DNA from: a bacterium
GTDB taxonomy: Bacteria; Patescibacteriota; Minisyncoccia; UBA6257; GWB1-50-10
NCBI GenBank assembly: GCA_021814165.1
Contig: JAKAIX010000001.1
Coordinates: forward strand, 77,623-141,622
Length of the DNA: 64,000 nucleotides
Direction: 5' to 3'
Shown here: positions 1 through 64,000 of the stretch, one piece after another
How positions within the stretch are numbered: position 1 is the first letter of the stretch
Layout of the letters: every line of letters starts with the position of its first letter
The notes under the pieces: generated by a model
Told to the model about the DNA's origin: nothing
Databases searched by the model: none
Seen by the model: only the letters and a program-made list of their open reading frames with translations
Position numbers and translations under genes: made by a program

Positions 1-182
1 CGAGAGTGGTCTCGATAACTCGTTTACGTAAGCATCCGCGATATGAGAAAACCTATAAGATTACCACGCGTCTCAAGGCGCACGACGAGAAGGACGAATA
101 TAAAACGGGGGATAAGGTAATTATTCGTGAAACAAGACCGCTGTCGAAGGATAAAAGATGGGTCATAATCAGTAAGGCATAA
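1..182 (+). CDS. rpsQ: 30S ribosomal protein S17 (C-terminal part; gene starts upstream of window)
   Basis: Frame 3 reads ...HPRYEKTYKITTRLKAHDEKDEYKTGDKVIIRETRPLSKDKRWVIISKA*, a typical S17 C-terminus, sitting directly upstream of rplN. Confidence 0.85.
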   Translation, partial: RVVSITRLRKHPRYEKTYKITTRLKAHDEKDEYKTGDKVIIRETRPLSKDKRWVIISKA

Positions 183-186
183 TAAC

Positions 187-558
187 ATGATTCAAGAACG
201 TTCTATTTTAAAAGTTGCTGATAACAGCGGGGCAAAAATCGTCCGCTGCTTCAGAGTTCTTGGAGGAGGAAGGAAACGATATGCCGAGGTAGGGGATATC
301 ATTATCGCATCGGTACAGGTTGCGGAACCGAGGAAACAAATCAAGAAGAAGGACATCGTCCGTGCGCTCGTTGTGCGGCAGAGGAAACCGCTTCGCCGCT
401 CTGACGGTTCGTATGTTCGTTTCGGCGATAACGCCGTGGTTATCATTGATAAAGACAAAAAAGAACCGAAAGCGACCCGCATCTTTGGTCCGATTCCACG
501 GGAAATAAAAGCGTTCGGCTACGACGCGATAACGTCGCTTGCGGAAGAGCTTGTGTAA
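187..558 (+). CDS. rplN: 50S ribosomal protein L14
   Basis: MIQERSILKVADNSGAKIVRCFRVLGGG... is the canonical L14 N-terminus, in operon context. Confidence 0.95.
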   Translation: MIQERSILKVADNSGAKIVRCFRVLGGGRKRYAEVGDIIIASVQVAEPRKQIKKKDIVRALVVRQRKPLRRSDGSYVRFGDNAVVIIDKDKKEPKATRIFGPIPREIKAFGYDAITSLAEELV

Positions 559-562
559 CACT

Positions 563-868
563 ATGAAATTGAAAAAAGGAGACACAGTAAAATTTCTAAT
601 CGGTAAGGATCGCGGGAAGACCGGGAAGGTGCTTCGCGTTGACACGAAGGAAGGAATGGTTCTTGTCGAGGGATTACACATGTTTAAAAAGCACGTGCGA
701 CCGAAGCGGCAGGGAGATAAAGGGGAGGTAGTATCGCTCGCGAGGCCGGTTAACGCTTCCAATGTGATGTTGGTGTGCCCTTCTTGCCACGCTGCAACGA
801 GAATTGGGCGCAAAATTTCGGACGGCGGGAAGAGCAGGATATGCAAAAAGTGCAAAGCAACAATATGA
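563..868 (+). CDS. rplX: 50S ribosomal protein L24 with a C-terminal C4 zinc ribbon
   Basis: MKLKKGDTVKFLIGKDRGKTGKVLRV... is a KOW-type L24. The C-terminus CPSC...CKKC is unusual for bacterial L24. Start taken at the internal ATG at 563, just after the L14 stop. Confidence 0.85.
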   Translation: MKLKKGDTVKFLIGKDRGKTGKVLRVDTKEGMVLVEGLHMFKKHVRPKRQGDKGEVVSLARPVNASNVMLVCPSCHAATRIGRKISDGGKSRICKKCKATI

Positions 869-1356
869 CGGATACAAAAAAACAGACATACGCGATTGAA
901 AAAATCGTGGTCAATACGGGATTAGGGAGAGCGAGCCAACAGGCGCAGTTCGAGGATAAGATACTTCCGGAGATCGAGAAGGAATTAGCGACGATAGTCG
1001 GTCAGAAGCCCTCGCGCCGCCAGGCAAAGAAGTCCATCGCGGGTTTCAAGAGCCGTGCGGGACAGATTATAGGACTCGCGGCGACGCTTCGCGGTTCCCG
1101 TATGAATGATTTTCTTGAACGCCTCGTAAATCTCGTTCTTCCCCGCGTGAAAGATTTCCGCGGCCTGTCGGAGAAAAACGTGGATGCAAACGGTAATCTT
1201 AATATCGGCCTAAAGGAACAGAGCGTATTTCCTGAAATAGATCTTGAAAAGTCCAAGATGACGTTCGGGATTCAGATAACCATCGTTCCCAGGAAGAAAG
1301 AGAGAGACGCCGCAATTGCTTTCTACCGTCGTTATGGAGTACCATTGAAGAAATAA
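865..1356 (+). CDS. rplE: 50S ribosomal protein L5
   Basis: ...[12 protein letters not shown]...[10 protein letters not shown]... are L5 motifs. The ATG overlaps the L24 stop (ATGA). Confidence 0.9.
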
Positions 1357-1357
1357 T

Positions 1358-1543
1358 ATGGCGAAGAAATCGGTCATCGCGAGAGCAAAAAAGAAACCGA
1401 AGTTCAGCACCAGAGTAGTTCTCCGGTGCTTTCGTTGTGGCAGAAAACGCGGTTATATACGCGATTTCAATCTTTGCCGCATTTGTTTTCGTGAATTGGC
1501 GAGTCGCGGGGAAATCCCGGGGGTAAAAAAAGCGAGTTGGTAA
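1358..1543 (+). CDS. rpsN: 30S ribosomal protein S14 type Z (zinc-binding, 61 aa)
   Basis: [61 protein letters not shown] is the short C4 S14. Confidence 0.93.
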
Positions 1544-1544
1544 C

Positions 1545-1919
1545 ATGAACTACACCGATTTTGTCATAAAAGTTAAGAATGCGAAGACCGCCGGAAAATC
1601 AACGGTGAAATCCGATGCCACAAAGATGAATAAGGCAATCGTCGAACTTCTTGTAACGCGCGGTTTTGTTAAGAGCGTGGAAGTAAAAGGGAAGGGGACG
1701 AAAAAATACCTCGAGATCGATCTTGGAGGGAAAAAACGGATTCATGCCATAACGTTTTTGAGTAAACCTTCGCTGCATCGCCATGCCGGATACAAAAATT
1801 TCAAAAAAGTGAAAAATGGATTTGGAATGCTTGTCGTTTCGACTCCGAAAGGAATTATGACCGGAGAAACAGCGAGAAAGGAGAAAGTCGGAGGAGAGTT
1901 GCTCTTTGAGATCTGGTAA
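1545..1919 (+). CDS. rpsH: 30S ribosomal protein S8
   Basis: 124 aa with S8-like end ...GMLVVSTPKGIMTGETARKEKVGGELLFEIW. Operon position fits. Confidence 0.9.
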   Translation: MNYTDFVIKVKNAKTAGKSTVKSDATKMNKAIVELLVTRGFVKSVEVKGKGTKKYLEIDLGGKKRIHAITFLSKPSLHRHAGYKNFKKVKNGFGMLVVSTPKGIMTGETARKEKVGGELLFEIW

Positions 1920-1920
1920 C

Positions 1921-2475
1921 ATGAGTAAAATAGGAAAAATGCCAATAACTGTACCGGAGGGGATTACCGTCACGATTGACGGTGGGCTTATCCAGGTAAA
2001 AGGCGCAAAAGGGGAACTCACAATTCCGCTTCTTCAGGGGATTAAGGCATCGATAAACGACTCGACGCTTCTCTTTGAACCGCAGAGCGCCTCGAAACAG
2101 GCGAGAAGCAATTGGGGAACCCAGCGCGCGCTCGTTCAGAATGCCGTCCAGGGACTCACGAAGGGATTCGAAAAAGGACTCATCCTCGAAGGGGTCGGCT
2201 TTCGCATCACGAAAGAAGGCGAAGGGCTTACTTTGAATTTGGGATTCTCGCACCAAGTGAAATACGAACCGCCCAAAGGCATCACGTTCGAGGTGGAAAA
2301 AAATTCCCGGCTTAAGATAAGAGGGATCGATAAAGCGCTCGTCGGTCAGGTTGCCGCCCAGGTTCGTTCGCTCAAGAAACCGGAACCCTACAAAGGAAAG
2401 GGATTCAGATATGACAACGAAATATTGCGAAGGAAAGTCGGGAAGAAAGCGGGTACGAGCGGCTCCGCGGCATAA
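1921..2475 (+). CDS. rplF: 50S ribosomal protein L6
   Basis: MSKIGKMPITVPEGITVTIDGGLIQVKGAKGEL... is an L6 N-terminus. Confidence 0.92.
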   Translation: MSKIGKMPITVPEGITVTIDGGLIQVKGAKGELTIPLLQGIKASINDSTLLFEPQSASKQARSNWGTQRALVQNAVQGLTKGFEKGLILEGVGFRITKEGEGLTLNLGFSHQVKYEPPKGITFEVEKNSRLKIRGIDKALVGQVAAQVRSLKKPEPYKGKGFRYDNEILRRKVGKKAGTSGSAA

Positions 2476-2484
2476 CGCATCACC

Positions 2485-2847
2485 ATGAATAAGACAAAAC
2501 AACTCAATATAAAAAGAACAGCAAGAAAGAGAAGGGTCCGTTCGAAAATTCGAGGAACGGCGGAAAAGCCGCGCCTTTCGGTATATCGGAGCAATACTCA
2601 TATCTATGCCCAACTTATTGATGACGCGAAGAGGGCTACGATTGCTTCCGCGTCTTCCCTTGAAATCAAGCAGGGAACGAAGAAGATAGCGAAATCGGAA
2701 ATTGCAAAAACAGTGGGTGCGGAACTCGCGAAGAAAGGGAAAGCGGCTGGAATCAAGACTGCGGTGTTCGATCGCGGAAGTTATCGGTATCATGGTCGCG
2801 TAAAAGCGCTCGCGGAAGCGGTGCGCGAGGGAGGTATTAATTTCTAA
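2485..2847 (+). CDS. rplR: 50S ribosomal protein L18
   Basis: ...[34 protein letters not shown]... is an L18 signature. Confidence 0.92.
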
Positions 2848-2851
2848 AACT

Positions 2852-3343
2852 ATGGAAAGACAATCGCGTCCGATGCGGGCGAAAAAAAGCGAATTTCAGG
2901 ACAAAGCGCTCGAGATACGAAGAGTGACCAGGGTTGTCGCGGGCGGAAAACGTTTCAGCTTCCGTGCGACCGTCGTGGTAGGCGACATGAAAGGAAGAGT
3001 GGGAGTCGGAATCGCAAAAGGACTCGATGTTGCGGCAGCAGTCGAAAAAGCAAAGCGTCAGGCCCAAAAAGACATGGTGCGCGTTCCCCTAAAAGAGCAG
3101 CGAACGATTCCTCACGATGTCGAGGCGAAATACAGCGCAGCAAAAATCAGAATTAAACCGGCACAGAAAAACCACGGCCTTATCGCGGGTGGCGCTTCCC
3201 GTATCGTGTTGGAGCTTGCGGGAGTAAAGGATGTTTCCGCAAAAATACTCGGACGAACGACGAATAAGCTCACGAATGCGATGGCAACACTTGAAGCACT
3301 TCGCATGCTGGAAAAAGAACAACACGAAATGCAAAGCGAATAA
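2852..3343 (+). CDS. rpsE: 30S ribosomal protein S5
   Basis: ...RVTRVVAGGKRFSFRATVVVGDMKGRVGVGIAKG... are the S5 dsRBD and C-terminal domains. Confidence 0.93.
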   Translation: MERQSRPMRAKKSEFQDKALEIRRVTRVVAGGKRFSFRATVVVGDMKGRVGVGIAKGLDVAAAVEKAKRQAQKDMVRVPLKEQRTIPHDVEAKYSAAKIRIKPAQKNHGLIAGGASRIVLELAGVKDVSAKILGRTTNKLTNAMATLEALRMLEKEQHEMQSE

Positions 3344-3344
3344 T

Positions 3345-3767
3345 ATGCGTGTACACGAACTTGTAACAACCGAAAAAAGGAGGAGGAAAAAACGTCTTGG
3401 GCGGAGCGGTGCCCATGGAAAGACCTCGGGACGCGGACAGAAAGGACAGCGGGCGCGCGCGGGACATAGTGTAAAGCCCGCAGAACGGGATTTAATCCAG
3501 CGCATTCCGAAACTCCGCGGATCAAAAAATAAGAGAAAAAGCGAATCCGCGATCGTGATTCCCGTCGGAATAATCGAGAAACTCGCCGAAAACGGGAAAC
3601 TTACCCGCGCGATATTGGTCTCGAGACGCGTGATAAAAGAAATCCGGAGAAACGTGAAAATAGTAGGCCAGGGGGCCTGCATGAAGCCCGTTATGGTGGA
3701 GGGCATACCCGCTTCCAAAACCGCAAAAGAAAAGATAGAAAAAGCGGGGGGGAGCGTAAAGGCTTAA
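3345..3767 (+). CDS. rplO: 50S ribosomal protein L15 (directly after S5; no L30 gene)
   Basis: MRVHELVTTEKRRRKKRLGRSGAHGKTSGRGQKGQRARAG... is the L15 G-rich N-terminus. The ATG lies 2 nt after the S5 stop. Confidence 0.9.
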   Translation: MRVHELVTTEKRRRKKRLGRSGAHGKTSGRGQKGQRARAGHSVKPAERDLIQRIPKLRGSKNKRKSESAIVIPVGIIEKLAENGKLTRAILVSRRVIKEIRRNVKIVGQGACMKPVMVEGIPASKTAKEKIEKAGGSVKA

Positions 3768-3803
3768 TCGGGAAACTCAAGCAGCACGCACAGAATCTGA
3801 GAT

Positions 3804-5075
3804 ATGAACAAATTCCTCCAAATTTTCAAAATACCGGACTTGAGAAAGAAGGTCCTTATGGTGCTCTTTCTTCTTTTCGTATTTCGTCTTCTTGCCGCGA
3901 TTCCGATCCCGGGCATCGACGCCGTTCGTCTCCAGCAATTTCTCTCCTCGAACGAATTATTCGGATTTCTAAACATTTTTTCGGGTGGAGGCCTTTCAAA
4001 CCTCTCGATTATGATGCTTGGCGTAGGTCCTTATATCACGGCAACCATCATTATGCAGCTTCTCACAATCGTATTTCCGAAATTAAAAAAGGCGTACTAC
4101 GAAGAAGGAGCCGCGGGACAAGCAAAATTCAACCGCATCTCGCGATATCTCACCGTTCCGCTCGCGATGTTTTCGGGGTACGGTTTTCTGAATCTTCTCG
4201 CATCCCAGCGGGTATTGCCGCATCTCTCATTTCTCGAGCTCGTGAATAACGTCATTATCATCACGGCGGGCAGCATTCTTATCATGTGGATAGGAGAACT
4301 CATTTCCGAGTACAAGATAGGAAACGGCATCTCCCTTATTATCTTTGCGGGTATTGTGAGCCGCCTTCCGCAGGAAGCCGCGGCAGCGTTTTTTAACTAC
4401 AATCCGGATATGCTGCCAACCTACATTGCTTTCATATTGTTGAGTATTATCGTGATCGCGGGAGTCGTGTTCGTGAATGAAGGGGAGCGTAAAATTCCCG
4501 TGTCATACGCAAAACAAGTCCGCGGTATGAAGATGTACGGCGGAGTATCGACGTATTTGCCGCTTCGGGTGAATCAGGCGGGCGTGATTCCAATCATCTT
4601 CGCAATTTCTCTCCTCCTTTTTCCTCAATTCTTCGCACAGATGATTTCGATTGCCTCTCCGTCTCTTTCGCTCAAATTGAATGCATGGGTGACCGGTTTT
4701 TTCAACAACGTCCCGCTTTACAGTTTGATCTACTTCATTCTCGTCGTGCTTTTTACCTACTTCTACACGGCAATTACATTTGATCCGGGAGAAATCTCGA
4801 AGAACCTTCAGCGAAACGGGGGATTCATTCCCGGAATCAGACCGGGACAGGCAACCACCGACACCATCGCGAAAATTACGCGTCGTATTACGCTCTTCGG
4901 CGCTCTCTTTCTCGGTGCCATTGCCATCCTCCCGAACATCACGCAGATTGTGACCGGTATCCAGGCGCTCACGATTGGCGGCACGGCGCTCCTCATCGTA
5001 GTCGCCGTTGCACTCGAAATCATGAAACAAATAGAATCCCAGCTTACGGTAAGGGAATACGAGGGGATTTTCTAA
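3804..5075 (+). CDS. secY: Preprotein translocase subunit SecY
   Basis: 423-aa multi-TM protein starting [29 protein letters not shown]...; SecY follows L15 in the operon. Confidence 0.93.
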
Positions 5076-5076
5076 T

Positions 5077-5769
5077 ATGAAGGGGAGCAAAAAGGCAGTG
5101 ATTCTTTATGGGCCGCCGGGTTCGGGAAAAGGAACTCAGGCGGAGCTTCTCGTGCGACGTTACGGATTTTTCCACTTCGACACCGGTCAATATCTCCGCC
5201 GCCTCCTAAACGACCCGAAGAATAAAAACAACAAAGAGATTCAGAGAGAGAAGAAGTTGAACGAAGAAGGCACACTCAACACCCCTTCGTTCGTCCTCAA
5301 ACGAGTGAGAGAAGAAACGCGCCGGATTTCCCGGATGGGTCTAAGCATCACCTATAGCGGATCGCCGCGGACGCTTTTCGAAGCCTTCGGCGACGTCAAA
5401 CACGAAGGTCTTCTCGCTCTGTTAAAAAAAGAATATGGGACGAAGAACGTGTTTATTATCCAACTTCTCGTGAATTCCGCTTCCGCCGCAAAGCGAAACG
5501 CCGGTCGGCTTATGTGCGCCGTCTGCGGTTTGCCGATCCTTGCCGCCTCGAAAACAACAACATGTTCATTTTGCGGCGCACCGGCAAAACGGAGGGTAGA
5601 CGACGATCCGAAAATTTTTGCACACCGCATCGAAGAATACAAAAAACGTACATTCCCCATTCTTACAAAGGCGATTGCACGAGGCTACGCCATCAAAAAG
5701 ATAAACGGGGAACCGGCACCCTATCGCGTTCATGATGCGATAGCCGCATACCTGGAAAAGGCACACTAA
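5077..5769 (+). CDS. adk: Adenylate kinase (long form with insertion and C4 LID)
   Basis: P-loop [11 protein letters not shown] and zinc LID CAVCG...CSFCG. A ~50-aa Lys/Glu-rich insertion follows the NMP-binding region. Confidence 0.85.
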
Positions 5770-6533
5770 TGATTTCCCTAAAAGGTGAGAAAGATATCGA
5801 ATTGCTTCGCGATTCGGGGAAGATTCTTGTTAAGATTCTTCTCGCGCTTAAAGAAAAATCGATCGCCGGCACGAATCTCCTCGAACTCGAGACGACGGCA
5901 CGCGACATGCTCCGCGAAGCGGGCGCAACCTCGGCGTTTTTGAACTACAAGCCCGAAGGTGCTTCACGTCCGTATCCCGCGGTGCTTTGCACTTCACTGA
6001 ACGAGCAGGTGGTGCACGGCATACCGTTCGATTACTCCCTGAAGGAAGGCGATGTTCTGAAGATCGATTTCGGCGTCGTTTATAAGGAACGGATAACCGA
6101 CGCAGCGATTACCATCCCGATAGGCAAGGTAACGAACGCCGCAAAAGAGCTCGTGAAGACTACCGAAGAATCTCTTCAAAAAGGAATTGCCGCCGCGAAG
6201 GCGAAAGGCGCGCGTTTGGGTGATATCGGGTGGGCGATAGAACACGAGGTTGAAGGACAAGGGTTTTCGGTTGTCGACGGACTCACCGGGCACGGCGTCG
6301 GCTTTAAACTCCACGAAGATCCGAACGTCTATAATTACGGCCAAAAAGGAGAAGGAATGATACTTAAGGAAGGGCTGGTAATTGCGATAGAACCGATGGT
6401 GAGCGCGGGTTCTTCACAGATTATCCAGAGAGAAGACGGGAGTTACCAGACGAAAGACGGGGCCCTAAGCGCTCATTTTGAAAAAACAATCGCCATTACA
6501 AAAAATGGCGTCGAGATACTTACTACCTTTTAG
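5769..6533 (+). CDS. map: Methionine aminopeptidase type I
   Basis: Pita-bread metal-ligand motifs (DFGVVYKERITDAA, GHGVGFKLHEDP, IAIEPM). Operon position after adk. Confidence 0.9.
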   Translation: MISLKGEKDIELLRDSGKILVKILLALKEKSIAGTNLLELETTARDMLREAGATSAFLNYKPEGASRPYPAVLCTSLNEQVVHGIPFDYSLKEGDVLKIDFGVVYKERITDAAITIPIGKVTNAAKELVKTTEESLQKGIAAAKAKGARLGDIGWAIEHEVEGQGFSVVDGLTGHGVGFKLHEDPNVYNYGQKGEGMILKEGLVIAIEPMVSAGSSQIIQREDGSYQTKDGALSAHFEKTIAITKNGVEILTTF

Positions 6534-6548
6534 CTATTCCTTTTTTAT

Positions 6549-6629
6549 CCCGAACTCCATTCTTCTGAACGAGGGTAAGACTTGGCCAAGCGGCCCGGAG
6601 CGCCCGAGTGAAGGAAAATGGAGTTCGGG
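6549..6629. repeat. Conserved-core hairpin element, family B copy 1, + orientation
   Basis: Arms cccgaactccatt / aatggagttcggg flank the core GAACGAGGGTAAGACTTGGCCAAGCGGCCCGGAGCGCCCGAG. The same core recurs at 36290, 40415 and 43938. Confidence 0.8.
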
Positions 6630-6631
6630 GT

Positions 6632-8713
6632 TTATTCTTCCTTGTCTCCGCTCTTATCTTCGTCTGCGTCCCCGTCACCATCACCATCCTCGCCGTCCTT
6701 ATTCTCCGGTTTCGTCCAGCTTGCAAAATCACACTCCGGATAACGGTTGCATCCGTAAAAAAACCTTCCCCGCTTTGTCCTCCTCCGAATTACCCTTCCC
6801 GTCCCGCACTTGGGACATGGCCCCAGATCGTTCGATCCCGTGGGAGCAAGTGATTTGGTGCTCTTGCACTCCGGAAAGCCCGTACAGGCCAAAAATCGCC
6901 CAAAACGGCCCGTTTTTATGGCCATCGGCTTGCCACATCTTTCGCAAACCTCGTCTGTGGACTCTTGGGGCGCCAAGGCCTCTTTTTGGACACTCTCGTA
7001 TTTCTTCTCAAGATGTTTCTTAAAAGGTTCATAGAATTCGCGTATGGTATCCCGCCATCTTCTTTTTCCCTCGGCGACTTCGTCAAGCTCCTCTTCCATG
7101 TGCGCAGTAAACCCGAGATCGACGATCTCGGGAAAGTGTTCCGTAAGCACCTTGTTCACCAGAAGTCCTATTTCCGTCGGTTCGAAACGGCGCTCCGGGT
7201 TCTTTTGGACATAATTTCTGCTCTGAATAACCGAGATGATGGGAGCGTACGTGGAAGGCCGCCCGATCCCGTTCGCTTCGAGTGTTTTAATCAGACTTGC
7301 TTCGTTATAACGCGCAGGGGGTTCGGTAAAATGCTGCTCGGGTTTTACCTCCGAAAATCGCAGCGCTTCTCCTTTTTTGAGTGCGGGAAGAAGCCTTTCT
7401 TCGAACGTTTGATTCCACACTCTCAAAAATCCGTCGAAGCGCATTGTCGCCCCGTTTGCCTTGAGTGTAAACGTGTCATCTCCATTCCTCGCTTCGACGA
7501 GAACGCTTGTAAGCGCGAAAATTGCCGGGGGGAGTTGAGAAGCCATGAATCTGCGCCAGATCAGGTCATATAGTTTCTTTTCCTTTGCGTCCTCGAGCGT
7601 AATGGAAACGGGATCGAGGAGGGGATTCGTCGGACGTATTGCTTCGTGCGCTTCTTGTGCAAGACGCGATTTTGTTTTGAACACCCGGGGAGCTTCCAAA
7701 AGATAATTCTTGCCGAACTTCTCGCCGATGTATTTCTGCGCGATATGAAGCGATTCCGTCGAGAGATTCACCGAATCGGTGCGCATATAGGTGATGAAGC
7801 CGTTCTCATAAAGTCTCTGTGCAAGCATCATCGTCTGTTTTGCACTCATGTGAAGGCGACGGTTCGCCTCTTGTTGAAGCGTACTTGTAATAAACGGCGG
7901 GAGGGGATTGCGTTTCATTTCTTTCTCCTCGATCGCAATCACGGAGTATGTCGCGTTTTTCAGCTTCTCCGCGATCGCCGTCGCATCGGCCTTGTTCCGA
8001 ATCGTGAATTTCTCGAACGGTTCTCCCCCGATTTTAAAAAGTGAGGCTTCAAATACGTTCTCTTTCGTATTCTCGGGAGAGAGTATTACGCGGATCGTCC
8101 AATATTCTTCCGGTTTGAAGCGCTTAATCTCTTCTTCCCGTTCCACAATAAGCCGCAGAGCGACCGATTGCACCCGGCCGGCGGAAAGTCCCCGCACGAT
8201 CTTCTTCCAAAGAAAAGGGGAAAGTTCGTATCCCACAAGGCGGTCCAAGACGCGCCTTGCTTGCTGGGCGTCCACGAGATGCAGGTTGAGCGCTCTCGGA
8301 TGTTTCAACGCGTCCTGAATCGCGGACTCCGTAATTTCATGAAATACGATACGCTCGACCGGAATATCTTTCTTGACTTGGGATTTGGAACTTTTGATTT
8401 GAAAACCCCCAAGCTCAAGAGCTTGGGTAAGATGCCACGCGATGGCTTCTCCCTCCCGGTCTTCGTCGGTTGCGAGAATAACTTCATCCGCTTTCACCGC
8501 AAGTTTTTTTAAAGCGGTGACGTTCTTCTTCGCCTTCATCGGAATGATATAATGCGGTTCGAAGTCGTGCTCGATATCGATGCCGATCTTGCTCTTCGGC
8601 AGGTCCCTGATATGCCCGTAGGAAGATTCTACATGAAACCCCTCTCCCAGGAATTTGCCTATCGTTTTGGCTTTGGTGGGGCTTTCAACGATGACTAATT
8701 TCGTCTGTTTCAT
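6632..8713 (-). CDS. topA: DNA topoisomerase I
   Basis: Toprim N-terminus MKQTKLVIVESPTKAKTIGKFLG, C-terminal CxxC zinc ribbons and an acidic DGEDGDGDGDADEDK tail. Confidence 0.93.
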   Translation of the reverse strand: MKQTKLVIVESPTKAKTIGKFLGEGFHVESSYGHIRDLPKSKIGIDIEHDFEPHYIIPMKAKKNVTALKKLAVKADEVILATDEDREGEAIAWHLTQALELGGFQIKSSKSQVKKDIPVERIVFHEITESAIQDALKHPRALNLHLVDAQQARRVLDRLVGYELSPFLWKKIVRGLSAGRVQSVALRLIVEREEEIKRFKPEEYWTIRVILSPENTKENVFEASLFKIGGEPFEKFTIRNKADATAIAEKLKNATYSVIAIEEKEMKRNPLPPFITSTLQQEANRRLHMSAKQTMMLAQRLYENGFITYMRTDSVNLSTESLHIAQKYIGEKFGKNYLLEAPRVFKTKSRLAQEAHEAIRPTNPLLDPVSITLEDAKEKKLYDLIWRRFMASQLPPAIFALTSVLVEARNGDDTFTLKANGATMRFDGFLRVWNQTFEERLLPALKKGEALRFSEVKPEQHFTEPPARYNEASLIKTLEANGIGRPSTYAPIISVIQSRNYVQKNPERRFEPTEIGLLVNKVLTEHFPEIVDLGFTAHMEEELDEVAEGKRRWRDTIREFYEPFKKHLEKKYESVQKEALAPQESTDEVCERCGKPMAIKTGRFGRFLACTGFPECKSTKSLAPTGSNDLGPCPKCGTGRVIRRRTKRGRFFYGCNRYPECDFASWTKPENKDGEDGDGDGDADEDKSGDKEE

Positions 8714-9606
8714 GATTTCGCTATGGAAAACGTCCCGTGTAATTCCTCAATCTTTCCCTCCAATATAAGAAGAGAAAGCTCCTGATTCACTCGTTGTGTC
8801 TCAAGATGGGTCATTTCCGAGATGTTGTCAACCGTAAGAGGCGAAGAGGCCTCTTTGATGGCCCGGAAAACCGGAGATGTTTCTTTTTCCTCATGGCCCC
8901 TCTCCCGTTCTTTTTCCGGAACGGCAAGCACGCCTTCGTATGCCTTCAAGGCTTCTTCAAGATCGTGCGCGATGTCCTTTGCGCTTGTCACAAGTCGTGC
9001 TCCCTCCCGTATGAGCATGTGCGATCCCTGATAATTCCTGTGACGGACCGGTCCGGGCACCACGAAGACTTCGCGCCCTTGCTCGAGCGCGAAACGCGCC
9101 GTCGCAAGCGATCCCGATCTCATGGGCGCTTCGACGACGATTGTCGCGATGCTCATTCCGCTTATGATCCTGTTTCGTTCGAGGAATTGATGCCGTAGGG
9201 GAGCGATACCTTCCGGGTATTCCGAGCAGATAGCGCCGCTTTGCGCAACAATCGACTCCGCAAGATGTTCATGGAGCAGGGGATACACGGTATCGAGGCC
9301 GTTCGCAAGAACCGCAATCGTATTTCCTCCTCCCTGAAGCGCGCCTTCGTGCGCCGCGCCATCGATGCCGATTGCAAGTCCGCTCACGATGGTAATGCCT
9401 GCTTTCGCGAGATCATAGGCAATCTGTTTTGCGATAAGTTTCCCGTCTTGTGTCGCTTTCCTCGTACCGACGATTGCAACGCATATGCACGGGGAAGGAA
9501 ACGAGCCTTTTACGAAAAGCGTCGCGGGAGGGCTCGGTATTTCACGAAGCAGTTTCGGATACTCCTCCTCCGAATATGAGATGTGATGAATAGGAGAAAT
9601 CGGCAT
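8710..9606 (-). CDS. dprA: DNA processing protein DprA/Smf
   Basis: YPKLLREIPSPPATLFVKG...GTRKAT...GLAIGIDGAAHEGAL... is the DprA Rossmann domain. Start is set at the internal Met at 9606 because the longer ORF would overlap tRNA-Ile. Confidence 0.85.
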   Translation of the reverse strand: MPISPIHHISYSEEEYPKLLREIPSPPATLFVKGSFPSPCICVAIVGTRKATQDGKLIAKQIAYDLAKAGITIVSGLAIGIDGAAHEGALQGGGNTIAVLANGLDTVYPLLHEHLAESIVAQSGAICSEYPEGIAPLRHQFLERNRIISGMSIATIVVEAPMRSGSLATARFALEQGREVFVVPGPVRHRNYQGSHMLIREGARLVTSAKDIAHDLEEALKAYEGVLAVPEKERERGHEEKETSPVFRAIKEASSPLTVDNISEMTHLETQRVNQELSLLILEGKIEELHGTFSIAKS

Positions 9607-9638
9607 AACAATAACGATATCCAAAAACTGCCTTATTT

Positions 9639-9713
9639 TGGTGGGCATGGAAGGAATCGAACCTTCGACCTCTGTCTTATCAGGACAGCGTTCTACCACT
9701 GAACTACATGCCC
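9639..9713 (-). tRNA. tRNA-Ile (anticodon GAT), CCA encoded
   Basis: Reverse complement is GGGCATGTAGTTCAGTGGTAGAACGCTGTCCTGATAAGACAGAGGTCGAAGGTTCGATTCCTTCCATGCCCACCA. All four arms pair and the anticodon loop is CTGATAA. Confidence 0.9.
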
Positions 9714-9975
9714 GTATTCTTTATAAATCCATCTTTTACTATCTTATCAATATAATCCTTTCGCTTTAGTTTTTTCAACCTCAATTCTATTTTCCTGGCA
9801 ATCTACAAGCTTGGAAATTTTTGAACAAAAACTAATTTTTTTTCGTCCATTCTCCTTGTTGTTTGAGTATGACCGTGCTGGTGTTGATACCATCTTCTAT
9901 AAATATCATTAGTACTTCCAATGTACAATCTATTGTTCGTACCATCTTTAATAATATAAACAAAGCCATCCATAG

Positions 9976-10051
9976 GCGTTCTACCATCCCGACGCGCTTC
10001 GCGGTCGGGACTCCGACCCCCGAAGGGGCGTCGGAGTTGAACTACATGCCC
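9976..10051 (-). pseudogene. Partial tRNA-Ile copy (positions 1-26) with a 50-nt double-hairpin insertion in the D-loop
   Basis: Reverse complement is GGGCATGTAGTTCA + [ACTCCGACGCCCCTTCGGGGGTCGGAGT CCCGACCGCGAAGCGCGTCGGG] + ATGGTAGAACGC. It then diverges with no anticodon or T arm. Confidence 0.7.
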
Positions 10052-10079
10052 AAATTACGATTTTGAGTGTAAGTGAATT

Positions 10080-10298
10080 CTACTTCTGAATCAAGTTTAA
10101 TTTTTCAAACTCCTGGATATTAAATTGAAGATGCGTCGGAGCGACGCTCGGCGCCTCAAGTGCGCCTTCCAAACTCGACCCCAAGAATACGATTCCGTAT
10201 ATCACGAATGCGCCCGTGATGAGCACCATCGCCGAGGCAAGCACGATGAAAAACATATTCTTGGAAGCCAGACGAATTGTTCTTATCTTCTCACGCAT
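10080..10298 (-). CDS. Hypothetical small membrane protein (72 aa, 1 TM)
   Basis: ORF with hydrophobic core FFIVLASAMVLITGAFVIYGIVFLG, immediately downstream of the 10304-10828 gene on the same strand. Confidence 0.35.
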   Translation of the reverse strand: MREKIRTIRLASKNMFFIVLASAMVLITGAFVIYGIVFLGSSLEGALEAPSVAPTHLQFNIQEFEKLNLIQK

Positions 10299-10303
10299 GT
10301 TAC

Positions 10304-10828
10304 TTAGCGATAATACACCCGCCCCTTAAGCGTCATCGTGAACCGTCCCTCGTCGTTTCTTAAAGAGACGTTATCGATTGTATTCAGATATTTGAAGGTT
10401 TCCATCGCTTTGAGGAACGCGAGCGATGTCTTGGTGTCGCTTCCTCCAAGCGCGAGCGAAAATCCGATCGATCCCAATCTATCCTTCGTCGGTTGCGTTT
10501 CGCTGGTAAAGGAAAACCCGTAGGTTAACTGATACTGGTTCGCGAGCGTCTGAAGCGACTGATTAAGATCGATAAGATTGTCATACGAAGGAATAATCGC
10601 CTGAAGCACGCTTAAATAGTTCTTTGCCCTTGAGTTATATTGGGCCTCGAGAAGCGCCTTGTCGTACACTTTTGAGGTCTGACTCGCGAGCAATTGTCTC
10701 GCCTGGGTAATTTTCAGAAGGTACTCACTGATGTTGCTTTTAAAGAAAAAAATGCCCCATAACAGCGCGACGATGAGTATAAGTGCGACACCGAGGTCGA
10801 TCCAGAGGCGTTTTTTGAAACTGTCCAT
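10304..10828 (-). CDS. Hypothetical membrane-anchored protein (N-terminal TM, possibly PilO-like)
   Basis: Start chosen at MDSFKKRLWIDLGVALILIVALLWGIFFF. One TM followed by a ~150-aa soluble region with no clear catalytic motif. Confidence 0.5.
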   Translation of the reverse strand: MDSFKKRLWIDLGVALILIVALLWGIFFFKSNISEYLLKITQARQLLASQTSKVYDKALLEAQYNSRAKNYLSVLQAIIPSYDNLIDLNQSLQTLANQYQLTYGFSFTSETQPTKDRLGSIGFSLALGGSDTKTSLAFLKAMETFKYLNTIDNVSLRNDEGRFTMTLKGRVYYR

Positions 10829-10895
10829 GGCTCTCTTCCTATTATAGCGTACTCGGCTTGAACCCGCATCCGTCTCATCGTACACTATACGCACT

Positions 10896-10953
10896 GGGCC
10901 GTTAGCTTAGCTTCCGCCAGAGGCGGACCAGCCTTTGGCTGGGGTAAGAGCGC
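10896..10953 (+). pseudogene. Partial tRNA-Ala copy (positions 1-26) with a 32-nt double-hairpin insertion in the D-loop
   Basis: GGGCCGTTAGCTTAG + [cttccgccagaggcgg accagcctttggctgg] + GGTAAGAGCGC. The first 15 nt match the tRNA-Ala at 11196 exactly. Confidence 0.7.
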
Positions 10954-10959
10954 AACCTT

Positions 10960-11205
10960 ATGTTCTCTGTCTATGTCTTAAAAAGCCTGAAAAACGGGAA
11001 GAGATATATTGGGTATACGAGCAAACCTCCACAAGTAAGGTTAAAAGAACACAATAATGGTTCGAATGCATTCACCAAAAATAACAAACCATTTGTGTTG
11101 ATATATTCCGAACAGTATAGTAATAAAAGAGAAGCCATCCAGAGAGAGCACTTTCTGAAATCAGGGAAGGGGAGAGAATTTCTGGATAACAGTTTGGGCC
11201 GTTAG
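10960..11205 (+). CDS. Small standalone GIY-YIG nuclease-family protein (81 aa)
   Basis: VYVLKSLKNGKRYIGYTSKPPQVRLKEHNNG...NKREAIQREHFLK is a GIY-YIG/URI domain. Its TAG stop codon lies inside the 5' end of tRNA-Ala. Confidence 0.75.
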   Translation: MFSVYVLKSLKNGKRYIGYTSKPPQVRLKEHNNGSNAFTKNNKPFVLIYSEQYSNKREAIQREHFLKSGKGREFLDNSLGR

Positions 11206-11268
11206 CTTAGTTGGTAGAGCGCCTCGTTTGCAACGAGGAGGTCACCGGTTCGAATCCGGTACGGTCCA
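11196..11268 (+). tRNA. tRNA-Ala (anticodon TGC)
   Basis: GGGCCGTTAGCTTAGTTGGTAGAGCGCCTCGTTTGCAACGAGGAGGTCACCGGTTCGAATCCGGTACGGTCCA. G3:U70 pair present, anticodon loop TTTGCAA. Confidence 0.9.
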
Positions 11269-11412
11269 CATACAAAACCCCCGACCCCTGGTCTAGAAAA
11301 CCCTCGGTTTCCCACAGCCTTCCGACACAGGGGTTTTGCTTTTATTTTGCGAGGCAAAAAATGCTGAATCCGAATGGGTTTTTTGAGAGTATTGTAGGTT
11401 GAATCGCAACCA

Positions 11413-11913
11413 TTGATAAAATCCCGTTCTTGTTGGATAATTTTACAAACGATATACATGGGTAATTTCAATCTGTTCAATCTTGAAGTGCATTTTAAGC
11501 CAAGTTTCTCGTTACGCTTTCGAAAAAAGCGCCTTGATAAGGTATCAGCAAATATACTTTTTATTGATGATTCAGATTGCCCTGTGGTTGAAAACTTGAC
11601 CAAGGCTGGTTGGTCGGTAAAAAAGATCGACGATATCGTAAATGTTCAAGACGAAGAAATAAAACGAGCCGACATAGTTTTTGTAGATTACAAAGGTGTT
11701 GGTATCGACCTTTCAGAGGAAGAACAAGGAATTAGTGTGATAAAAGCTATTAAGAAAGCATATGGTGATTCCAAGAGAGTTATCCTATATTCCGCATACG
11801 GACATTTTAAGTTAAGCATGAACATGCGCGTCGCCGATAATCAGATGTCAAAAAACTCAGATACATTTGAATTTATCTCTATGATTGAATCTGAGTTAGA
11901 GAAAATTAAATGA
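11413..11913 (+). CDS. Single-domain response-regulator receiver (CheY-like) protein
   Basis: REC landmarks: NILFIDDSD (acidic pocket), ADIVFVDYKG (phospho-Asp), KRVILYSAY (Ser/Thr), HFK (Lys). AT-rich island. The true start may be an internal Met at 11458. Confidence 0.6.
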   Translation: MIKSRSCWIILQTIYMGNFNLFNLEVHFKPSFSLRFRKKRLDKVSANILFIDDSDCPVVENLTKAGWSVKKIDDIVNVQDEEIKRADIVFVDYKGVGIDLSEEEQGISVIKAIKKAYGDSKRVILYSAYGHFKLSMNMRVADNQMSKNSDTFEFISMIESELEKIK

Positions 11914-12878
11914 CATTTTATCGAAGAAAAAATACGGGAGGTGAGGTTACCGCTACCAACATTCCGGAAAACTTTGATATATCTAGCTACACCACAAAAG
12001 AATTTAATTTAGGAGATGGAAAAATTGAGTTCATCACTAACGACTTAGAACTAGTAAAAAGATCAAAAATTTTAAGGAAAGTTGTTGAAACAAGCGGTCC
12101 AATAGTTATTTCTATTCAAGATAATTTTATCAACCAAATAAAAGAGCACTCTCACACTCTAAAGAGACTCCAGGGGCAATTGAAACAAAAAATAGAGGGG
12201 GTTGTAGATTGCAAAAAATTTCCTAACAAGAACCACTCTGAGCAACGAGAGATTGTGTCTAATGAGATTAAGTCAGATGTTAAAACAATAGCTGATGTAT
12301 TGATTTATTTACGGAAAAGAATACTTGAAATAGATGCACATATTGCTAGTTTCGAAATTATTCATATGGGAGAAGAAATTCAACTTGATATACGACCGCA
12401 TAACATTCGAAATATCATTATTAACATCCTATATGCCTTTGAAGATGAATCCCGGGGCACATGGATTAAACCTAGTTTCCAATTCACGAATGAGCTCGCC
12501 GAAACGAATAAAATCAAACTAGACTATAAAACAGTTAATACAGCTTTCTATAATTTCTTTGATAACGCAATTAAATATATAAAACCGAGCTCTGATATAA
12601 GATTCTTTCTTTCATTTCAGGATGGAGAATTTAAATTATTAATAACGATGATCAGCTTGAGAATTGAACAAGAAGAACTAGCAAAAATATTTGACTTGAG
12701 ATATAGGGGTAAAAATGCTGAAAAAGTTGAAGGATTGGGTATAGGAATGTATGTCGTCAAGAAAGCGCTAGAATTAAATAGATTTTCTATCAAAGTCAAT
12801 CCTGATTACAGTCACATGGAACATTTTCAAGGTAAGCAATATATTCTCAATCAGTTTGAAATTTCTGGGAGGGTTTAA
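11910..12878 (+). CDS. Cytoplasmic histidine kinase (HisKA + HATPase_c) with ~90-aa N-terminal domain of unknown function
   Basis: H box EHSHTLKRL, N box FYNFFDNAIKYIKP, G2 box GLGIGMYVVKKALELN. Start overlaps the receiver stop (ATGA). Confidence 0.65.
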   Translation: MTFYRRKNTGGEVTATNIPENFDISSYTTKEFNLGDGKIEFITNDLELVKRSKILRKVVETSGPIVISIQDNFINQIKEHSHTLKRLQGQLKQKIEGVVDCKKFPNKNHSEQREIVSNEIKSDVKTIADVLIYLRKRILEIDAHIASFEIIHMGEEIQLDIRPHNIRNIIINILYAFEDESRGTWIKPSFQFTNELAETNKIKLDYKTVNTAFYNFFDNAIKYIKPSSDIRFFLSFQDGEFKLLITMISLRIEQEELAKIFDLRYRGKNAEKVEGLGIGMYVVKKALELNRFSIKVNPDYSHMEHFQGKQYILNQFEISGRV

Positions 12879-12889
12879 TAATCGATATT

Positions 12890-13435
12890 ATGCCACCCTC
12901 AGTTGTAAAAACAATTCGTGATCTCGTCTATTGGGAATACGCAAAACTCATCACTGGGCGAGCAGTAGGTGATCGAAAAAATCGGCCATTCTGCATGCAC
13001 ACGTTTTTAAAACTAAGAAATGGGCAAATTCACCCTTCGACAATTCTTCGAGAAAATCATTTACTCGTCGAAGAGGGGACTGAAAAATGTACCTACTGTG
13101 GTCATTATAAGAGTGGACTAGAGTGGGAACATATAATACCAACTTCTCGTGGAGGACCAGACACTATCGATAACCAGGTCTTAGCTTGTAGACGGTGCAA
13201 TGCGGAAAAAGGCGACAAGTGTTTATATGATTGGTATGGAGAAGAAAGAAAATACGAAATCCCTCGTCTAGCTTGGGGTAAATATTTGAAGGTTATCTAT
13301 GATTTACATGAGCAAGTGGGTACTCTCGATTCAACTTGTTCAAGAACAAATGATCTAGATTGTGTTCTTAAAAGGGGCAGAAATAAGGAAAAATCATGGA
13401 AACGGTTCTCATCACGGGAGCGAGCAGGGGAATAG
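12890..13435 (+). CDS. HNH endonuclease
   Basis: CTYCGHYKSGLEWEHIIPTSRGGPDTIDNQVLACRRCNAEKGDK is a canonical HNH/His-Me finger with two CxxC pairs. The C-terminal ~15 codons read through an SDR gene remnant and may not be genuine. Confidence 0.7.
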   Translation: MPPSVVKTIRDLVYWEYAKLITGRAVGDRKNRPFCMHTFLKLRNGQIHPSTILRENHLLVEEGTEKCTYCGHYKSGLEWEHIIPTSRGGPDTIDNQVLACRRCNAEKGDKCLYDWYGEERKYEIPRLAWGKYLKVIYDLHEQVGTLDSTCSRTNDLDCVLKRGRNKEKSWKRFSSRERAGE

Positions 13436-13483
13436 AAAGAGCAATTGCAAAAAGTTCTCAATCTATCAAGGCCGGGCCTCGAT
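13395..13483 (+). pseudogene. Remnant N-terminus of a short-chain dehydrogenase (SDR), truncated
   Basis: METVLITGASRGIERAIAK is an SDR Rossmann TGxxxGxG-like start. It stops after 29 codons, inside a palindromic repeat. Confidence 0.55.
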
Positions 13484-13487
13484 AGAG
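13458..13487. repeat. Palindromic repeat family A (degenerate copy)
   Basis: ctcaatctatcaaggccgggcctcgatagag; compare the perfect copy at 52105. Confidence 0.7.
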
Positions 13488-13499
13488 AAGTAGATAATT

Positions 13500-14363
13500 A
13501 TGTCAGAAAAACAATTTATTAATTCTCTGCCATATATCAGTAACCCTGTGGAAGAGTTCAGGGATTTCGAGTTTGTGAGCTGGGAGAAGGAGATCTACCC
13601 GAAATTCAAGGGTATTTTAAAGAAGCAGGAAATCGACTTCTTCGTGAATATTATTACCGGTAAGAAATTGAAGAGTATTCTCGATTTGGGCGTCGGTGGG
13701 GGATTGGAGCTGGGCGGCATCATCAAAACGTTGAACGGGATGGATTACAAGCTAAAAACAGTTGAAGCGAACGAAGTAAACGATGAGTTCATCATGCAGG
13801 CAAGCACCTACTTCTACAGGAACAACATCCATGTGCTTATGCATAAAGGAAACTGGATCGATCTGCCATACGCGACACCGCCGTACGATCATCAGTTCGA
13901 TTTCGTGTTTTTGACGGGTAATTCTCTTTCATACCTTGGCGGAGGATCCCGCGAATATACGAAAGACGGAATTACAAGTATTATCGCGAAATTCAGTAAA
14001 CTGATTTCGAAAAACGGCTATCTTTTTATAGATACAAGAAACTTCGACTATATTCATTCACTTATGAACCTCCCCATCAAGGAAGTCGTGAAGAATTTCC
14101 ATTTCGACTACACCGTATACTATCACGGGAGTGAAAAGGATATTATCGTCTTCCCGGCATATATCAGCGATACTATTGTTGTGCTTCACTATTATGACGT
14201 GAAGCGCAAGGTATGGGGTAAACTTGATTACTTCCCGCTCTACGAGCATGATATGGTCGAAATTTTGAGCCATCATTTCGAAGTCGAGAAAATCTATCAT
14301 GACTTCTCCGAAGAAGCGAAGAAAAAGAGTATTTTCATCCAATACCTTGCAAGGAAGAAATAG
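13500..14363 (+). CDS. Class I SAM-dependent methyltransferase
   Basis: Motif I ILDLGVGGGLE and motif III-like FDFVFLTGNSL. A TPPY tetrapeptide is present, but overall the protein looks more like a small-molecule methyltransferase than a DNA methyltransferase. Confidence 0.6.
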   Translation: MSEKQFINSLPYISNPVEEFRDFEFVSWEKEIYPKFKGILKKQEIDFFVNIITGKKLKSILDLGVGGGLELGGIIKTLNGMDYKLKTVEANEVNDEFIMQASTYFYRNNIHVLMHKGNWIDLPYATPPYDHQFDFVFLTGNSLSYLGGGSREYTKDGITSIIAKFSKLISKNGYLFIDTRNFDYIHSLMNLPIKEVVKNFHFDYTVYYHGSEKDIIVFPAYISDTIVVLHYYDVKRKVWGKLDYFPLYEHDMVEILSHHFEVEKIYHDFSEEAKKKSIFIQYLARKK

Positions 14364-14499
14364 AAGCGCCTCAAAATACGTGCATATGCATAAATTTTGA
14401 GGATACTCTCTTTTCTGTCCGATTCTTATCATACAAACGTTTTCGTGATACGATTACAGAATTATGAGTTTTGTAGGTGAGATTTCCGTCTGATCCACA

Positions 14500-15066
14500 A
14501 TGAAACGAGAAGAGAAGATATTGCTTGCAGGAGCCAGTTTCTGGTGGCTGGGGGAGGGGTTGTTCGGACCGCTCTTCGCCGTATTTGCGGGAAGAGTGGG
14601 TGGCGATCTTCTCGACATATCCTGGGCCTGGGCAATCTATCTCTTAGTGACCGGGGTCCTGGAAATCTTCGTGGGCAAAATCTCCGACAAGATAGGCCAT
14701 GAGAGAATGATGATTGCGGGTTATGCTCTAAATGCTATCTTCACATTCTGCTATCTCTTCGTCCATACGCCAGCAGCGCTCTTCGCGGTAGAAGCCGGCC
14801 TCGGCGTTGCACTCGCACTTGCAAATCCCACATGGGATGCACTGTATGCAAAATACGAAGATCGACGTCGGGCGGGTCTTATTTGGGGAGTGGAACATGG
14901 TACCGAGGAAATTATCACCGGCATTTCCATATTTCTCGGCGGCCTCATCGTAAATTACTATTCGTTTACGACACTTTTCATTATCATGGGTATCATTCAA
15001 ACTATGGGAACCATTTACCAAAGTAAAATACTTCTTGTTCGTTCCAAGGCAACTTCTGAAGGTTAA
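14500..15066 (+). pseudogene. MFS transporter N-terminal half (TM1-6 only), likely truncated gene
   Basis: MFS motif A GKISDKIGHERMMIAG. Homologous in layout to the N-half of the full MFS at 23193-24449. Ends after ~6 TM. Confidence 0.5.
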
Positions 15067-15159
15067 TAATCACTCATAATCCATAAGGAGCCACGGAAAA
15101 ACGGCAATCTGGTATAATAACGATACAAGGTCGGTTTTTTCGTTTTCCTCAAATACAAA

Positions 15160-15408
15160 ATGGAGAAATGTAAACCAGTTGCCCTTGGCGTCGCAATAGG
15201 CGCGCTCTGGGCGTTATATATCTTCTTCTGCGGTATCACGGCGATATTCGGATGGGGCATTAATCTCGTTGACGTTTTCTCGTCGCTCTACATCGGTTAT
15301 GGCCCCTCCGTTCTCGGCGCCATCATCGGAGCCATTTGGGCTTTCGTGGACGGCTTCGTCGGCGGCGTGATTATCGCGTGGGTATATAACAAAATAGTAA
15401 AGAACTAA
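15160..15408 (+). CDS. Hypothetical small membrane protein (82 aa, 2-3 TM)
   Basis: Gly/Ala/Ile-rich TM segments, GC typical of the core genome. Confidence 0.4.
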   Translation: MEKCKPVALGVAIGALWALYIFFCGITAIFGWGINLVDVFSSLYIGYGPSVLGAIIGAIWAFVDGFVGGVIIAWVYNKIVKN

Positions 15409-15450
15409 CTTCCTCTGGCAACTTCGGCTACGGGCGTCTTTTTCCCGTGC

Positions 15451-16032
15451 ATGGTTTATGCACAGGAGTTTTTATGGTTTAATATTCCTATGACACACAC
15501 AACCCCCTCGGTTCCCGAAACAATCAGTATGCAGCTCGAGCGATACAGCAACATCTTCTCTGATTTTGACGCCCAACCGTATCCGAGTCGTACGCTTTCC
15601 GTGGACTTTATCGACGAACTGAAACGGGCCGCGCGAGACAAGAGGGGAGGAGAAATAGAACTTATCCTCCATATCCCGAAACAAGAATGGAACGAACCTC
15701 ATAATACCGCAATCAAGGAACGGCTCACGACACACTTCAAAAAGTACTACCACCTGTTTTGGGAAGAGAAACGCCGCATTCTAAGGATTGGGATAAGCAT
15801 GGTAGTCATGGGTATTCTTTGCATGGTTGCCGCAACGCTTATCGAATTCAAGGATCCTTCGAGAAATTTATACACCTCATTCCTGATAGTTTTTCTGGAG
15901 CCCGCGGCATGGTTTTTACTTTGGGAAGGAATGGATCAGATAATATTCAACTCAAGACACATGAGCGAGGATTTGGATTTCTACCGCAAGATGTCCAACC
16001 TGAATGGCCGCATCCATTTCAAATCATACTAA
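15451..16032 (+). CDS. Hypothetical protein with two C-terminal TM helices
   Basis: 193-aa ORF, no recognised motif. Confidence 0.4.
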   Translation: MVYAQEFLWFNIPMTHTTPSVPETISMQLERYSNIFSDFDAQPYPSRTLSVDFIDELKRAARDKRGGEIELILHIPKQEWNEPHNTAIKERLTTHFKKYYHLFWEEKRRILRIGISMVVMGILCMVAATLIEFKDPSRNLYTSFLIVFLEPAAWFLLWEGMDQIIFNSRHMSEDLDFYRKMSNLNGRIHFKSY

Positions 16033-16117
16033 TCTATCGGGATCATAATTTTGATAAGGTAAGTCCTACGTCGCCAAGAAAATGAATCAGTTACGGCTTC
16101 GATAATTTTCTTCATAT

Positions 16118-16435
16118 ATGACAATTCGTGAACTACAGAAGAGAGTAGGTGATTTTTCAAGAGAACATCACCTCGACTCAAATCCGGAGTATAAAATACT
16201 GGATACAGTTTCGGAACTCGGGGAGGTCTCAAAGGAAATACTTAAGATGACGGACTACGGCAAAAAGAGTATGGTGTTCAAAGATGAAGTGGGGCTGGAA
16301 CTCGGAGATCTATTATATTCGGTCGTTACCATCGCAAACTCGTTGAATGTCGATTTGGAAGAGGCGGTGGAAAATGCGCTCAAAAAGTACGGGGAACGCT
16401 TAAAGAAAGGCAGCCCGGGATCGGAAAATGATTAA
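16118..16435 (+). CDS. MazG-like nucleotide pyrophosphohydrolase
   Basis: Paired EExxE/ELGDLL helices (ELGEVSKEI...ELGDLLYSVVTIANSL). Confidence 0.7.
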   Translation: MTIRELQKRVGDFSREHHLDSNPEYKILDTVSELGEVSKEILKMTDYGKKSMVFKDEVGLELGDLLYSVVTIANSLNVDLEEAVENALKKYGERLKKGSPGSEND

Positions 16436-17237
16436 ATCAAATATGGAACTATTTCAAGATATCACAAAATTCCTCCTCACACTCTCGGAGGAAGCTGCGA
16501 AAATAATGTTGAAGCACTATTCCGCAAAAGGCATTCAAGTGACCATGAAGGGAGATATGTCTCCGGTTACCGAAGCGGATCTGGAAATAAACAAAATGAC
16601 TATCGAGATGGTAAAAAAATATTATCCCGATTACGAGGTACTCGCCGAAGAGGAATCAACCGAGGTAGAGAATTCTTCGAAGCTTTTCGTGGTAGATCCG
16701 ATAGATGGAACTCATATGTTTGCGATCGGCTCTCCGCTTTTTGTATTTTCCGCCGCAGTGGTAGTGAATGGCGAAAGTATCGCAGGAGTATTGAAAAATC
16801 CTCTTGCAAGAAGGACGCTCCTCGCGGAGAAAGGAAAGGGGACATACCTTATCGAGGAGAATAAGCGCGTATCGGTAAGCCAGAAGCAGAATTTTGAAAA
16901 AGCACTTATCAACTGTGGATGGAAGGAAACAAACCTGCCGAAACTCGTCCATGCACGGGGAGGACGAACTCCCCAAATATATACGGTATGTGAAGTAGCA
17001 TCGCTTATCGCGACAGGGGGATTTGAAGGAGAAGTTTTTACGGGCCCTTCAGCGCATGATATTGCCGCTGCAAAAATCGTTGTCGAAGAAGCGGGAGGGA
17101 AGGTTACCGATCTTTACGGGAAAGAACAACGCTACGATCGAGAAATTAACGGAGCTATCATATCCAACGGATATTTGCATGACGAACTTGTAACTATGAC
17201 ACGAGAAGCGGGATTAGAAATGCAGACCTCAATATAA
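16428..17237 (+). CDS. Inositol monophosphatase family protein (SuhB/CysQ-like)
   Basis: Metal sites EE (VLAEEES) and DPIDGT motif. Confidence 0.8.
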   Translation: MIKSNMELFQDITKFLLTLSEEAAKIMLKHYSAKGIQVTMKGDMSPVTEADLEINKMTIEMVKKYYPDYEVLAEEESTEVENSSKLFVVDPIDGTHMFAIGSPLFVFSAAVVVNGESIAGVLKNPLARRTLLAEKGKGTYLIEENKRVSVSQKQNFEKALINCGWKETNLPKLVHARGGRTPQIYTVCEVASLIATGGFEGEVFTGPSAHDIAAAKIVVEEAGGKVTDLYGKEQRYDREINGAIISNGYLHDELVTMTREAGLEMQTSI

Positions 17238-17243
17238 TCTTCC

Positions 17244-17684
17244 ATGTCTGACAAAGAACGTTTCAGAATCTATATTGCGTCATTTTTAATTCTTACAAAA
17301 GACAAAAAGATATTACTCCAGAGAAGGACAAATACCGGGTACGAAGACGGAAATTATAGTTTGGTGTCGGGCCACATGGAAGGCGGAGAAACCGCCGTAC
17401 AAAGCATAATCAGGGAGGCAAAAGAAGAAATTGGCATAACACTCAAACCGAATGATTTACAGGTTGTCCATGTCTTGCATCGCTTGAGCTCCGATCGTGA
17501 ATATATAAACGTGTTTTTGAAAACCGACAGGTGGGAAGGGGAAATCATAAATGCGGAGCCGGAAAAATGCGACGACCTACGCTGGTTTTTGCCCGATGAA
17601 CTACCCGAGAATATGATACGAGGAGTCCGATTTGCCCTGGAGAACATAGCAAAGGGAACCTTTTATAGCGAGCTTGGATGGTAA
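17244..17684 (+). CDS. NUDIX hydrolase
   Basis: Nudix box GHMEGGETAVQSIIREAKEEIGI. Confidence 0.8.
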   Translation: MSDKERFRIYIASFLILTKDKKILLQRRTNTGYEDGNYSLVSGHMEGGETAVQSIIREAKEEIGITLKPNDLQVVHVLHRLSSDREYINVFLKTDRWEGEIINAEPEKCDDLRWFLPDELPENMIRGVRFALENIAKGTFYSELGW

Positions 17685-17772
17685 TGTGATTAATCATCAC
17701 CAAATCATGGTTTCGATTGGTTGTTTTGATTCCAAAAAATGATATCCTTACAGTATAGAGAATCGCACGGAG

Positions 17773-17982
17773 GTGCAGATGCTTTACATCGAAACGGAGA
17801 AAGGAAAACTTTCTCTTCCTCAAACCAAGGAAAGTATGAGATTACTTTCCGCTGCGGAGAAACGAGAAATAGAAAAACCAGTCAAGCTGATCATTCTAAC
17901 AGAGGAAGAGACAGAATCAGAAATCCCTCTCGTGAGAGCAATTATTAAGGAGCTCGGCGGGAGAGAGATACTATCAGTTTAA
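17773..17982 (+). CDS. Hypothetical small protein (69 aa)
   Basis: ORF followed immediately by a clean intrinsic terminator. Confidence 0.35.
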   Translation: MQMLYIETEKGKLSLPQTKESMRLLSAAEKREIEKPVKLIILTEEETESEIPLVRAIIKELGGREILSV

Positions 17983-17987
17983 GGAAT

Positions 17988-18011
17988 AAACCCGCGATTT
18001 TTGCGGGTTTT
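17988..18011 (+). terminator. Intrinsic terminator
   Basis: aaacccgcgatttttgcgggtttt is a GC stem plus T tract. Confidence 0.7.
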
Positions 18012-18037
18012 CCACTTAGAGTTGGTATAATAGAACC

Positions 18038-19837
18038 ATGAGCGCCCCCTCAAAGAGAACCTGTCAGGCATGCCAAAAGGAGTTTGCTGTCGAATCCGAC
18101 GATATTACGTTCTACGAAAAAATGCGAATTCCCGCGCCTACATGGTGCCCGGAATGCAGAACAGTACGAAGGATGAGCTGGCGTAACGAGCGCTCGTGGT
18201 ATCGGCGCACGTGTGATGCAACCGGAAAGCCGGTCCTGTCCATGTTCCGGCAAGAAAGCGGTTATAAGGTATACGAGCAGAATTATTGGCGATCTGACGC
18301 GTGGGACCCACTCGAATATGGCAAGGATGTCGACGTGACGCGGCCTTTTTTGACGCAGTTTGGAGAGTTATTAAAAGCGGTTCCGGAACCGAATTTAATT
18401 CAGAAAAATCTCGTAAACAGCGAGTATTCGAATATCGCCCTCAACTTGAAAAATTGTTATAACTGCATCGGCATCGACGGAGGAGAAGATTCGGCGTATT
18501 GCTTTAGCGGTATTCTCGACATACAACATAGTTTTGACATCTACCAAGCCACCAGTACCGAATACTCGTACGAACTGATCGATTGCGTAAAATCCAACAG
18601 CGTGCGTTTTGCGCAAAGCTGCGAGGGATGTGTCGACTCGTGGTTCCTTTATGATTGCAGAAATTGCACGAATTGCATCGCATGCGTCGGCCTCCGAAGC
18701 AGGCAGTATTGCATCCTAAACCGCGAGTACCAGAAAGAGGAGTATGAGAAAGAACTCGTAAAACTCGATCTCGGCAGCTATCGAAAGTTGCAGGAACTTA
18801 ATGCAAAATTTGAAGAACTCAAACTCCGCGTGCCGCGCAAATTTGCGACCATTATAAAATCGGAGAATGTTATCGGCGACAATATCCGAAACAGTCGTGA
18901 CGCACGTGGCTTCGATATACGTGATAACGCGGAGCATGTTCGCTATTCTTATCGCGTGCACCATAACTGCTCCGATATCTGGGATGCGATAGTCGCCTGG
19001 AACGGAGCGGAAGAAGAATGCGAAGCGATGAGTTGCTCGGGAAAACGAATCGTATACTCCGCATTGATTTGGGGTGGATTCGATGTCCAATACTCGTATA
19101 ATTGCTTCGACTGCAATAACATATTCGCGTGCGTCGGTCTTCGGAGCAAATCGTATTGCATTCTGAACAGGCAGTACTCGAAAGAAGAATATGAGACGCT
19201 TCTCCCGAAGATTATCGAGCACATGAACATGATGCCTTACGCCGACAAGCAGGGGAGAACATTCGGATACGGTGAATTCTTTCCTCCGGAGCTCTCTCCG
19301 TTTGCTTACAACGAAACGATCGCTCAAGAGTATTTCCCTCTTTCAAAAGAAGAAGTGGAACGCAAAGGATATCAATGGAAAAATCCCGAAATACGAAATT
19401 ATCAAATGCAAATCAAGAATGATCAGTTACCCGATCACATAAGGGATGTTCCGGATGCGATAGCGAGTCAAACCGTCGAATGCGGACATAAAGGGATATG
19501 CATTCACGGATGTACTACCGCTTTCAAAATAATTCCCGAAGAACTCGGGTTCTACAAAAAGACGGGGATTCCCTTACCTCGTCTCTGCCCAAACTGCAGA
19601 CATTGCGAACGCCTCCTAAAAAGCAACCCCTTGAGATTATGGCACAGGAAATGCCAGTGTGGAGGAATGGAATCAGGAATTAGGAATCAGGAATTAGGGA
19701 AAACGCCGAATTATCGGAATACTGCCACCCACTTCCACGGCGATAAACCGTGCCCGAATGAGTTCGAAACAAGCTACGCCCCCGAGCGGGCAGAAATTGT
19801 CTACTGCGAATCATGTTATCAATCGGAAGTGCTATAA
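18038..19837 (+). CDS. Large cysteine-rich multi-zinc-ribbon protein (599 aa), paralog 1
   Basis: Over 40 Cys in many CxxC pairs (CQACQ..CPECR; CRNCTNCIAC; CFDCNNIFAC; CPNCRHC; CESC). No recognised catalytic motif. Paralog at 31120. Confidence 0.7.
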   Translation: MSAPSKRTCQACQKEFAVESDDITFYEKMRIPAPTWCPECRTVRRMSWRNERSWYRRTCDATGKPVLSMFRQESGYKVYEQNYWRSDAWDPLEYGKDVDVTRPFLTQFGELLKAVPEPNLIQKNLVNSEYSNIALNLKNCYNCIGIDGGEDSAYCFSGILDIQHSFDIYQATSTEYSYELIDCVKSNSVRFAQSCEGCVDSWFLYDCRNCTNCIACVGLRSRQYCILNREYQKEEYEKELVKLDLGSYRKLQELNAKFEELKLRVPRKFATIIKSENVIGDNIRNSRDARGFDIRDNAEHVRYSYRVHHNCSDIWDAIVAWNGAEEECEAMSCSGKRIVYSALIWGGFDVQYSYNCFDCNNIFACVGLRSKSYCILNRQYSKEEYETLLPKIIEHMNMMPYADKQGRTFGYGEFFPPELSPFAYNETIAQEYFPLSKEEVERKGYQWKNPEIRNYQMQIKNDQLPDHIRDVPDAIASQTVECGHKGICIHGCTTAFKIIPEELGFYKKTGIPLPRLCPNCRHCERLLKSNPLRLWHRKCQCGGMESGIRNQELGKTPNYRNTATHFHGDKPCPNEFETSYAPERAEIVYCESCYQSEVL

Positions 19838-19844
19838 TAAAAGC

Positions 19845-20114
19845 ATGAACAAAAAACTCCTTATAGCAACCATAGTCGCCCTCTTACTCCTCGCCGGGGG
19901 ATACTGGTATTGGAAGAGTACTACCGCCCTCACGCCGGAGGAGCAGGCGCTCAATAAGGCGAAAGAAGCAGCGGATACGCTCACAAAAAATACCACGCAG
20001 GGAGTGATTCCATCCCTGGATGTCAATACAAATCCAGCGGGCAATCTTCCCGACACCAATCCGGTTAATAAAACCAACCCGTTTTCGGACGTTAAAACAA
20101 ATCCTTTTCGATAA
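19845..20114 (+). CDS. Hypothetical secreted/membrane-anchored small protein
   Basis: MNKKLLIATIVALLLLAGGYWYWKS signal/anchor, then TNP-containing repeats. Confidence 0.45.
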   Translation: MNKKLLIATIVALLLLAGGYWYWKSTTALTPEEQALNKAKEAADTLTKNTTQGVIPSLDVNTNPAGNLPDTNPVNKTNPFSDVKTNPFR

Positions 20115-20143
20115 AGGTCTTCTCATTTTTATTTTCAACAATC

Positions 20144-22174
20144 ATGAAACAACGATATGTAATAAGTGCGTGTCTTTTGGGAGTAAGCGTTCTTATCGGA
20201 GCGGTACTCATCGCTCATAATGTCTCGGCGCAGACGACCGCGACTTCACCGGCCGCAAGCATTCAATATCCGGTAGCGGAGCTCGGCAACTGCGCGAATG
20301 AAACCGCATGCCGCGCTTACTGCGACGACGCGGCGCACACGGATGCGTGCCTCGCGTTTGCCGAAAAACATCAACTGATGTCCCAAGACGAACTTCAAAA
20401 AGCGAAGAAATTCACGGATATAAAAAAAGGCCCCGGAGGATGTACCACAAAAGAATCATGCAAGAATTACTGCGACGACATTTCTCACATCAACGAATGC
20501 GTGGCATTTGCCGAACAGAACGGAATGATGTCGGGAAATGAACTTGCGGAAGCGAAAAAAGTACAGGCGGCGATCGCAAAGGGGGTGAAACCGCCCGCAT
20601 GCAGCGGCAAGGACAAATGCGACGCGTATTGCAGTGATCCTTCCCATATGGAAGAGTGCGTTGCATTCGGAAAAGCGGCGGGACTTATGAGCGATCAGGA
20701 AATTCAGGATTCGGAGAAAGTGCTTGCGGCCATCAAACAAGGAGTGAAGCCGCCCGCATGCCGCGGAAAAGAGGAATGCGATAGCTACTGCAGGGATGCG
20801 GCACACATGGAGGAGTGTATGACGTTTGCGAAGGCCGCGGGATTCATGAGCGCGGAAGAAGCCGCGCAATCGGAAAAGATGCTCCAGGCAATAAAAAAAG
20901 GAGTAAAGCCCCCGGCATGTAACGGCAAGGAAGAGTGCGATAAATACTGCAGCGAGGAGAGTCATATTGAGGAGTGTATTGCATTCTCGGAGGCTGCCGG
21001 CTTTATGACCCCCGAAGAGGCGACTATGGCGCGGAAAACGGGCGGAAAAGGCCCCGGAGGATGTACGAGTAAAGAAGAGTGCGAGGCGTTTTGCAATAAT
21101 CCGGCAAATCAGGAAACGTGCTTCAATTTCGGAAAAGAACACGGGATGATTCCCGCGGAGGATCTTCGGAGAATGGAAGAGGGAAAACAACAGCTTACTC
21201 AGACATTAAACCAAGCGCCTCCCGAAGTGATAACCTGCATCTCAAACGCGGTGGGAAACGATACTCTTGAAAAAATCAAAAGTGGCGCCGTGATGCCGTC
21301 CCAAGATCTGGGAGACAAGATGGGTAAATGCTTTCAACAAATAATGAGTAAGGGCACCGGCGGTCCGGGAGAGGGCGGTTTTGTTCCTCCTCAAGGACAA
21401 GCAGGCCCCGGAGGATGCAAATCCGAGGAAGAATGCAAATCCTACTGTACTTCGCATCCCGATGAGTGTAAAAACTTCGGACCGGCGCGAGAGCGCCAGG
21501 ATCAGGGAGCTCCCGGAAATTCAGAGGGCGTGCCGGGAGGAATGATGATACCGCCGGGCCAAAGCGGTCCCGGAGGTTGTAAGAATGCCGAGGAGTGCCG
21601 ATCATTCTGCGAATCGAATCCGGATGCATGCGCGAACTTTAAACCGGGAAACGGACCGCAAATCAGAACGGAGCAAAGACAGGAGATGATGACGCGAGAC
21701 GGATCCGAAGAAGGTAAAAGCGGACAAAAAGAGGTGAGGAATCGGATTGAGATGATGCCGGGAGTACCGCAAGGCATGATTCCAGGCGACGGAAAGACGA
21801 TACAAGAATTTTTTGGAAACATGCCGATCAACACCTTGAATCCCGTGTGTCCGCCCGGAGCGCCGTGCGGTCCGCAAAACGCACCGGGAGGAAATCTTCA
21901 ACCGGGAACGGAGGTTCAACAAAATAACATGATGCCTCCGGGGGGACAAGGGATGCAACAACCCCTTCAGCAGTTTCAACCGCCGACAGCCCCTCCGTCT
22001 CCGGGAGGCCAAATAATGGGACCTCCTCCGGGCGGCGAAATGATGAATCAACAACCGCCAGGCAGCGGCGGACAAATGGCGCCTCCTCCTACTTCCGGAA
22101 CCCAACCGCCTGCCGGAGGAACGCTTTATCAAGCATTTCAATTTCTTCTGAACGGAATTACAGGAACGAGATAG
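20144..22174 (+). CDS. Secreted tandem-repeat cysteine-rich protein with P/G/Q/M-rich tail (676 aa)
   Basis: Signal peptide MKQRYVISACLLGVSVLIGAVLIAHNVSAQ. Seven or more ~45-aa repeats of the form C..C..YCxD..H..EC.AF...G.MS..E......LAAIK.GVKPPAC. Low-complexity C-terminus. Confidence 0.75.
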   Translation: MKQRYVISACLLGVSVLIGAVLIAHNVSAQTTATSPAASIQYPVAELGNCANETACRAYCDDAAHTDACLAFAEKHQLMSQDELQKAKKFTDIKKGPGGCTTKESCKNYCDDISHINECVAFAEQNGMMSGNELAEAKKVQAAIAKGVKPPACSGKDKCDAYCSDPSHMEECVAFGKAAGLMSDQEIQDSEKVLAAIKQGVKPPACRGKEECDSYCRDAAHMEECMTFAKAAGFMSAEEAAQSEKMLQAIKKGVKPPACNGKEECDKYCSEESHIEECIAFSEAAGFMTPEEATMARKTGGKGPGGCTSKEECEAFCNNPANQETCFNFGKEHGMIPAEDLRRMEEGKQQLTQTLNQAPPEVITCISNAVGNDTLEKIKSGAVMPSQDLGDKMGKCFQQIMSKGTGGPGEGGFVPPQGQAGPGGCKSEEECKSYCTSHPDECKNFGPARERQDQGAPGNSEGVPGGMMIPPGQSGPGGCKNAEECRSFCESNPDACANFKPGNGPQIRTEQRQEMMTRDGSEEGKSGQKEVRNRIEMMPGVPQGMIPGDGKTIQEFFGNMPINTLNPVCPPGAPCGPQNAPGGNLQPGTEVQQNNMMPPGGQGMQQPLQQFQPPTAPPSPGGQIMGPPPGGEMMNQQPPGSGGQMAPPPTSGTQPPAGGTLYQAFQFLLNGITGTR

Positions 22175-22182
22175 AAAAGAAA

Positions 22183-22209
22183 AATTATCGAGGCCGGGCC
22201 TCGATAATT
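22183..22209. repeat. Palindromic repeat family A
   Basis: aattatcgaggccgggcctcgataatt is a perfect 13-bp inverted repeat around a single G. Confidence 0.75.
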
Positions 22210-22234
22210 TTTATGTGGAGTTTATAATGGAGAT

Positions 22235-23140
22235 ATGAAGGATATCAAACCGGAATTCGTTGAAATCAAAACCAAAGATGGTCTTCTTCTGCCGGGGCTT
22301 TTATACGAACCAAAACACGCGAAAGCGGCGGTAATCTATCTCCACGGAAACGGAAGCTCTTCCGTTTTCTACAAAGGAAAAGAAAATTATCCTGTCATTA
22401 CTGCATTACATAAAAAGGGGATTGCTATTCTTTATTTTAATAACCGCGGTGCGCATATCATTAAGGGGTTGAATATAAACCGCAAAGGAAGAGCAAAGAG
22501 GAAATATTTTGGAATGGCATACGAGCAAATCAAAGAATGCGTACCGGATATCGACGGAGCGGTATCATTCCTGAAGCAACGCGGTTATAAGAAGTTCTAT
22601 CTTATGGGCGCTTCGACGGGAGCGAACAAAATCTGCATCTATAGCTTCTACAAACCGAGGAATGAGATAAGTAAATATATCCTGCTCTGCGGCGGGGACG
22701 ACACCGGTATCTACTACCGCGCACTGGGGAAGTCGAGATTCTGGAAACTTCTCGCCGAGGCGAGAAGAAAAAGAAACAAAAAAGAAGGATTGAAATTAAT
22801 AACCGACGCATACCCGACGGATCTTTTCTCATATAAAGGATTTTACGATATCGCGAATCCGGACGGGGATTATAACGTATTTCCGTTTCTTGAAGCGCTG
22901 GGAAAAGTGAAACTTTCGAAAAAACCCCTTTTCCGTCATTTCAAGTCGATAAAAAAACCGGCACTCGTCATGTACGGAGACAAAGATCAATTCTCATGGA
23001 AAAAAGACGTATACAAAGCGGTTGAACTCTTAAGAAGCTATCGGCCGGAACTTACTTACAAGGTTATTAAAGGAGCTGACCACGGATTTAAAGGCCATAC
23101 GAAAGAACTCGCGAATATCATCGCGAACTGGTTGGGATGA
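22235..23140 (+). CDS. Alpha/beta hydrolase
   Basis: Nucleophile elbow LMGASTGANK (GxSxG), ADHGF. Confidence 0.65.
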   Translation: MKDIKPEFVEIKTKDGLLLPGLLYEPKHAKAAVIYLHGNGSSSVFYKGKENYPVITALHKKGIAILYFNNRGAHIIKGLNINRKGRAKRKYFGMAYEQIKECVPDIDGAVSFLKQRGYKKFYLMGASTGANKICIYSFYKPRNEISKYILLCGGDDTGIYYRALGKSRFWKLLAEARRKRNKKEGLKLITDAYPTDLFSYKGFYDIANPDGDYNVFPFLEALGKVKLSKKPLFRHFKSIKKPALVMYGDKDQFSWKKDVYKAVELLRSYRPELTYKVIKGADHGFKGHTKELANIIANWLG

Positions 23141-23192
23141 GTTACCCACAATTCAGCCACGGCCTCGATAGATTGAACTCAGGAGTTACAAC

Positions 23193-24449
23193 TTAAAAAC
23201 GGTGTAGTTTCTTATGAAGTCCGGGAATGGAGGTTTCCTGCTCGAGGAGCCCCATCTTTCCCCGCATGGAGTAGAAAACAAGCGACAATATTCCCATAAG
23301 ACAAGCGAGAAGGAAAAATGACATCCGTGTGCCCTGGGAATCGATGAGTATTCCGATAATGAGCGGTCCTATCAGGCTTCCCATATCGTAAATGCTCCTC
23401 ATGACGCCGCTTACTCTTCCGAAATGCTCCGGCTGGGAGTATACGGTAATGAGTTCGTTATTGCCGACGGAAAGCAGTTCGATCACGATGCCGATGCAGA
23501 ATGCGGCAACCACTTTCCACCAATACGCATCGACGACGGCGAGAGAAGCGAAAAGGAAGGTAAACCCCGCGAGTCCGTAGAAAAACGTTTTCAGTCCCTT
23601 TACGTCAAACCATTTCCCGAGTATCCATCCCAAAAGATAGGGGAGTGCGAACATCACGCCGACCAGAATCGTCTTGCCGTACCCCGCCCCGTCGTTATAC
23701 ACCTCGATGGGAAGAAAGAACGCGACGACCGCGCTCGAAAACGCGATAAAAAAATTGAACATCGCGACTCCTTTGAGTTGCCAATTCCACTTTCCGATCT
23801 CATACCACGCCTCGCGGTATGCTCTCCTGAGTTTTCCCTGCACGCCCGGCTTCTCAATCGACTCCTCGTTTTTACGGAAAGACCAGACGAGCAAGAATGC
23901 GATAACTGACGTAGGGGCAATCATGAGAAGTAAAACGGGAATTGAAAAATACTTAATGAGAATCATTCCCGCAAGCGCCGCGGCAACCCACCAGAAATTC
24001 GAGATGCTGTCGAAGTAGCCGAATATCGTCGCAAGTGTTTTCGGGGAATCGTGGCGCCTGAAGTACGTTTCCCGCCCCACGGCATCGAACGCGTACGTAA
24101 GCCCGTTCAATCCTCTCGCAAACACGATGAAAAGAGCAACTCCGGTTATCCCCGCAAAGAAATAAGAAATGCCTACCAAGGGGTAGAGCGCAAGACCGAT
24201 CAGAATAAGCGAAGTAGCGCGAAAACGATCCGCCGCCATTCCTACGACCGGAAGCGCGAGAATGAATACGATGTCATATACGGATCTCAAGAGTCCGGCC
24301 TCGGCATAAGTGTTCCCGAACGAAAAAATGAAGACGGGAAGAAGGGATTCGGCAAAACCCCATCCTATCCATCGTATCGCGGTCGCATAGGTCAAAATCC
24401 GCACTCCGCGGGGTATCGGCGTATCAAACAACTTTTTGAAAATTCCCAT
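23193..24449 (-). CDS. MFS transporter
   Basis: 12-TM profile with motif A GMAADRFRATSL. Start set at MGIFKKLFD. Confidence 0.7.
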   Translation of the reverse strand: MGIFKKLFDTPIPRGVRILTYATAIRWIGWGFAESLLPVFIFSFGNTYAEAGLLRSVYDIVFILALPVVGMAADRFRATSLILIGLALYPLVGISYFFAGITGVALFIVFARGLNGLTYAFDAVGRETYFRRHDSPKTLATIFGYFDSISNFWWVAAALAGMILIKYFSIPVLLLMIAPTSVIAFLLVWSFRKNEESIEKPGVQGKLRRAYREAWYEIGKWNWQLKGVAMFNFFIAFSSAVVAFFLPIEVYNDGAGYGKTILVGVMFALPYLLGWILGKWFDVKGLKTFFYGLAGFTFLFASLAVVDAYWWKVVAAFCIGIVIELLSVGNNELITVYSQPEHFGRVSGVMRSIYDMGSLIGPLIIGILIDSQGTRMSFFLLACLMGILSLVFYSMRGKMGLLEQETSIPGLHKKLHRF

Positions 24450-24538
24450 AAACTCCAAAAGAAGGATTGACGAACAGTATACAGCAAGAACAGTGGGAAT
24501 TCTACCTACCTTCATTTTGGTATATACTTGAGAAAAAC

Positions 24539-26377
24539 ATGTGCGGCATCGTAGGCTACATCGGTAAAAGGGAAGCGGCACCCGTGCTCCTCGACGGACT
24601 GAAACGCCTTGAATATCGCGGATACGATTCGGCCGGCATCGCGATCTTGAAAGAAGGAAATATCAACGTGGCGAAGGTTGTGGGAAGAGTGAAACAACTC
24701 GCCGAATCGGAACAAATGCCCGCACTTCGGGGCACGACGGGAATAGCGCACACAAGATGGGCAACCCACGGCAAACCGAGTGAACGGAATGCGCACCCGC
24801 ACGGCGATTGCACCAGCACCATCTTCGTCGTTCATAACGGCATCATCGAGAACTACAAAGAACTAAAACACAATCTCGAGGAAGAAGGCCATGTCTTCAA
24901 ATCGGAAACCGACACGGAAGTCGTCGCGCATCTCGTGGAAAAATTTAAAAAGGAGGGAAACGATCTCGAAACCTCGGTAAAAAAATCTCTGAAGCTCGTG
25001 AAAGGCGCATATGCCATTCTCGTGATGGCGGAATCGGAACCCGCGACGCTCGTTGCCGCTCGTCTCTCGAGTCCTCTCCGGATAGGCATGGGGCCGGATG
25101 AATTCATTGTCGCTTCTGATCCCTCCGCGATACTGAACTATACGCAAGAAATTGTCACTCTGCATGACGAGGAGGTAGCGGTACTCAAAAACGGAGAATA
25201 TACCATCACCAGTTTGAACGGAGACAGAATAATCGACCGCGAGGTGGAAAAGATAGAATGGGACCTGGAGCAGGCGGAAAAAGGAGGGTTTCCTCATTTT
25301 ATGCTCAAAGAAATATTTGAGCAGCCCGAGACGATAGAAAACAGCCTGCGCGGACGCGTAATCGTGGACGAAGGACTCGCGAAGCTTGGGGGACTCGATA
25401 CCGTAAAGGACGAATTACGCGACATCGAACGACTGACGATCGTCGCGTGCGGTACGGCGTACTACGCGGGTCTTGTGGGGGAGTATATGATTGAGGAATA
25501 CGCGGGATTACCGGTCGAGACCTGTATCGCCTCGGAATTCAGATACCGAAAACCGATCCTCATACCCAAGAAAGACGCCGTGCTTGTACTAAGCCAGTCG
25601 GGCGAAACGGCGGACACGCTTGCTGCCGTTTCGGAAGCGAAGGAAAAGGGAGTGCTCTCCCTCGGAATCGTGAATGTCACGGGGAGCACGATCGCGCAGA
25701 ATACCGACGCGGGAATCTATAACCACGCGGGACCCGAGATCGGCGTCGCATCGACCAAGGTGTTCGTCTCCCAGCTTACCGTACTCTCGCTTCTCGCGCT
25801 CTTCCTCGGCAGACAACGGCACATGTCGCTCACAATGGGAAAGAGAATTGCCGAAGAGCTTTTGAAAATTCCCGATCACGTGAGGAGTATTCTCACCATG
25901 GACGATTCGATTCTTACAATCGTGAAACGCTACGTTAACTACCCCGACTTTTACTTTCTGGGACGCAAGTACAATTACCCGATAGCGCTCGAAGGGGCGC
26001 TGAAGCTTAAGGAAATTTCTTACATTCATGCCGAAGGAGGATCCTCCGGAGAATTAAAACACGGTCCGATCGCCATGATTGATCCGAACTTCCCTTCCCT
26101 GTTCATCTGTCCCAAGGACAGCGTCTACGAAAAGAATTTGAGTAATATGGAGGAAGTGAAAGCGCGACAAGGGAAAATCATCGCGATCGGAACGGAAGGG
26201 GACGGTGAACTGGGGAAAATTGCCGATGACGTCATTGTTATTCCGAAGACGCTCGAGATGCTGACACCCATTCTGAGCGTCATTCCGCTTCAGCTTTTTG
26301 CATACCATGCAGCCGTCCTCAAAGGAAAGGACGTCGACAAACCGAGAAATCTCGCGAAGAGCGTAACGGTGGAATAA
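24539..26377 (+). CDS. glmS: Glutamine--fructose-6-phosphate aminotransferase
   Basis: MCGIVGYIG N-terminal nucleophile Cys, followed by two SIS domains. Confidence 0.93.
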   Translation: MCGIVGYIGKREAAPVLLDGLKRLEYRGYDSAGIAILKEGNINVAKVVGRVKQLAESEQMPALRGTTGIAHTRWATHGKPSERNAHPHGDCTSTIFVVHNGIIENYKELKHNLEEEGHVFKSETDTEVVAHLVEKFKKEGNDLETSVKKSLKLVKGAYAILVMAESEPATLVAARLSSPLRIGMGPDEFIVASDPSAILNYTQEIVTLHDEEVAVLKNGEYTITSLNGDRIIDREVEKIEWDLEQAEKGGFPHFMLKEIFEQPETIENSLRGRVIVDEGLAKLGGLDTVKDELRDIERLTIVACGTAYYAGLVGEYMIEEYAGLPVETCIASEFRYRKPILIPKKDAVLVLSQSGETADTLAAVSEAKEKGVLSLGIVNVTGSTIAQNTDAGIYNHAGPEIGVASTKVFVSQLTVLSLLALFLGRQRHMSLTMGKRIAEELLKIPDHVRSILTMDDSILTIVKRYVNYPDFYFLGRKYNYPIALEGALKLKEISYIHAEGGSSGELKHGPIAMIDPNFPSLFICPKDSVYEKNLSNMEEVKARQGKIIAIGTEGDGELGKIADDVIVIPKTLEMLTPILSVIPLQLFAYHAAVLKGKDVDKPRNLAKSVTVE

Positions 26378-26388
26378 GCGCTCGAAAA

Positions 26389-27417
26389 TTATTTCGCCTG
26401 CGATTCCAAAAACTGCAGGGTTTTTTCGTTCCTAAGCATCTCCGTGACGTAACGGAAAAGCGTAAGCGGATCCACGTCCCGATAGCGGGAGGAAAGCACC
26501 GCCGCTTCGGCTTTAAGCTCGTCCTCGGTGGGTTCGATATGCTCCTCTTTCGCGATTGCTTCGAGAAGCATTTTCATCTTGAACTGCCGTTCGATCGCTT
26601 CACGTTGCACATTCAAAAACTCCTCCTCGGTCTTCCCGACGCGAGTGAAATAATCTTCTTTCGTGATACCGTTCTTATTGATTTCTTCGTACAATCCGTC
26701 CCGCACCGCCACAAGTTCATTCTCCACGAGGAGAGAGGGGACGGGAAACTTGGCGGCGGCGGTAAGTTCTTTCGCGAGTTCCTCCCGTTTTTTCTTTCTG
26801 AGCTCGAGCTCTTTTTCGAGCACGATGTTCTCCTTCAATTTTTTCTTGAGATCTTCAACATTTTCAAAAGCACCCAGCGATTTTACAAACTCGTCGGTAA
26901 GTTCGGGGGGCGTTCCTCCTTCCTGCCCCCGAAGGCGACGCAACTCTTCAATTACTTCCTGGACCTGTTCATCCTTAACCTCGATCGGCTCTTTCCCTTC
27001 TCCCATAACCTTCTTCGCGATCTTCTTATAGTCGGGAAGTTTGATCTCGGGCTGTACGCCTACCTGAAGCGTAAACTCAAGCGGATTTCCGAACGCGAGC
27101 TTTGTCACCTTCACGTCGGGAGGAGTGATGACCTCCAATTTGAAATCTTCGACAATCAAGGGGTACACGTGACGGAGCGCCGAGTTGGCGGCTTCCTCGA
27201 GAAGAAACGAGGCCTTCGTTCCTTTCTCGACCATCATTTCCGGCACGTGGCCTTTTCTAAACCCCGGCGCTTCGAAGTCCTTTTGAAGTTCTTTGATGAC
27301 GGCTCGTTTATGCTCGTCGAGAACTTCCGCGGTAATCGAGCCCGAGATTTCTATCACGGCGTTTTTCTCCTTGCCGACTTTCACGTCGGTATACGGTTTT
27401 CTTGCTTGTTCTTCCAT
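26389..27417 (-). CDS. tig: Trigger factor (short form, 342 aa)
   Basis: Ribosome-binding signature GFRKGHVP. The length suggests a reduced or absent PPIase domain. Confidence 0.8.
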   Translation of the reverse strand: MEEQARKPYTDVKVGKEKNAVIEISGSITAEVLDEHKRAVIKELQKDFEAPGFRKGHVPEMMVEKGTKASFLLEEAANSALRHVYPLIVEDFKLEVITPPDVKVTKLAFGNPLEFTLQVGVQPEIKLPDYKKIAKKVMGEGKEPIEVKDEQVQEVIEELRRLRGQEGGTPPELTDEFVKSLGAFENVEDLKKKLKENIVLEKELELRKKKREELAKELTAAAKFPVPSLLVENELVAVRDGLYEEINKNGITKEDYFTRVGKTEEEFLNVQREAIERQFKMKMLLEAIAKEEHIEPTEDELKAEAAVLSSRYRDVDPLTLFRYVTEMLRNEKTLQFLESQAK

Positions 27418-27458
27418 AAGTCAGGAGTACTATACTGCATTTGCTACAATAAAGAAAG

Positions 27459-28277
27459 ATGAAACATGAATATATTATCAAGAAAGCATCCGGTGAAGAA
27501 GAGCCGTTTTCAAAAGAAAAACTAAGATATTCCCTTGAAAAGGCGGGAGTCGTTGGTTCCGTTGCCGATCGCATCGTCGCGCACGTAAGCCAGGAGGCAA
27601 AAAGAGGAATGCGCTCTTCGGATATCCACCGGCACGTCATGAATCTCTTAAAGCGTGAGACAAAAGGGCTTGCCGCCCGTTACAACCTGAAGCGGGCAAT
27701 CATGGATTTGGGACCTACCGGGCACCCGTTTGAAAAATTTATCGGAGAAATTCTTGAACTGCAGGGGTACGTCACAAAAACAAACGTTATCGTCCAGGGA
27801 AAATGCGTCACTCACGAAATCGATGTGGCCGCCTCGAAGGAGGAGCGGCGGATTATGGTAGAGTGCAAGTTTCACAACCAGCAGGGAACCAAGTCGGATG
27901 TAAAGATTGCGCTTTACGTCTACGCGCGATTTAAAGACGTCGCCTCCCGGTTCAATGAGGCGTGGCTCGTCACCAACACCAAACTCACTTCGGACGCGAT
28001 ACGTTTCTCAAACTGCAGCGGCATGAAAGCGATCGGATGGAGTTATCCGAGAGACGGGAGTCTGCAACATCTCGTCGAAACGCTCGGTCTTCATCCCATT
28101 ACGTGCCTTACCACTCCCACGAGAGAGGAGTTGCGCGCGCTCGTCGAACACGGCATCGTACTCGCGAGGCAACTTGATCGGACCGAAACAATACGAACCG
28201 CGATCGGAATCTCTGAATCCCGTGCGGCACGAATACGCGATGAAGCGCTTGGGTTGATCGGTTCTCCGAAAAACTAA
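27459..28277 (+). CDS. ATP-cone domain fused to Mrr-cat/restriction-endonuclease-like PD-(D/E)xK domain
   Basis: N-terminal IIKKASGEEEPFSKEKLRYSLEKAG (ATP-cone). Mid-region HEIDVAASKEERRIMVECKF (D...E.K nuclease core). Confidence 0.6.
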   Translation: MKHEYIIKKASGEEEPFSKEKLRYSLEKAGVVGSVADRIVAHVSQEAKRGMRSSDIHRHVMNLLKRETKGLAARYNLKRAIMDLGPTGHPFEKFIGEILELQGYVTKTNVIVQGKCVTHEIDVAASKEERRIMVECKFHNQQGTKSDVKIALYVYARFKDVASRFNEAWLVTNTKLTSDAIRFSNCSGMKAIGWSYPRDGSLQHLVETLGLHPITCLTTPTREELRALVEHGIVLARQLDRTETIRTAIGISESRAARIRDEALGLIGSPKN

Positions 28278-28765
28278 TTACCTGCCTTCGCAATCGTTTT
28301 GGGAACGATAACGATATCGGCTTTGCGGATTCCAAAATTAATGGCGTCTTCCTTCGTCGGCATCCAGATGTCGATGAATCCAACCTTGCGCTTATGCATC
28401 CTGTCGAGCACCGTGAATACCTTATCGCCGAAAACATCGGGAATCATCACAAGCGTCCCGAAGGGAAGGAAGTTCGCGGCAATAACGCCGTCCCGAACCT
28501 TATAGCCGGATGCGGTAATAAGAGGAGTATCGTCGGTTTCCTCGGGAACGCTCGAATAAGCAGTGACCCAAACGCGGTACGTTTCCGACTTACTGGGGGT
28601 TGCCTCCGTTTTTGCTCCTTCCGACTGGATATTCTCCGCCGCTATCACGTTGGTTACCGGGAGGATTCCCCCCGTCGCAAGGCGCTCAAAAGAACCCGAT
28701 ACCCCCGCAAAAGAGGAGGAGAGCAGCAAAACGCCGAAAAGAATTGGTGTTATATATCGTTTCAT
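28274..28765 (-). CDS. Secreted 3D-domain protein (MltA/YuiC-like)
   Basis: Signal peptide. VAANFLPFGTLVMIPD...VLDRMHKRKVGFIDIWM is 3D-domain-like with three Asp. Confidence 0.6.
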   Translation of the reverse strand: MKRYITPILFGVLLLSSSFAGVSGSFERLATGGILPVTNVIAAENIQSEGAKTEATPSKSETYRVWVTAYSSVPEETDDTPLITASGYKVRDGVIAANFLPFGTLVMIPDVFGDKVFTVLDRMHKRKVGFIDIWMPTKEDAINFGIRKADIVIVPKTIAKAGN

Positions 28766-28883
28766 AAAAAAACTCCCCTTCTGGGGAATTCTATACGTTA
28801 CGCCTTTATGCTACACTAACCGGGATATTAGTCAAGTTTTTGGCATAGGAAAAGTGCCGTTTACCCGCATAAATACTACAAAA

Positions 28884-29615
28884 ATGCACATTATCTACGA
28901 GACAGACGACTTCCTTGCCATCAACAAGCCCGCAGGAGTCCTGGTACATCCGGGAAGGCCGGGGGAGACCGAAGAAGGCACGGTAGTAGGATGGCTAAGG
29001 GTTGAATATCCGGAAATAAAAGGCGTTGGGGACGAACCGAAATTCAGGCCAGGGATTGTTCACCGGCTCGATAAGGACACCTCCGGCATCCTCCTTATCG
29101 CCAAAAACCAGAGCTCCTTCGAATATTTGAAACATCTCTTCCAGACGAAAAACATAGAAAAAACCTATCTTGCGTTAGTCCACGGGAAAGTAATAGGGAG
29201 GGGAAAAATCGATAAGCCGATAGGGGTTAAATCGGGATCCGTAAAAAGAAGCGTAAGCGCAAAGAACATGAAAATGATAAAGGAGGCGATTACCGAATAC
29301 CGGGCGGTAAAACTTTTCCAAAAGGGACTTTATTCTCTCCTCAGGGTGAGTCCGAAAACCGGAAAAACACACCAGATCAGGGTACATCTTGCCTCTATCG
29401 GCCATCCGATCGTAGGGGATTCGCTTTATGGCAGAAAGAAAGAGAATGCCCTCGGTCTCAACCGCCAATTCCTCCATGCCGAATCGATCGAATTTACCAC
29501 TCCTGACGGGAGCCGGGTGCATCTTGAAGCGGAGCTCCCGCCGGATCTTGAGGAAGCGCTCCAGAAGGCGGGACGAAAGGAAGAGGACGAAACAGTTGTA
29601 GAATATGGAGACTGA
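28884..29615 (+). CDS. RluA-family pseudouridine synthase
   Basis: HRLDKDTSGILLIAK catalytic-Asp motif. Start at MHIIYETDDFLAINKP avoids overlap with the convergent gene. Confidence 0.85.
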   Translation: MHIIYETDDFLAINKPAGVLVHPGRPGETEEGTVVGWLRVEYPEIKGVGDEPKFRPGIVHRLDKDTSGILLIAKNQSSFEYLKHLFQTKNIEKTYLALVHGKVIGRGKIDKPIGVKSGSVKRSVSAKNMKMIKEAITEYRAVKLFQKGLYSLLRVSPKTGKTHQIRVHLASIGHPIVGDSLYGRKKENALGLNRQFLHAESIEFTTPDGSRVHLEAELPPDLEEALQKAGRKEEDETVVEYGD

Positions 29616-29702
29616 GCCCGGAAGGAAGCCCGGCCTCTTTCAAGGAAACCGGGCTTCCGCATATTTGACCGTGCACGTAGGTCCTGTTACACTATTTCTC
29701 GT

Positions 29703-30023
29703 ATGATCGAACAGAAATTACTCGAAAAGATAAAGCCCGGCGCTAAAGTACGGGTTACCGAAAAAATCAAAGAAGGGGACAAAGAACGCTTGAGTAACTT
29801 CGAGGGGCTTGTTATTGCCCGGAAGCATGGGAAAGAGGCAGGAGCCACTTTCACCGTCCGTGCGGTGCTTCACGAAGTGAGCGTGGAAAAAGTATATCCG
29901 ATCAACACTCCTACTATCACGAAAGTGCAGGTACTTTCCTCTCCGAAGAAAGTACATCGCTCGAAGCTTTATTTCGTACGAAACCTCTCCAGCAAGAAAC
30001 TTAGAGAGAAGCTGAAGCAATAA
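29703..30023 (+). CDS. rplS: 50S ribosomal protein L19
   Basis: 106 aa with ...FEGLVIARKHGKEAGATFTVRAV... Confidence 0.9.
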   Translation: MIEQKLLEKIKPGAKVRVTEKIKEGDKERLSNFEGLVIARKHGKEAGATFTVRAVLHEVSVEKVYPINTPTITKVQVLSSPKKVHRSKLYFVRNLSSKKLREKLKQ

Positions 30024-30037
30024 ATAAGGAATGTCTA

Positions 30038-30070
30038 GAGGCCGGGCCTCCGCAAGGAAGCTCGGCCTTT
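30038..30070 (+). terminator. Intrinsic terminator built on the GAGGCCGGGCCTC core
   Basis: gaggccgggcctccgcaaggaagctcggccttttta. Confidence 0.65.
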
Positions 30071-30133
30071 TTATGTATCTTTAAGTATTTAATTGGTATG
30101 CGCTATCACCTTGAGACATGATACAATCAAAAG

Positions 30134-30361
30134 ATGGGGAAGCGGGGAGCAAAACCACAGGGAAAGGTGAAAATAAAATGGTCGCCAAACTTTGCGTATG
30201 CCGTAGGACTCATAACTACAGATTATTCTCTAAAATATGCGAAGGCCAACTCATTGAAATTACTACCGAAACTGTATTATGATAAGCGTGTTATCTGCCT
30301 ATCGAGAAAACGAAGGGAGATAGAGAAGGCGCTGCAGGTAGAGGGGGTAACATTAAAATAA
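30134..30361 (+). pseudogene. Truncated LAGLIDADG homing-endonuclease fragment (75 aa)
   Basis: KIKWSPNFAYAVGLITTDYSL resembles the LAGLIDADG motif region. AT-rich. Abuts tRNA-Leu. Confidence 0.45.
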
Positions 30362-30362
30362 C

Positions 30363-30443
30363 GCGCGGGTGGTGAAATGGCATACACGCAGCCTTGAGGT
30401 GGCTGTGCCGAAAGGCGTGGAGGTTCGAGTCCTCTCCCGCGCA
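30363..30443 (+). tRNA. tRNA-Leu (anticodon GAG), type II with long variable arm
   Basis: GCGCGGGTGGTGAAATGGCATACACGCAGCCTTGAGGTGGCTGTGCCGAAAGGCGTGGAGGTTCGAGTCCTCTCCCGCGCA. Confidence 0.85.
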
Positions 30444-30448
30444 CTAAT

Positions 30449-30486
30449 GAAAATGCGGATGCCGATTTATCGGTATCTGCATTTTT
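30449..30486 (+). terminator. Hairpin + T-tract (repeat family C, copy 1)
   Basis: aaatgcggatgccgatttatcggtatctgcattttt. Second copy at 33572. Confidence 0.6.
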
Positions 30487-30500
30487 ATTTAATACGTGAT

Positions 30501-30516
30501 GGGAGAGGACTCGAAC
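30501..30516. repeat. Inverted copy of tRNA-Leu T-arm/acceptor 3' segment
   Basis: gggagaggactcgaac is the reverse complement of gttcgagtcctctccc. Confidence 0.6.
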
Positions 30517-30606
30517 AGGAGAGGGGTAGGGAGAACACGCTGGTCTCCCTTGGCGGAAATATTAAAACCGAGGGGTTTTAAAACAGCATCTTACAGAGAT
30601 GCTGTT

Positions 30607-30627
30607 GTTCGATTCCTCTCCCGCGCA
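30607..30627. repeat. Direct copy of tRNA-Leu 3' end (T-loop 3' half + acceptor)
   Basis: gttcgattcctctcccgcgca versus the tRNA's gttcgagtcctctcccgcgca. Confidence 0.7.
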
Positions 30628-30673
30628 CAATCCTTCGCTAAAGCTACGGAATTGCATGCATTATAATAAGAGT

Positions 30674-30991
30674 ATGTATTATGCATACATCTTGTTAAGT
30701 TCAAAATCTCATATCTTTTATTACGGATCCACAAGGAATCTCAAGACGCGATTTCAGCTTCATAACTCTGGGAAGGTTCCTTCCACAAAACCACATCTAC
30801 CATGGAAACTGGTTTGGTATGGCGGATTTGAGACAGAAAAAGAAGCTAGAGATTTCGAACTTTACCTAAAGACGGGGTCTGGAAAATCATTCGCATACAA
30901 ACATCTTGTCTCCGTAGCTTTGGCGGAGGATTTTACAAAAGGAAGAATGGGTAGTCTGAAGTCATCCGCAGTCCGAAGGACGAAGGACTGA
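30674..30991 (+). CDS. Small standalone GIY-YIG nuclease-family protein (~105 aa)
   Basis: MYYAYILLSSKSHIFYYGSTRNLKTRFQLHNSG...ETEKEARDFELYLKTGSG is a GIY-YIG/URI domain. Flanked by tRNA-Leu 3'-end copies. Confidence 0.75.
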   Translation: MYYAYILLSSKSHIFYYGSTRNLKTRFQLHNSGKVPSTKPHLPWKLVWYGGFETEKEARDFELYLKTGSGKSFAYKHLVSVALAEDFTKGRMGSLKSSAVRRTKD

Positions 30992-31000
30992 CGTAGGATA

Positions 31001-31013
31001 CCTCTCCCGCGCA
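31001..31013. repeat. Third direct copy of tRNA-Leu acceptor 3' segment
   Basis: cctctcccgcgca lies 10 nt after the GIY-YIG stop. Confidence 0.55.
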
Positions 31014-31119
31014 GGTTCTATAATTATAATTAGAACGCCCTCTGATGTATTAACAAATGCTCCTTTCTGGGAGTATTTTTGTTTCTCTAACAGAGAACGC
31101 TTTATGATACAATAATCCC

Positions 31120-32907
31120 ATGAAGAGCGAAGAGAAACAATGCCAGAATTGTAAGCAAAAATTTGCTATCGAACCCGAGGACTTCGATTTCTATGAAAAA
31201 ATAAATGTTCCTCCGCCTACGTTTTGCCCGGACTGTCGGCTCCAGCGACGCTTGGTTTTTAGAAATGAACTCTCGCTTTATAAGCGAAAATGCGATCTTT
31301 GTCAGAAAGAAATTATCTCTATGTTCCGTCCCGATGCACCGTTTACGGTGTATTGTCCTCCATGTTGGTATTCGGATAAATGGGATCCTTTGAGCTATGG
31401 AGTAGATTACGACCCTTCAAGGCCTTTTCTACAACAATTTTATGAACTCATGGGCCGCGTGCCATTGAACGCGCTCAACAATTTCTATGACACGCTCGTG
31501 AACAGCGACTATACGAATTTCGTCTCATATCTCAAGAACTGTTATCTGCTTTTCAACTCTGACTATAACGAAAACTGTTTCTACGGCGTAGAAATAGAAA
31601 GCAGCAAGGATTGCTATAACAATCTCGCGATCAACAGTTGCGAACTTTCGGCTAATGACGTTAATTGTCAAAAATGTCAGAGGACCTTTTACTCCATCGA
31701 TTGCGAGGCGAGTCATAATGTCTGGTTTTCCAAAAACCTCTCCGGTTGTTCAAACTGCTTCGGGTGCGTGAACTTACGCAACAAGCAATACTGCATGTTT
31801 AACGAACAACTTACGAAAGAAGAGTATGAACAGAGATTAAGCGAGTTTAAAACCAGTTCTCATGCTGAAGTGGAAAAACTTATCCAACAGGCACGAAAAC
31901 TATGGTCTCAAAACCCGGTTAAATTTATACATGGTCGTTTTAATACTAACGTGAGCGGCGATTACATCTACCATTCGAAAGACGTCCGTGATACTTATAT
32001 CGCTACCGAGGCACAAAACTGCCGTTATTGTTTATGGCTCCTCGTTAAACCCATGAAGGACTGCTGGGATACGACGGAATACGGAGATGGCATGGAACGT
32101 GTTTATGATTCAGTCACTATCGGCAACGGCGCAACCGATGTCCGCTTTTCTTTTCTCTGCGCTCGAAATGTTTTGGATGTAGACTACAGTTTTCTTTGTT
32201 ACGGAGGAAGTCATATGTTCGGAAGCGTAAGCCTTCGAAAGAAAGAATATTGCATACTTAACAAGGAATACTCTCCCGAGGACTATGCTAAATTAAAAGC
32301 ACAAATCATAAATGACACGAAAGAACGACCTTATACGGACAAGAAGGGGAGACAATATACTTACGGCGAGATGTTTCCGATAGAACTTTCTCCTTTCGCA
32401 TACAACGAAACATCTGCGCAACAGTTCTTTCCGTTAAACGAACAAGAAACTAAGGAGCAAGGTTATATATGGCTCGCGCCGTCGACAAAGGACTATAAAA
32501 TCGACATCAAGGCCCCAGAATTGCCCGGCACCACAGAAGAAACACCGGACGACATCACCCAAAAAACTATCGGCTGTCTGCATGAAGGAAAGTGCCAAGA
32601 ACAATGTACGACTGCCTTTAGGATCCTTCCTCAAGAATTGAGGTTCTATAAGCAGTTTAAGTTACCTATGCCGAGACTTTGCCCGAACTGCCGCCATTAT
32701 GAACGACTTGCACAAAGAAACTCTCTCAAACTCCAGCATCGCGTTTGTCAGTGTTCAGGAAAGACATCAGAAAATGGAACCTACAACAACACCGCCACTC
32801 ATTTTCACGGGTCCGAAAAGTGTCCTAACGAATTCGAGACAACATACAGCCTTAATTCTCCCGAGATTGTATACTGCGAGGAATGTTACCAACAAGAGGT
32901 TGTCTAA
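31120..32907 (+). CDS. Large cysteine-rich multi-zinc-ribbon protein (595 aa), paralog 2
   Basis: Collinear with 18038-19837: N-terminal CQNCKQKF..FYEKINVPPPTFCPDCR, C-terminal RLCPNCRHYERL...ATHFHG..CPNEFETTYS..IVYCEECYQQEV. Confidence 0.7.
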   Translation: MKSEEKQCQNCKQKFAIEPEDFDFYEKINVPPPTFCPDCRLQRRLVFRNELSLYKRKCDLCQKEIISMFRPDAPFTVYCPPCWYSDKWDPLSYGVDYDPSRPFLQQFYELMGRVPLNALNNFYDTLVNSDYTNFVSYLKNCYLLFNSDYNENCFYGVEIESSKDCYNNLAINSCELSANDVNCQKCQRTFYSIDCEASHNVWFSKNLSGCSNCFGCVNLRNKQYCMFNEQLTKEEYEQRLSEFKTSSHAEVEKLIQQARKLWSQNPVKFIHGRFNTNVSGDYIYHSKDVRDTYIATEAQNCRYCLWLLVKPMKDCWDTTEYGDGMERVYDSVTIGNGATDVRFSFLCARNVLDVDYSFLCYGGSHMFGSVSLRKKEYCILNKEYSPEDYAKLKAQIINDTKERPYTDKKGRQYTYGEMFPIELSPFAYNETSAQQFFPLNEQETKEQGYIWLAPSTKDYKIDIKAPELPGTTEETPDDITQKTIGCLHEGKCQEQCTTAFRILPQELRFYKQFKLPMPRLCPNCRHYERLAQRNSLKLQHRVCQCSGKTSENGTYNNTATHFHGSEKCPNEFETTYSLNSPEIVYCEECYQQEVV

Positions 32908-33034
32908 TATTTATTACTTTTGGTTTATCCCTGAAATCATTCGAATTTTCTTTACCGCAATACATTTAGACAGATACCGGCAGTATTTTGTCGGTTTTTA
33001 ATATAATCAGAAGGTTGTGTGATATACTCAAACC

Positions 33035-33529
33035 ATGCAGTTACTAAAAACGATAGGAGAAAAAGATAATTCAAGAACGTATCAGACAAGAAAAGCCGCG
33101 AGAGCGATTGTCTCGGATAATGAGGGAAAAATAGCGCTGCTTCATGTTTCAAAACATCATTACTACAAACTCCCCGGCGGGGGGATTGAGGACGGAGAGA
33201 ACAAAGAAGATGGCCTCCGAAGAGAATGTCTCGAAGAAATCGGATGTGAGATTGAGATAACAGGAGAAGTAGGAATCATCCAGGAGTATCGCCATTTTCC
33301 CGATGGTTTTAACGAAGATCAGGAATCGTTTTGTTACACCGCAAACGTGAGAGGGGAAAAAGGATCTTCTCACCTCGAACAAGGAGAGATTGACGATGGA
33401 TTCAAATCCTTGTGGGTGACAAAAGAGAAAGCGGTGGAATTATTCAAGGAAAGTAATCCCGATACTTATGACGGAAAGTTCATTGTTGCAAGAGATCTCA
33501 GATTCGTAGAAGAGGACTTAAGGAACTAA
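33035..33529 (+). CDS. NUDIX hydrolase
   Basis: Nudix box GGGIEDGENKEDGLRRECLEEIGC. Confidence 0.8.
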   Translation: MQLLKTIGEKDNSRTYQTRKAARAIVSDNEGKIALLHVSKHHYYKLPGGGIEDGENKEDGLRRECLEEIGCEIEITGEVGIIQEYRHFPDGFNEDQESFCYTANVRGEKGSSHLEQGEIDDGFKSLWVTKEKAVELFKESNPDTYDGKFIVARDLRFVEEDLRN

Positions 33530-33571
33530 AGTAGGTTCTCGCATCGTCCCGGACGGTGCATCGGAAAAAAT

Positions 33572-33608
33572 ACGGATGCCGATTTATCGGCATCCGCATT
33601 TGTATCCA
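33572..33608 (+). terminator. Hairpin + T tract (repeat family C, copy 2)
   Basis: aaatacggatgccgatttatcggcatccgcattt. Preceded by the family D motif ctcgcatcgtcccggacggtgcatcggaaaaaa, which is also at 34583. Confidence 0.55.
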
Positions 33609-33649
33609 GGGCTATTAAAGCTCATTAAGTGGTATGATAAACTCTAACC

Positions 33650-34555
33650 ATGAGCAGAGTTATCATTGCTGGTAGTATAAATATGGATATTGTCGCCCTT
33701 ACAGGGCATCACCCTAAAGTCGGCGAGACCGTCTTTGGTACAAACCTCAAATATTTCCCCGGCGGCAAGGGCGCAAATCAAGCCGTTGCTTCGGCAAAAC
33801 TTGGAGCAAAAACGCTCATATGCGGGAAGGTGGGAAACGATACTTTCGGCAAAGAACTGGCTGCTTTCTTGAAACAAAAAAATGTTGAAACTCAAATTTC
33901 AACAGAAAAAAACGTACCGACCGGAACGGCAATTATCACCGTAGCTGAGGAAACGTCTGACAATACCATAGTAGTTGTTCCCGGTGCGAATTTCTTCCTC
34001 ACGGGAAAAGATATCGAGAATATGAATCTCGAAAAAGGGGATATCCTTATCTCTCAATTTGAAATCCCCGTAGAAACGATTATTTCCTTCTTCAAAAAAG
34101 GAAGAGAGACGGGCACGGTCAATATTTTTAATCCAGCCCCCGCACAAACCATTCCGGGGAATCTTTTGAGTGTTATTGATATCCTCATTCTCAACGAAAC
34201 AGAACTTAGTGCTGTTTCGGGAATGCCGGTAGATATTTCTCAAGAGCAATCGATCTCCGATGCCGCAGAGAAGATACGAAATGGAAATCTGACAGTTGTC
34301 GTAACGCTCGGAGAAAAGGGGGTCATAGCCCTAACCGATAAAGACGTGATCAAAATTCCAGGAAGAAAGGTCAATGCGGTCGATACAACAGGCGCAGGGG
34401 ATTGTTTTGTGGGAGCTTTTGCTGCGGGTATAGCGGGAGGTAAATCTTTCGCCGAGAGTCTCGTATTCGGTAATATCGCCGCATCTCTTTCCGTCACAAA
34501 AGAAGGTGCGGGATCATCGATGCCGAACCTGGATGAAGTGGCCGCTTTGATTTAA
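33650..34555 (+). CDS. rbsK: Ribokinase / PfkB-family sugar kinase
   Basis: DTTGAGDCFVGAF anion hole and GG motif. Confidence 0.85.
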   Translation: MSRVIIAGSINMDIVALTGHHPKVGETVFGTNLKYFPGGKGANQAVASAKLGAKTLICGKVGNDTFGKELAAFLKQKNVETQISTEKNVPTGTAIITVAEETSDNTIVVVPGANFFLTGKDIENMNLEKGDILISQFEIPVETIISFFKKGRETGTVNIFNPAPAQTIPGNLLSVIDILILNETELSAVSGMPVDISQEQSISDAAEKIRNGNLTVVVTLGEKGVIALTDKDVIKIPGRKVNAVDTTGAGDCFVGAFAAGIAGGKSFAESLVFGNIAASLSVTKEGAGSSMPNLDEVAALI

Positions 34556-34602
34556 CGGGACTCCTATATTAGTTAAATTAAACTCTCGTATCGTCCCGAA
34601 CG

Positions 34603-35151
34603 GTGTATCGAAAAAAAATGAGTGTAAAAAATCTTGGAAAAATAGTTCTTGTAATCCTACTTATTGCCCTGATTGGCGCATTGGGATATGCGGTAATAAC
34701 AAAATATTTCACCCCCGCTCAAGATATCCAAAAGACAACAACCAAAACGGACATCCAACTCGCCCGTGAATCTCTTATCACCTACTTCAACCTTCTCAAC
34801 GAAAAACGATATGCTGAAGCGATCAAGTATCGCGGCAACGGTTATGAAGGCCTCCAAAATTGGAATCCGGCGATGGACGCCAACGATCACGTCTCCTTGG
34901 TTATGACCGGTTGTGAAATGAACGGATGGCGATGCCTCAAGATAAAAGACGTAATAACCCAGAAACAAACCTCTCCTGCGGATTTTGAATTCGTGGTGCA
35001 GTTTGCAAATGATAACGGGACGCTCTTCAAGCGAGGACCCTGTTGCGGAGCAACCGAGGAAGAAATGCCGACGGAGACCGATTTCAAATATTCCGTCAAA
35101 AAAGAAGGCGGCAATTTCCAAGTCATGACCGATCCCGTATATACTCCCTGA
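34603..35151 (+). CDS. Hypothetical membrane-anchored protein
   Basis: N-terminal TM LGKIVLVILLIALIGALGYAVI, soluble Cys-containing domain. Confidence 0.45.
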   Translation: MYRKKMSVKNLGKIVLVILLIALIGALGYAVITKYFTPAQDIQKTTTKTDIQLARESLITYFNLLNEKRYAEAIKYRGNGYEGLQNWNPAMDANDHVSLVMTGCEMNGWRCLKIKDVITQKQTSPADFEFVVQFANDNGTLFKRGPCCGATEEEMPTETDFKYSVKKEGGNFQVMTDPVYTP

Positions 35152-35198
35152 TTTATAAAAATTTATCGGCGATAATGCTTTCGTGTTAAAATACTCTC

Positions 35199-36254
35199 AT
35201 GAAATTCAAACCTGACTCTCCGCAAGAACAGGAGAAGATGCTTGATCTTAGAACAACCCCGATCCCCGAAATGGGAGAAGAAACCCGTGAAAAGTTCGAG
35301 AAAAAAGAGTGGCGGGATATACCGATTACCGAACCGACGACGCACGAACCGAAGTTACTTGAAGTGATCCCGAATCGCTTTAATTCGGGAAAAGCGATGG
35401 CGTGGCCCGCATACTACAAAACCGTAGCGGAGGAAAACGAGAACGACAGAAAACCGAAAGGGTTCGGAGAGCTAGCCCAAGCGATCGAAGGAAAAATCCA
35501 AACTTCTCCTTTCGTGAAGGTAAGAACGGAGATAAAGGAGAAACTAGATCGGGCACAAAACATCCTCGATCAGAATATCGACACTTCTAACTTCCAACTT
35601 GTGGTGGTGGATGGTTACCGCCGCATCGATGTTCAGAGGGAGTTGTTTAACACTTATTATAACTACCTCGACAGGGAACAGCCGGGAACATCGAAAGAAG
35701 AGTTAATAACAATGGCACGTAAGATGGTGTCCGAGGCGCCGAAAGATTCCGAGATTCTTCGAAAATCACCCCCGCCTCATAGCACGGGGGGAGCGGTAGA
35801 TGTTGTTCTGGTCTATAAAAATAAAATCGATACCTCCTCGGATTATTGGCTTCAAGAGGCAATGGTTCCGTTTGGCGCCAAGTTCGATGAAATGATGGAT
35901 CCGACCTACAGAGACAAAAGAAGCGAAACGACCTTTTATGAAAAAGAACTTAGGAAGGGGACACTAAACGAAGAAGAGCGGGAAGCTTTGGAAAATCGAA
36001 GGATTCTTTATAATGTGCTGACCGAGGTAGGGTTTTCCAATTATTTCACGGAATTCTGGCACTACGACTTCGGAAATCAGTTTAATGCTGCCGCAACAGG
36101 CAAACCGTCCGCAAAATTCGGTTTTGCGGGGGGAATCGAGGACAATGGACACATTGCAGAGGATCTTGGCGCAGAGAAAGCCGCCTTTGAAAACTACAAA
36201 GCATCACACGATCCCGAAGAAGCGGAGAGAGTGAAATATCACTTCGGTCTCTAG
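35199..36254 (+). CDS. D-Ala-D-Ala dipeptidase (VanX / peptidase M15D family)
   Basis: PHSTGGAVDV and EFWHYD zinc-ligand motifs. Confidence 0.75.
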   Translation: MKFKPDSPQEQEKMLDLRTTPIPEMGEETREKFEKKEWRDIPITEPTTHEPKLLEVIPNRFNSGKAMAWPAYYKTVAEENENDRKPKGFGELAQAIEGKIQTSPFVKVRTEIKEKLDRAQNILDQNIDTSNFQLVVVDGYRRIDVQRELFNTYYNYLDREQPGTSKEELITMARKMVSEAPKDSEILRKSPPPHSTGGAVDVVLVYKNKIDTSSDYWLQEAMVPFGAKFDEMMDPTYRDKRSETTFYEKELRKGTLNEEEREALENRRILYNVLTEVGFSNYFTEFWHYDFGNQFNAAATGKPSAKFGFAGGIEDNGHIAEDLGAEKAAFENYKASHDPEEAERVKYHFGL

Positions 36255-36289
36255 GAGAACAATTATTCATCCCTATACCAACACAACTA

Positions 36290-36373
36290 CCTCGCGTCGT
36301 GCTCTCCCGAACGAGGGTAAGACTTGGCCAAGCGGCCCGGAGCGCCCGAGTTGAGGGAGAGCACGACGCGAGG
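36290..36373. repeat. Conserved-core hairpin element, family B copy 2, + orientation
   Basis: 19-bp perfect arms cctcgcgtcgtgctctccc / gggagagcacgacgcgagg around the core GAACGAGGGTAAGACTTGGCCAAGCGGCCCGGAGCGCCCGAG. Confidence 0.8.
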
Positions 36374-36549
36374 CCCCACACCCCTAGTTATGCACATATT
36401 GAATTGTGGCGCAGATGATTCACAATAAGAGTACAGCGTCTCGCCGCAATGGCCTGCGGAACTCCGCTGAAAGGTCATTAACGAACAAAACAATGGCAAA
36501 GAAAAAGAAGGGCAAGAAGAAATAGTTTCTTTTGTGTTCTTTTTCGTAG

Positions 36550-36578
36550 AAATCCCCGCCGGCCTTGCGGGGATTTTG
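36550..36578 (+). terminator. Intrinsic terminator
   Basis: aaatccccgccggccttgcggggatttt. Confidence 0.7.
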
Positions 36579-36629
36579 TATTGATGGTATTTTATTTCTA
36601 ACTTAACAACAAAAGAAGGATGTAAAATA

Positions 36630-37004
36630 ATGGTACTACTGGTAGGTTTCAAGAGAGATTTTTTTCAAGAGCTTCCTCTTTCACTCTTCGCAAAAGGTTC
36701 AATTCAGAGAGTACATGCACTGGAGGAGGCAGAACATATCATCTCGGAAGATCTTTCTGAGATAAAAGTCGTAGCGATAGATCAAACTCTTATGTCTGAT
36801 GAGAAAGTGATTCCGACAGGGGAGTTTGTTGAGAGAATAAGATCAATATATAAGGGACCTATTCTCATTGTTACCGACTCCCATAATAAATGGAGGGTGA
36901 TGAAAAAACTCGGCGCTACTCACTGGTGCCCGCAATGGAACACTGCCAATCTAATAACCAAAATAATTGAAGGAAAACCGACGGAGGTCGAATGTTCTAC
37001 CTAA
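36630..37004 (+). CDS. Hypothetical protein, weakly receiver-like, in AT-rich block
   Basis: VLLVG...VVAIDQTL...ILIVTDS pattern; weak support. Confidence 0.3.
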   Translation: MVLLVGFKRDFFQELPLSLFAKGSIQRVHALEEAEHIISEDLSEIKVVAIDQTLMSDEKVIPTGEFVERIRSIYKGPILIVTDSHNKWRVMKKLGATHWCPQWNTANLITKIIEGKPTEVECST

Positions 37005-37643
37005 AGGTAACACTTCTTGGGGAGGGGAAAATTATAGGCCCTTTCCATAACGAAGAAGAAAAAGAAAGAACGATAGAAAACCTAAAGAGAACTGCAAATT
37101 CTGTTGTTTGTAGCAATAACCAAACTCTTGCTACGAACGGGTTACAGATGACAAACATTTCTTCTCAAAGAAAGCTAGATACGGTTTCCAAGACGGACCT
37201 AATGTACTTCTTGACTCACCTTGTCCATCTGGATGTATTCAATCTCGCCGCATAGTGATTATATTGACAACAAAGGCAATCTAAAAGATTGCCTTTCGTC
37301 CTTTTCAGGCCGAATGCTATACTATAGATAACTTAACAAAAGAAAAAGGTGAGAATATGGGAACACAATATGAGGTTTCTTTCAAAATCTCTTTCAAGAA
37401 GAATGGCGCAGATACCACGAGAGAGAATTTCCTGCAAGAAACCCTCTTTTTCGATAAATCCACGACGCTAGAGGACATGAACAGCAGGATAGAAACCCAC
37501 GCGAAGAGCGTGTGTTCGAAAGAAAATTGGAAATTCCAGAAAATAAAAGAGATAACGATATTAACAAACAACGAAGGCGATCACTGATCGTCTTCTGTAT
37601 TATTTTATTGGTAAGAAGATGATAAATAAACTATGATGAGAAC

Positions 37644-38225
37644 ATGGAAAAACGAGTTTTCATTGTTCACGGATGGGACGGATACCCCGAAGAGGGGTGG
37701 TTTCCGTGGCTCAAAAAAGAACTGGAGGGCAGGGGATTTGAGGTACACGTGCCTCAGCTCCCCGATGCAAAATACCCGAAACTTGAGAAGTGGGTTCCCG
37801 CACTCGCCGAAGCGGTAGGAGAAGTTAATGATCACACCTATTTTGTGGGGCACAGCATGGGAACGAAGACGATTATAAAATACTGTGAAGGGCTACCCGA
37901 AGGAACGAAGATTGGGGGAATAGTATTTGTTGCAGGGTTTCTGAAACGACTTACGGGACTTGAGGATGATCCAGAGGTTCATGAATACGCAGAAAACTGG
38001 CTTGGAGCACCAGTCGACCTGGAGAAAGCGAGATCACACTTCGAAAAAAGCATCGCCATCTTCTCGGACAACGATCACTATGTCCCTCTCGATAACGCGG
38101 ACGATTTTCGGGACAAGCTCGGATCGAAGATAGTAATTGAGCATAATATGGGCCATTTCAGCGGTTCCGGAGGGATTACCGAGCTCCCTGTTGCGCTCGA
38201 GTCTTTTCTCGAAATTGCCCAATAA
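37644..38225 (+). CDS. Alpha/beta hydrolase (YdeN/RBBP9-like serine hydrolase)
   Basis: FVGHSMG nucleophile elbow, DNDHYVP and HNMGHF. Confidence 0.65.
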   Translation: MEKRVFIVHGWDGYPEEGWFPWLKKELEGRGFEVHVPQLPDAKYPKLEKWVPALAEAVGEVNDHTYFVGHSMGTKTIIKYCEGLPEGTKIGGIVFVAGFLKRLTGLEDDPEVHEYAENWLGAPVDLEKARSHFEKSIAIFSDNDHYVPLDNADDFRDKLGSKIVIEHNMGHFSGSGGITELPVALESFLEIAQ

Positions 38226-38230
38226 CTCAA

Positions 38231-38297
38231 TATTATCGAGGCCGGGCCTCGATAATTTTGGGGATAACTTTATTGAGGCCGTGCCTCGATAGATTGG
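38231..38297. repeat. Two tandem copies of palindromic repeat family A
   Basis: attatcgaggccgggcctcgataat ... attgaggccgtgcctcgatagattgg. Confidence 0.7.
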
Positions 38298-38435
38298 TAA
38301 AATAACCCTCATTCTACCTAGCTTTTTTGACCTTTTTTGGGGTTTCTTTTTAATAGCGGATCTGCTATAATGAAGACAATAAAAGAGAGCCAAGAGAGCG
38401 GCTTTTTTGTTGATAGGATATAGAAAAACAAACCA

Positions 38436-40391
38436 ATGCCAAAGAAAAAAGAAGCAGAAAAAGAACCGAAAAAAGAGACAAAAAACGAGCAAAAATCCTC
38501 CTACGACGCGAAAGACATCTATGTCTTGGAGGGCCTGGAACCGGTAAGGAGAAGGCCCGGAATGTACATCGGCTCCACGGGGGTTGATGGACTCCATCAT
38601 TTGATCTGGGAAGTCGTCGACAACTCGATCGACGAAGCGATGGCGGGGTATGCGAAACACATCACCGTCGAGATATCGAAAGACAGCCGCATAGCGGTCA
38701 CGGACGATGGCCGCGGCATTCCCGTCGATATTCATCCGCAGACGAAGAAATCGGCGCTCGAAACCGTGTTAACCACGCTTCATGCCGGAGGAAAATTCGG
38801 CGGCGAATCGTATAAAGTTTCCGGAGGTCTTCACGGCGTCGGCGTTTCCGTCGTAAACGCACTCTCAAAATGGCTCAAAGTCGAGGTGCAAAGAAACGGA
38901 ACGGTGTACACGCAGGAATACGTCCGGGGCACCCCGAAAGGAAACGTAAAGAAAAACGGAATCTCAAAGGGAACCGGCACGAAAGTAACGTTCGATGCGG
39001 ATCCGGAAATTTTCCAGAAAATAGAATATGACAGGAAAAAAATCCTGGACCACCTGCGTCAGCAGGCATACCTCACAAAAGGAGTACGAATCAGCTTCGT
39101 GGATGAACGCGGGGAACAACCTTTTTTCTACGGGTTCTATTTCGATGGAGGACTTAAATCATTCATTCGACATCTGCTTGAAGGGGAAACGGCGCTCCAG
39201 AGCGAACCTTTCTATATGCACAAGAATCACGAATCGATCGATATCGAAGTGGCATTCACGTACGTGGAAGATCAGGAATCGAGGGAATTGAGCTTCGCGA
39301 ACAATATTTATACGCCTGACGGCGGTATGCACCTCACCGGACTTCGGTCCGCGCTTACAAGAACGCTCAACGATTACGCACGCACCGAAAACTACCTGAA
39401 AGAAAACGACGACAATCTCACGGGAGATGACATTCGGGAAGGAATCATCGCAATCGTGTCGGTTAAGATTCCCGAGCCGCAATTCGAGGGACAAACAAAG
39501 GCGCGTCTGGGGAATCCCGAGGCGAGAACGGCCGTCGAGGCGGTGGTAAACGAAGCACTCAAGGAATTTCTTGAACGTCATTCGGCCGATGCGAGAAAGA
39601 TAATCGAGAAGAACCTCCTCGCCGCAAAAGCAAGGAAGGCCGCAAAAGCCGCGAAGGATACCGTGCTCCGCAAGGGCGCGCTGGAAGGTCTTACACTGCC
39701 GGGGAAGCTTGCGGACTGTTCATCGAGGAAGGCGGAGGATTCCGAGATCTTCATCGTGGAAGGCGATTCCGCAGGAGGAAGCGCAAAACAGGGAAGAGAC
39801 CGGCGTTTTCAGGCCATTCTCCCGCTCAAAGGAAAAATCTTGAACGTAGAAAAATCCCGCATCGATAAGATGCTTGCAAACAAAGAGGTCCGATCGCTCG
39901 TGATAGCGCTCGGGACGGCGATCTCCGAGAATTTCGACATCGAGAAACTCCGTTATCATAAAATCATCCTCATGACGGATGCCGATGTGGACGGTGCGCA
40001 CATCACGACGCTTCTCCTTACGCTCTTCTACCGCTATTTCCCGAAGATCGTCGAGGACGGTTATCTTTATCTCGCCCAACCGCCGCTCTTTCGCGTTCAG
40101 AAGGGAAAAGAATTCCAGTATGCATATACGGAGAACGAACGCGATCGAATCGCAAAAAAGATGGGGGAGCAGGGAGTTACTATCCAACGCTATAAAGGTT
40201 TGGGAGAAATGAATCCGACACAACTCTGGGAAACAACCATGAACCCCGAAACGCGGCTCTTGAAGCAGATTATGATCGAGGACACCGTCGAGGCCGACAA
40301 ACTCTTCGACGTGCTTATGGGAGAAGTGGTGGAACCACGCAAAAATTTCATTCAGGCGCATGCACTTACCGTGAAGAATTTGGATGTGTAA
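38436..40391 (+). CDS. gyrB: DNA gyrase subunit B
   Basis: LEGLEPVRRRPGMYIGST, GHKL ATPase, Toprim EGDSAGG, C-terminal tail. Confidence 0.93.
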   Translation: MPKKKEAEKEPKKETKNEQKSSYDAKDIYVLEGLEPVRRRPGMYIGSTGVDGLHHLIWEVVDNSIDEAMAGYAKHITVEISKDSRIAVTDDGRGIPVDIHPQTKKSALETVLTTLHAGGKFGGESYKVSGGLHGVGVSVVNALSKWLKVEVQRNGTVYTQEYVRGTPKGNVKKNGISKGTGTKVTFDADPEIFQKIEYDRKKILDHLRQQAYLTKGVRISFVDERGEQPFFYGFYFDGGLKSFIRHLLEGETALQSEPFYMHKNHESIDIEVAFTYVEDQESRELSFANNIYTPDGGMHLTGLRSALTRTLNDYARTENYLKENDDNLTGDDIREGIIAIVSVKIPEPQFEGQTKARLGNPEARTAVEAVVNEALKEFLERHSADARKIIEKNLLAAKARKAAKAAKDTVLRKGALEGLTLPGKLADCSSRKAEDSEIFIVEGDSAGGSAKQGRDRRFQAILPLKGKILNVEKSRIDKMLANKEVRSLVIALGTAISENFDIEKLRYHKIILMTDADVDGAHITTLLLTLFYRYFPKIVEDGYLYLAQPPLFRVQKGKEFQYAYTENERDRIAKKMGEQGVTIQRYKGLGEMNPTQLWETTMNPETRLLKQIMIEDTVEADKLFDVLMGEVVEPRKNFIQAHALTVKNLDV

Positions 40392-40414
40392 TTCTTTTCT
40401 TAACGCGCGATAAC

Positions 40415-40500
40415 GCAGGCTGGTAAACCGAAAAAGTGTGCGCTCCGGGCCGCTTGGCCAAGTCTTACCCACTTTTTCGCCATACCAGCCTGCTTTTTGT
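40415..40500. repeat. Conserved-core hairpin element, family B copy 3, - orientation, followed by T tract
   Basis: Arms gcaggctggtaaaccgaaaaagtg / cactttttcgccataccagcctgc around gcgctccgggccgcttggccaagtcttaccc (reverse complement of the core), then ctttttgttt. Confidence 0.8.
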
Positions 40501-40639
40501 TTATCCGGAGAAAAGAATTGACTTAGGGGGGGAGGTGGGATAGTATTGTAGTAATCCGTAGACAGCGGGCATCCCGAGCGAAAAAGGGAAGAGGTCCCGC
40601 CGAATGGAAGAGAATTAAGGGTCGATTCTTCTTTGGCAA

Positions 40640-40670
40640 TCTGCGGAAATACGCGGATTTTTTATTTATA
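40640..40670 (+). promoter_or_regulatory. Possible L10 leader attenuator hairpin with T tract
   Basis: aatctgcggaaatacgcggatttttt lies just upstream of rplJ. Confidence 0.3.
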
Positions 40671-40679
40671 GCGAACCAC

Positions 40680-41177
40680 ATGAAAACGAAAGAACAGAAG
40701 AAAGAACAGATTGAGTTGGGTATAAAACACCTCGACAAGAACGAGACGGTGCTTTTTACCGACTTCACGGGTCTGAACGCGAACGATTTGAACGCGCTCC
40801 GGAGAGCGGTAAAAGAACTGGGAGGAAAAATGATTGTAATGAAAAAGCGACTTTTGAAGCTCTCGCTCGCATCGAAGGGAATTGAGTTCGATTCGAAACA
40901 GTTCGAGGGCCAGGCGGGAGTTATTTTCTCGCCGAAGGATATCGTGGAAACTTCGGGAGTCGTCTATAAGTTCGGCAAGCCGTTTATCGCAAAGAGTATC
41001 TTTAAGATGCTCGGCGGACTGCATATTGGCGAGAAACGATTCGTAAGCGCGGAAGAAGTTCTGATGCTCGGGCAATTGCCGCCACGTGAGGTGCTTCTGG
41101 GACAACTTGTCGGCATGATCGCCGCACCTATCCGCTCATTCATGTTCGTACTTGATCAAAAAGCGAAACAATCGTAA
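40680..41177 (+). CDS. rplJ: 50S ribosomal protein L10
   Basis: L10 fold sequence [53 protein letters not shown], followed by L7/L12. Confidence 0.9.
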
Positions 41178-41202
41178 AAAGTCGAAAAATACAATTAACA
41201 CC

Positions 41203-41568
41203 ATGGAAAAATTCAAAGACATAATCGAGAAAATCGAGAAACTCTCCGTTGCGGAGCTCGCTGAGCTCGTACACGCACTCGAGGAAAAATTTGGCGTCTC
41301 TGCTGCCGCAATGGCGGTCGCCGGAGGAGCCGGAGCGGGCGCGGCAGCGGAAGAAAAAACGTCTTTTGACGTAGTCCTTAAGGCAGGAGGCGATCAGAAG
41401 ATCAATGTTATCAAGGCGGTCCGTGAAGCGACCGGACTCGGGCTCAAGGAAGCCAAGGATCTGGTTGACGGAGCACCGAAGACCGTAAAAGAAGGTCTTA
41501 AGAAGGAAGAGGCCGACGAACTCAAGAAGAAACTTGAAGAGGTCGGTGCAACTGTCGAAATCAAGTAA
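41203..41568 (+). CDS. rplL: 50S ribosomal protein L7/L12
   Basis: Ala/Gly hinge [19 protein letters not shown] and [31 protein letters not shown]. Confidence 0.93.
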
Positions 41569-41590
41569 TTCTCTCTCGATTTGCGACAAT

Positions 41591-41625
41591 AAAACTCCAC
41601 GGCCACAAGGTCGTGGAGTTTTATT
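41591..41625 (+). terminator. Intrinsic terminator after rplL
   Basis: aaaactccacggccacaaggtcgtggagttttattt. Confidence 0.7.
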
Positions 41626-41677
41626 TGCAAAAACACTCCAGGAGTATCTACAATAGAAAAAGCTCCTAAAAGAAATC

Positions 41678-41711
41678 TCAATCTATCGAGGCCGGGCCTC
41701 GATAATATTGG
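41678..41711. repeat. Palindromic repeat family A
   Basis: ctcaatctatcgaggccgggcctcgataatattg. Confidence 0.75.
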
Positions 41712-41723
41712 GGATAACTTCAA

Positions 41724-41797
41724 GGGCGTTTAGCTCAGTTGGTTAGAGCGTTGCATTCACATTGCAAAGGTCACTGGTTCGAGTCCAGTAACGCCCA
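41724..41797 (+). tRNA. tRNA-Val (anticodon CAC)
   Basis: GGGCGTTTAGCTCAGTTGGTTAGAGCGTTGCATTCACATTGCAAAGGTCACTGGTTCGAGTCCAGTAACGCCCA. Confidence 0.88.
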
Positions 41798-41799
41798 CT

Positions 41800-42378
41800 A
41801 TGGAATCTTTGAGCATCGATAAAACAAAGACCGCGCTTGTGATAATTGATCTTCAGAAGGGAATTGTAGAACGTCCTTCCGAGCCGTATTCGTCAGATTC
41901 CGTCGTCGCAAACGCCGCTAAACTCGCTGACGGATTTAGAAAATGCGGGATGCCGGTTTTTCTCGTGCACGTGACACCGTCTATTGATATGAAAGACGGA
42001 TTGAAACCCGTAAGTGATGAACCGATGCCCGCGAGGCAAATCACAACCGAATGGAGTGAGATCGTTCCGGAGCTGGGTCCGAAGCCGGAGGATTTCGTCA
42101 TTACAAAGCGGCAATGGGGTGCATTTTATGGAACGGAGCTGGATCTTCAACTTCGAAGAAGGGGGATCGACACTATCGTACTCTGCGGCATCTCGACAAA
42201 CATCGGCGTCGAAAGCACCGCGAGATTTGCCTACGAGTACGGCTACAACCAAATATTCGCGGAGGATGCCATGACCGCACACTCAAAGGAGGGACACAAT
42301 GCTACGGTAAAATTGATTTTTCCGAGAATAGGGCGAGTAAGGAAAACAGAAGAAATACTCCAAGAGCTAGAGCTATGA
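41800..42378 (+). CDS. Isochorismatase-family cysteine hydrolase
   Basis: ALVIIDLQ...VLCGISTNIGVEST is the catalytic Cys region. Confidence 0.75.
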   Translation: MESLSIDKTKTALVIIDLQKGIVERPSEPYSSDSVVANAAKLADGFRKCGMPVFLVHVTPSIDMKDGLKPVSDEPMPARQITTEWSEIVPELGPKPEDFVITKRQWGAFYGTELDLQLRRRGIDTIVLCGISTNIGVESTARFAYEYGYNQIFAEDAMTAHSKEGHNATVKLIFPRIGRVRKTEEILQELEL

Positions 42379-43166
42379 AAATCGTCAGCTTCAACATAGG
42401 AATGAAGATCGATAACAGTAAGGAAGTTGCCAGACTATTAAAAGAGCAAGATCCCGACATTATATGTCTGCAAGAGGTGATCCGGCATCTCTCTGACTCC
42501 GCTTACCATAAGTTTCAATCCAAGGCGATTATAGATAAATATCTTGACCGTACCTATCGTTACAGATTCTTTGGTCCACAATGGATCTCCCGCGCTGTCT
42601 ACAAACATGGGAAACTTCATCGTGATTACGGTGGATTAGTGGAACAGGGTAATTACATTCTTTCGAAGTATCCGATCGTGGAAGCGACAAACGAGCACTA
42701 TTTCAAACACTACTCTCTGGAGATAGACCACACAAATTTCGAAAATATCGATCATCCTCGTTCGGTAGCGATAGCCACCCTAAAAATCAAAGGCAAGAAA
42801 CTGACGATATTCAATTTGCACGGAACATATAGCACCCGTAAAGGGGATACTCCACGCTCCATCGCGCAGGCGAAGTACATTGTGAAGCGAGCGAAAGAGT
42901 TCAAAAATCCGCTCATACTCATAGGAGATTTCAACGTGACGCCGGATACAAAAACAATGAAGATTATAAACCGGGAATTCGACAATATAATGAATCATTT
43001 TCCCGTCACACAGACACTCCCTTATTTCAAGGGAAAAAAAGACAACAAGATGATAGTCGACTACGTTCTCACCAACAAAAAGGTTCGGGCCATAAATTTC
43101 CAAGTATATAGGAGTAATATCTCGGATCATCTGCCGCTCATATTCGACTTCGCAATAAAACAATGA
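42375..43166 (+). CDS. Endonuclease/exonuclease/phosphatase (EEP) family protein
   Basis: MKIVSFNIGM...DIICLQEV...GDFNVTPD are EEP motifs. ATGA overlap with the upstream gene. Confidence 0.7.
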   Translation: MKIVSFNIGMKIDNSKEVARLLKEQDPDIICLQEVIRHLSDSAYHKFQSKAIIDKYLDRTYRYRFFGPQWISRAVYKHGKLHRDYGGLVEQGNYILSKYPIVEATNEHYFKHYSLEIDHTNFENIDHPRSVAIATLKIKGKKLTIFNLHGTYSTRKGDTPRSIAQAKYIVKRAKEFKNPLILIGDFNVTPDTKTMKIINREFDNIMNHFPVTQTLPYFKGKKDNKMIVDYVLTNKKVRAINFQVYRSNISDHLPLIFDFAIKQ

Positions 43167-43741
43167 TCACGGAACAATTTCTCAAGAAGGTACGCGATTT
43201 CGCTTACGCTGAAGAAGCGAAGTTTCACACTCCGCCGAAATTTCATGTCGACTTCACTAACGAAAAAGGACTCAAACTCGCCGAGGCACTCCACGCGAAC
43301 AAAGACATCGTATCCGCCGGAACATTTCTCATGGACTCCATGCTGGGCGCCGCAATGACGGAAGGAAGATTGAAAGAACACGTAATGATGGCGGTGAAAA
43401 AAACAAAAGAGCTCTTCGGGGAATTCCCGGAACTCACGGAAGAGGAGAAAGAAAACATCCTGAATTGTGTCCGTGAACATCATGGCGCAGAACGATTTTC
43501 CTCCCTCGAGTCGGAAATATGCTGCAACGCAGACTGTTATAGATTTTTGAGCATGGAGGGAGTCGTCGGTGGAATGAAAAACTTCAGAGAAATGGAGAAG
43601 AAAGAATTGATAGATCTATTCTTAAAGAAAGGAGAAGAGAAATGGAACGTGTTGAGTTTATCGGGATGCAAGAAAGAGTTGGAACCGCAATACCAGGCTG
43701 TAAAGGTACTTCTTCAAAGAATGAAGGGAGAAGAGAAATGA
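43163..43741 (+). CDS. Hypothetical protein (possible HD-like phosphohydrolase)
   Basis: 192-aa ORF with an HxxxH..D-type pattern (VREHHGAERF); weak. Confidence 0.4.
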   Translation: MITEQFLKKVRDFAYAEEAKFHTPPKFHVDFTNEKGLKLAEALHANKDIVSAGTFLMDSMLGAAMTEGRLKEHVMMAVKKTKELFGEFPELTEEEKENILNCVREHHGAERFSSLESEICCNADCYRFLSMEGVVGGMKNFREMEKKELIDLFLKKGEEKWNVLSLSGCKKELEPQYQAVKVLLQRMKGEEK

Positions 43742-43859
43742 ATCGGCAGGGAAATGCAAGTTGTTGATAACTTCGCCCGGAAACCGCTAAAAATCTAAGG
43801 AAACACCATACTTCTTTTCAGAACCGCCCGTGGGGGAGCGGTTTTTTGTTTCCCTAGAA

Positions 43860-43935
43860 AGTGGTACAATAGTGTATGAAAGTGGTGAATAGTGGATAAG
43901 TATGGGGATAACACCCGAATCTGGGGATAAGTAGG
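43860..43935 (+). promoter_or_regulatory. MraZ-box-like direct repeats (AGTGG/TGGGG at ~10-bp spacing) upstream of mraZ
   Basis: aGTGGtacaat aGTGtatgaa aGTGGtgaat aGTGGataag tATGGGGata ... cTGGGGataa gtAGGGtc, with a period of about 10 bp. Confidence 0.5.
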
Positions 43936-43937
43936 GT

Positions 43938-44020
43938 CTCTATACTGCATTCCCCTTCGCTCGGGCGCTCCGGGCCGCTTGGCCAAGTCATACCCTCGCT
44001 CAGAGGAATGCAGCATAGAG
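43938..44020. repeat. Conserved-core hairpin element, family B copy 4, - orientation (core variant GGTATGAC)
   Basis: Arms ctctatactgcattcc / ggaatgcagcatagag around ctcgggcgctccgggccgcttggccaagtcataccctcg. Confidence 0.8.
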
Positions 44021-44054
44021 AAAGGAGGATATAGGAAAAAACGTTGAAATCGAC

Positions 44055-44486
44055 ATGATTCTAGGTGAATACAGACATAATTTAGACACGAAAGGGCGGC
44101 TGGCTATACCGGCGAAGTTCCGCGAAAAAATAGAGGCCGGAGCCATCATCACTCGCGGACTGGACAGATGTTTATTCGTATTCGGACCGCAGGAGTGGGA
44201 AAATCTTGTTCAAAAACTCACCGCGCTTCCGCTCGCACAAGCGAACTCGAGAGCGTTTGTACGGCTTATGCTCGCGGGAGCAAGCGATGCAAAGCCGGAC
44301 ACCCAGGGAAGAATCCTGATTCCCGATTATCTTCGAAAGTATGCAGGACTGAAGAAAGGGACGGTCGTTGCCGGTCTCTACAATCGGTTCGAGATATGGG
44401 ATGAAGAGGAATGGAATGCATACAAACAGAAAACCGAATCGACATCCGATGAGATCGCGGAAAAGCTGGGAGAACTGGGTATTTAA
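44055..44486 (+). CDS. mraZ: Transcriptional regulator MraZ
   Basis: Two SpoVT/AbrB-like halves: GEYRHNLDTKGRLAIPAKFRE and DTQGRILIPDYLRKYAGL. Confidence 0.9.
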   Translation: MILGEYRHNLDTKGRLAIPAKFREKIEAGAIITRGLDRCLFVFGPQEWENLVQKLTALPLAQANSRAFVRLMLAGASDAKPDTQGRILIPDYLRKYAGLKKGTVVAGLYNRFEIWDEEEWNAYKQKTESTSDEIAEKLGELGI

Positions 44487-44589
44487 CGGAATGTCAAAAT
44501 CCAAATGACCAATGTCAAATCAATAACAAAACTTAAAAACATTTTTGCCATTTCGTTTTCTGGTTTATTTGTAATTTGGCATTTGTAAT

Positions 44590-45480
44590 TTGGCTTTTAT
44601 GCATATTCCCGTTCTTTTACAAGAAGTAGTGGAAATACTCGACCCGAAACCGGGAGAATTCGTCATCGACGGAACGATAAACGACGGGGGACACGCGAAG
44701 GTACTCGCACACAAAATAGGATCGAAAGGAACGCTTCTCGGCATCGATTGGGATCCGAAAGCGATCGGACGAGCCAAGGAATCGGGGAAACGGTTTCCAT
44801 CGCGAACCATCTTCGAAGAGGGGAACTATGCCGACATTCCGGGATTTCTGAAACAACGCAATCTCGGGAAAGCCGACGCGTTACTCCTCGATCTCGGGCT
44901 GTCGAGCGAGCAACTCACTCCCACAGGAAGGGGCTTCAGCTTCTCGACGAGCGAAATTCTCGACATGCGATACAGCCCGAAGGAGAAGATAACCGCCGCG
45001 CAGGTAGTGAACGGGATGCCGGAGAAAGAACTTGCGGATATCATCTACCGATTCGGAGAAGAACGTCTTTCCCGAAGAATCGCGAAGGCGATCGTAAAAG
45101 AAAGAAGGCATAAGCGGATTCTCACGACCGGGGAACTTGCGAGAATAATAAGCAGCGTCCTCCCGGCTCACTATGAGAGGGGGAGAATGCATCCCGCAAC
45201 GCGCACCTTTCAGGCGCTTCGCATCTATGTGAATCGCGAATTGGAGAACCTTTCTTCAATCCTGGATCATCTTGACCAATGCATGAAGAAGGGAGGAAGA
45301 GTCGCCGTCATCAGTTTTCATTCGCTCGAAGACAGAATCGTGAAACAAAAATTTCAGGAACTCGCAAAAGAAGGGAAGGGAACCCTCATCACAAAAAAGC
45401 CGCTACTTCCCAGCCGGGGGGAAATTTCCGCAAATCCGCGGAGCCGCTCGGCAAAGTTAAGGGCAATTCAATTTATTTAA
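44590..45480 (+). CDS. rsmH: 16S rRNA (cytosine1402-N4)-methyltransferase RsmH
   Basis: HIPVLLQEVVEIL...DGTINDGGHA is the MraW family. Confidence 0.9.
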   Translation: MAFMHIPVLLQEVVEILDPKPGEFVIDGTINDGGHAKVLAHKIGSKGTLLGIDWDPKAIGRAKESGKRFPSRTIFEEGNYADIPGFLKQRNLGKADALLLDLGLSSEQLTPTGRGFSFSTSEILDMRYSPKEKITAAQVVNGMPEKELADIIYRFGEERLSRRIAKAIVKERRHKRILTTGELARIISSVLPAHYERGRMHPATRTFQALRIYVNRELENLSSILDHLDQCMKKGGRVAVISFHSLEDRIVKQKFQELAKEGKGTLITKKPLLPSRGEISANPRSRSAKLRAIQFI

Positions 45481-45486
45481 AAAACC

Positions 45487-45798
45487 ATGACCATTATTCG
45501 ACCAACGTTCAATAAAAATTACATTCGTTTTTTCATACTGCTTGCCATTGTTGTGTTAGCCGGTGGCATTTTCTACGTATTCGAGTATAATTCTTTCGTA
45601 AACACTCGTTACCAGGTGACGACGCTCAGGGGCAATATCACGGAGGCGGAAACGGCAAACGCGAATCTGAAAAGTACGTATTATAAGATGACCGATCCGG
45701 TGCATCTCGAAACGTTGGTACCCCAATATCACCTCACCTTGGAACGGCGGCCAGATTATCTAGAGCAATCCAAATGGGTGTCCGATTCATCGCATTAA
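45487..45798 (+). CDS. ftsL: Cell division protein FtsL
   Basis: Single TM (FFILLAIVVLAGGIFYVF) plus coiled coil, between rsmH and ftsI. Confidence 0.7.
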   Translation: MTIIRPTFNKNYIRFFILLAIVVLAGGIFYVFEYNSFVNTRYQVTTLRGNITEAETANANLKSTYYKMTDPVHLETLVPQYHLTLERRPDYLEQSKWVSDSSH

Positions 45799-47369
45799 CT
45801 TCCATCTTCGCGCTCCTTTTCGGTGCGCTCGGATTTAATCTCTACACGCTCCAGATACAAAAAGGGGACTATTATTTCAAAACCGCCCAAGCCCGGAACG
45901 AAGCGCTTGCCCAGCTTCAGATGAGGCGCGGGCAGATTTTTTTTACCGACCGTTCGGGGAACGCGATTACCGTCGCATTGAACCAGGATTACCCCGTAGT
46001 ATACGCGGTTCCGAAGGAAATCACCGATCCCAAGGCAACAGCGGCGGCGCTTGCCCAGAAAATAGGATGGGACGAGAAAGAGCTTGAAACGGCGCTTACG
46101 GCTCCCCAAAGCTTATTCAGAATGCTCGTCGAGAAAGCGACCAACGACCAGTTAAACGCGGTACAGGATTTAAATCTCAAAGGAATCTATATCGACAAAA
46201 AACAATACCGTTTCTATCCCTTCGAACGGCTCGGATCCCAAGTACTCGGGTTTGTGGGATTGAATGACACCGCAAAGATCCCGCTCGGCCTCTATGGAGC
46301 GGAAAAGTACCATGACAACCAACTTGCCGACGGAGACGGCGTGCAACTCACCATCGACAGAAATCTCCAGGCGCAGGCGGAACAGAAGCTTGCGGAACTC
46401 GTAACAAAAAACGGAGCGACCGGAGGATCTATTATTATCGAGGACCCAATGACGGGAAAGATACTCACGAATGCAAACTATCCCGACTTCAATCCGAACG
46501 ACTACCGCAATACGCCCGTGAATGCGTTCCTGAATCCGAGCGTGCAGTACGTCTACGAGCCAGGGTCGGTATTCAAGCCGATTACGATGGCTTCCGGAAT
46601 CGATCAGGGAATCATCACGCCGGACACGAAATACGACGACAAGGGGTATGTAATCCTGAACGGAAAGAAGATTACAAACTGGGATCATAAGGCCTACGGA
46701 CCGGGCACCACGATGACGAACGTGATCGAACGATCAATCAACACGGGTGCCGTATTCGCCGAACAGAAGATCGGAAGAACGATCTTTCACGATTATCTCG
46801 TAAAATTCGGCTTCGGAGAAAAAACGGGAATTGACCTCCCTGACGAGGTAAAGGGGAGCTTGGCAAACCTCGAACGGAAAGGCGCACAGGATATCGATTA
46901 TGCGACTGCCGCGTACGGGCAGGGAACATCGGTCACGCCGATTCAGATGATCAACGCATTCTCCGTTTTTGCAAACGGCGGACTGCTCATGAGGCCCTAT
47001 ACGGACGCCACGAAGAGCCCGTATGTCATACGGCGCGTGATAAGCGAGGATACGGCGCAGAAAGTCGTGGGAATGATGGAATCCGCGGTAAACAAGGGGC
47101 AGGTAGCGACTATCCCGCAGTTCAGGATTGCGGGAAAAACGGGAACGGCGAACGTACCCGATCTCGTGCATGGCGGCTATCTTGACGCATACGTCCATAC
47201 CTTTATCGGCATAGTGCCCATTACGAACCCGAAAGCCGTGATTCTGGTAAAACTCGACAGGCCGCAGGGGGCGGAGGTTGCAGCGATAACGGTGGTCCCC
47301 GCATTCAGAGAGCTCGCAAGCTTTGTGTTAAACTACTACAACATTCCTCCCGATAAGCCGACGCAATAA
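45774..47369 (+). CDS. ftsI: Peptidoglycan D,D-transpeptidase FtsI / PBP
   Basis: SVFKP (SxxK), SIN (SxN), KTGT. Confidence 0.88.
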   Translation: MGVRFIALTSIFALLFGALGFNLYTLQIQKGDYYFKTAQARNEALAQLQMRRGQIFFTDRSGNAITVALNQDYPVVYAVPKEITDPKATAAALAQKIGWDEKELETALTAPQSLFRMLVEKATNDQLNAVQDLNLKGIYIDKKQYRFYPFERLGSQVLGFVGLNDTAKIPLGLYGAEKYHDNQLADGDGVQLTIDRNLQAQAEQKLAELVTKNGATGGSIIIEDPMTGKILTNANYPDFNPNDYRNTPVNAFLNPSVQYVYEPGSVFKPITMASGIDQGIITPDTKYDDKGYVILNGKKITNWDHKAYGPGTTMTNVIERSINTGAVFAEQKIGRTIFHDYLVKFGFGEKTGIDLPDEVKGSLANLERKGAQDIDYATAAYGQGTSVTPIQMINAFSVFANGGLLMRPYTDATKSPYVIRRVISEDTAQKVVGMMESAVNKGQVATIPQFRIAGKTGTANVPDLVHGGYLDAYVHTFIGIVPITNPKAVILVKLDRPQGAEVAAITVVPAFRELASFVLNYYNIPPDKPTQ

Positions 47370-47374
47370 TTGTC

Positions 47375-48685
47375 ATGAAACAATTCATTCTCTCGCTTCT
47401 CGCAAAACTGCTGAAGAAACTCGCGATGCTCACCATTGCGCGTTACAAGCCGTCAATCGTAGGCATCACGGGCAACGTGGGAAAAACCTCGACGAGAGAC
47501 GCGGTGGAGACCGTGCTCCGCACGGAACGGAAAATCCGGTCGTCGTCGAAGAATTTCAATAACGAACTCGGGCTCCCGCTCACCATCCTCGGCGACTGGG
47601 AATCCACGGAGGGGGGAATATTCTTCTGGTGCGGCGTCATGTTTGCATCGATAAAAAACCTTCTCACGCGGCAAAAGGATTTCCCGGAAATCATAATTCT
47701 CGAATACGGCGTCGATCGTCCCGGAGACATGAGTTATCTTCTCGAGATCGCGGAACCGCAGATCGGCATCGTAACGGCGGTGGGAGAAATCCCCGTTCAT
47801 GTGGAATTTTTCACCGGACCGGAAGGAGTCGCAAAGGAAAAAGCGAAACTCGTAGAACGGCTTCCCGCGACGGGCTTCGCGATCCTGAACGCCGACGATA
47901 CATACGTCGCCGCGATGAAACAGCAGACGAGAGGGCATGCCATCACCTACGGGCTCGGAGACGACGCCGACATGAAGATTAAAAACTTCTCGAGTTATCT
48001 CGATCCGGAGAGGGGGGACGCGGGCATCTCGTTTAAATTAAGCTACGGGGGGAACACTGTACCGGTGAAGATAAAAGGAATGCTCGGGATGACGGGAGCA
48101 TACGCGTCGGCGGCTGCGGCAATCGTCGGGCTCACTTTTGGCGTTCACTTCTCGAAGATCGCGGAACACCTCGGAAATTATCAGGGTCCCGCAGGACGTT
48201 TGCGGGTCATACCCGGAATAAAGAACACGACGATCATCGACGACACGTATAACGCCGCGATGAAGTCGATGACGCAGGCGCTCGACACGTTGAAAAGCGT
48301 CAAACCGAAACGCGCGATCGCGGTTTTGGGAGATATGCTCGAGATCGGCAAGTATACGCTCGAAGCGCACGAAGCGGTGGGGAAACAAGCCGCGCGATCC
48401 GCAGATCTCCTCGTAACCGTCGGCATGAGAGGGAAAATAATCGCCGAGGGGGCGGCGCGGGGAGGCATGCAGAAACAGAAAATATTCTCGTTCGATACGC
48501 TCGACGAAGCGTCGTTATTCCTTGAAGAGCACATGAGAAAAGGGGATGTAGTGCTCGTGAAAGGATCGCAGGGGGTGCGAATGGAAAAGATAGTAAAAGC
48601 GATCATGATGTCGCCCGGAACGGCGAAGGATTCTCTTGTTCGCCAATCCCGCGTCTGGCTTGCCAAGCCGGGAATGTACGAATAG
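47375..48685 (+). CDS. murF: Mur ligase, most likely UDP-MurNAc-tripeptide--D-Ala-D-Ala ligase MurF
   Basis: GITGNVGKTSTRD P-loop. 436 aa. dcw position. Whether it is MurE or MurF is not certain. Confidence 0.7.
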   Translation: MKQFILSLLAKLLKKLAMLTIARYKPSIVGITGNVGKTSTRDAVETVLRTERKIRSSSKNFNNELGLPLTILGDWESTEGGIFFWCGVMFASIKNLLTRQKDFPEIIILEYGVDRPGDMSYLLEIAEPQIGIVTAVGEIPVHVEFFTGPEGVAKEKAKLVERLPATGFAILNADDTYVAAMKQQTRGHAITYGLGDDADMKIKNFSSYLDPERGDAGISFKLSYGGNTVPVKIKGMLGMTGAYASAAAAIVGLTFGVHFSKIAEHLGNYQGPAGRLRVIPGIKNTTIIDDTYNAAMKSMTQALDTLKSVKPKRAIAVLGDMLEIGKYTLEAHEAVGKQAARSADLLVTVGMRGKIIAEGAARGGMQKQKIFSFDTLDEASLFLEEHMRKGDVVLVKGSQGVRMEKIVKAIMMSPGTAKDSLVRQSRVWLAKPGMYE

Positions 48686-48795
48686 AATAGCTATGAATTT
48701 TCAATTACCAATTTCCAATTAATTTTGCAATTTTAGAATTTTCAAACGGAACATTCATTGAAAATTGATCATTGGAAATTGAAAATTTGCGACAA

Positions 48796-48867
48796 GGCTC
48801 TATCGTCTAACGGTTAGGACAATGCCCTCTCACGGCATAAATAGGGGTTCGATTCCCCTTGGAGCTA
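48796..48867 (+). tRNA. tRNA-Glu (anticodon CTC)
   Basis: GGCTCTATCGTCTAACGGTTAGGACAATGCCCTCTCACGGCATAAATAGGGGTTCGATTCCCCTTGGAGCTA. The acceptor stem has two G-U pairs. Confidence 0.7.
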
Positions 48868-48972
48868 CAAACTGAAATGCTCACCCTTGCGGTGGTATAG
48901 CAGAGAAAAGTCCGTCTCAGACGGACAATATTCGATTCCACTCCATTTTTTCTGTGCTACAATAGAGGCATC

Positions 48973-49323
48973 ATGCATGCAGCGATTCCTTCAATCTTCA
49001 AACAAAAACCGCTCATCATCCTCTCCGGCTTGAGCGGGGTCGCCATTTTCGGAAGCCTGATTCTCGCGTTTTCAAAACTCGGCGGGCTCTCGTACCCTCT
49101 GGTGCTCCACTTCGACAACTTCCAAGGCGTCGATTTTCTCGGGGGTACGACGGATTTCTGGAGCATCTGGCTCGGGGGATTCGCGTGTGTCATTCTTAAT
49201 TTCGTTCTTAGCGAAACGCTGTTTGAGAAAGAAAGGGTGCTTTCTTACGTTTTTCTCGTCGCAAATCTCCTTATCTCTCTTCTCCTTTTCGTCATTACCG
49301 CCGTCACTATCGCCGCAAATTGA
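48973..49323 (+). CDS. Hypothetical membrane protein (3-4 TM)
   Basis: Hydrophobic 116-aa ORF overlapping rmuC start by 4 nt. Confidence 0.45.
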   Translation: MHAAIPSIFKQKPLIILSGLSGVAIFGSLILAFSKLGGLSYPLVLHFDNFQGVDFLGGTTDFWSIWLGGFACVILNFVLSETLFEKERVLSYVFLVANLLISLLLFVITAVTIAAN

Positions 49324-50372
49324 TTATGGAAACATTCTCTCTCATCACGCTTATACTAGGGCTCGTCATGCTGGGGCTGCTGTTTTTCCTTGTCTCACTC
49401 GTAAGAAAATCGAACGAACCGAAAGACAACCAGGGACTTATCATGCTTCAGAATCAAATCAACGAGATTACAAAGACGCTCGACACGAAACTGGGAGAGT
49501 CGACGAGAATGTTTCAAACGCAGTTCGGCACGAGCGCGAAAATCATTCAGGACGTCACCGAGCGCCTCACGAAACTCGACGAGACGAATCGGCAAGTGAT
49601 GGGTTTTGCCGACCAGCTGCAATCGCTCCAAGATATCCTGAAAAACCCGAAACAACGAGGAATCCTGGGAGAATATTTCCTCGAAGAAACCCTGAAAAAC
49701 GTGCTCCCTCCGAACTCGTACGAAATGCAGTACAAGTTTGCGGACGGCGAGATCGTGGATGCCGCGATTTTCGTTAAAGACAAGATTATTCCCGTCGATG
49801 CAAAATTTTCTCTCGAGAACTACGAGCGCATCCTAAACGAAAGCGATCCCGCTGCGCGGGAAACGTTCGAAAAGCAGTTTAAAGCCGATCTCAAAAACAG
49901 GATTGACGAAACATCGAAGTACGTACGCCCCGACGAGAATACCATGGACTTTGCCTTTATGTTTATCCCTTCCGAAGCGATCTATTACGATCTCCTCGTG
50001 AATAAAGTGGGCGCGGTCAAGGTAAATACGAGAGACATGATCGAATACGCCTTCAAGGAACGGAGGGTGATTATCGTATCGCCGACGAACTTTCTCGCAT
50101 ATCTCCAGACGGTGCTCCAGGGGCTTCGTGCGCTGAAGATTGAGGAATCCGCGAAGGAGATAAGAAAGCGGGTTGAAGAGCTCGGCAAACATCTGAAGAG
50201 TTACGAGGAATACCACAATAAGCTCGGCATCTCGCTCGGTACGGTCGTCAATCACTACACGAACGCAAGCAAAGAGTTCAGGAAAGTTGATAAGGACGTG
50301 CTCCGTATCGCCGGAGAGGCGATACACATAGAAACGACCTCGATCGAGGGACCGCACGAAGACAATGAATAG
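49320..50372 (+). CDS. rmuC: DNA recombination protein RmuC
   Basis: N-terminal TM, long coiled coil, C-terminal VIIVSPTNFLAYLQTV (RmuC). Confidence 0.8.
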   Translation: MIMETFSLITLILGLVMLGLLFFLVSLVRKSNEPKDNQGLIMLQNQINEITKTLDTKLGESTRMFQTQFGTSAKIIQDVTERLTKLDETNRQVMGFADQLQSLQDILKNPKQRGILGEYFLEETLKNVLPPNSYEMQYKFADGEIVDAAIFVKDKIIPVDAKFSLENYERILNESDPAARETFEKQFKADLKNRIDETSKYVRPDENTMDFAFMFIPSEAIYYDLLVNKVGAVKVNTRDMIEYAFKERRVIIVSPTNFLAYLQTVLQGLRALKIEESAKEIRKRVEELGKHLKSYEEYHNKLGISLGTVVNHYTNASKEFRKVDKDVLRIAGEAIHIETTSIEGPHEDNE

Positions 50373-51249
50373 GGATGAATCGTTCTTTTCATTCTATAAA
50401 ACGTTGAACCGCCCTTTTTCGATTCTTGAATTGGCATCGTTTCTGGGCGGAACGGAACATTCGGCGCGCGTTCTTGAAGAAAAAACAAAACAAAAAACAC
50501 TCTCCGAAGAAGACGGCTTTTTCATCGCTTCTCCGCACGAAAGGGGATTCGGCATGATGCGCCGAAAGCAGGATTTGTTGCTCGACGAGAAATGGAAACT
50601 TCTTATAAAACAGGCAAAATGGTTCCGGTTCATCCCATTTGTGGAATTCGTGGTCGCGAGCGGATCGATGGCAGTCGGGAATATAAGCCGCCATTCCGAT
50701 TTCGACGTGCTTATCGGAGTACGAAAAGGGAGAGTGTTTACGACGCGTTATTGCATTAATTTCATTTTTTCCATACTCCGGACGAGGCGGCTCGACGATC
50801 ACGAAGGGTCGAGTCCCGACAAGCTTTGTTTTAATCATTTCGTGACGGAGAAAAGTTTTGCAAAAGAACCGTTCAATTTTTATCGCGCGGAACTCTATCG
50901 GCACATGGTTCCGATCTACGGCTCAAGAACAGCGCTCGAGGCGTTCTTTTCCGCAAATTCGTGGAGCGGCGCGGCGCCGGAAAAAAATCTCGAAGATCTC
51001 CGATTCAGGGAGCAGCGGCCGAACGCAATAAGAAGCTTCCTCGCATTCCTTTTCGGCGGAAAACTGGGAGACGTCATCGAAAGAAAAATCATGGAGCCGA
51101 TCGCTCGAAAACGTTTGAGCGCATATCTTACCGGCAAGAAACAAAAGGGGAGAGTGGTAATCTCGGAGGAAGAACTGGAATTTCATTTCAAACTCTCCTA
51201 CGAGGAGCTTTTCATCTCGTTGCCTTTCTCCGGGGCGTCGCGGACGTGA
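50365..51249 (+). CDS. Nucleotidyltransferase-fold protein (Pol-beta superfamily)
   Basis: GSMAVGNISRHSDFDVLIG is the GS...D.D motif. Confidence 0.55.
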   Translation: MNRDESFFSFYKTLNRPFSILELASFLGGTEHSARVLEEKTKQKTLSEEDGFFIASPHERGFGMMRRKQDLLLDEKWKLLIKQAKWFRFIPFVEFVVASGSMAVGNISRHSDFDVLIGVRKGRVFTTRYCINFIFSILRTRRLDDHEGSSPDKLCFNHFVTEKSFAKEPFNFYRAELYRHMVPIYGSRTALEAFFSANSWSGAAPEKNLEDLRFREQRPNAIRSFLAFLFGGKLGDVIERKIMEPIARKRLSAYLTGKKQKGRVVISEEELEFHFKLSYEELFISLPFSGASRT

Positions 51250-51910
51250 TAAGATGCGCGTTCTCGCGGACTCTTCGCAGGTGCTCCCTGAATGCATCTC
51301 CCGCTTCCTCTCGGCAACTCGTTTCGTGCCCCATTCCTTTCAATTCCCTCATTTTCTCCGCTGCTTCATCGGATACGAAAAAATTATCGATTCGATCAGC
51401 ATCGTCTTCGTTGTTCGCAATCTCCTCCATCGAACGCGGCGAATAATAACCCACGAAACCGAACGTCTCGCCCGTCGTCTTGTCAGTCACGCTCACTTCA
51501 TAGGGGATATCCCGCAGGGGGATGGCGTACAATTCATAAAGCCAGCGCGCGATCGATTCTCTCTTCGGGTCGAATGAAATACGGGAAAGTGATTCCAATC
51601 TACGTTGCACTTTTCTTAGATTCTCCGAGTCGCCGTCTTCCTTTTCTCTTAAATCTTCATAAATTTCGGTCAATTCTAGCAGTTCTTCCCCCTGTTTATC
51701 GGCCTCACGCAGACACTCCTCGAGTATTTCTCTAAGACGAACCCCCTCGATCGTCGACAAATCACCGACCCCGTAATCTTTCTCCAAGATGTACCTGGTC
51801 GTTTCGAAATTACGGATGAGTTCCCGCCGATCTTCGGAGAGATCAGCATTATCGGCGGAGTCGATTCCGCTCTCCGCGCTCGGAACAATCTCGTTTTCGA
51901 ACTGTCTCAT
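51212..51910 (-). CDS. Hypothetical acidic protein
   Basis: 232-aa ORF rich in Glu/Asp, no motif recognised. Confidence 0.45.
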   Translation of the reverse strand: MRQFENEIVPSAESGIDSADNADLSEDRRELIRNFETTRYILEKDYGVGDLSTIEGVRLREILEECLREADKQGEELLELTEIYEDLREKEDGDSENLRKVQRRLESLSRISFDPKRESIARWLYELYAIPLRDIPYEVSVTDKTTGETFGFVGYYSPRSMEEIANNEDDADRIDNFFVSDEAAEKMRELKGMGHETSCREEAGDAFREHLRRVRENAHLITSATPRRKATR

Positions 51911-51947
51911 GGTAACACCTTACACCTCTTGCATTTTTTTTCAATGT

Positions 51948-52058
51948 ATGGTACAATACCTTCGTGTGAGTGATGAGTTTTCCTTATCTTCACTGCGACG
52001 GCTTGCCGAAGCGGAGAAATCTAAGGAAAGCCCTTCCGATCCCCCTGGCGCAAGTCAG
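51948..52058 (+). ncRNA. Candidate small RNA: sigma70-like promoter followed ~80 nt later by an intrinsic terminator, no credible ORF
   Basis: TTGCAT-16 nt-TGgTACAAT, then ...ccccctggcgcaagtcagggggtttta. Confidence 0.35.
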
Positions 52059-52104
52059 GGGGTTTTATTTGTTTTTATGATTTTTCTCTTGATTTGGTAA
52101 GGGG

Positions 52105-52135
52105 CAATCTATCGAGGCCGGGCCTCGATAGATTG
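52105..52135. repeat. Palindromic repeat family A (perfect 15-bp arms)
   Basis: caatctatcgaggccgggcctcgatagattg. Confidence 0.8.
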
Positions 52136-52166
52136 AATTTCCGTTAAAATACTCTATTCTAATACT

Positions 52167-52310
52167 GGGCGGACGGATATTAGGGAACTCACCATAAGGG
52201 TGGGAACGTCTAAGCAGCCGTGGGTTTTGAGCACTCACACATTAAAACAAAATTGGAGGTCACCACCACGGCTGCTTAGACGGAGAGGTCCATCCGCCCG
52301 AACGTTTTTA
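52167..52310. repeat. 140-nt near-perfect hairpin (10-bp outer + 17-bp perfect inner inverted repeats) followed by T tract
   Basis: GGGCGGACGG...ACGTCTAAGCAGCCGTGG...CCACGGCTGCTTAGACG...CCATCCGCCC gaacgttttt. Confidence 0.6.
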
Positions 52311-52331
52311 AAACAAGGAGGCCCCACCTCC

Positions 52332-52352
52332 GATTGGAGGCCGGGCCTCCAA
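52332..52352. repeat. Family A-like palindrome variant
   Basis: ttggaggccgggcctccaa. Confidence 0.6.
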
Positions 52353-52383
52353 AGCTCGTACCTCGCTAAGAAAATCGAATCAT

Positions 52384-54918
52384 ATGTCATTTCTATCAAA
52401 AATATTTTCCGGAGATTCGCTCAAGGAATATGAGCGACAAATCGGGCTTATCAGCTCGCTTGAACCGAAATACGAGAAATTAAGCGACGAAGAACTCAAG
52501 AACGCTTCTCTGGAGCTCAAAAAAGAGATACGCGACGGGAAAACGCTCGACGATGCGCTTCCCGATGCATTCGCGATGGTACGCGAAGCGGCAAAACGAA
52601 CCCTGAAACAACGGCATTTCGATGTCCAACTCATAGGCGGCATGGCGCTTCACGAAGGGAAGATCATCGAGATGATGACAGGAGAAGGGAAGACCCTCGC
52701 CGCAACCTCTCCCGCATATCTCAATGCTATCACCGGAAACGGCGTGCATGTCGTGACCGTAAACGACTATCTCGCAAAACGCGACGCAATCTGGATGGGG
52801 CAAATATATGATCTTCTCGGACTCAAAGTCGCATGCATAGTTCATGATGCGGCTTATCTTTACGATCCGACTTACGAAACCGATCCCGAAGAAGACAGGG
52901 AGCGGGACATTTTGGGATCGTTCAGGATTTTTGAGAAGTTTCTTCGTCCCGTCACGCGACGCGACGCGTATTACGCGGACATCACGTACGGTACGAACCA
53001 CGAATTCGGCTTCGATTTTCTGCGCGACAATCTGGCGCTCCGCTTGAGCGACAAGGTGCAGCGCCCGCATGCCTACGCGATCGTGGATGAGATCGACAGC
53101 ATCTTGATCGATGAAGCGCGTACCCCGTTAATCATCGCGGCACCCGATGTCCAGGCGAGCGAACATTATAAGACCTTTGCAAGAGTCGCCTCGCACCTGA
53201 ACGAAGAAGAAGATTACATGGTTGATGAAAAACTAAAGGCGGTTTCCATCACGGAATCCGGGATCGAGAAAGTGGAAAAGATGATCGGCGTCGAGAATAT
53301 CTACGCGCCGGATAATCTTCGTCTCGTGCATTTTCTCCAAGAATCGCTCAAGGCGAAAGCGCTTTTCAAGCTCGATCGGGACTATATCGTGCGAAACGGC
53401 GAAATCATCATCGTCGACGAGTTCACGGGACGGATGCTTATGGGGCGCCGCTACTCGGGCGGACTCCATCAGGCAATCGAGGCGAAGGAGAACGTACAGG
53501 TGAAAGAAGAGAACCGCACTTTCGCGCAAATTACCATTCAAAACTACTTTCGTCTCTATAAAAAGATTTCCGGCATGACGGGTACCGCACAGACCTCCGC
53601 GGAAGAGTTCCACAAGGTATATAACCTCGATGTCGTAAGCATTCCTCCGAACCGGCCGCTCGTCCGCAAAGACTTTCCCGACGCGATCTACAAAACGAAA
53701 GACGCGAAATACAACGCGGTTGTGAGGGCGGTGAAAGAAGCGAGGGAAGCGGGGAGGCCGGTCTTGATCGGTACGACCTCCATTCAAAACAACGAAATTA
53801 TCTCCGGCTACCTCTCGCGCGCGGCGATTCCTCACGAGGTGCTGAATGCAAAAAACCACGAACGCGAGGGTGAAATCATCGCGCAGGCGGGACGCGCGGG
53901 GGCGGTCACCGTCGCGACAAACATGGCGGGCCGCGGCGTGGACATCGTCTTGGGCGGCAACCCGCCGAATCCGGAAGAAACGCAAAAAATGAAAGACGCG
54001 GGGGGGCTCCAGGTTATCGGCACCGAGCGCCATGAAGCGCGGCGCATCGACAACCAACTCCGCGGACGATCGGGAAGGCAGGGAGATCCCGGCGTAAGCC
54101 AGTTCTATCTTTCGCTCGAGGACGATCTGCTCCGCATCTTCGGAGGAGATCGCATCAAAGGACTCATGGAAACGCTGAATTTTCCGGAGGACGTGCCGAT
54201 CGAATCGAAGATGGTCGCAAAATCCGTAAACCAGGCGCAAACAAAAGTGGAGGGAGCGAATTTCGATATTCGCCGCCATCTTTTGGATTTCGACGACGTA
54301 TTGAACAAACAGCGCACGGCGCTTTACGCGCGCCGCGAAAAACTGCTCGAAGCGGGGGACAAAAACGAAATTTTGCCGATTCTCAAAGAAACGCTCGAGC
54401 ACTTCGCGACGCACGCAACGGAAGCGCTAAGAAACGAGATTGAACTGAACGAAATGGATGAAGCGAATCCGGAACGGGAAAAACAGATCGGAGAAATAGA
54501 AGCGAATATAAAAAAGGTTCCCGAGGCACTCGAACCGGAGCGCGCGATGATAATCGCGCAGCATATGGTGCGGATTCTGGACACCCTTTGGATCGACAAT
54601 CTCGAAAATCTCGAGGCGCTCCGGGAATCGGTGAACATTCGCGCCTACGGCCAGCATGATCCGCTCGTCGAGTACCGGCGGGAAGCGCACGGACTCTACG
54701 AACGGCTGAATAACGCGTTTGAATCAATGCTCTTTTCGACCGTGTTCCAGATTCTCGATGTCGATCTCAGAGCATTTGCGGTACAAACGCAAGCGCCGCA
54801 ACAAACGCCTCCGCCCGAGCACAAGAATATCGGAAGAAACGATCCCTGCTGGTGCGGAGCGAAAAAGGCAGATGGGACACCGAAGAAATACAAGCATTGT
54901 CATGGTAAGAACGCTTAA
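52384..54918 (+). CDS. secA: Preprotein translocase ATPase SecA
   Basis: DEAD motor motifs GEGKTL, VDEVDSILIDEARTPLII and C-terminal zinc finger CWCGAKK...HCHG. Confidence 0.95.
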   Translation: MSFLSKIFSGDSLKEYERQIGLISSLEPKYEKLSDEELKNASLELKKEIRDGKTLDDALPDAFAMVREAAKRTLKQRHFDVQLIGGMALHEGKIIEMMTGEGKTLAATSPAYLNAITGNGVHVVTVNDYLAKRDAIWMGQIYDLLGLKVACIVHDAAYLYDPTYETDPEEDRERDILGSFRIFEKFLRPVTRRDAYYADITYGTNHEFGFDFLRDNLALRLSDKVQRPHAYAIVDEIDSILIDEARTPLIIAAPDVQASEHYKTFARVASHLNEEEDYMVDEKLKAVSITESGIEKVEKMIGVENIYAPDNLRLVHFLQESLKAKALFKLDRDYIVRNGEIIIVDEFTGRMLMGRRYSGGLHQAIEAKENVQVKEENRTFAQITIQNYFRLYKKISGMTGTAQTSAEEFHKVYNLDVVSIPPNRPLVRKDFPDAIYKTKDAKYNAVVRAVKEAREAGRPVLIGTTSIQNNEIISGYLSRAAIPHEVLNAKNHEREGEIIAQAGRAGAVTVATNMAGRGVDIVLGGNPPNPEETQKMKDAGGLQVIGTERHEARRIDNQLRGRSGRQGDPGVSQFYLSLEDDLLRIFGGDRIKGLMETLNFPEDVPIESKMVAKSVNQAQTKVEGANFDIRRHLLDFDDVLNKQRTALYARREKLLEAGDKNEILPILKETLEHFATHATEALRNEIELNEMDEANPEREKQIGEIEANIKKVPEALEPERAMIIAQHMVRILDTLWIDNLENLEALRESVNIRAYGQHDPLVEYRREAHGLYERLNNAFESMLFSTVFQILDVDLRAFAVQTQAPQQTPPPEHKNIGRNDPCWCGAKKADGTPKKYKHCHGKNA

Positions 54919-54968
54919 GAAAGAAACGAGCGAAGCGAGGTCCCGCACTAAACCAAAAGTTTTAGTGC

Positions 54969-55388
54969 GTGGATATAAGAAATGTCATGGGAGATGAATC
55001 GGTAACAATTCGAAAGATCTACGCCGTTTGGATTTATGTAAAGAGCATTGAGGAATCGAGGAGGTTTTACGAAAAAGTTGTTGGTCTGAAACTCAAATTC
55101 CAGGAAGGCAACTGGGTGGAATTCGACCTTGGGGAAACTTCCTTCGGGCTCTTGGAACGCAATAAAAGTGAGAAAGTGGAGCCGCAAAAAACGAGAATCA
55201 TGCTTCAAACAAACGACATTGAAGCGATGGAAAAACGATTCAAAGAGAACGGGGTAAAAACAATAGGAGAGGTGAAAAACGAATCCTATGGAAAGCTCCT
55301 GACTTTCGAGGATCCGAACGGACACTGGCTGGAACTTTTTGAACCGATCCTAGAAAGAACAGTCCAAACGGAGGGAAGACACAACTGA
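54969..55388 (+). CDS. VOC/glyoxalase-family protein
   Basis: IYAVWIYVKSIEESRRFYEKVVG...HWLELFE are paired beta-alpha-beta-beta-beta modules. Confidence 0.6.
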   Translation: MDIRNVMGDESVTIRKIYAVWIYVKSIEESRRFYEKVVGLKLKFQEGNWVEFDLGETSFGLLERNKSEKVEPQKTRIMLQTNDIEAMEKRFKENGVKTIGEVKNESYGKLLTFEDPNGHWLELFEPILERTVQTEGRHN

Positions 55389-55391
55389 TCT

Positions 55392-55781
55392 ATGAGAATA
55401 CTCGTCACCGCATCATTCGGCGATTCCGAAGAGGAAACAAAAAGGGTATGTGCCGCGGTGCGAAACGCCGGTTTCGAGGATTTTTGTTTTGTGAGAGACG
55501 TGGAACACTACCAGAAGGTATTCGACGATCCGAAGGAACTGATGAAGAGAGCCAAGGAAGAAATAGAAAAATCGGATGCGCTTCTCATAGACATGACCGA
55601 TAAGCCCACGGGAAGGGCGATCGAGGCGGGGATAGCATACGCGCTAGGGAAAAGAATCATTGTTATTATGAAGCGAGGAACGCAAATAAAAGACACGACG
55701 AGAGGCATTGCCGATATAATAATCGAATACGATATTATCGAAGATATAACCTCGAAGCTTGGAAAAACTCTAGTAGAATAA
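55392..55781 (+). CDS. Nucleoside 2-deoxyribosyltransferase-like protein
   Basis: LLIDMTDKPTGRAIEAGIAYALGKRIIVI is the NDT/DUF4406-type active-site region. Confidence 0.55.
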   Translation: MRILVTASFGDSEEETKRVCAAVRNAGFEDFCFVRDVEHYQKVFDDPKELMKRAKEEIEKSDALLIDMTDKPTGRAIEAGIAYALGKRIIVIMKRGTQIKDTTRGIADIIIEYDIIEDITSKLGKTLVE

Positions 55782-55785
55782 CTAT

Positions 55786-56385
55786 ATGAATATTTGTGTT
55801 TTTGGAGACAGTATAACGTGGGGTGCACACGACTTTGAAAAAGGAGGCTGGGTTGAACGACTAAAATCATACTGCTTGGAGAATCATAATGGCGTCAATG
55901 TTTACAATCTCGGTATTCCGGGTAACACCACCGAGGACCTACTGAAACGTTTCGAAAACGAAGCAAAAACAAGAGAACCAAAGGTGGTTATATTTGCTAT
56001 AGGAATCAATGATTCGTTATACATGCAAACGAAGGGTGATTATAATGTGAGCCTTGATAAATTCAAAGATAACCTCTCAAAACTAATAGAGATTGCAAGG
56101 ACAATTACTAATACAATCGTCTTCATAGGTCTTATTCGTGTTGATGAATCAAAAACAACGCCAAGGCCTCGTGGTATTCCCGGAAGATATTATAAGAATG
56201 AGAGTATAAATAGGTATGACTCGGTTATTAAAGAGTTTTGTGAACGAAACAACTTTGACCACATAGATACGGGGGAAGTGATCAATATTGAAGATCTTGA
56301 GGATGGCCTGCATCCAAACTCAAGGGGACACGAGAAAATGTTTAAGGTAATTAAGAGCGCTATAGAAAAGTTTTTATCAAAATAA
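55786..56385 (+). CDS. SGNH/GDSL hydrolase
   Basis: FGDSIT (block I), GINDS (block III), DGLHPN (block V). Confidence 0.8.
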   Translation: MNICVFGDSITWGAHDFEKGGWVERLKSYCLENHNGVNVYNLGIPGNTTEDLLKRFENEAKTREPKVVIFAIGINDSLYMQTKGDYNVSLDKFKDNLSKLIEIARTITNTIVFIGLIRVDESKTTPRPRGIPGRYYKNESINRYDSVIKEFCERNNFDHIDTGEVINIEDLEDGLHPNSRGHEKMFKVIKSAIEKFLSK

Positions 56386-56393
56386 AAAGGAAG

Positions 56394-56419
56394 CCTGCCA
56401 AGATTTTCATCCTGGCAGG
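56394..56419 (-). terminator. Hairpin with T tract on minus strand
   Basis: cctgccaagattttcatcctggcagg; its reverse complement is followed by cttcctttttatttt. Confidence 0.5.
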
Positions 56420-56434
56420 TGATGCGATGAACTG

Positions 56435-56659
56435 TCATAAATCAGAGATATGAATATGGTTTCCCTGCGAATAAATGCGGTATTCTTTTCCGCATTCACA
56501 CACAAGAACTTTATCCCTTTCATCCTCACGGGTGTTGACTCCATGTTTAAAACTCTTGTCGCCAGATTCTTTATCCAGCAGACCATTCCTCCCACAATTA
56601 CACACAATATCAATCAACAGTTTCCCATTACTGGCAGGTTGGATTCTTACTGATTTCAA
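56435..56659 (-). CDS. Hypothetical small zinc-ribbon protein (74 aa)
   Basis: CNCG...CECG pairs; followed by the minus-strand terminator. Confidence 0.4.
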   Translation of the reverse strand: MKSVRIQPASNGKLLIDIVCNCGRNGLLDKESGDKSFKHGVNTREDERDKVLVCECGKEYRIYSQGNHIHISDL

Positions 56660-56720
56660 GGTACCTCCTCCATTTAGTTGAAGTAATGCTAAAATGAAGA
56701 TGAAATATTGTCAAAACTAA

Positions 56721-56966
56721 TTGAGACACATGGCAGAAACTGGAAAAATAAAACCGGGGAAGTATAAGCATTTCAAAGGGGATGTGATGGAAGTGATCGG
56801 TACGGCACTTCACAGCGAGACACTTGAAGAATTCGCTGTCTACAAACACATTACCGGCGAGAGGGCGGGCGAATCCCATTACTGGATACGGCCCGCTGCG
56901 ATGTTTTTTGAAGAAGTCGAAGTAAATGGCAAGAAAATTCCGCGATTCGAGTACATCGGGGAATAA
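56721..56966 (+). CDS. DUF1653-like small protein
   Basis: YKHFKGDVMEVIGTALHSETLEEFAVYKH...WIRP pattern. Confidence 0.55.
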   Translation: MRHMAETGKIKPGKYKHFKGDVMEVIGTALHSETLEEFAVYKHITGERAGESHYWIRPAAMFFEEVEVNGKKIPRFEYIGE

Positions 56967-56974
56967 TTTTTCAC

Positions 56975-57160
56975 ATGAAAAAGAAGAATATAAAACGCAC
57001 CATCGAATTGCTTCACCATTTCCGATGCGGAACATGCGACAAATGGTGGTCGGTAGGGGATGCCCCGAGATCGAAGCGAAGCTGGTTTTGCCCGTGGTGC
57101 GGGGCGAAAAATCAGTATACAATATCAAAAAATGCGGGAACTCGAGAAAACAACTCATAA
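56975..57160 (+). CDS. Small zinc-ribbon protein (61 aa)
   Basis: CGTCDKWW...CPWCGAK. Overlaps the MazG start by 29 nt, so one of the two starts is probably wrong. Confidence 0.4.
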   Translation: MKKKNIKRTIELLHHFRCGTCDKWWSVGDAPRSKRSWFCPWCGAKNQYTISKNAGTRENNS

Positions 57161-57521
57161 GTACCTGAAGGAACGGGGATGGGATCATCTTCTCCCGGGA
57201 GATATCGCAAAATCGATAATGATCGAGGGAGCGGAGCTCCTTGAATGTTTTCAGTGGGAAAATCCGACGCTTGAAAAAGTCCGCGGGAACAAGGAAAAAA
57301 TCGAAGAAATAAAAAAAGAACTCGCCGACGTCCTGATTTATGCGCTCGAACTCGCGGTGCTTCTCAAGCTGGATACGAAGAAAATAGTCGAAGAGAAACT
57401 CGCGCATTCCGCAAAGAAATATCCGGCGCATCTCATGAAAAAACACGCCAAGAAAAAATCCGGATCGGGGAAGGATTCCCTCTATTGGAAAATAAAGAAG
57501 GAGTACAGGAAAGAACATTAG
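57132..57521 (+). CDS. MazG-like nucleotide pyrophosphohydrolase
   Basis: EGAELLECFQW...ELADVLIYALELA. Confidence 0.7.
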   Translation: MRELEKTTHKYLKERGWDHLLPGDIAKSIMIEGAELLECFQWENPTLEKVRGNKEKIEEIKKELADVLIYALELAVLLKLDTKKIVEEKLAHSAKKYPAHLMKKHAKKKSGSGKDSLYWKIKKEYRKEH

Positions 57522-57529
57522 AAGATCTT

Positions 57530-58537
57530 ATGCCGCAAAAATCCTTTCAAGTCACAAAAGAACAACAGATAGCCGAACTGACATCGAGAATACCTCCGAT
57601 TCTGAACGTAGATCTCGTAATCGTGAAGAAAAATAAATATCTCATCGGCCGCCGCAATAAGGCGAGCGCCGCTCAAAAGCAGGATTGGGAGAAATGGCTC
57701 TTCCCGGGAGGACGTATGCGATACACGGAGACACCGCAGGAAACGGCTCTCCGAATTCTGAAGAACGAGGCTCCGGGAGTGAAGGCGCGCCTTAAAAAAC
57801 TCGTTACCGCCATATCGGACAGAGGAACGGATAAGAGATCATACGGCGTGACTCTTTTTTATCTTTTTGAATATCTTTCGGGTACGCCGAGGAAAAATAT
57901 CCAAATGAGCGGCTTTAAGTGGGTCACAAAAGATAAACTTCTAAGACTCAAAAGAGCGTACTCACTGAACAAAAAGATAGTGGGAGAAATTGACCTCGCG
58001 ATCAGAACGATGAACACCAATACGGACGAAATATTGGTGGAGGTTGATCGAAACAACAAGGTAATCGGCGAGATAATAAAAAGAGACGCACACAACGACA
58101 GGAATCGTTTTCATAGAGCAGCCCATATAGCCATTTTCAACAGCAGGGGAGAAATAATTCTCCAAAAGAGAAGCGAGAATCTCGTTATCGCTCCCGGCCT
58201 TTGGGATATCGCGGGAGGACACCAAGCCGCGGGACAAACCATCAATCAGACGGCACAGGCGGAATTGTCAGAAGAACTCGGTATCTCATGTTCATTGTTA
58301 CTCAAAGGAATTTATCCTTATCGCTCAAAAATACAATCGGAGTTCAATTATCTCTTCTACGGCATTCACGACGGCCCTTACGGATTCGACAGAAACGAGG
58401 TTGCCGAACTAAAAGCGTTTGATTGCAAGAAATTACTGTCGAAAAAATACACGCACATGAAATTCCTCCCGCATGTATTCCAATACGTACGTGATTTGAA
58501 AAGCGTTTGGGAATCTCTCGCAAAACAAAAGAAATGA
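57530..58537 (+). CDS. Tandem-NUDIX protein (two Nudix-fold halves)
   Basis: First half GGRMRYTETPQETALRILKNEAP. Second half GGHQAAGQTINQTAQAELSEELGI. Confidence 0.7.
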   Translation: MPQKSFQVTKEQQIAELTSRIPPILNVDLVIVKKNKYLIGRRNKASAAQKQDWEKWLFPGGRMRYTETPQETALRILKNEAPGVKARLKKLVTAISDRGTDKRSYGVTLFYLFEYLSGTPRKNIQMSGFKWVTKDKLLRLKRAYSLNKKIVGEIDLAIRTMNTNTDEILVEVDRNNKVIGEIIKRDAHNDRNRFHRAAHIAIFNSRGEIILQKRSENLVIAPGLWDIAGGHQAAGQTINQTAQAELSEELGISCSLLLKGIYPYRSKIQSEFNYLFYGIHDGPYGFDRNEVAELKAFDCKKLLSKKYTHMKFLPHVFQYVRDLKSVWESLAKQKK

Positions 58538-59034
58538 AGAAAACAAAAAAGAAAAAGGTGACGGTGGCGGTATCGGGAGGTTTCGACCCGCTTCACGTCG
58601 GCCACGTCCGAATGTTCAAGGAAGCGAAAAAGCTCGGAGACACGCTCGTCGTGATTTTGAATAACGATAACTGGCTCAGGAAGAAAAAGGGATATGTGTT
58701 TATGTCGGACAAGGAACGGAAAGAGCTTATTGAGGCGATCGAATGCGTCGACAAAGTGATTATTTCGAAACATCCGCAGAATCCGAAAGACATGAGCATA
58801 TCGAAAGAGCTTTCATATCTCCGCCCTCACGTATTCGCGAACGGAGGCGACAGAAATAAGAAAGACGCCGCAAACCCGAACTCTTCGCTTTTTAAAGACA
58901 TACGAACATGTGAGAAAGCCGGAATAAGGATCGTGTACAACGTAGGGAAGGGCGGGAAGATACAGTCAAGTTCGTGGCTCCTTGCGAAATACTTCGATGT
59001 TGTAGGAAAAAAGAAAAACCAACATGGAAGATAA
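58534..59034 (+). CDS. Cytidylyl/adenylyltransferase-like nucleotidyltransferase (GlpT/RfaE domain II-like)
   Basis: VAVSGGFDPLHVGHVRMF is the HxGH motif. Confidence 0.7.
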   Translation: MKKTKKKKVTVAVSGGFDPLHVGHVRMFKEAKKLGDTLVVILNNDNWLRKKKGYVFMSDKERKELIEAIECVDKVIISKHPQNPKDMSISKELSYLRPHVFANGGDRNKKDAANPNSSLFKDIRTCEKAGIRIVYNVGKGGKIQSSSWLLAKYFDVVGKKKNQHGR

Positions 59035-59476
59035 AAGGAAAATGGGCATCGGCATCGGCGTGATGCTTCTAAAAGATGGGGAAATATTGCTCGGAAAACG
59101 GCACGACGAACCCGAAAAAGCCGATAGCGCGCTCCACGGCGAAGGCACCTGGACGTTCCCCGGAGGAAAACTCGACTTCGGCGAGAACTTCGAAGACGGA
59201 GCATATCGGGAAACATTCGAAGAAACGGGCATTCGTATCGATAAAAACAAGCTAAGGATCATAAGCGTGTCCAACGACCGGACCGAGACGGCTCATTTCG
59301 TGACGATCGGATTTCTTTGCGAGGCATTCGAAGGTGAACCCGAAACGAAAGAACCGGACGAGATAACCGAATGGAAATGGTTTCCCCTCGCCAATCTCCC
59401 AAATCCGATATTCTTTCCGGTAAAGAAAGCGCTGGATAATTACTCGAATGGAAGAATCTACAATAAAGACCTCTAA
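59024..59476 (+). CDS. NUDIX hydrolase
   Basis: [24 protein letters not shown]. Confidence 0.8.
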
Positions 59477-59945
59477 AGTCACGCCGAGAAGGCCTCTTAC
59501 CCTTTGTATCATCCATGAACACCCGCGGGTGCTCCTCGGGATGAAAAAGCGCGGATTCGGCGCGGGACGATGGAACGGCTTTGGGGGAAAATTAAAGGAA
59601 GGGGAAACAATCGAAGACGCGGCAAAAAGGGAAGTTCTCGAGGAAATCAGCGTCGTTGCGCGTGACCTTGAAAAACGAGGGATTATTGAATTCGAATTTC
59701 AGGGAAATCCGGAAATCCTCGAAGTTCACATATTCAGAGTGAACGGCTTTTCCGGTACCCCAAAAGAGAGCGAAGAAATGAAACCCGAGTGGTTTCACGT
59801 TGATCAAATTCCGTATGAAGCGATGTGGCCGGATGATGTGTTCTGGCTCCCGCTCTTTCTTAAGGGGAAAAAATTCAAAGGAAGATTCCTTTTCGGCGAT
59901 AATGATTCCATACTCGAACAAGAGCTTTCCGAACAAAACGACTGA
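59448..59945 (+). CDS. NUDIX hydrolase (MutT-like)
   Basis: [24 protein letters not shown]. Confidence 0.8.
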
Positions 59946-59950
59946 AGAAA

Positions 59951-60625
59951 ATGGCTACACTCTACATCGTTGCCACGCCGATAGGAAACCTGAAAGACCT
60001 CACGCTTCGCGCAATTGAGGTTTTGCGAGAAGCCGATTTGGTACTCGCCGAGGACACGAGGGTGATACAAAAAATACTGAATCATCTGGACATTCGGAAA
60101 CCCGTGTGGCGCGCCGATGAATACGCGCACGATTCTTTTTATAAAAAAGTTGCCGAGTTTCTTCAAACGGGAAAAAATGTAGCGTTCGTGAGCGATGCGG
60201 GCACGCCGGGAATAGCCGATCCCGGATCGAAACTCGTAAATTACATAAGCGAATATGCTCCGGACACCCGCATCGTACCGGTTCCGGGCGCCTCCGCGGT
60301 CGCCGCACTCCTCTCGGTAGCGGGAATTAATACCAACGAATTCACGTTCGTAGGGTACCCGCCCCACAAAAAAGGGAGGGAGACGTTCTTCAAGAATCTC
60401 GTCGAAATCAAAGTCCGTCCTATTGTTCTTTACGAATCGCCGCATCGGCTTCAGAAGACCCTGGAAGGAATCGAGAAAGCATTTGGAAAAAACCAAAACA
60501 TCGTCGTGGGGAAAGAACTCACGAAATTGCATGAAGAAATTTGGCGCGGTACGCCGGGAGAAGCAAAGGAGTATTTCAAAGGTGAAAAGGGGAGAGGGGA
60601 GTTTACCATAACGATAAATGACTGA
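59951..60625 (+). CDS. rsmI: 16S rRNA (cytidine1402-2'-O)-methyltransferase RsmI
   Basis: MATLYIVATPIGNLKDLTLRAIEVLREADLVLAEDTR is the tetrapyrrole-methylase fold. Confidence 0.88.
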   Translation: MATLYIVATPIGNLKDLTLRAIEVLREADLVLAEDTRVIQKILNHLDIRKPVWRADEYAHDSFYKKVAEFLQTGKNVAFVSDAGTPGIADPGSKLVNYISEYAPDTRIVPVPGASAVAALLSVAGINTNEFTFVGYPPHKKGRETFFKNLVEIKVRPIVLYESPHRLQKTLEGIEKAFGKNQNIVVGKELTKLHEEIWRGTPGEAKEYFKGEKGRGEFTITIND

Positions 60626-61295
60626 CGACCTTCAAACGATGAACCAAAACAAGGAGGCCCGGCCTCCGCGAGGGGGAAACCGGGCCTCCGAATATTCCTA
60701 CCGCACCTCCAAACGCATCTTCGATCTCGTGATTGGTTCCATCGCTTTTGCGTTCACTCTCCCGTTTTACCCCTTCGCGATGCTCGCGATTTTTCTCGAA
60801 AGCGGACTCCCCGTCTTTGTCGAGCTCGATCGGGTAAGCGAGGGAGGAATCGTGAAGGTATACAAGTTCAGAAGTATGGTGAAAAACGCCCCCGAGATGA
60901 AACGGGAGCTTCTGCAATTCAACGAACGCAAGGACGGACCGCTCTTCAAGATGACGCGCGACCCCCGGGTCACGAAGGCGGGAAAATGGCTCAGGAAGCT
61001 CAGAATTGACGAGTTTCCGCAGGTAATAAACGTTCTCCAGGGGCGTCTCGCGCTCGTGGGTCCGCGTCCGCACGAACCGGAGGAAGTGGCGCAGTATCCC
61101 GAGAAGTACAGGGTAATTACCCAAGCACGCGGGGGACTTACCGGGCTTTCGCAGGTGCGGGGAGCGTCGCTTCTTCCCTTCATTAGGGAACTTGAGTTTG
61201 ACAAGGAGTATCTCGAACACCAGTCCGTATGGCTGGATATCGTCATTCTCTGGAAAACATTCGTCATTTTTTTCTCCAATCCCACCGGAGTATAA
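60618..61295 (+). CDS. Bacterial sugar transferase (undecaprenyl-phosphate hexose-1-phosphate transferase, WbaP C-domain-like)
   Basis: KRIFDLVIGSIAFAFTLP...KFRSM...DELPQ-like (DEFPQVINVLQG) motifs. A family-A-like palindrome lies in the N-terminal codons. Confidence 0.75.
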   Translation: MTDDLQTMNQNKEARPPRGGNRASEYSYRTSKRIFDLVIGSIAFAFTLPFYPFAMLAIFLESGLPVFVELDRVSEGGIVKVYKFRSMVKNAPEMKRELLQFNERKDGPLFKMTRDPRVTKAGKWLRKLRIDEFPQVINVLQGRLALVGPRPHEPEEVAQYPEKYRVITQARGGLTGLSQVRGASLLPFIRELEFDKEYLEHQSVWLDIVILWKTFVIFFSNPTGV

Positions 61296-61334
61296 CCCGA
61301 AAAGCCGTGGCTTGATGAAAAAGTCGTGGTATAA

Positions 61335-62393
61335 TTGGAATACTCTATGATTGTGTTTGCCGCAACGCGAGTGCTCATTATGTTCGCGCTTTCCTTCACG
61401 GTTGCGCTGATACTTACGCCGTTCGTATTCCGCCTTCTTGAACGCTTCAACCTGAGAAAAAACAACATCCGCGACAAGGAGAGCGCGCCTATTTTCCATC
61501 AGTTTCACAAAGACAAGGCGAGTACGCCCACGATGGGCGGCATTATCGTCTGGGCTACGGTGCTCGGTCTCGCTTTTCTTTTTTTCGCGTTCGGGAACCT
61601 GTTCGACGGCTTTGCGGACTATTTCAATTTCGTGAACCGCTCCGAGACATATCTTCCGCTTGCGGCGCTATTTCTCGCGGCGATTGTTGGGCTCATCGAC
61701 GATCTTATGGGAATTAGAGGAAAGGGACCGCACGGCGGCGGGCTAAGGATGAAACATAAGCTTCTTCTCTATACCGGGGTCGCGGTGCTCGCGGCATGGT
61801 GGTTCTATTTTCGTCTCGGATGGGATACCTTGTACGTCCCGTTCATAGGAACATTCGATATCGGTTGGTGGTACATTCCGTTTTTCATTTTCGTGCTTGT
61901 TGCAAGCGCATTCTCCGCAAATGAAGCGGACGGACTCGATGGTCTTGCGGGCGGCGTGCTTCTTCTCTCGTTTGTCGCGCTTACTGTCGTCTCGTTCGTC
62001 TTGCATCGGTACGATCTCGCCGTTATGCAGGCGGCAATCATAGGATCGCTCCTCGCATTTTTATGGTTCAACATTCATCCCGCGAAATTTTTCATGGGAG
62101 ATACGGGATCAATGTCTCTGGGAATTACGCTGGGCGTAATCGCGATGCTTACGAATACCGCACTCTTTCTTCCGTTCTTCGCTTCCGTCTTGATCCTTGA
62201 ATCTTGCTCCGTGATTCTTCAAGTAGCGAGCAAGAAGCTGCGGAAGAAAAAATTATTTCATTCGACGCCGATTCATCACCATTTCCAGGCGCTCGGATGG
62301 CCCGAAAGCCAGATCACGATGCGGTTTTGGATTATCGGCGCTCTTACGACGGTTTTGGGACTCGTGCTGTTCTTCCTTGCCCAGTTCGCGTAA
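61335..62393 (+). CDS. mraY: Phospho-N-acetylmuramoyl-pentapeptide transferase MraY
   Basis: NEADGLDGLAGG, PAKFFMGDTGS, HHHF. Confidence 0.92.
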   Translation: MEYSMIVFAATRVLIMFALSFTVALILTPFVFRLLERFNLRKNNIRDKESAPIFHQFHKDKASTPTMGGIIVWATVLGLAFLFFAFGNLFDGFADYFNFVNRSETYLPLAALFLAAIVGLIDDLMGIRGKGPHGGGLRMKHKLLLYTGVAVLAAWWFYFRLGWDTLYVPFIGTFDIGWWYIPFFIFVLVASAFSANEADGLDGLAGGVLLLSFVALTVVSFVLHRYDLAVMQAAIIGSLLAFLWFNIHPAKFFMGDTGSMSLGITLGVIAMLTNTALFLPFFASVLILESCSVILQVASKKLRKKKLFHSTPIHHHFQALGWPESQITMRFWIIGALTTVLGLVLFFLAQFA

Positions 62394-62441
62394 TAAAACG
62401 AAAACTTTTCACTTTGATTTTTAAATTTTAAATTTCGCATT

Positions 62442-63920
62442 ATGAGTATTCTTATAAAAAACGGAACAGTATATGACGGGACAGGCGCGCCGCCTCAAAG
62501 AACGGACGTACTCATACAGGAAACGAAAATCGCGCGGCTCGGAAGTTTTCGGAAAGACAGCGTAAGTACGACAATCGACGCGACCGGTGCGATAGTGACT
62601 CCCGGTTTCATCGAGGTCGGCTTCAACGGGGAAGGACCGAACGGCATCCTGAACCCCGCTTCGGCGTCACCGCTCCTCGGAAAAGGCGTTACGACGGTCA
62701 TTGGGGGAAACGACGGCGTTTCCTTCGCGCCTTTCTCTTCGAAAACAGGCGCCGCAATGCGGGAGTGGGGGAGCGCCCTCCCGAACGCCCATTGGAGCTC
62801 GGTGAAAGAATTCCTCGCAATACTCGAAAAAAGGGAGCTTGGCGTGAATTGGGGAACCCTCGTCGGAGGATATACGCTCCGGAGCGCATGCGGAGCCGAT
62901 CCGGGAAGAGACATGACGGTCCATCAGATCGAAGCGGCGAAGCGTTTGCTTTCACAATCGCTCCTCGAAGGGGCGTTGGGCTGCTCGATCGATATGAGTC
63001 TTCCGCATTCGGAAACTATGCCGCTCAGCGAATGTATCACGCTTTTTAAGGTTATCGCCGAGAAGAAGGCAACGGGAGTGTTTCGTCCCCGCGTCACGGA
63101 CGATAATCCGATAGCGCCGATAGAAGAGGCATTCGTCATCGCAAGAGAATCGAATGCGAATATCGAACTCCGGCATCCACAATCCCTTTTCGTCACCGAA
63201 GAGTACGAGGACGCGTTACGGCTTCTCGACCAGGAGGTGGAAAGCACCAATACTCACTTCGATGTCTGTCCGTTTCCCGTAGCGACACTCCCTCTCACCG
63301 CATTCCTGCCGCACTGGTTCCGAGAAGGAAGTTTAAACGCGATGACAAGCGCACTCGGGGAAAAACACGCAAAAGATCGCCTCATCGCGCATTTCAGAAA
63401 AATAACCAAACAGAAAGGGGAGAGGATGGTCATCGCGGACGTTCCTCCGTCGTTAAACTTCCTTCGCGGAACAACGCTCTCGTCTTTTGCCGCGGACCGA
63501 GGCATCCAGCTTCCTCGGGCGATTCTCGCGTTCATGCATCTCACGAAACTCCGCGCGCGTATCTCGTACGAAGGCGTACGAAAATCCGCGTTCGAACATC
63601 TTTTGAGTCACCCGCGCTCGCTCGTCTCTCTGCACGGCCACATGACAAGGAAAGAAGAACATCCGATCCGCACGCTTCTCGAATGGGCGGAGAAAAAGAA
63701 GATGCCGCTCGAAAAAATGATTTATAAGCTTTCCGGTCTTCCTTCGGAAAAATACGGTATTGAGAAACGAGGGGCGCTTAAAGAAGGTTACTATGCCGAC
63801 CTCGTTATCCTCCGCGATTACAGGCCGGAAACGGTATTTGTAAACGGGACACAGGCAATGGAGGGAGGAATCCTGAAGAACGCCTCCAGAGGTCGGGTGA
63901 TTCGCGCTCCTCATCCGTAA
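62442..63920 (+). CDS. Amidohydrolase-superfamily protein (D-aminoacylase-like) lacking the HxH metal motif
   Basis: N-terminus IKNGTVYDGTGA...TPGFIEVGFNG. The usual PGFIDxHTH is replaced by GFN. Confidence 0.55.
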   Translation: MSILIKNGTVYDGTGAPPQRTDVLIQETKIARLGSFRKDSVSTTIDATGAIVTPGFIEVGFNGEGPNGILNPASASPLLGKGVTTVIGGNDGVSFAPFSSKTGAAMREWGSALPNAHWSSVKEFLAILEKRELGVNWGTLVGGYTLRSACGADPGRDMTVHQIEAAKRLLSQSLLEGALGCSIDMSLPHSETMPLSECITLFKVIAEKKATGVFRPRVTDDNPIAPIEEAFVIARESNANIELRHPQSLFVTEEYEDALRLLDQEVESTNTHFDVCPFPVATLPLTAFLPHWFREGSLNAMTSALGEKHAKDRLIAHFRKITKQKGERMVIADVPPSLNFLRGTTLSSFAADRGIQLPRAILAFMHLTKLRARISYEGVRKSAFEHLLSHPRSLVSLHGHMTRKEEHPIRTLLEWAEKKKMPLEKMIYKLSGLPSEKYGIEKRGALKEGYYADLVILRDYRPETVFVNGTQAMEGGILKNASRGRVIRAPHP

Positions 63921-64000
63921 CGCGCCGCCCACCATGAAGTTTATTCCACGACTTACAAAGGGAGGCACTCCCGATTACGTATTCATCGTATTTCTCATTA

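Follow-up and report, generated by a model that had tools for sequence, protein, structure and literature searches.

Gene content and base composition of the locus

Four close-packed open reading frames on the forward strand were identified at the locus in the window, meaning the whole 64 kb stretch of DNA that was analyzed, and the gene calls of the source genome agree with the initial annotation of four tightly packed, co-directional genes. Gene A (11458-11913, + strand; 151 aa) was assigned to the receivers of the PDC-M43A family by PADLOC, AF2, and Foldseek, and is followed by gene B (11910-12878, + strand; 322 aa), coding for a histidine kinase-like protein of the PDC-M43B family (PADLOC, Pfam, and AF2/Foldseek). 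Downstream are an HNH endonuclease gene (12890-13435, + strand; 181 aa; Pfam HNH 5.5e-12) and a class I SAM-methyltransferase-like gene (13500-14363, + strand; 287 aa; NCBIfam GlySarMtaseBact and PDB GNMT). Three-frame translation also revealed the 5'-end remnant of an SDR gene (13396-13485, + strand), consisting of 29 codons followed by a stop (METVLITGASRGIERAIAK...) and identified solely by its TGxxxGxG Rossmann motif. The start of gene A had been placed at the TTG at 11413 and was corrected to the ATG at 11458; 11413 belongs to the -35 hexamer of a sigma-70-like promoter candidate (TTGATA-17-GATAAT; 11413-11441, + strand) just 5' of the gene. This candidate matches the consensus at 10/12 positions, and the count of sigma-70-like sites in the region was not above that in shuffled sequence.

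Base composition separates the first three genes from the fourth. The GC content was 0.33 at ~11.3-13.0 kb, lower than anywhere else in the 64 kb, for which the mean was 0.476 (sd 0.041), and GC3 values were 0.35 for A, 0.29 for B, 0.32 for HNH, and 0.556 for the methyltransferase. The sharp GC drop originally placed at 11.4-14.4 kb is therefore a real dip but confined to ~11.3-13.0 kb, the methyltransferase having a host-like GC3. The low-GC stretch begins ~150 nt past a tRNA-Ala(UGC) gene (11196-11269, + strand) identified by ARAGORN and Rfam (tRNA, 72.9 bits), with Rfam returning two tRNAs only and nothing further. This tRNA gene had been suggested as an integration site; it was rejected as a demonstrated attachment site because no integrase was called from 5 to 18 kb and a downstream copy of the tRNA-Ala 3' end (at least 14 nt) that would mark a far border was not found. 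Among the features of tRNA-integrated islands, the locus shows deviant composition beside a tRNA gene, with integrase and direct repeat both missing, and the tRNA-Ala gene adjoins the low-GC block on its left but cannot be called a demonstrated site of integration.

On its right-hand side, the low-GC block is delimited by the SDR remnant. Of the decay products said to flank the island, an imperfect palindrome (14358-14413; 28-nt arms, 71% complementary) and a half-length MFS transporter gene (14500-15066, + strand; 188 aa; Pfam MFS_1 2.6e-18, profile positions 4-166 of 347) were present as described, but the SDR remnant lies inside, between the HNH and methyltransferase genes. The palindrome sits at the stop codon of the methyltransferase gene and possibly forms a terminator hairpin; it was not among the sites called by the terminator scan.

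A stand-alone receiver and a histidine kinase-like protein with an unusual ATP-binding motif

No receiver was detected in A by sequence, either by the Pfam scan (Response_reg) or by a PDB search using a profile built from A homologues, for which the lone PDB sequence match, the Hia adhesin, was spurious. Receiver identity was settled by the fold search: the AF2 model (pLDDT 85) adopts a (beta-alpha)5 fold and the top 50 matches in the Foldseek PDB search were all response-regulator receivers. Among 63 homologues, residues D37, D38, D77, and K132 were invariant and position 112 was S or T. Judged by fold and motifs only, A is thus a predicted receiver, consistent with the CheY-like single-domain receiver initially proposed. 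The protein has ~30 disordered N-terminal residues and carries no membrane helix and no output domain. It matches the PDC-M43A HMM PDLC04646 of PADLOC at 8.7e-31, with PDLC04644 and PDLC04645 also matching. The A-profile search gave 1,240 matches, and most of the named sources were Patescibacteria. An N-terminal membrane helix was identified in 4/4 plasmid copies and in two of the Patescibacteria loci, as well as in 9/120 of the close homologues listed; ~90% of the closest homologues listed, mostly from Patescibacteria, are devoid of the helix like the window copy.

Gene B matches the PDC-M43B HMM PDLC04647 of PADLOC at 1.2e-43 (protein residues 33-319, profile positions 52-340 of 347) and Pfam HATPase_c at 8.6e-9, and its AF2 model resembles HK853/WalK-type DHp+CA structures (Foldseek). 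The protein comprises a small N-terminal beta domain (residues 1-45; four beta strands, no TPR match), a DHp domain bearing His82, and a CA domain that contains the N and G2 boxes. H82 sits in helix 52-98 of the model and is conserved in 127/127 cluster representatives, in which N219, K222, Y223, G275, and G279 are also invariant and G277 is present in 126/127. Pfam, fold, and conserved residues accordingly bear out a soluble histidine kinase-like protein with H, N, and G2 boxes, but the G1 box is non-canonical: DxGxG is absent, and in an alignment with SrrB and PhoR, M247-x-S249-x-R251 occupies the place of their D-x-G-x-G. Opposite the G1 Asp in this alignment, M247 is a Met in 125/127 representatives, and S249 is found in 127/127. 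This replacement of the canonical adenine-binding G1 Asp leaves the kinase activity of B not assured. Loss of G1 is no proof of a dead kinase, AgrC being a precedent for an active kinase that lacks the G1 Asp; the AgrC/HPK10 type differs from the B family in having an Asn at this position and a peptide-sensing membrane domain, compared to the Met and the soluble architecture of B. The exchange of a near-universal adenine-binding Asp for Met throughout the B family raises a clear biochemical question.

A-B is a mobile, patchily distributed pair of the PDC-M43 family

The stop codon of A and the start codon of B overlap by 4 nt (ATGA at 11910), as had been noted at the outset. This arrangement was maintained in all loci of the small neighborhood sample, with A and B adjacent, on the same strand, and with overlapping stop/start codons in 14/14 independent A-B loci, and no third gene was conserved with the pair among them. 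Four of the 14 were located on proteobacterial plasmids. The pair is flanked by IS3 and Tn3 on an E. coli plasmid, is among the few genes of a 6.2-kb ColE1-like plasmid, and adjoins integrases at some loci, while HigBA modules, IS elements, and integrases were found near plasmid-borne copies. Other neighbors include R-M enzymes and single-gene defense entries, and in L127/L128 the pair is inserted in a type I R-M operon with the order HsdM-HsdS-A-B-HsdR; the window copy itself is not embedded in such a system. The E. coli plasmid copy had no match in complete E. coli genomes, and a genome-contig search with B as a single protein returned one true relative. Metagenome and viral scans found generic histidine kinases only, none with an A partner, which the B-family HMM scored at 95 bits or less compared to ~300 bits for true family members; these scans added no neighborhoods to the sample. 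Nothing was found by a viral scan for A or by tblastn of B against phage records. The copies on plasmids, beside integrases, and between hsdS and hsdR, together with the low GC content of the window copy, indicate that A-B is patchy and mobile.

PDC-M43 was the only PADLOC model matched by A and B. The PDCs are 145 phage defense candidates of PADLOC-DB v2, defined by embedding in BREX, DISARM, or type I R-M systems (Payne et al., bioRxiv 10.1101/2024.01.29.577857); no paper naming PDC-M43 was found in the literature. The window proteins match both HMMs, their genes lie side by side on one strand with translational coupling, and a relative was found inside a type I R-M operon. The window copy differs in coming from Patescibacteria (CPR) and in an A protein without the N-terminal helix of the proteobacterial plasmid copies, and in nothing essential. 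The window A-B is a further member of this already listed candidate phage defense family. The PADLOC assignment, the plasmids and integrases, and the embedding between hsdS and hsdR agree with the proposal in the initial annotation that the pair is defense-associated and not a housekeeping two-component system.

A non-immune role for A-B, as a regulatory or addiction (toxin-antitoxin-like) phosphorelay stabilizing mobile elements or as an orphan signaling pair acting on a chromosomal target, was considered unlikely. Such a role would fit the plasmid copies beside HigBA modules, IS elements, and integrases, the lack of an effector domain, and the fact that the defense role of PDC-M43 is that of a candidate. 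It does not readily account for a pair found within a type I R-M operon and repeatedly adjoining R-M and defense genes, and without a DNA-binding output domain A is unlikely to act as an ordinary transcriptional regulator.

The HNH gene as a separate downstream neighbor

On balance, the locus is likely a composite of the mobile A-B pair of PDC-M43, a separate solitary HNH gene, and a host-like methyltransferase of small-molecule type, neither of the latter being a conserved partner. The HNH endonuclease call itself stood, and the motifs CxxC, WEHIIP, DN, and CxxCN were invariant among the homologues. The search yielded 200 homologues, of which the 120 listed were 53-83% identical and mostly 160-170 aa in length; homology to the family ends at ~residue 162 (~nt 13376), and the last 19 codons of the window gene read into the SDR remnant. 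The family is large and highly conserved, and its genes are solitary, widely dispersed, and found in unrelated contexts. A-B was present at 0/4 other HNH loci and, conversely, HNH adjoins A-B in 1/14 A-B loci, in the window only. A viral scan for the HNH family and tblastn of HNH against phage records gave nothing beyond one distant HNH.

The initial annotation had suggested a four-gene, kinase-to-nuclease architecture. This was rejected because none of the other 13 A-B loci contains a homologue of the HNH or the methyltransferase gene, and the linkage of the four genes elsewhere on which the suggestion depended was not found, A-B being likewise absent from the four other HNH loci. The HNH protein is probably an independent, solitary nuclease whose gene is co-transcribed with A-B here. 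Its co-acquisition or functional coupling with A-B is conceivable in the window genome given the low GC3, the gap of 11 nt between the B stop and the HNH start, and the lack of a terminator-like site between them.

A generalized form of the initial reading would be an immune system of three or four genes whose effector is swappable, in which the helix-less phospho-A activates in trans the nuclease or protease encoded directly downstream (HNH here; elsewhere NYN, trypsin-like, or DpnI-like). A co-directional gene starts <200 nt past B in 8/14 loci, five of these eight code for nuclease or protease domains (HNH, NYN, Trypsin_2, DpnI, and HsdR), and neither A nor B carries its own effector domain; the HNH gene, with its short gap, shared low GC3, and no intervening terminator-like site, would fit the same pattern. 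The downstream genes are mutually non-homologous, however, and three of them are stand-alone PADLOC defense entries (NYN, HEC-09 2e-19; Trypsin_2, PDC-S45 1.7e-35; DpnI, mREase_II 4e-112), which also speaks against dedicated effectors of A-B, while HsdR belongs to the type I operon that hosts A-B. Moreover, the trypsin and DpnI neighbors follow A proteins that retain the membrane helix, A-B has no downstream partner in L129 and four plasmids, the closest relative (70% identity for B) offers no more than an NYN gene in convergent orientation, and the HNH family is solitary elsewhere. A swappable effector is therefore improbable. The same low likelihood is given to the version restricted to the helix-less PDC-M43 of Patescibacteria, in which phospho-A would activate in trans a receiver-less downstream effector (HNH here; NYN, protease, or small membrane proteins elsewhere). 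If true, this would be two-component immunity with an effector recruited by protein-protein contact and not by domain fusion, unlike Detocs.

The methyltransferase resembles small-molecule enzymes

The assignment of the fourth gene as a class I SAM methyltransferase was upheld with weak support. The protein matches Pfam Methyltransf_25 at 0.029 and NCBIfam GlySarMtaseBact at 1.3e-8 over residues 41-284, far under the family cutoff, and the PDB match to GNMT was at 1.2e-3. No DNA-methyltransferase Pfam match and no PADLOC (E <= 0.1) or PHROG match was obtained. The gene is linked to A-B in 1/14 loci, the window only, with no homologue in the fetched loci (other A-B loci and four other HNH loci), and tblastn against plasmids returned nothing. 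From its sequence, the protein is predicted to be GNMT-like and of small-molecule type, compositionally host-like, and outside the mobile pair. A TPPY tetrapeptide was considered as a DNA-methyltransferase motif IV and excluded by its wrong position relative to beta4, being 8 residues past the beta4 'GNW', where GNMT has a loop.

The earlier proposal that HNH and methyltransferase form a compact R-M pair carried with a two-component regulator, suggested by their adjacent, co-directional genes and by the TPPY tetrapeptide, is close to refuted by the whole-length match to Gly/Sar N-methyltransferases, the GC3 of 0.56 for the methyltransferase vs 0.32 for HNH, the SDR remnant between both genes, and the lack of a methyltransferase homologue beside the HNH homologues in the four other loci.

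Comparison with Detocs and classical two-component systems

The A-B pair of PDC-M43 shares the logic of phosphotransfer from histidine kinase to receiver and the defense context with Detocs, and A resembles its stand-alone receiver DtcB. Detocs consists of the three genes DtcA/DtcB/DtcC, all of which are required (Rousset et al., bioRxiv 10.1101/2023.01.24.525353), with DtcC uniting receiver and effector (PNP, REase, TOPRIM, or TM) in one protein and the kinase carrying an N-terminal TPR sensor (bioRxiv 10.1101/2023.01.24.525353). A-B differs in comprising two genes only, in lacking a fused effector, and in that B carries a 45-aa beta domain instead of TPRs. Neither a receiver domain in the HNH protein nor an effector domain in A is present, and the window contains no further match to the A-family or B-family HMMs. 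The locus is thus not a member of Detocs, since it has neither a receiver-effector fusion nor a third receiver protein nor a TPR sensor.

With classical two-component systems such as HK853-RR468 and WalK, B has in common the DHp+CA fold, the His of the H box, and the N and G2 boxes, and A the receiver fold and its DD/D/S-T/K residues. The A-B family differs from these by M-x-S in place of the G1 DxGxG, by the lack of a membrane sensor, by a receiver without output domain, and by its mobile, patchy distribution.

Proposed mechanism of A-B

The mechanism that we infer for the pair as a whole would begin with autophosphorylation of B on His82 upon an infection or stress cue, possibly sensed via its 45-residue N-terminal beta domain. 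The phosphate would then pass from B to Asp77 of A, and phospho-A would constitute the output. For the A proteins of plasmids and a minority of Patescibacteria forms, which are anchored in the membrane through one N-terminal helix, phosphorylation-driven clustering could perturb the membrane and arrest growth, an outcome comparable to abortive infection. The output step is a guess because no effector domain is recognizable in A or B.

Should PDC-M43 prove to be a defense system, it would follow Detocs as the second case of immunity based on two-component phosphotransfer, and be the most minimal of this kind, consisting of a kinase and a bare receiver without a recognizable effector. PDC-M43 is common in Patescibacteria, and the window provides a clean, compact example of it and not a new architecture. 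Residues H82 and M247 of B and D77 of A are testable positions that emerged from the analysis.

Features of the PDC-M43 receiver and kinase-like proteins

The locus is a mosaic of a PDC-M43 gene pair, a solitary HNH gene, a dehydrogenase fragment, and a host-like methyltransferase gene of predicted small-molecule type. The pair, a stand-alone receiver (A; 11458-11913, + strand) and a histidine-kinase-like protein (B; 11910-12878, + strand), is a new copy of PDC-M43, a phage defence candidate family already listed in PADLOC-DB. A matched PDC-M43A (8.7e-31) and B matched PDC-M43B (1.2e-43), and the pair displayed every family feature tested, making it a member of this candidate family. The interest of PDC-M43 lies in the Met that stands for the G1 Asp, the lack of an effector, and its abundance in Patescibacteria rather than in the four-gene architecture proposed in the initial annotation.

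No receiver domain was detected in the sequence of A (151 aa, ATG start) by a Pfam scan or by a PDB search with the A-homologue profile. An AlphaFold model built from 63 homologues (pLDDT 85; >90 over residues 30-151) adopted a (beta-alpha)5 fold whose best 50 PDB matches were all response-regulator receivers, with the signature positions at the ends of the expected strands beta1, beta3, beta4, and beta5. Residues D37, D38, D77, and K132 were invariant in the homologues and position 112 was S (56) or T (7), while in the model the first ~30 residues were disordered and an output domain was absent. By fold and conserved residues, A is a receiver whose phospho-acceptor pocket is intact. An N-terminal transmembrane helix followed by a low-complexity linker and the receiver was present in A of all four plasmid copies and of two Patescibacteria loci; A of the window has no N-terminal membrane helix, as in 111 of the 120 closest homologues listed. 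The A-profile search returned 1,240 matches, and PDC-M43 is abundant in Patescibacteria.

The B model began with a small four-stranded domain at the N terminus (residues 1-45) and continued through a pair of long DHp helices into a CA domain; it matched HK853, WalK, and other kinase cores. B is kinase-like in fold, and its phospho-acceptor His is invariant. Conservation was assessed in 127 full-length cluster representatives (50% identity), where H82, N219, K222, Y223, S249, G275, and G279 were invariant (127/127) and G277 nearly so (126/127). B differs from canonical histidine kinases at the G1 box: in HMM alignments to SrrB and PhoR, M247-x-S249-x-R251 lay exactly opposite D-x-G-x-G, such that M-x-S replaces D-x-G in PDC-M43B (codons 247-249, 12648-12656 in the window; M 125/127, S 127/127) and the family lacks the canonical adenine-binding Asp. 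The H box His, N box, and G2 box are invariant or nearly so despite this change. The loss of G1 was rejected as proof of an inactive B, as AgrC is an active kinase lacking both the DxGxG motif and the Asp (PMC10482373).

Linkage and genomic context of the pair

Fourteen independent A-B loci, confirmed by HMMs built in this analysis, comprised ten from Patescibacteria (window included) and four from proteobacterial plasmids, among them Shewanella baltica pSBAL11701 and E. coli pZ1322MEC0001-2. The initial annotation had left linkage in other genomes to be checked: in 14/14 loci A directly preceded B, its stop codon overlapping the start codon of B. The gene following B was different each time: it encoded the HNH nuclease in the window and, at other loci, NYN (L001), a trypsin-like protease (L005), DpnI (L006), HsdR (L127), or unrelated small proteins (L009, L010, and L132); B was followed by a convergent NYN gene at L011, by an 800-nt gap and then an integrase at L129, and by nothing conserved in the four plasmids. 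No similarity was detectable among the proteins encoded downstream of B across these loci, and three of these neighbors were stand-alone PADLOC entries, namely HEC-09 (2e-19), PDC-S45 (1.7e-35), and a methyl-directed REase (4e-112).

In two Parcubacteria-group assemblies, A-B lay within a type I R-M operon, flanked by hsdS and hsdR (L127, 4923-10386; L128, 2981-8444). This is exactly the 'guilt-by-embedding' pattern that was used to derive the 145 PDC candidate systems (bioRxiv 10.1101/2024.01.29.577857). A small RVT_3-domain ORF lay between hsdM and hsdS in L128 and was absent in L127. At four Patescibacteria loci (L006, L011, L129, and L132), A-B shared a neighborhood, adjoining ftsW, murG, or gltX and in many cases close to a tyrosine integrase, which suggests a recurrent insertion hot spot near these genes other than the tRNA-Ala site of the window. 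A-B is thus a mobile, strictly linked, and translationally coupled pair in defense-type contexts, and the PDC-M43 match, the 14/14 linkage, and the type I R-M embedding bear out the part of the earlier interpretation that regarded the kinase and receiver as a defense-type module; the four-gene architecture and the alternative R-M pair did not stand.

Proposed working of the pair

B would autophosphorylate on H82 after a cue and pass the phosphate to D77 of A, with phospho-A as the output. For the membrane-tethered receivers, it can be speculated that phosphorylation would drive their association, leading to membrane damage or growth arrest as in abortive infection. It is conceivable, if rather improbable, that phospho-A of the helix-less variant instead activates a receiver-less effector encoded directly downstream, which in the window would be the HNH nuclease; this reading gains room from the lack of both a membrane helix and an output domain in A of the window. 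The phosphotransfer proposed for A-B would resemble that of two-component systems and so, broadly, Detocs (bioRxiv 10.1101/2023.01.24.525353), but membership of the latter was rejected as its three-gene set, receiver-effector fusion, and TPR-bearing kinase were all absent from the window locus.

HNH nuclease and methyltransferase genes

The HNH gene (12890-13435, + strand) encodes a member of a ~165 aa family with CxxC, WEHIIP, DN, and CxxCN motifs invariant in 29 homologues. Conservation in this family is unusually high: the 120 homologues listed were 53-83% identical and belonged to Patescibacteria and archaea, and a 45% identical copy was identified on a haloarchaeal plasmid; the family was absent from the phage collections searched except for one distant HNH. 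In the loci examined (window 12890-13376; L014, L016, L019, and L136) it was solitary and often beside restriction enzymes, its neighbors in the four other loci being a type ISP R-M enzyme, a restriction endonuclease, a D5-type primase, or unrelated genes. The family may represent an undescribed single-gene nuclease module. Three unrelated genomes also carried a small MazG-like pyrophosphohydrolase gene (105-116 aa; window 16118-16435, L005 4901-5248, L016 229-579) no more than a few kb from their A-B or HNH locus, adjoining Fic, SLFN-helicase, or type ISP R-M genes.

The methyltransferase-like gene (13500-14363, + strand) product matched Methyltransf_25 weakly (0.029) and bacterial glycine/sarcosine N-methyltransferase over its full length at a sub-threshold level (1.3e-8), its PDB matches were GNMT (1.2e-3), and it matched no DNA-methyltransferase, PADLOC, or PHROG model, pointing to an enzyme of small-molecule type. 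HNH and methyltransferase homologues were each found in 0/13 other A-B loci, and A-B and the methyltransferase were absent from the four other HNH loci. By the initial annotation's own reckoning, the four genes do not form a unit because they are not linked elsewhere, a linkage test that the A-B pair passes, and its alternative of a compact R-M pair fails both by methyltransferase family and by linkage.

Base composition and limits of the insertion

The four co-directional ORFs follow tRNA-Ala(UGC) (11196-11269, + strand) largely as first described, and their transcription as a single unit is plausible since no + strand terminator-like site was found within the block. The start of A previously placed at 11413 corresponds to the TTG of the longest ORF, and the gene call of the genome and all homologue N-termini support the ATG at 11458; position 11413 coincides with the -35 element of a promoter-like site upstream of A. 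Across the 64 kb scanned, GC fell below 0.38 only in 1-kb windows between 11.25 and 13.5 kb (minimum 0.327 versus a mean of 0.476, sd 0.041). The GC3 values of A (0.35), B (0.29), and HNH (0.32) were low, and that of the methyltransferase (0.56) was within the 0.43-0.64 of neighboring host genes, so the AT-rich island proposed for 11.4-14.4 kb holds for only part of the block.

A 29-codon 5' fragment of a short-chain dehydrogenase (SDR) gene (METVLITGASRGIERAIAK..., 13396-13485), carrying its N-terminal Rossmann motif, separates the HNH gene from the methyltransferase gene and so sits inside the island that it was first described as flanking. The HNH protein is homologous to its own family only up to residue ~162 (nt ~13376), and its last 19 codons read into the SDR remnant, which places the probable right end of the low-GC insertion at ~13.38 kb with the methyltransferase gene beyond it. 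Together, the SDR fragment and the 19 extra codons imply at least two separate rearrangements at this site. The tRNA-Ala was not supported as an integration site, as neither an integrase nor a border repeat of its 3' end was found at the locus. Further downstream, an MFS transporter gene (14500-15066; 188 aa) corresponds to half of the Pfam MFS_1 profile and is either truncated or a half-transporter, with no second half found nearby.

GIY-YIG ORFs at tRNA genes

Small GIY-YIG ORFs directly precede both tRNA-Ile (9639-9713, - strand; ORF 9803-9973, - strand, 56 aa) and tRNA-Ala (ORF 10960-11205, + strand, 81 aa; Pfam GIY-YIG 7.5e-16), each on the strand of its tRNA, the stop codon of the latter overlapping the tRNA 5' end. 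In both cases (9639-10056 and 10895-11269), the first 14-16 nt of the tRNA were repeated exactly upstream of the ORF, as TGAACTACATGCCC at 9700 and 10038 for tRNA-Ile and TGGGCCGTTAGCTTAG at 10895 and 11195 for tRNA-Ala. Both arrangements resemble a GIY-YIG cassette that has entered a tRNA gene in its 5' part and restored that part on insertion.

Follow-up and report, generated by a model that had tools for sequence, protein, structure and literature searches.

Ancient cysteine-rich paralogues of Parcubacteria combine paired terminal fingers with central repeat modules and are linked to VirD4/TraG-like ATPase genes

Why a bacterium with a reduced genome should keep two genes for a large cysteine-rich protein, and what the cysteines do there, is the question raised by two open reading frames (ORFs) in the window, the whole 64,000-nucleotide stretch analysed here. 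Parcubacteria genomes are approximately 1 Mb in size and have shed most biosynthesis. Copy A (positions 18038–19837, plus strand, ATG start) encodes 599 residues including 34 cysteines, and copy B (31120–32907, plus strand, ATG start) encodes 595 residues including 35 cysteines; the original prediction had credited each with over 40. Both ORFs lie where that prediction placed them, and the paralogy and end-to-end collinearity that it described are borne out by 43% identity and 60% positives over the full length (E = 4e-169), with 13.1 kb from start to start for a proposed separation of 13 kb. Cysteine makes up 5.7% and 5.9% of the pair compared with 1.09% pooled over the 54 other ORFs, which makes A and B the two most cysteine-rich proteins of the window, at about five times the background; 19 of the 34 cysteines in A and 19 of the 35 in B belong to a CxxC motif, a borderline case for the description 'mostly CxxC pairs'. 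The motifs quoted for the N terminus (CQxCxxxF..FYEK..P.PTxCPxCR), the middle (NCxxCxxCxxLRxxxYCxxN) and the C terminus (LCPNCRH...ATHFHG..CPNEFET.Y...IVYCExCYQxEV) occur in both proteins, and, as predicted, no enzyme motif is recognizable. The supposition of a reduced genome agrees with the occurrence of an identical protein on a 775-kb contig and with the named relatives, which are all Patescibacteria.

The two proteins share an internally duplicated architecture, in which a pair of fingers is followed by two repeat modules, an acidic linker and then a pair of fingers again. AlphaFold2 models reach a pLDDT of 83.8 for A and 83.7 for B, each with a pTM of 0.85, and the central region of both is modelled at a pLDDT of just 60–75. 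In A, finger 1 (18038–18193, plus strand, as for all features described here; residues 1–52) is a zf_Tbcl-like treble clef containing C9, C12, C37 and C40, followed by an invariant basic helix, RxxRRxxxRNE. Its modelled secondary structure, with strands at residues 5–8 and 15–18 and helices at residues 20–29 and 38–46 around the C9/C12 and C37/C40 pairs, has a treble-clef-like topology (a CxxC knuckle, then a hairpin, then a helix that opens with the second CxxC), and it superposes on phage 'putative zinc-ribbon domain' models in BFVD with an r.m.s.d. of 0.4–0.6 Å over 37–42 residues. Finger 2 is reduced in A to a degenerate CxxC-x17-CxxC remnant (18194–18313; residues 53–92) that keeps C59 alone; in B it is intact (31273–31386; residues 52–89), with C58, C61, C79 and C82. 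At the other end of A, the strongly basic finger 3 (19472–19639; residues 479–534) is again zf_Tbcl-like, with C482, H484, C488, C492, C517 and C520, and finger 4 (19640–19834; residues 535–599) varies on CxxC-x17-CxxC in that its first knuckle is split (C539, C541 ... C572-x17-C590-x2-C593); fingers 3 and 4 of B span 32566–32904 (residues 483–595). Alignments with hhalign relate finger 1 to finger 3 (probability 99.1, E = 6.5e-19) and finger 4 to finger 2 (probability 95.4, E = 1.7e-8). Fingers 1 and 3 each have an invariant Arg-rich helix and carry net charges of +2.3 and +5.5, respectively; the whole protein is acidic (−4.6).

Across the family, finger cysteines are 92–100% conserved or are lost as a unit. 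Those of finger 1 are 96–97% conserved, the rest being gaps, and those of finger 4 are 99% conserved; the C-terminal C-x17-CxxC is kept in 136 of 144 members. Finger 2 is facultative, being intact in 63 of the 144, and the exact N-terminal CxxC-x17-CxxC spacing is present in 61 of the 144 and in B, and lacking in A. The four finger-2 cysteines are gained or lost together (phi 0.96–0.99), and this all-or-none behaviour indirectly supports reading them as a metal site. Judged by such patterns of conservation, the fingers probably bind structural zinc. The serial zinc ribbons that had been proposed thus describe the terminal cysteine pairs, which are of the treble-clef or zinc-ribbon type, and do not extend to the whole protein, in which only 12–16 of the approximately 35 cysteines are located in fingers.

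The closest described counterparts of fingers 1 and 3 are in PF13451 (zf_Tbcl, 'probable treble clef domain', comprising bacterial and phage 'putative zinc-ribbon domain' proteins), with which they share CxxC-x~24-CxxC, a hairpin plus helix, and F..FY..K..P. PF13451 proteins, however, are typically small or consist of tandem fingers of unknown function, whereas the present finger belongs, as a single module, to a protein of 600 residues. The profile matches residues 7–45 of A with 15.5 bits (E = 0.017), under its gathering threshold of 24 bits, and gives sub-threshold matches in 25 of 53 family members; a Pfam search of B returned no PF13451 match, and some relatives, among them a few of the B type, carry this domain in precomputed annotation. 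For the CxxC-x17-CxxC domain (NCBIfam TIGR04272/Pfam PF23477, zf_Tbcl_2), whose exact spacing recurs in finger 2 of B, sub-threshold matches were found in 12 of 53 members, and some relatives are annotated with PF23477; NCBIfam (E ≤ 1) and PF23477 searches of A and B themselves gave no match. Small CxxC-x17-CxxC proteins of Methanosarcina mazei bind Zn as determined by ICP-MS (PMC12704099). Those proteins stand alone, in contrast to the present family, in which the N-terminal finger is facultative and the first knuckle of the C-terminal copy is split.

Between the finger pairs, A contains repeat module 1 (18398–18733; residues 121–232), a Cys/Ser ladder with periods of 3 and 12 that ends in CxxCxxCxxCVGLRxxxYCILN, and repeat module 2 (18842–19180; residues 269–381), modelled as short, regularly spaced strands. 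The modules are internal duplicates (BLAST E = 5e-15, offset of 149 residues). The central region of B (31483–32274; residues ~122–385) comprises both; the modelled strands of its module 1 start at residues 187, 199, 211 and 223, in exact 12-residue steps, and its module 2 has nearly no cysteine. A conserved acidic linker then follows in A (19238–19471; residues 401–478), with the near-invariant sequence YGEFFPxExSPFAYNETxAQEYFPL, a net charge of −5.5, a column conservation of 0.61 and a pLDDT of approximately 90.

The central cysteines, approximately 20 in number, recur at each third residue (lag-3 autocorrelation of 0.60, permutation p < 0.0005), and Cys frequency is autocorrelated at lags 3, 6, 9 and 12. 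In various family members they give way to Ser, Val, Leu or Ala, and pairs of them are uncorrelated, with a maximum phi of 0.47 compared with 0.96–0.99 for the true finger-2 site. Because they are periodic, exchangeable and uncorrelated, they look like buried core-ladder positions of a repeat or solenoid rather than metal ligands; the co-variation test rules them out as facultative metal sites. Disulfides are not expected either, as the protein is proposed to be cytoplasmic, no transmembrane segment having been found in A or B, and its host is a likely anaerobe, as are many CPR bacteria. A cysteine-rich sequence of this kind can thus mimic serial zinc fingers without being such.

The solenoid geometry of the modules is suggested by the models and by the periodicity. 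Foldseek searches of the PDB with the models of A and B gave no significant fold match; among the sub-threshold matches of the B model, at least 8 of 14 are left-handed β-helix proteins, and no profile or significant fold match placed the modules among the hexapeptide-repeat left-handed β-helices. The antifreeze protein of Tenebrio molitor, with its repeat TCTxSxxCxxAx, is a narrow β-helix with a 12-residue coil and a Cys/Ser/Ala core, and the periodicity of the family recalls both it and the hexapeptide left-handed β-helices: small Cys/Ser residues, which would line a core, recur at each third position, and modelled strands are spaced by 12 residues. The resemblance is architectural only, in the absence of a significant sequence or fold match; a TxT ice-binding face and acyltransferase or carbonic-anhydrase residues are absent from the family. 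The central module appears to be a fold without a solved relative.

The family to which A and B belong is undescribed and confined to CPR bacteria of the Parcubacteria type: it numbers at least 5,045 clusters at 50% identity, with Parcubacteria/Paceibacteria as the source of every named match. Profile searches with the whole proteins (Pfam, NCBIfam, PADLOC and PHROGs) matched no curated family, searches of the PDB by sequence and by profile returned nothing for the whole protein, and the BFVD structure search matched only the finger of approximately 40 residues; assignment to a well-characterized family, which the original prediction had named as its refutation, did not result from any profile or structure search. 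Literature searches found no description of the family, of PF13451/PF23477 or of DUF8128, a domain encoded nearby in other genomes (see below). Long tblastn matches that resembled domain fusions, and might have served as functional 'Rosetta stones', are adjacent tandem copies.

A and B are ancient paralogues. Of 103 proteins, 101 are most closely related to a protein from a different genome, the median identity between genomes is 57%, and B has its own series of orthologues. Tandem arrays of two to five diverged copies are common, and several ancient paralogues per genome are typical, so the 'two copies in a reduced genome' of the original prediction understated the case. Ancient paralogy of this kind argues for a housekeeping role or for distinct subunits. 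At approximately 1.8 kb each, with several copies in a genome of about 1 Mb, these genes form one of the larger still-uncharacterized Parcubacteria families, and their retention implies an important lineage-specific function, since such genomes shed most biosynthesis.

The genomic neighbourhood of the family offers a clue to that function. A VirD4/TraG-like ATPase is encoded in 25 of 81 loci anchored on a family gene, compared with a chance expectation of approximately 3% derived from the two or so such ATPases per Patescibacteria genome (PMC12102498), and it is the only neighbour to recur strongly. It fills 22 of 191 flanking positions, more than any other immediate neighbour (4 for the runner-up), on either side of the family gene and in every case on its strand. 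In the reverse direction, a family gene is present in 64 of 66 metagenome loci anchored on the ATPase, within 900 nt in 62 of them, and in 16 of the 17 ATPase loci that have 6 kb on both sides. The adjacency is also seen in labelled Giovannonibacteria and Niyogibacteria genomes, and the phyletic ranges of the ATPase and the family agree. Linkage among related genomes is in part inherited synteny. The adjacency is nevertheless kept at 97% although ATPase-adjacent paralogues are only approximately 42% identical and gene order varies; these copies do not form a dedicated subclade. About two thirds of family loci have no ATPase within 6 kb, at a Wolfebacteria locus no family gene lies within 8 kb of the ATPase, and no VirD4-like ATPase is encoded anywhere in the 64-kb window, so that neither A nor B adjoins one there.

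The conserved block consists of genes for a sigma70_r4/HARE-HTH protein, a DUF8128 protein (m2, a single-pass membrane protein), m3 (a single-pass membrane protein of approximately 180 residues), the ATPase and one or more family members, often joined by CutA1 (23 of 80 ATPase-anchored loci) and by a longer ATPase paralogue bearing a CxxC-x17-CxxC finger. Searches of local PDB, Pfam and NCBIfam libraries found no relatives of m2 or m3. The block sits amid housekeeping genes such as those for SecDF, FtsW and RecA.

The nucleotide-binding domain of the ATPase is of the VirD4/TraG kind: it contains a Walker A motif (GxxGxGKS/T) and matches the TrwB_AAD_bind, TraG-D_C and T4SS-DNA_transf profiles above their cutoffs. 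Source annotations name the protein VirD4. It shares these domain profiles with the type IV coupling proteins (T4CPs) VirD4, TraG and TraD, and like theirs its gene lies beside those of candidate partner or substrate proteins. Unlike known T4CPs, it has no N-terminal transmembrane domain and is soluble: hydrophobic segments are lacking in 27 of 32 cluster members, and none is N-terminal in the typical form of 480–520 residues. Nor do the proteins encoded beside it (DUF8128, m3, the HTH protein and the family itself) resemble any described accessory proteins of type IV secretion systems (T4SSs). It is also comparable to the 'orphan' homologues reported in Patescibacteria: of 5,713 T4CP homologues only 148 lie near virB4 and relaxases are rare, and the thousands that are not associated with any T4SS have been proposed as 'exapted for other functions' (PMC12102498). 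The finger of the longer ATPase satisfies the TIGR04272 cutoff and provides a further tie: an HMM built on it matches the family but 0 of 649 other ORFs, and the TIGR04272/PF23477 finger aligns with the intact finger-2 class (hhalign probability 97.1, E = 7e-11) and still aligns with the degenerate class (probability 73, E = 3e-5).

Taken together with the linkage, these features suggest that the family provides a zinc-stabilized adaptor or nucleic-acid-handling subunit of a VirD4/TraG-like ATPase machine, a reading to which we assign a probability of roughly 40%. A and B would be members of a Parcubacteria-specific, cytoplasmic, zinc-stabilized scaffold, in which each end would combine a basic zf_Tbcl-type treble clef with a CxxC-x17-CxxC finger, both holding structural zinc. 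The finger pairs would flank two tandem, narrow repeat or solenoid modules with Cys/Ser lining the core at each third position, where the cysteines would serve as packing residues rather than ligands. The protein would work with the soluble P-loop ATPase of the FtsK–HerA superfamily, as an adaptor or in handling the substrate. Its finger pairs may make the contact with the ATPase or with nucleic acid, while the solenoid may give rigid support to a translocase that is tethered to the membrane and descends from type IV coupling proteins. More speculatively, the family, the short and the finger-bearing long soluble ATPases, DUF8128, m3 and the sigma70_r4/HARE-HTH protein might together constitute a membrane-associated machine for translocation, so far undescribed, that occurs throughout the Parcubacteria and likewise stems from type IV coupling proteins, with the zinc-finger/solenoid paralogues as substrate-recognition or DNA-handling subunits of a new fold; this extended proposal is doubtful in its entirety. 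If true, such a machine might serve import, export or segregation of DNA or nucleoprotein in these host-dependent bacteria. The link between family and ATPase offers a testable handle on the published open question of T4CP homologues without a T4SS (PMC12102498).

Other explanations start from the same features. The basic fingers 1 and 3, each with its Arg-rich helix, would also suit a multi-zinc-finger protein that acts on its own in nucleic-acid binding or in a transcription-related role, in which case the ATPase gene would be nearby through conserved synteny rather than joint function. Comparisons have been drawn between CxxC-x17-CxxC fingers and ribbons of the TFIIB type, and annotation makes one of the M. 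mazei proteins a subunit of RNA polymerase (PMC12704099); the ATPase block includes an HTH gene, and A and B are isolated amid housekeeping genes. This reading is unlikely given that the 97% adjacency outlasts paralogue divergence and varied gene order, that the finger type is common to the long ATPase paralogues, and that some 300 non-finger solenoid residues and an acidic overall charge would be unusual for a simple DNA binder. Could the proteins instead be translocated substrates or effectors recognized by the VirD4-like ATPase, the tandem arrays of two to five diverged copies being an effector repertoire? Their genes adjoin those of coupling-protein homologues, and the conserved terminal modules could be recognition domains. 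The idea is improbable, because the paralogues are ancient and well conserved between genomes, unlike fast-evolving effectors, carry no detected toxin or enzyme domain, and have several predicted structural zinc sites that would make unfolding for export costly, and because the ATPases are soluble, with the scarcity near virB4 noted above (PMC12102498).

The two solenoid-like modules with 12-residue periodicity bring to mind a rigid β-solenoid scaffold, structural or cytoskeletal and bactofilin-like in spirit, that would polymerize or organize the envelope through its fingers as oligomerization modules. Several conserved paralogues could co-assemble and FtsW, SecDF and membrane proteins are encoded nearby, but profile and fold searches showed no likeness to bactofilin or a known polymer, and we regard such a scaffold as distinctly improbable. 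There is even less to commend a redox, Fe–S or metal-storage protein with many cysteines as cluster or metal ligands. The CxxCxxCxxC at residues 207–216 is one candidate site, with C207, C210, C213 and C216 being 83–96% conserved; CutA1, a protein of divalent-ion tolerance, is a recurrent neighbour of the ATPase, and anaerobes are frequent among CPR bacteria. Against this reading, the central cysteines exchange with Ser or aliphatic residues without co-variation, module 2 of B is almost free of cysteine, and Pfam and NCBIfam profiles of ferredoxins, radical-SAM and other Fe–S proteins, whose clusters are bound by conserved motifs such as CxxCxxCxxxCP or CxxxCxxC, found no match. A part in a mobile element or in anti-phage defence, as a variable sensor with a HerA-like ATPase, is largely refuted: the ATPases match phrog_5156 and, weakly, the PADLOC models mad8 and HerA, and multi-copy arrays occur, but the family itself matches no PADLOC or PHROG profile, has no relative in IMG/VR viral contigs, is flanked by housekeeping genes and consists of ancient, vertically conserved paralogues.

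In the window, A and B stand alone, with housekeeping genes around them. Segmental duplication of a NUDIX gene together with a family gene can be dismissed, as the two NUDIX proteins are 28% identical over 72 residues and lie on opposite sides of their respective family genes. The small ORFs flanking A are not CutA1 homologues, and the 676-residue ORF beside A, considered as a divergent ATPase, is an unrelated secreted Cys-repeat protein.

The two genes for Cys-rich paralogous proteins lie on the forward strand of the window at 18038–19837 (copy A, 599 residues) and 31120–32907 (copy B, 595 residues). As the original prediction held, both are genuine ORFs and collinear, aligning from end to end (43% identity, E = 4e-169), and every sequence motif quoted for them was found. 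The count of more than 40 cysteines each was too high: A has 34 and B has 35, equivalent to 5.7% and 5.9% of residues versus 1.09% pooled over the 54 other ORFs of the window, and the two rank highest in Cys content among its proteins. The cysteines, described as lying mostly in CxxC pairs, do so in slightly more than half of cases.

The proteins belong to a large family. A word-indexed search found no fewer than 6,883 clusters (90% identity) for A and 6,540 for B, every one listed being labelled ‘hypothetical’. When 1.84 billion representatives were scanned exhaustively with an HMM, 5,045 clusters (50% identity) reached E ≤ 1e-3 and 2,224 reached E ≤ 1e-30, the best 150 being full length without exception. 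At least 575 loci occur in species-representative genomes. The named hosts, which bear on whether the family is CPR-specific, are Lipton-, Giovannoni-, Nomura-, Staskawicz-, Sungii-, Jorgensen-, Niyogi- and Portnoybacteria, Paceibacterota and Minisyncoccia, all of the Parcubacteria group. Many matching binchicken MAGs carry the title ‘uncultured Candidatus Saccharibacteria’, a label given here as deposited; one 2-kb contig labelled Gammaproteobacteria is suspected to be mis-binned.

The protein is internally duplicated, with a pair of fingers at either end and two repeated modules at its centre. Finger 1 (residues ~1–52) is homologous to finger 3 (479–534; BLAST E = 2e-9; hhalign probability 99.1, E = 6.5e-19) and finger 2 (53–92) to finger 4 (535–599; probability 95.4, E = 1.7e-8), with control comparisons between the two types reaching at most 20%. 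Module 1 (~121–232) is homologous to module 2 (~269–381; E = 5e-15) at a constant offset of 149 residues. Fingers 1 and 3 resemble zf_Tbcl, with weak matches in 25 of 53 members, and some relatives carry the annotation PF13451. Fingers 2 and 4 are of the CxxC-x17-CxxC type, exemplified by C58-x2-C61-x17-C79-x2-C82 in finger 2 of B, and 136 of 144 members retain the C-terminal C-x17-CxxC. Between module 2 and finger 3 runs an acidic, highly conserved linker, YGEFFPxExSPFAYNETxAQEYFPL.

Comparison of 144–216 full-length members separates the cysteines into three classes (A numbering). Those of fingers 1 (9/12/37/40), 3 (482/492/517/520) and 4 (539/572/590/593) are 92–100% conserved. The four of finger 2 (59/62/80/83) are all present in 63 of 144 members, including B, with A lacking the full set, and are gained or lost as one unit (phi 0.96–0.99), the signature of a true yet dispensable metal site. 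Those of the central modules fall in ~30 variable columns between 128 and 374, where Ser or Val/Leu/Ile/Ala replace them and pairwise correlation never exceeds 0.47. Small CxxC-x17-CxxC proteins of M. mazei bind zinc experimentally (PMC12704099), and by analogy the fingers would do so too, with structural zinc probably held at three sites in A and four in B.

The original prediction extended this zinc-ribbon pattern to the whole protein, which does not hold for its centre. The frequency of central Cys has a strict three-residue periodicity; for module 1, lags 3, 6, 9 and 12 give autocorrelations of 0.60, 0.35, 0.45 and 0.42, with every other lag negative (permutation p ≤ 0.0005), and control regions showed no Cys periodicity. 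Strands of module 1 in the model of B fall at 187, 199, 211 and 223, and at least 8 of 14 Foldseek matches, all 14 non-significant, are left-handed β-helix proteins. From the Cys classes, the periodicity, the strands and these matches, we interpret the central region as a pair of narrow, solenoid-like modules whose core is a Cys/Ser ladder, rather than as a string of zinc ribbons; we take them to resemble the 12-residue β-helix of the Tenebrio antifreeze protein.

Among 156 family ORFs in 81 family-anchored loci of ~14 kb each, copy number is one in 39 loci, two in 20, three in 12, four in 9 and five in 1, multi-copy loci being mostly head-to-tail arrays. For 101 of the 103 proteins with a paralogue at the same locus, the closest relative is in another genome (median identity 57%, versus 45% within the locus), which marks the copies as long-retained ancient lineages and not as products of recent expansion. 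A represents one such lineage and B another.

A conserved neighbourhood was found in other genomes, where the sole strongly recurrent neighbour is a soluble VirD4/TraG-like P-loop ATPase of ~485–520 residues that matches TrwB_AAD_bind, TraG-D_C, T4SS-DNA_transf and DUF87, has its Walker A motif close to the N terminus and has no transmembrane segment. It occurs in 25 of the 81 family-anchored loci and fills 22 of the 191 positions that directly flank a family gene, the runner-up cluster filling 4; its strand is always that of the family gene, and it may lie on either side. Reciprocally, of 80 ATPase-anchored metagenome loci, 66 had at least 2 kb of flank; 64 of these contain a family gene, in 62 cases within 900 nt of the ATPase, as do 16 of the 17 loci flanked by 6 kb or more on each side. 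All 31 directly adjacent pairs share a strand. Family copies beside the ATPase do not form a special subclade. Longer ATPase paralogues (560–730 residues) contain a finger above the TIGR04272 and PF23477 cutoffs, whose profile matches family finger 2 or 4 but no ORF among 649 others (hhalign probability 97.1 against intact finger 2). With at least 7,554 clusters, the ATPase family is very abundant; it is also highly conserved and shares its lineages with the Cys-rich family. Patescibacteria have 5,713 VirD4-like homologues in 2,918 genomes, only 148 of them near virB4, for which exaptation has been suggested (PMC12102498); the neighbour ATPase is presumably among them.

The ATPase lies within a conserved block ordered as a sigma70_r4/HARE-HTH protein (32 loci), a ~447-residue protein (43 loci; DUF8128, PF26449 of a newer Pfam release), a ~178-residue protein (42 loci), the ATPase and one to four family genes; the long ATPase is often included. 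The ~447- and ~178-residue proteins, both single-pass membrane proteins directly upstream of the ATPase (L082–L164; for example L087:4332–5678 and 7416–7982, forward strand), had no relative in local PDB, Pfam and NCBIfam libraries. A CutA1 divalent-ion tolerance gene (~101 residues; for example L012:9270–9575, forward strand) occurs in 23 of the 80 loci, often between the ATPase and a family gene, and may bear on metal handling for the zinc-rich proteins. The arrangement recurs in labelled Giovannonibacteria and Niyogibacteria genomes. An exception is Wolfebacteria locus L163 (GCA_016214005.1), which keeps the small membrane protein upstream of the ATPase and has no DUF8128, HTH or family gene within 8 kb of it. 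On a Giovannonibacteria-type contig (L162:9476–11288, forward strand), the ATPase-adjacent family gene is split into ORFs of 473 and 142 residues overlapping at profile positions 466–471, which could reflect a frameshift, a pseudogene or an assembly error; two LAGLIDADG homing-endonuclease ORFs (583–1056 and 1919–2329, forward strand) precede the block.

With no transmembrane segment, the family proteins are probably cytoplasmic, and they may serve a membrane-tethered ATPase machine as adaptors or as subunits that handle its substrate, in which case the basic Tbcl fingers 1 and 3 (net charge +2.3 and +5.5) would be candidate nucleic-acid contacts. Counting against an ATPase partnership, no ATPase adjoins A or B in the window, nor about two-thirds of family loci. 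The alternatives, in descending rank, are that the proteins are stand-alone nucleic-acid binders, translocated substrates, structural scaffolds, redox or Fe–S proteins, or parts of a defence or mobile element. Both finger types come from domain families that are catalogued but uncharacterised in function, and the ATPase is a member of a known superfamily; searchable libraries and literature yielded no description of the central module, the whole architecture, the multi-paralogue organisation or the gene block. We rate the family and its ATPase as belonging with VirD4/FtsK-type ATPase systems that have zinc-finger accessory proteins, and consider a genuinely new machine and fold rather unlikely.

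In the window, A follows MazG, inositol monophosphatase and NUDIX hydrolase (17244–17684, forward strand) genes, and B has a GIY-YIG gene on its upstream side and NUDIX (33035–33529, forward strand) and PfkB genes on the other. The two NUDIX proteins share 28% identity over just 72 residues and lie on opposite sides of their family genes, which excludes a recent segmental duplication as the origin of A and B; since a NUDIX cluster adjoins family genes at 3 of 191 flanking positions elsewhere, its presence beside both copies is probably coincidental. The GIY-YIG ORF immediately upstream of B (30599–30991, forward strand) forms one similarity cluster with another at 10960–11205 (forward strand), each adjoining a tRNA gene (30363–30443 and 11196–11268, respectively). 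Directly 3′ of A, a 676-residue ORF (20144–22174, forward strand; 5.5% Cys), unrelated to the family and without a Pfam match, encodes a secreted Cys-repeat protein with a signal peptide, about nine tandem ~45-residue repeats (GGC..KEEC..YC....H..EC..FA...G.MS..E; four Cys and one His each) and a long Pro/Gly/Gln/Met-rich tail. A 272-residue protein (27459–28277, forward strand) unusually fuses an ATP-cone domain to an Mrr-type restriction-endonuclease catalytic domain.

Follow-up and report, generated by a model that had tools for sequence, protein, structure and literature searches.

The window analysed here is a 64,000-nucleotide stretch of a Patescibacteriota contig. Its tRNA-Leu(GAG) gene is flanked by a decayed LAGLIDADG gene on one side and by an intact 105-aa GIY-YIG gene on the other. 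The features of the locus are as follows.

30097-30120, plus strand: motif TTGGTATGCGCTATCACCTTGAGA upstream of the LAGLIDADG ORF, conserved in loci with a full-length ORF
30134-30361, plus strand: 75-aa ORF, an internally deleted LAGLIDADG_3 homing-endonuclease gene (phmmer, then Pfam on the matches)
30363-30444, plus strand: intact tRNA-Leu(GAG) (ARAGORN; Rfam RF00005, 50.5 bits)
30446-30489, plus strand: 20-bp perfect hairpin followed by a T run, terminator-like (folding)
30496-30628, plus strand: X module, structured, about 130 nt (folding; covariance model R1)
30628-30654, plus strand: LE, the left-end hairpin (CAATCCTTCGCTAAAGCTACGGAATTG), beginning at tRNA position 74 (family conservation)
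30674-30991, plus strand: GIY-YIG nuclease gene, 105 aa, UPF0213/Slx1-like (PF01541, E=3.7e-16)
30911-30932, plus strand: RE1, intra-ORF reverse complement of LE (codons for SVALAED)
30971-31000, plus strand: RE2, a right-end hairpin-like repeat that ends in ..CGTAGGATA and holds the stop codon
31001-31013, plus strand: downstream copy of tRNA positions 61-73, CCTCTCCCGCGCA, 13 nt, exact
31055-31088, plus strand: hairpin followed by a T run, intrinsic-terminator-like

The original prediction had described an intact tRNA-Leu(GAG), an inverted 16-nt copy of its T-arm segment, a direct copy of its 3' end, a standalone GIY-YIG ORF of about 105 aa and a third, 13-nt copy beyond that ORF, and our analysis recovered all of them. 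The inverted copy (30501-30516) is complementary to tRNA bases 30423-30438 at 16 of 16 positions, the direct copy (30607-30628) matches the tRNA 3' end at 21 of 22, and the third copy begins 10 nt past the last base of the ORF's stop codon. Chance does not account for these repeats. An exact 13-nt repeat within about 600 nt has a chance expectation of about 1e-5, and the arrangement recurs at homologous loci of other genomes, whatever the tRNA species: a locus's own tRNA 3' end is copied exactly, over at least 10 nt and within about 30 nt of the stop codon, in 41 of the 52 testable loci, as against 5 of 438 control windows.

The sequence between the tRNA and the GIY-YIG gene is highly structured, with a fold z-score of -9 for 30445-30672. 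The first hairpin in it, at 30446-30489, is a dispersed repeat (a 91% copy lies at 33567-33601) and is not conserved in the related locus L084. The hairpin at 31055-31088 is probably the original terminator of tRNA-Leu. The X module consists of the inverted copy of the tRNA T arm, three hairpins, and the direct copy of tRNA positions 53-74. It is kept in L084 and L094 with compensatory changes, and covariance model R1 identified a fourth copy, after tRNA-Ala in L094, whose arms match tRNA-Ala. The module is not widespread, since in about 760 kb of related loci R1 finds only the copies in the window, in L084 and, twice, in L094. The module's two arms are formed by the inverted copy and the first direct copy. 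The proposal that the GIY-YIG gene is bracketed by direct repeats of the tRNA 3' end is upheld with a correction: the right-hand copy stands, but the left-hand one (30607-30628) is the distal arm of this separate, independent module and not a bare relic of the tRNA. The GIY-YIG cassette is placed after this direct copy, as a tRNA-like site. A group I intron, or a split or permuted tRNA, was considered as a source of the fragments and rejected, because Rfam reported only the tRNA, at the gathering threshold and likewise at E<=1; an intron-containing tRNA was rejected as well, ARAGORN with introns allowed giving only low-quality, spurious models.

The PF01541 match spans residues 1-71 of the 105-aa protein. 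Its start codon is the ATG at 30674, where the homologues begin, and not the in-frame ATG at 30599. We found 544 homologues, the best of them 70-80% identical; the family is about 99 aa long and maintains 70-80% identity across Patescibacteria. Residues Y5, Y16, G18, R26, H30 and E62 are invariant in an alignment of 24 homologues, and the AF2 model (pLDDT 82) has a beta-beta-alpha-beta-alpha-alpha core with a disordered tail at residues 90-105. With a profile match over the core and its catalytic residues conserved, the protein satisfies the criteria for the GIY-YIG superfamily (PF01541). To judge by the invariant residues and the confident fold model, the nuclease looks functional, although cleavage has not been shown. 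In a Foldseek search against the PDB the first-ranked match was 1zg2 (UPF0213 BH0048; E=1.3e-3, 30% identity), and ranks 2 to 6 were Slx1 structures (including 6seh, 7cq2 and 4xlg) at 29-36% identity and a probability of 1.0; I-TevI was matched only at E=0.33, with 11% identity. The modelled protein thus comes closest to the UPF0213/Slx1 (URI) branch and not to Seg/Tev, with the caveat that E-values of about 1e-3 are modest.

In size and single-domain architecture the protein also resembles UPF0213/YhbQ/BH0048 (COG2827). It matches no NCBIfam model, and no C-terminal DNA-binding region (NUMOD, HTH or zinc finger) was detected with Pfam, NCBIfam or the AF2 model in these single-domain proteins of 99-105 aa. 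UPF0213 proteins have so far been assigned no genomic lifestyle. In eukaryotes, Slx1 acts together with Slx4 on branched DNA; a link to tRNA genes, or a comparable repeat architecture, was not found described in the literature for UPF0213 or Slx1. In the window, a strong terminator-like hairpin stands between the tRNA-Leu promoter and the GIY-YIG gene and there is no promoter-like site upstream of the gene, so this particular copy may be silent.

Comparison of homologous loci defines a cassette of about 370-400 bp. A tRNA or tRNA-like site, complete to position 74, is followed by LE, by an ORF of 99-105 aa that contains RE1, by the RE2 hairpin, by a copy of tRNA positions 61-74, and by the native trailer. 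In the window the copy comprises positions 61-73, and the sequence after it is presumed to be the native trailer. In nearly all 80 loci LE abuts the tRNA end, and in minimal copies the ATG comes straight after LE. As a local hairpin LE is 98.9% paired, with compensatory changes at three pairs. It is also complementary to RE1, which lies in the 3' part of the ORF, 70-80 nt inside the right boundary. In the window the two form a 22-nt inverted repeat (30629-30650 and 30911-30932) that is 91% complementary, and across the family, where the repeat is a general feature, they are 89.6% paired, with 48 double-change cells compared with 16.5 in shuffles. The changes in RE1 that track LE include synonymous ones (GCT TTA <-> GCC TTG) and exchanges of Val and Glu. 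The conserved hairpin ends and the 22-nt inverted repeat had not been part of the original prediction. Complementarity to LE is only partial for RE2, which forms the true right end; the RE2 family consensus, TCCGAAGC-NNAA-GCG(A/T)AGGATA, stands immediately 5' of the tRNA-derived 14-mer. The first base of this downstream copy is C61 in 27 of 41 loci, its modal length is 14 nt, and an encoded CCA comes after it in about a quarter of the loci. LE and RE2 abut the two tRNA copies in dozens of phylum-level lineages.

We then compared the positions of the cassettes among genomes. A tRNA on the same strand ends 26-255 nt upstream of the ORF in 53 of the 80 homologous loci, and within 75 nt in 42 of them. 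The tRNAs vary (Ser, Gln, Asn, Trp, Tyr, Leu and Pro, with a tmRNA in L074), and most of the remaining loci are either cut by a contig end or have a T-arm or 3'-end fragment before LE. The order rplS-tRNA-Leu(GAG) is kept in 53 related metagenome loci, and none of these 53 carries the GIY-YIG cassette. The cassette thus meets the criterion for a free-standing homing gene, namely that it lies beside its target and is polymorphic in presence: 53 of 80 by a tRNA, 0 of 53 at tRNA-Leu(GAG). The relatives with an empty site are distant (53-88% identity in L19; 56-88% for the 53 tRNA-Leu(GAG) loci). In the metagenome contigs, the exact empty-site allele, with T loop and 3' end joined to the native trailer, had no match, and no precise pair of filled and empty alleles was found.

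The loci also point to turnover: L006, L056 and L011 have tandem or solo ends, and there are degenerate, truncated and pseudogenised copies. The downstream 14-mer sometimes matches the tRNA of another lineage (that of L012 matches the L054 tRNA-Ser, and that of L067 the L042 tRNA-Asn), as co-conversion during transfer would yield, and in loci without an intact tRNA it is the downstream 14-mer that forms a good tRNA end while the upstream one has diverged. Comparison of these sequences suggests that the 14-mer may travel with the element and need not always be made anew. In a neighbour-joining tree of the nuclease the tRNA species are intermixed; with a protein of only 99 aa the tree is weakly resolved, and it does not decide between homing and transposition.

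These data bear on the possibility that the gene is a domesticated or housekeeping nuclease co-transcribed with tRNAs, so that LE, RE and the 14-mer would be RNA elements and not the ends of a mobile element: LE a 5' stabilising hairpin, the LE:RE1 helix an RNase III stalk, and the 14-mer a tRNA-like 3' processing signal. The protein is indeed very conserved, at 70-80% identity across deep Patescibacteria lineages, the frequent position of the ATG straight after LE implies reliance on the tRNA transcript, and the LE hairpin and the LE:RE1 helix both covary in the manner of RNA structures. However, the gene is missing at the orthologous tRNA-Leu site in 53 relatives, its tRNA partner differs between genomes, and it occurs in tandem, solo-end, truncated and pseudogenised forms. 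G-U pairs in LE:RE1 are not enriched over A-C mismatches (28 versus 33, an uninformative count that gives no specific RNA-pairing signal), and the 14-mer has no pairing partner nearby. We consider this explanation quite unlikely.

Integrative elements are classically recognised by direct repeats of tRNA 3' ends, and casposons, which often use tRNA genes, make target duplications of 14-15 bp. Like the cassette, these elements insert at the tRNA 3' end, regenerate an intact tRNA and leave a direct repeat of its end; unlike the cassette, which is about 400 bp long and encodes only the GIY-YIG protein, they are kilobases long and carry a tyrosine or serine integrase or Cas1. The repeats might then be att-site scars of islands that were integrated at, and later deleted from, the tRNA 3' end, with the GIY-YIG gene as leftover cargo, and the repeated use of one tRNA end, by the X module and by the cassette, does resemble tandem islands. 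We regard this as very improbable, given that there is no integrase near the site (29000-32900) and none is implied in the 80 loci, whose repeats enclose a mere 400 bp or so and directly abut the conserved LE and RE ends, and that the same tiny unit is present in dozens of lineages.

Our preferred interpretation, to which we assign a probability of roughly 0.6, is that a compact selfish cassette, with the GIY-YIG gene as its cargo, colonises tRNA 3' ends; the mechanism, which would resemble that of SegB, is inferred by analogy and has not been shown. SegB is a GIY-YIG homing endonuclease of phage T4 that is encoded among tRNA genes, recognises GGTTCRANTCC, and cuts preferentially right after CCAR at the tRNA 3' end (PMC2330249). 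The likeness extends to several points: a GIY-YIG gene lies among or beside tRNA genes, the SegB cut position coincides with the insertion point of the cassette, the span 53-76 equals that of the tRNA-like fragments retained upstream of LE, and SegB acts on many different tRNA genes. By that analogy, the conserved TΨC arm (GGTTCRANTCC) would be recognised as DNA by the nuclease, which would break the tRNA gene close to or at its 3' end. Repair from a cassette-bearing copy would follow, with two homology arms: on the left the intact tRNA, on the right the 61-74 copy and the trailer. The cassette would be copied in without inactivating an essential tRNA. Expression would probably depend on read-through from the tRNA promoter. 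Insertion would part the TΨC motif from its 3'-end/CCA context, the upstream copy keeping the motif with LE next to it and the downstream copy keeping the 3' end with RE2 before it, and this separation could shield occupied sites from renewed cutting. Because the tRNA beside the cassette still has its TΨC motif, such immunity is conjecture. In the window, the cassette comes after the tRNA-like distal arm of what would be an older module, the structured X module, and not after the tRNA itself.

Several observations argue against homing. SegB is a phage protein of about 220 aa, of the Seg/I-TevI type and with a DNA-binding region, whereas the cassette protein is chromosomal in bacteria and, as far as its sequence and model allow us to say, a single domain of about 99 aa without a recognisable DNA-binding module, in this respect unlike I-TevI as well. 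Its nearest relatives by predicted structure are UPF0213 and Slx1, a structure-specific nuclease, and not Seg/Tev. Hairpin ends and LE:RE1 complementarity, which like the 14-nt duplication of the tRNA end are not described for segB, are unneeded in simple homing; a right arm of 14 nt is short for RecA-type recombination; and the constancy of the 14-nt duplication over many tRNA species is more in keeping with a mechanistic target-site duplication.

Two further GIY-YIG genes in the window lie on the 5' side of their tRNAs:

9716-10051, minus strand: 5'-type cassette at tRNA-Ile (9639-9713, minus strand)
10896-11205, plus strand: 5'-type cassette at tRNA-Ala

The cassette at tRNA-Ala comprises a duplicate of tRNA positions 1-15, a pair of GC-rich hairpins and a duplicate of the remaining D arm, and its 81-aa ORF extends into the intact tRNA-Ala (11196-11269). 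The mirror-image arrangement that had been noted there is real, and the same architecture recurs at tRNA-Val (L124), tRNA-Gln (L004) and tRNA-Ser (L009). At tRNA-Ile, a pseudo 5' tRNA fragment with two hairpins occupies 9974-10051, and an in-frame TAG at 9803-9805 indicates that the ORF is probably a pseudogene. The ORFs are related, as pairwise comparison confirmed: the Leu-type protein is 31% identical to the Ala-type over 74 aa (E=3e-10) and matches the Ile-type at E=6e-5. On sequence evidence, the genes at tRNA-Ala and tRNA-Ile are mirror-image, 5'-type cassettes that recur elsewhere. The earlier suggestion of tRNA-targeting nuclease cassettes gains support from this kinship and from the recurring repeats, and neither of the two outcomes that had been named as counting against it turned up, with the targeting activity itself an inference in the absence of cleavage data. 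If tRNA ends are colonised by selfish cassettes, those at tRNA-Ala and tRNA-Ile are independent invasions that duplicate 5' parts of the tRNA.

An alternative is that the cassette is a new kind of DNA transposon, in which LE and RE are (sub)terminal inverted hairpin repeats and the Slx1/UPF0213-like protein is a structure-guided transposase. Two cuts staggered by 14 nt, one where T loop and T stem meet and the other immediately beyond the acceptor end, would then make the 14 bp (tRNA 61-74) a target-site duplication. In favour of this, the duplication begins at a fixed point (C61), with 14 nt as its modal length, and reproduces each tRNA species' own sequence. The 22-nt inverted repeats of LE and RE1 hold their complementarity through compensatory changes, one of which forces a Val<->Glu exchange. 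The mixing of tRNA types on the protein tree suggests frequent target switching, the proteins of closest structure are nucleases of branched or hairpin DNA, and the mirror-image 5'-type cassettes carry a duplicate of tRNA positions 1 to about 16 whose junction has hairpins. Nevertheless, a protein of 99 aa is very small for synapsis and strand transfer, and we know of no GIY-YIG transposase. RE1 is not terminal, lying 70-80 nt inside the boundary, and the tree of such a short protein is poorly resolved. The downstream 14-mer is foreign in L012 and L067 or better kept than the upstream one, which suggests that it is carried along with the element, and no near-identical multi-copy set was seen within one genome. 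No transposase of a known class (DDE, HUH, serine or tyrosine recombinase, Cas1) is present, the GIY-YIG gene being the only ORF of the cassette. We judge this alternative unlikely. We are likewise doubtful of its strongest form, a new class of mobile element in which the GIY-YIG protein of about 99 aa, as sole protein, inserts a unit of about 400 bp under hairpin or cruciform guidance, with a duplication of 14 bp (3'-type) or about 16 bp (5'-type) that regenerates the tRNA; the guides would be the LE and RE hairpin ends together with the cruciform-prone TΨC or D arm. Were it true, the UPF0213-like proteins of Patescibacteria and some other phyla would be the nucleases of the smallest autonomous DNA elements known.

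The cassette family is widespread and selfish-looking. We found no description in the literature of GIY-YIG cassettes at bacterial tRNA ends; most subscription journals lay outside the search, and a prior description cannot be excluded. In Patescibacteria, LAGLIDADG homing endonuclease genes and group I introns are known from rRNA and tRNA genes (PMC11270868, PMC13011429); homing-endonuclease genes have heavily colonised the stable RNA genes of this host group. The elements in those reports are inside the RNA gene, as introns or intervening sequences, whereas the ORFs in the window are outside an intact tRNA, beside a partial tRNA duplicate, with no intron RNA detected by Rfam; PMC13011429 makes no mention of GIY-YIG genes at tRNA genes. 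In the reduced genomes of Patescibacteria, at least three nuclease families would have invaded tRNA genes, on either flank and without introns: the part of the tRNA that insertion would otherwise destroy is duplicated. This suggests a general route by which selfish genes find a safe harbour in essential RNA genes. On the cassette interpretation, many small proteins annotated only as 'GIY-YIG nuclease family protein' would acquire a genomic lifestyle, and tRNA-fragment repeats and contig breaks beside tRNAs in such assemblies are accounted for. There would also be practical interest in a nuclease of about 100 aa that is specific for hairpins or the tRNA T arm.

On the 5' side of tRNA-Leu, the 75-aa ORF, which stops 1 nt short of the tRNA, had been noted for a segment resembling a LAGLIDADG motif. 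Direct Pfam and NCBIfam scans gave no match for the ORF. In an exhaustive phmmer search its residues 1-34 aligned with the N-termini, and residues 28-74 with the C-termini, of proteins of 215-240 aa, and these homologues do match PF14528 (LAGLIDADG_3). About 150 central residues are missing, only some 35-45 residues from each end are retained, and the motif reads GLITTDYSL, with Tyr, where the homologues have GLITTDGCL. Membership would call for two LAGLIDADG_3 domains with a catalytic acidic residue in each motif, which the ORF does not have. Without a Pfam match of its own, with an altered motif and only its termini kept, it is a remnant and not a functional LAGLIDADG member. The gap between rplS and tRNA-Leu(GAG) holds a full-length LAGLIDADG ORF in 11 related metagenome loci and is empty in 36, so the identification as a LAGLIDADG remnant is supported both by sequence homology and by presence and absence at the orthologous site. 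Under the selfish-cassette interpretation the remnant would be another independent invasion, of the same kind as the 5'-type cassettes at tRNA-Ala and tRNA-Ile and likewise with 5' tRNA parts duplicated. The motif at 30097-30120 has a likeness to the part of tRNA-Leu that runs from D arm to anticodon loop (positions ~14-37), and the same motif, TTGGYATACGCTAnnAnYTTGAG, precedes each full-length LAGLIDADG ORF in L105, L112, L113, L123, L142 and L146. Taken alone, the window's motif is not significantly similar to tRNA-Leu; that of L146 is significantly similar to the tRNA-Leu of its own locus, with a score of 34 against a shuffle maximum of 24.

The stretch 30134-31013 proved to hold what the original prediction had placed there: a tRNA preceded by a 75-aa ORF, inverted and direct copies of the tRNA 3' end, and a GIY-YIG gene. 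The features are as follows.

30134-30361: AT-rich 75-aa ORF, its stop one base short of tRNA-Leu
30363-30444: tRNA-Leu(GAG)
30423-30444, 30607-30628 (95%) and 30993-31014: three direct members of a repeat family, the last 22 nt of tRNA-Leu (repeat finder)
30446-30489: terminator-like perfect hairpin of 20 bp, then a T run, right after tRNA-Leu
30501-30516: perfect 16-nt inverted copy of a tRNA-Leu segment (repeat finder)
30629-30650 and 30911-30932: an extra inverted repeat, LE and RE1 (repeat search), general across the family
30674-30991: GIY-YIG domain ORF (PF01541, E=3.7e-16)

The GIY-YIG ORFs had been thought related to each other, and they are, if distantly: the window has three, adjoining tRNA-Leu (30674), tRNA-Ala (10960) and tRNA-Ile (9973, minus strand), with 26-31% identity and E-values of 3e-10 to 3e-4. 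The window's other two tRNAs, tRNA-Val and tRNA-Glu, have no GIY-YIG neighbour. Immediately 3' of the hotspot lies a cysteine-rich 595-aa ORF (31120-32907) with many CxxC pairs and no Pfam match.

For the 105-aa protein, 544 homologues were detectable; the best of these, about 99 aa long and 70-80% identical, come from many Patescibacteria lineages. Scanning one genome per species gave 80 GIY-YIG loci. In 53 of the 80, a tRNA on the same strand ends 26-255 nt 5' of the ATG (75 nt or less in 42), and its identity varies by locus: Ser (four anticodons), Gln (two), Asn, Trp, Tyr, Leu or Pro, with a tmRNA in this position at L074. Several of the remaining loci end at a contig edge just 5' of the gene, and there a T arm and acceptor end precede the conserved leader. 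In 41 of 52 testable loci the 3' end of the tRNA at that locus recurs as an exact copy of at least 10 nt, 2-30 nt past the stop codon; for control windows within the same loci the count is 5 of 438. The flanking repeat is thus present in homologous loci of other genomes, and the window's third copy (exact over 13 nt, 31001-31013) follows a family rule rather than being a local accident. In 27 of the 41 loci the copy starts at C61, where the 3' strand of the T stem begins; its modal length is 14 nt, tRNA positions 61-74. Integrase scars, considered as a source of the tRNA-end repeats, were excluded in practice. Near two cassettes, Rfam LOOT RNA (RF03000) scores above the gathering threshold (L041 2670-2790, about 100 nt 5' of the left end, and L050 4614-4740, both minus strand).

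The other two repeats have a different origin. The proposal that tRNA-derived repeats bracket the GIY-YIG gene stands for the third copy; the inverted and first direct copies are instead the arms of a structured unit of about 130 nt, which we call the X module (window 30496-30628; L084 960-1095; L094 3028-3184 and 481-648). The region 30445-30672 folds much better than shuffles (z = -9), and in the module the inverted T-arm copy pairs with the direct copy of positions 53-74 in a 17-bp stem that encloses three hairpins. Both L084 and L094 keep the module with compensatory changes; a covariance model found the fourth copy after tRNA-Ala in L094, where the arms of one copy match tRNA-Leu and both arms of the other match tRNA-Ala, not tRNA-Leu. 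No GIY-YIG gene was found after the X module in L094, and the module has no Rfam match. Possibly the module is a further non-coding element, or a small RNA, directed at the tRNA end. Because both repeat copies form this module, the window's cassette follows the distal, tRNA-like arm of an X module that was already there, and the intact tRNA therefore lies 184 nt further 5', with its own terminator-like hairpin. That hairpin has a 91% copy 3 kb off (33567-33601), is not conserved here in L084, the closest relative, and resembles a REP-like or a terminator repeat. Metagenome contigs of the window organism and its closest relative end at the tRNA-Leu region or the X module (L082 at 3705, L084 at 1095); the repeats there appear to cause assembly breaks.

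The ends of the cassette, a unit of about 400 bp after the tRNA, are well defined. Its left-end hairpin, LE, has the consensus (A/T/C)ATCCTTCGC-TAAA/CAAG-GCT(A/T)C(G/A)GAAT(T/A/G)GC and, in junction alignments, begins at tRNA position 74/75. It forms an imperfect palindrome, in whose outer stem the last LE bases pair with nucleotides 73-74 of the tRNA or with a CCA that is encoded; this stem is 98.9% paired, with compensatory changes and three covarying pairs. The right-end repeat, RE2 (..TCCGAAGC-NNAA-GCG(A/T)AGGATA), frequently includes the stop codon and directly adjoins C61 in the downstream copy. RE1, inside the ORF, supplies the codons for S-V-A-L-A-K-D-F and is LE in reverse complement. 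In 39 distinct loci LE and RE1 pair at 89.6% of positions; double-change cells number 48, where shuffles give 16.5 and none of 500 gets that high. A synonymous switch in RE1, GCT TTA to GCC TTG or the reverse, follows the LE loop (TAAA or CAAG), and a Val/Glu replacement follows LE TAC or TTC. This covariation indicates that nucleotide complementarity constrains the RE1 part of the ORF. Among mismatches G-U is not favoured (28, versus 33 A-C), leaving RNA and DNA pairing undistinguished. In L035, L045 and L047 the leader from LE to the start codon is enlarged by three to four tandem copies of a 30-40-nt unit that includes the 3' part of LE (GAATTGCATGCC...), so the left end tends to amplify locally.

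The mirror arrangement suggested at tRNA-Ala was also confirmed and recurs elsewhere. In these 5'-type cassettes a duplicate of tRNA positions 1 to about 15 comes first, followed by two GC-rich hairpins, a duplicate of the remaining D arm, the ORF and the intact tRNA; they are seen at tRNA-Ala and tRNA-Ile in the window and at tRNA-Val (L124), tRNA-Gln (L004) and tRNA-Ser (L009). Since L004 (Gln), L009 (Ser) and L016 (Asn) have a 5'-type cassette upstream and a 3'-type cassette downstream of one tRNA (about 2640-3300), single tRNA genes can carry cassettes on both sides. The gene 5' of tRNA-Ile (9716-10051, minus strand) has an in-frame TAG (9803-9805) past which homology continues and, judged from sequence, is probably a pseudogene of a 5'-type cassette.

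Of documented systems, T4 SegB comes closest. The gene of this GIY-YIG homing endonuclease lies among tRNA genes; the enzyme's recognition site includes GGTTCRANTCC, and its preferred cut falls after CCAR at the tRNA 3' end (PMC2330249). The SegB cut position is the insertion point of the cassettes, and the tRNA span 53-76 is the fragment left 5' of LE in the window and in loci without an intact tRNA. For these reasons the cassettes are most likely selfish units aimed at tRNA 3' ends, the mechanism being inferred. A break near the tRNA 3' end would be repaired from a cassette-occupied copy, with the intact tRNA as one homology arm and the 61-74 copy plus trailer as the other. Movement with co-conversion is supported by 53 related loci whose tRNA-Leu(GAG) site is empty of the cassette, by tandem and solo cassette ends, and by L012 and L067, where the downstream 14-mer matches another lineage's tRNA and not the neighbour's. 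Evidence against pure homing comes from the hairpin ends, the LE:RE1 complementarity, the duplication of a fixed 14 nt at many tRNA species, and the Slx1-like fold of the protein; together they keep a transposon-like mechanism alive. Its AF2 model (pLDDT 82) is one beta-beta-alpha-beta-alpha-alpha domain with a disordered tail, RE1 encoding the end of the last helix; the nearest solved structures are UPF0213 protein BH0048 and the Slx1 nuclease domain, with I-TevI much weaker, and the protein has no DNA-binding module. The catalytic residues are invariant among homologues. That the gene is a housekeeping nuclease flanked by RNA-processing signals is unlikely, given its patchy and shifting distribution.

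Free-standing homing-endonuclease genes that target tRNA genes are already known. GIY-YIG cassettes at bacterial tRNA ends were undescribed in the full-text literature searched, including papers on Patescibacteria rRNA/tRNA insertions (subscription literature was outside the scope); new are the type of protein, the defined hairpin ends, the duplicated target and the wide spread in Patescibacteria, with outliers in Alphaproteobacteria, Bacteroidota and Cloacimonadota.

On the 5' side of tRNA-Leu, Pfam and NCBIfam scans did not recognise the 75-aa ORF. In exhaustive phmmer searches its residues 1-34 align with the N-termini, and 28-74 with the C-termini, of 215-240-aa proteins that match PF14528 (LAGLIDADG_3); the ORF is therefore a gene lacking about 150 central residues, which bears out its reading as a LAGLIDADG remnant. 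Among 80 related metagenome loci retrieved with the neighbouring rplS (L19) gene as anchor, the spacing from rplS to tRNA-Leu(GAG) is 12-136 nt in 36, and in 11 loci a full-length LAGLIDADG ORF occupies the gap, ending 15-24 nt 5' of the tRNA. The gene is polymorphic for presence at an orthologous site, as a homing-endonuclease gene would be. All LAGLIDADG-bearing loci share a motif of about 24 nt 5' of the ORF that resembles tRNA-Leu positions ~14-37, a similarity significant in L146 and not in the window alone. At L149 (about 120-760 in the locus) a LAGLIDADG_3 homologue adjoins tRNA-Leu(CAA), not tRNA-Leu(GAG); counted from the rplS end, the LAGLIDADG match spans -2382..-1741. Several full-length homologues (P0123, P0129 and P0131) have C-terminal tails that resemble read-through into a tRNA gene.
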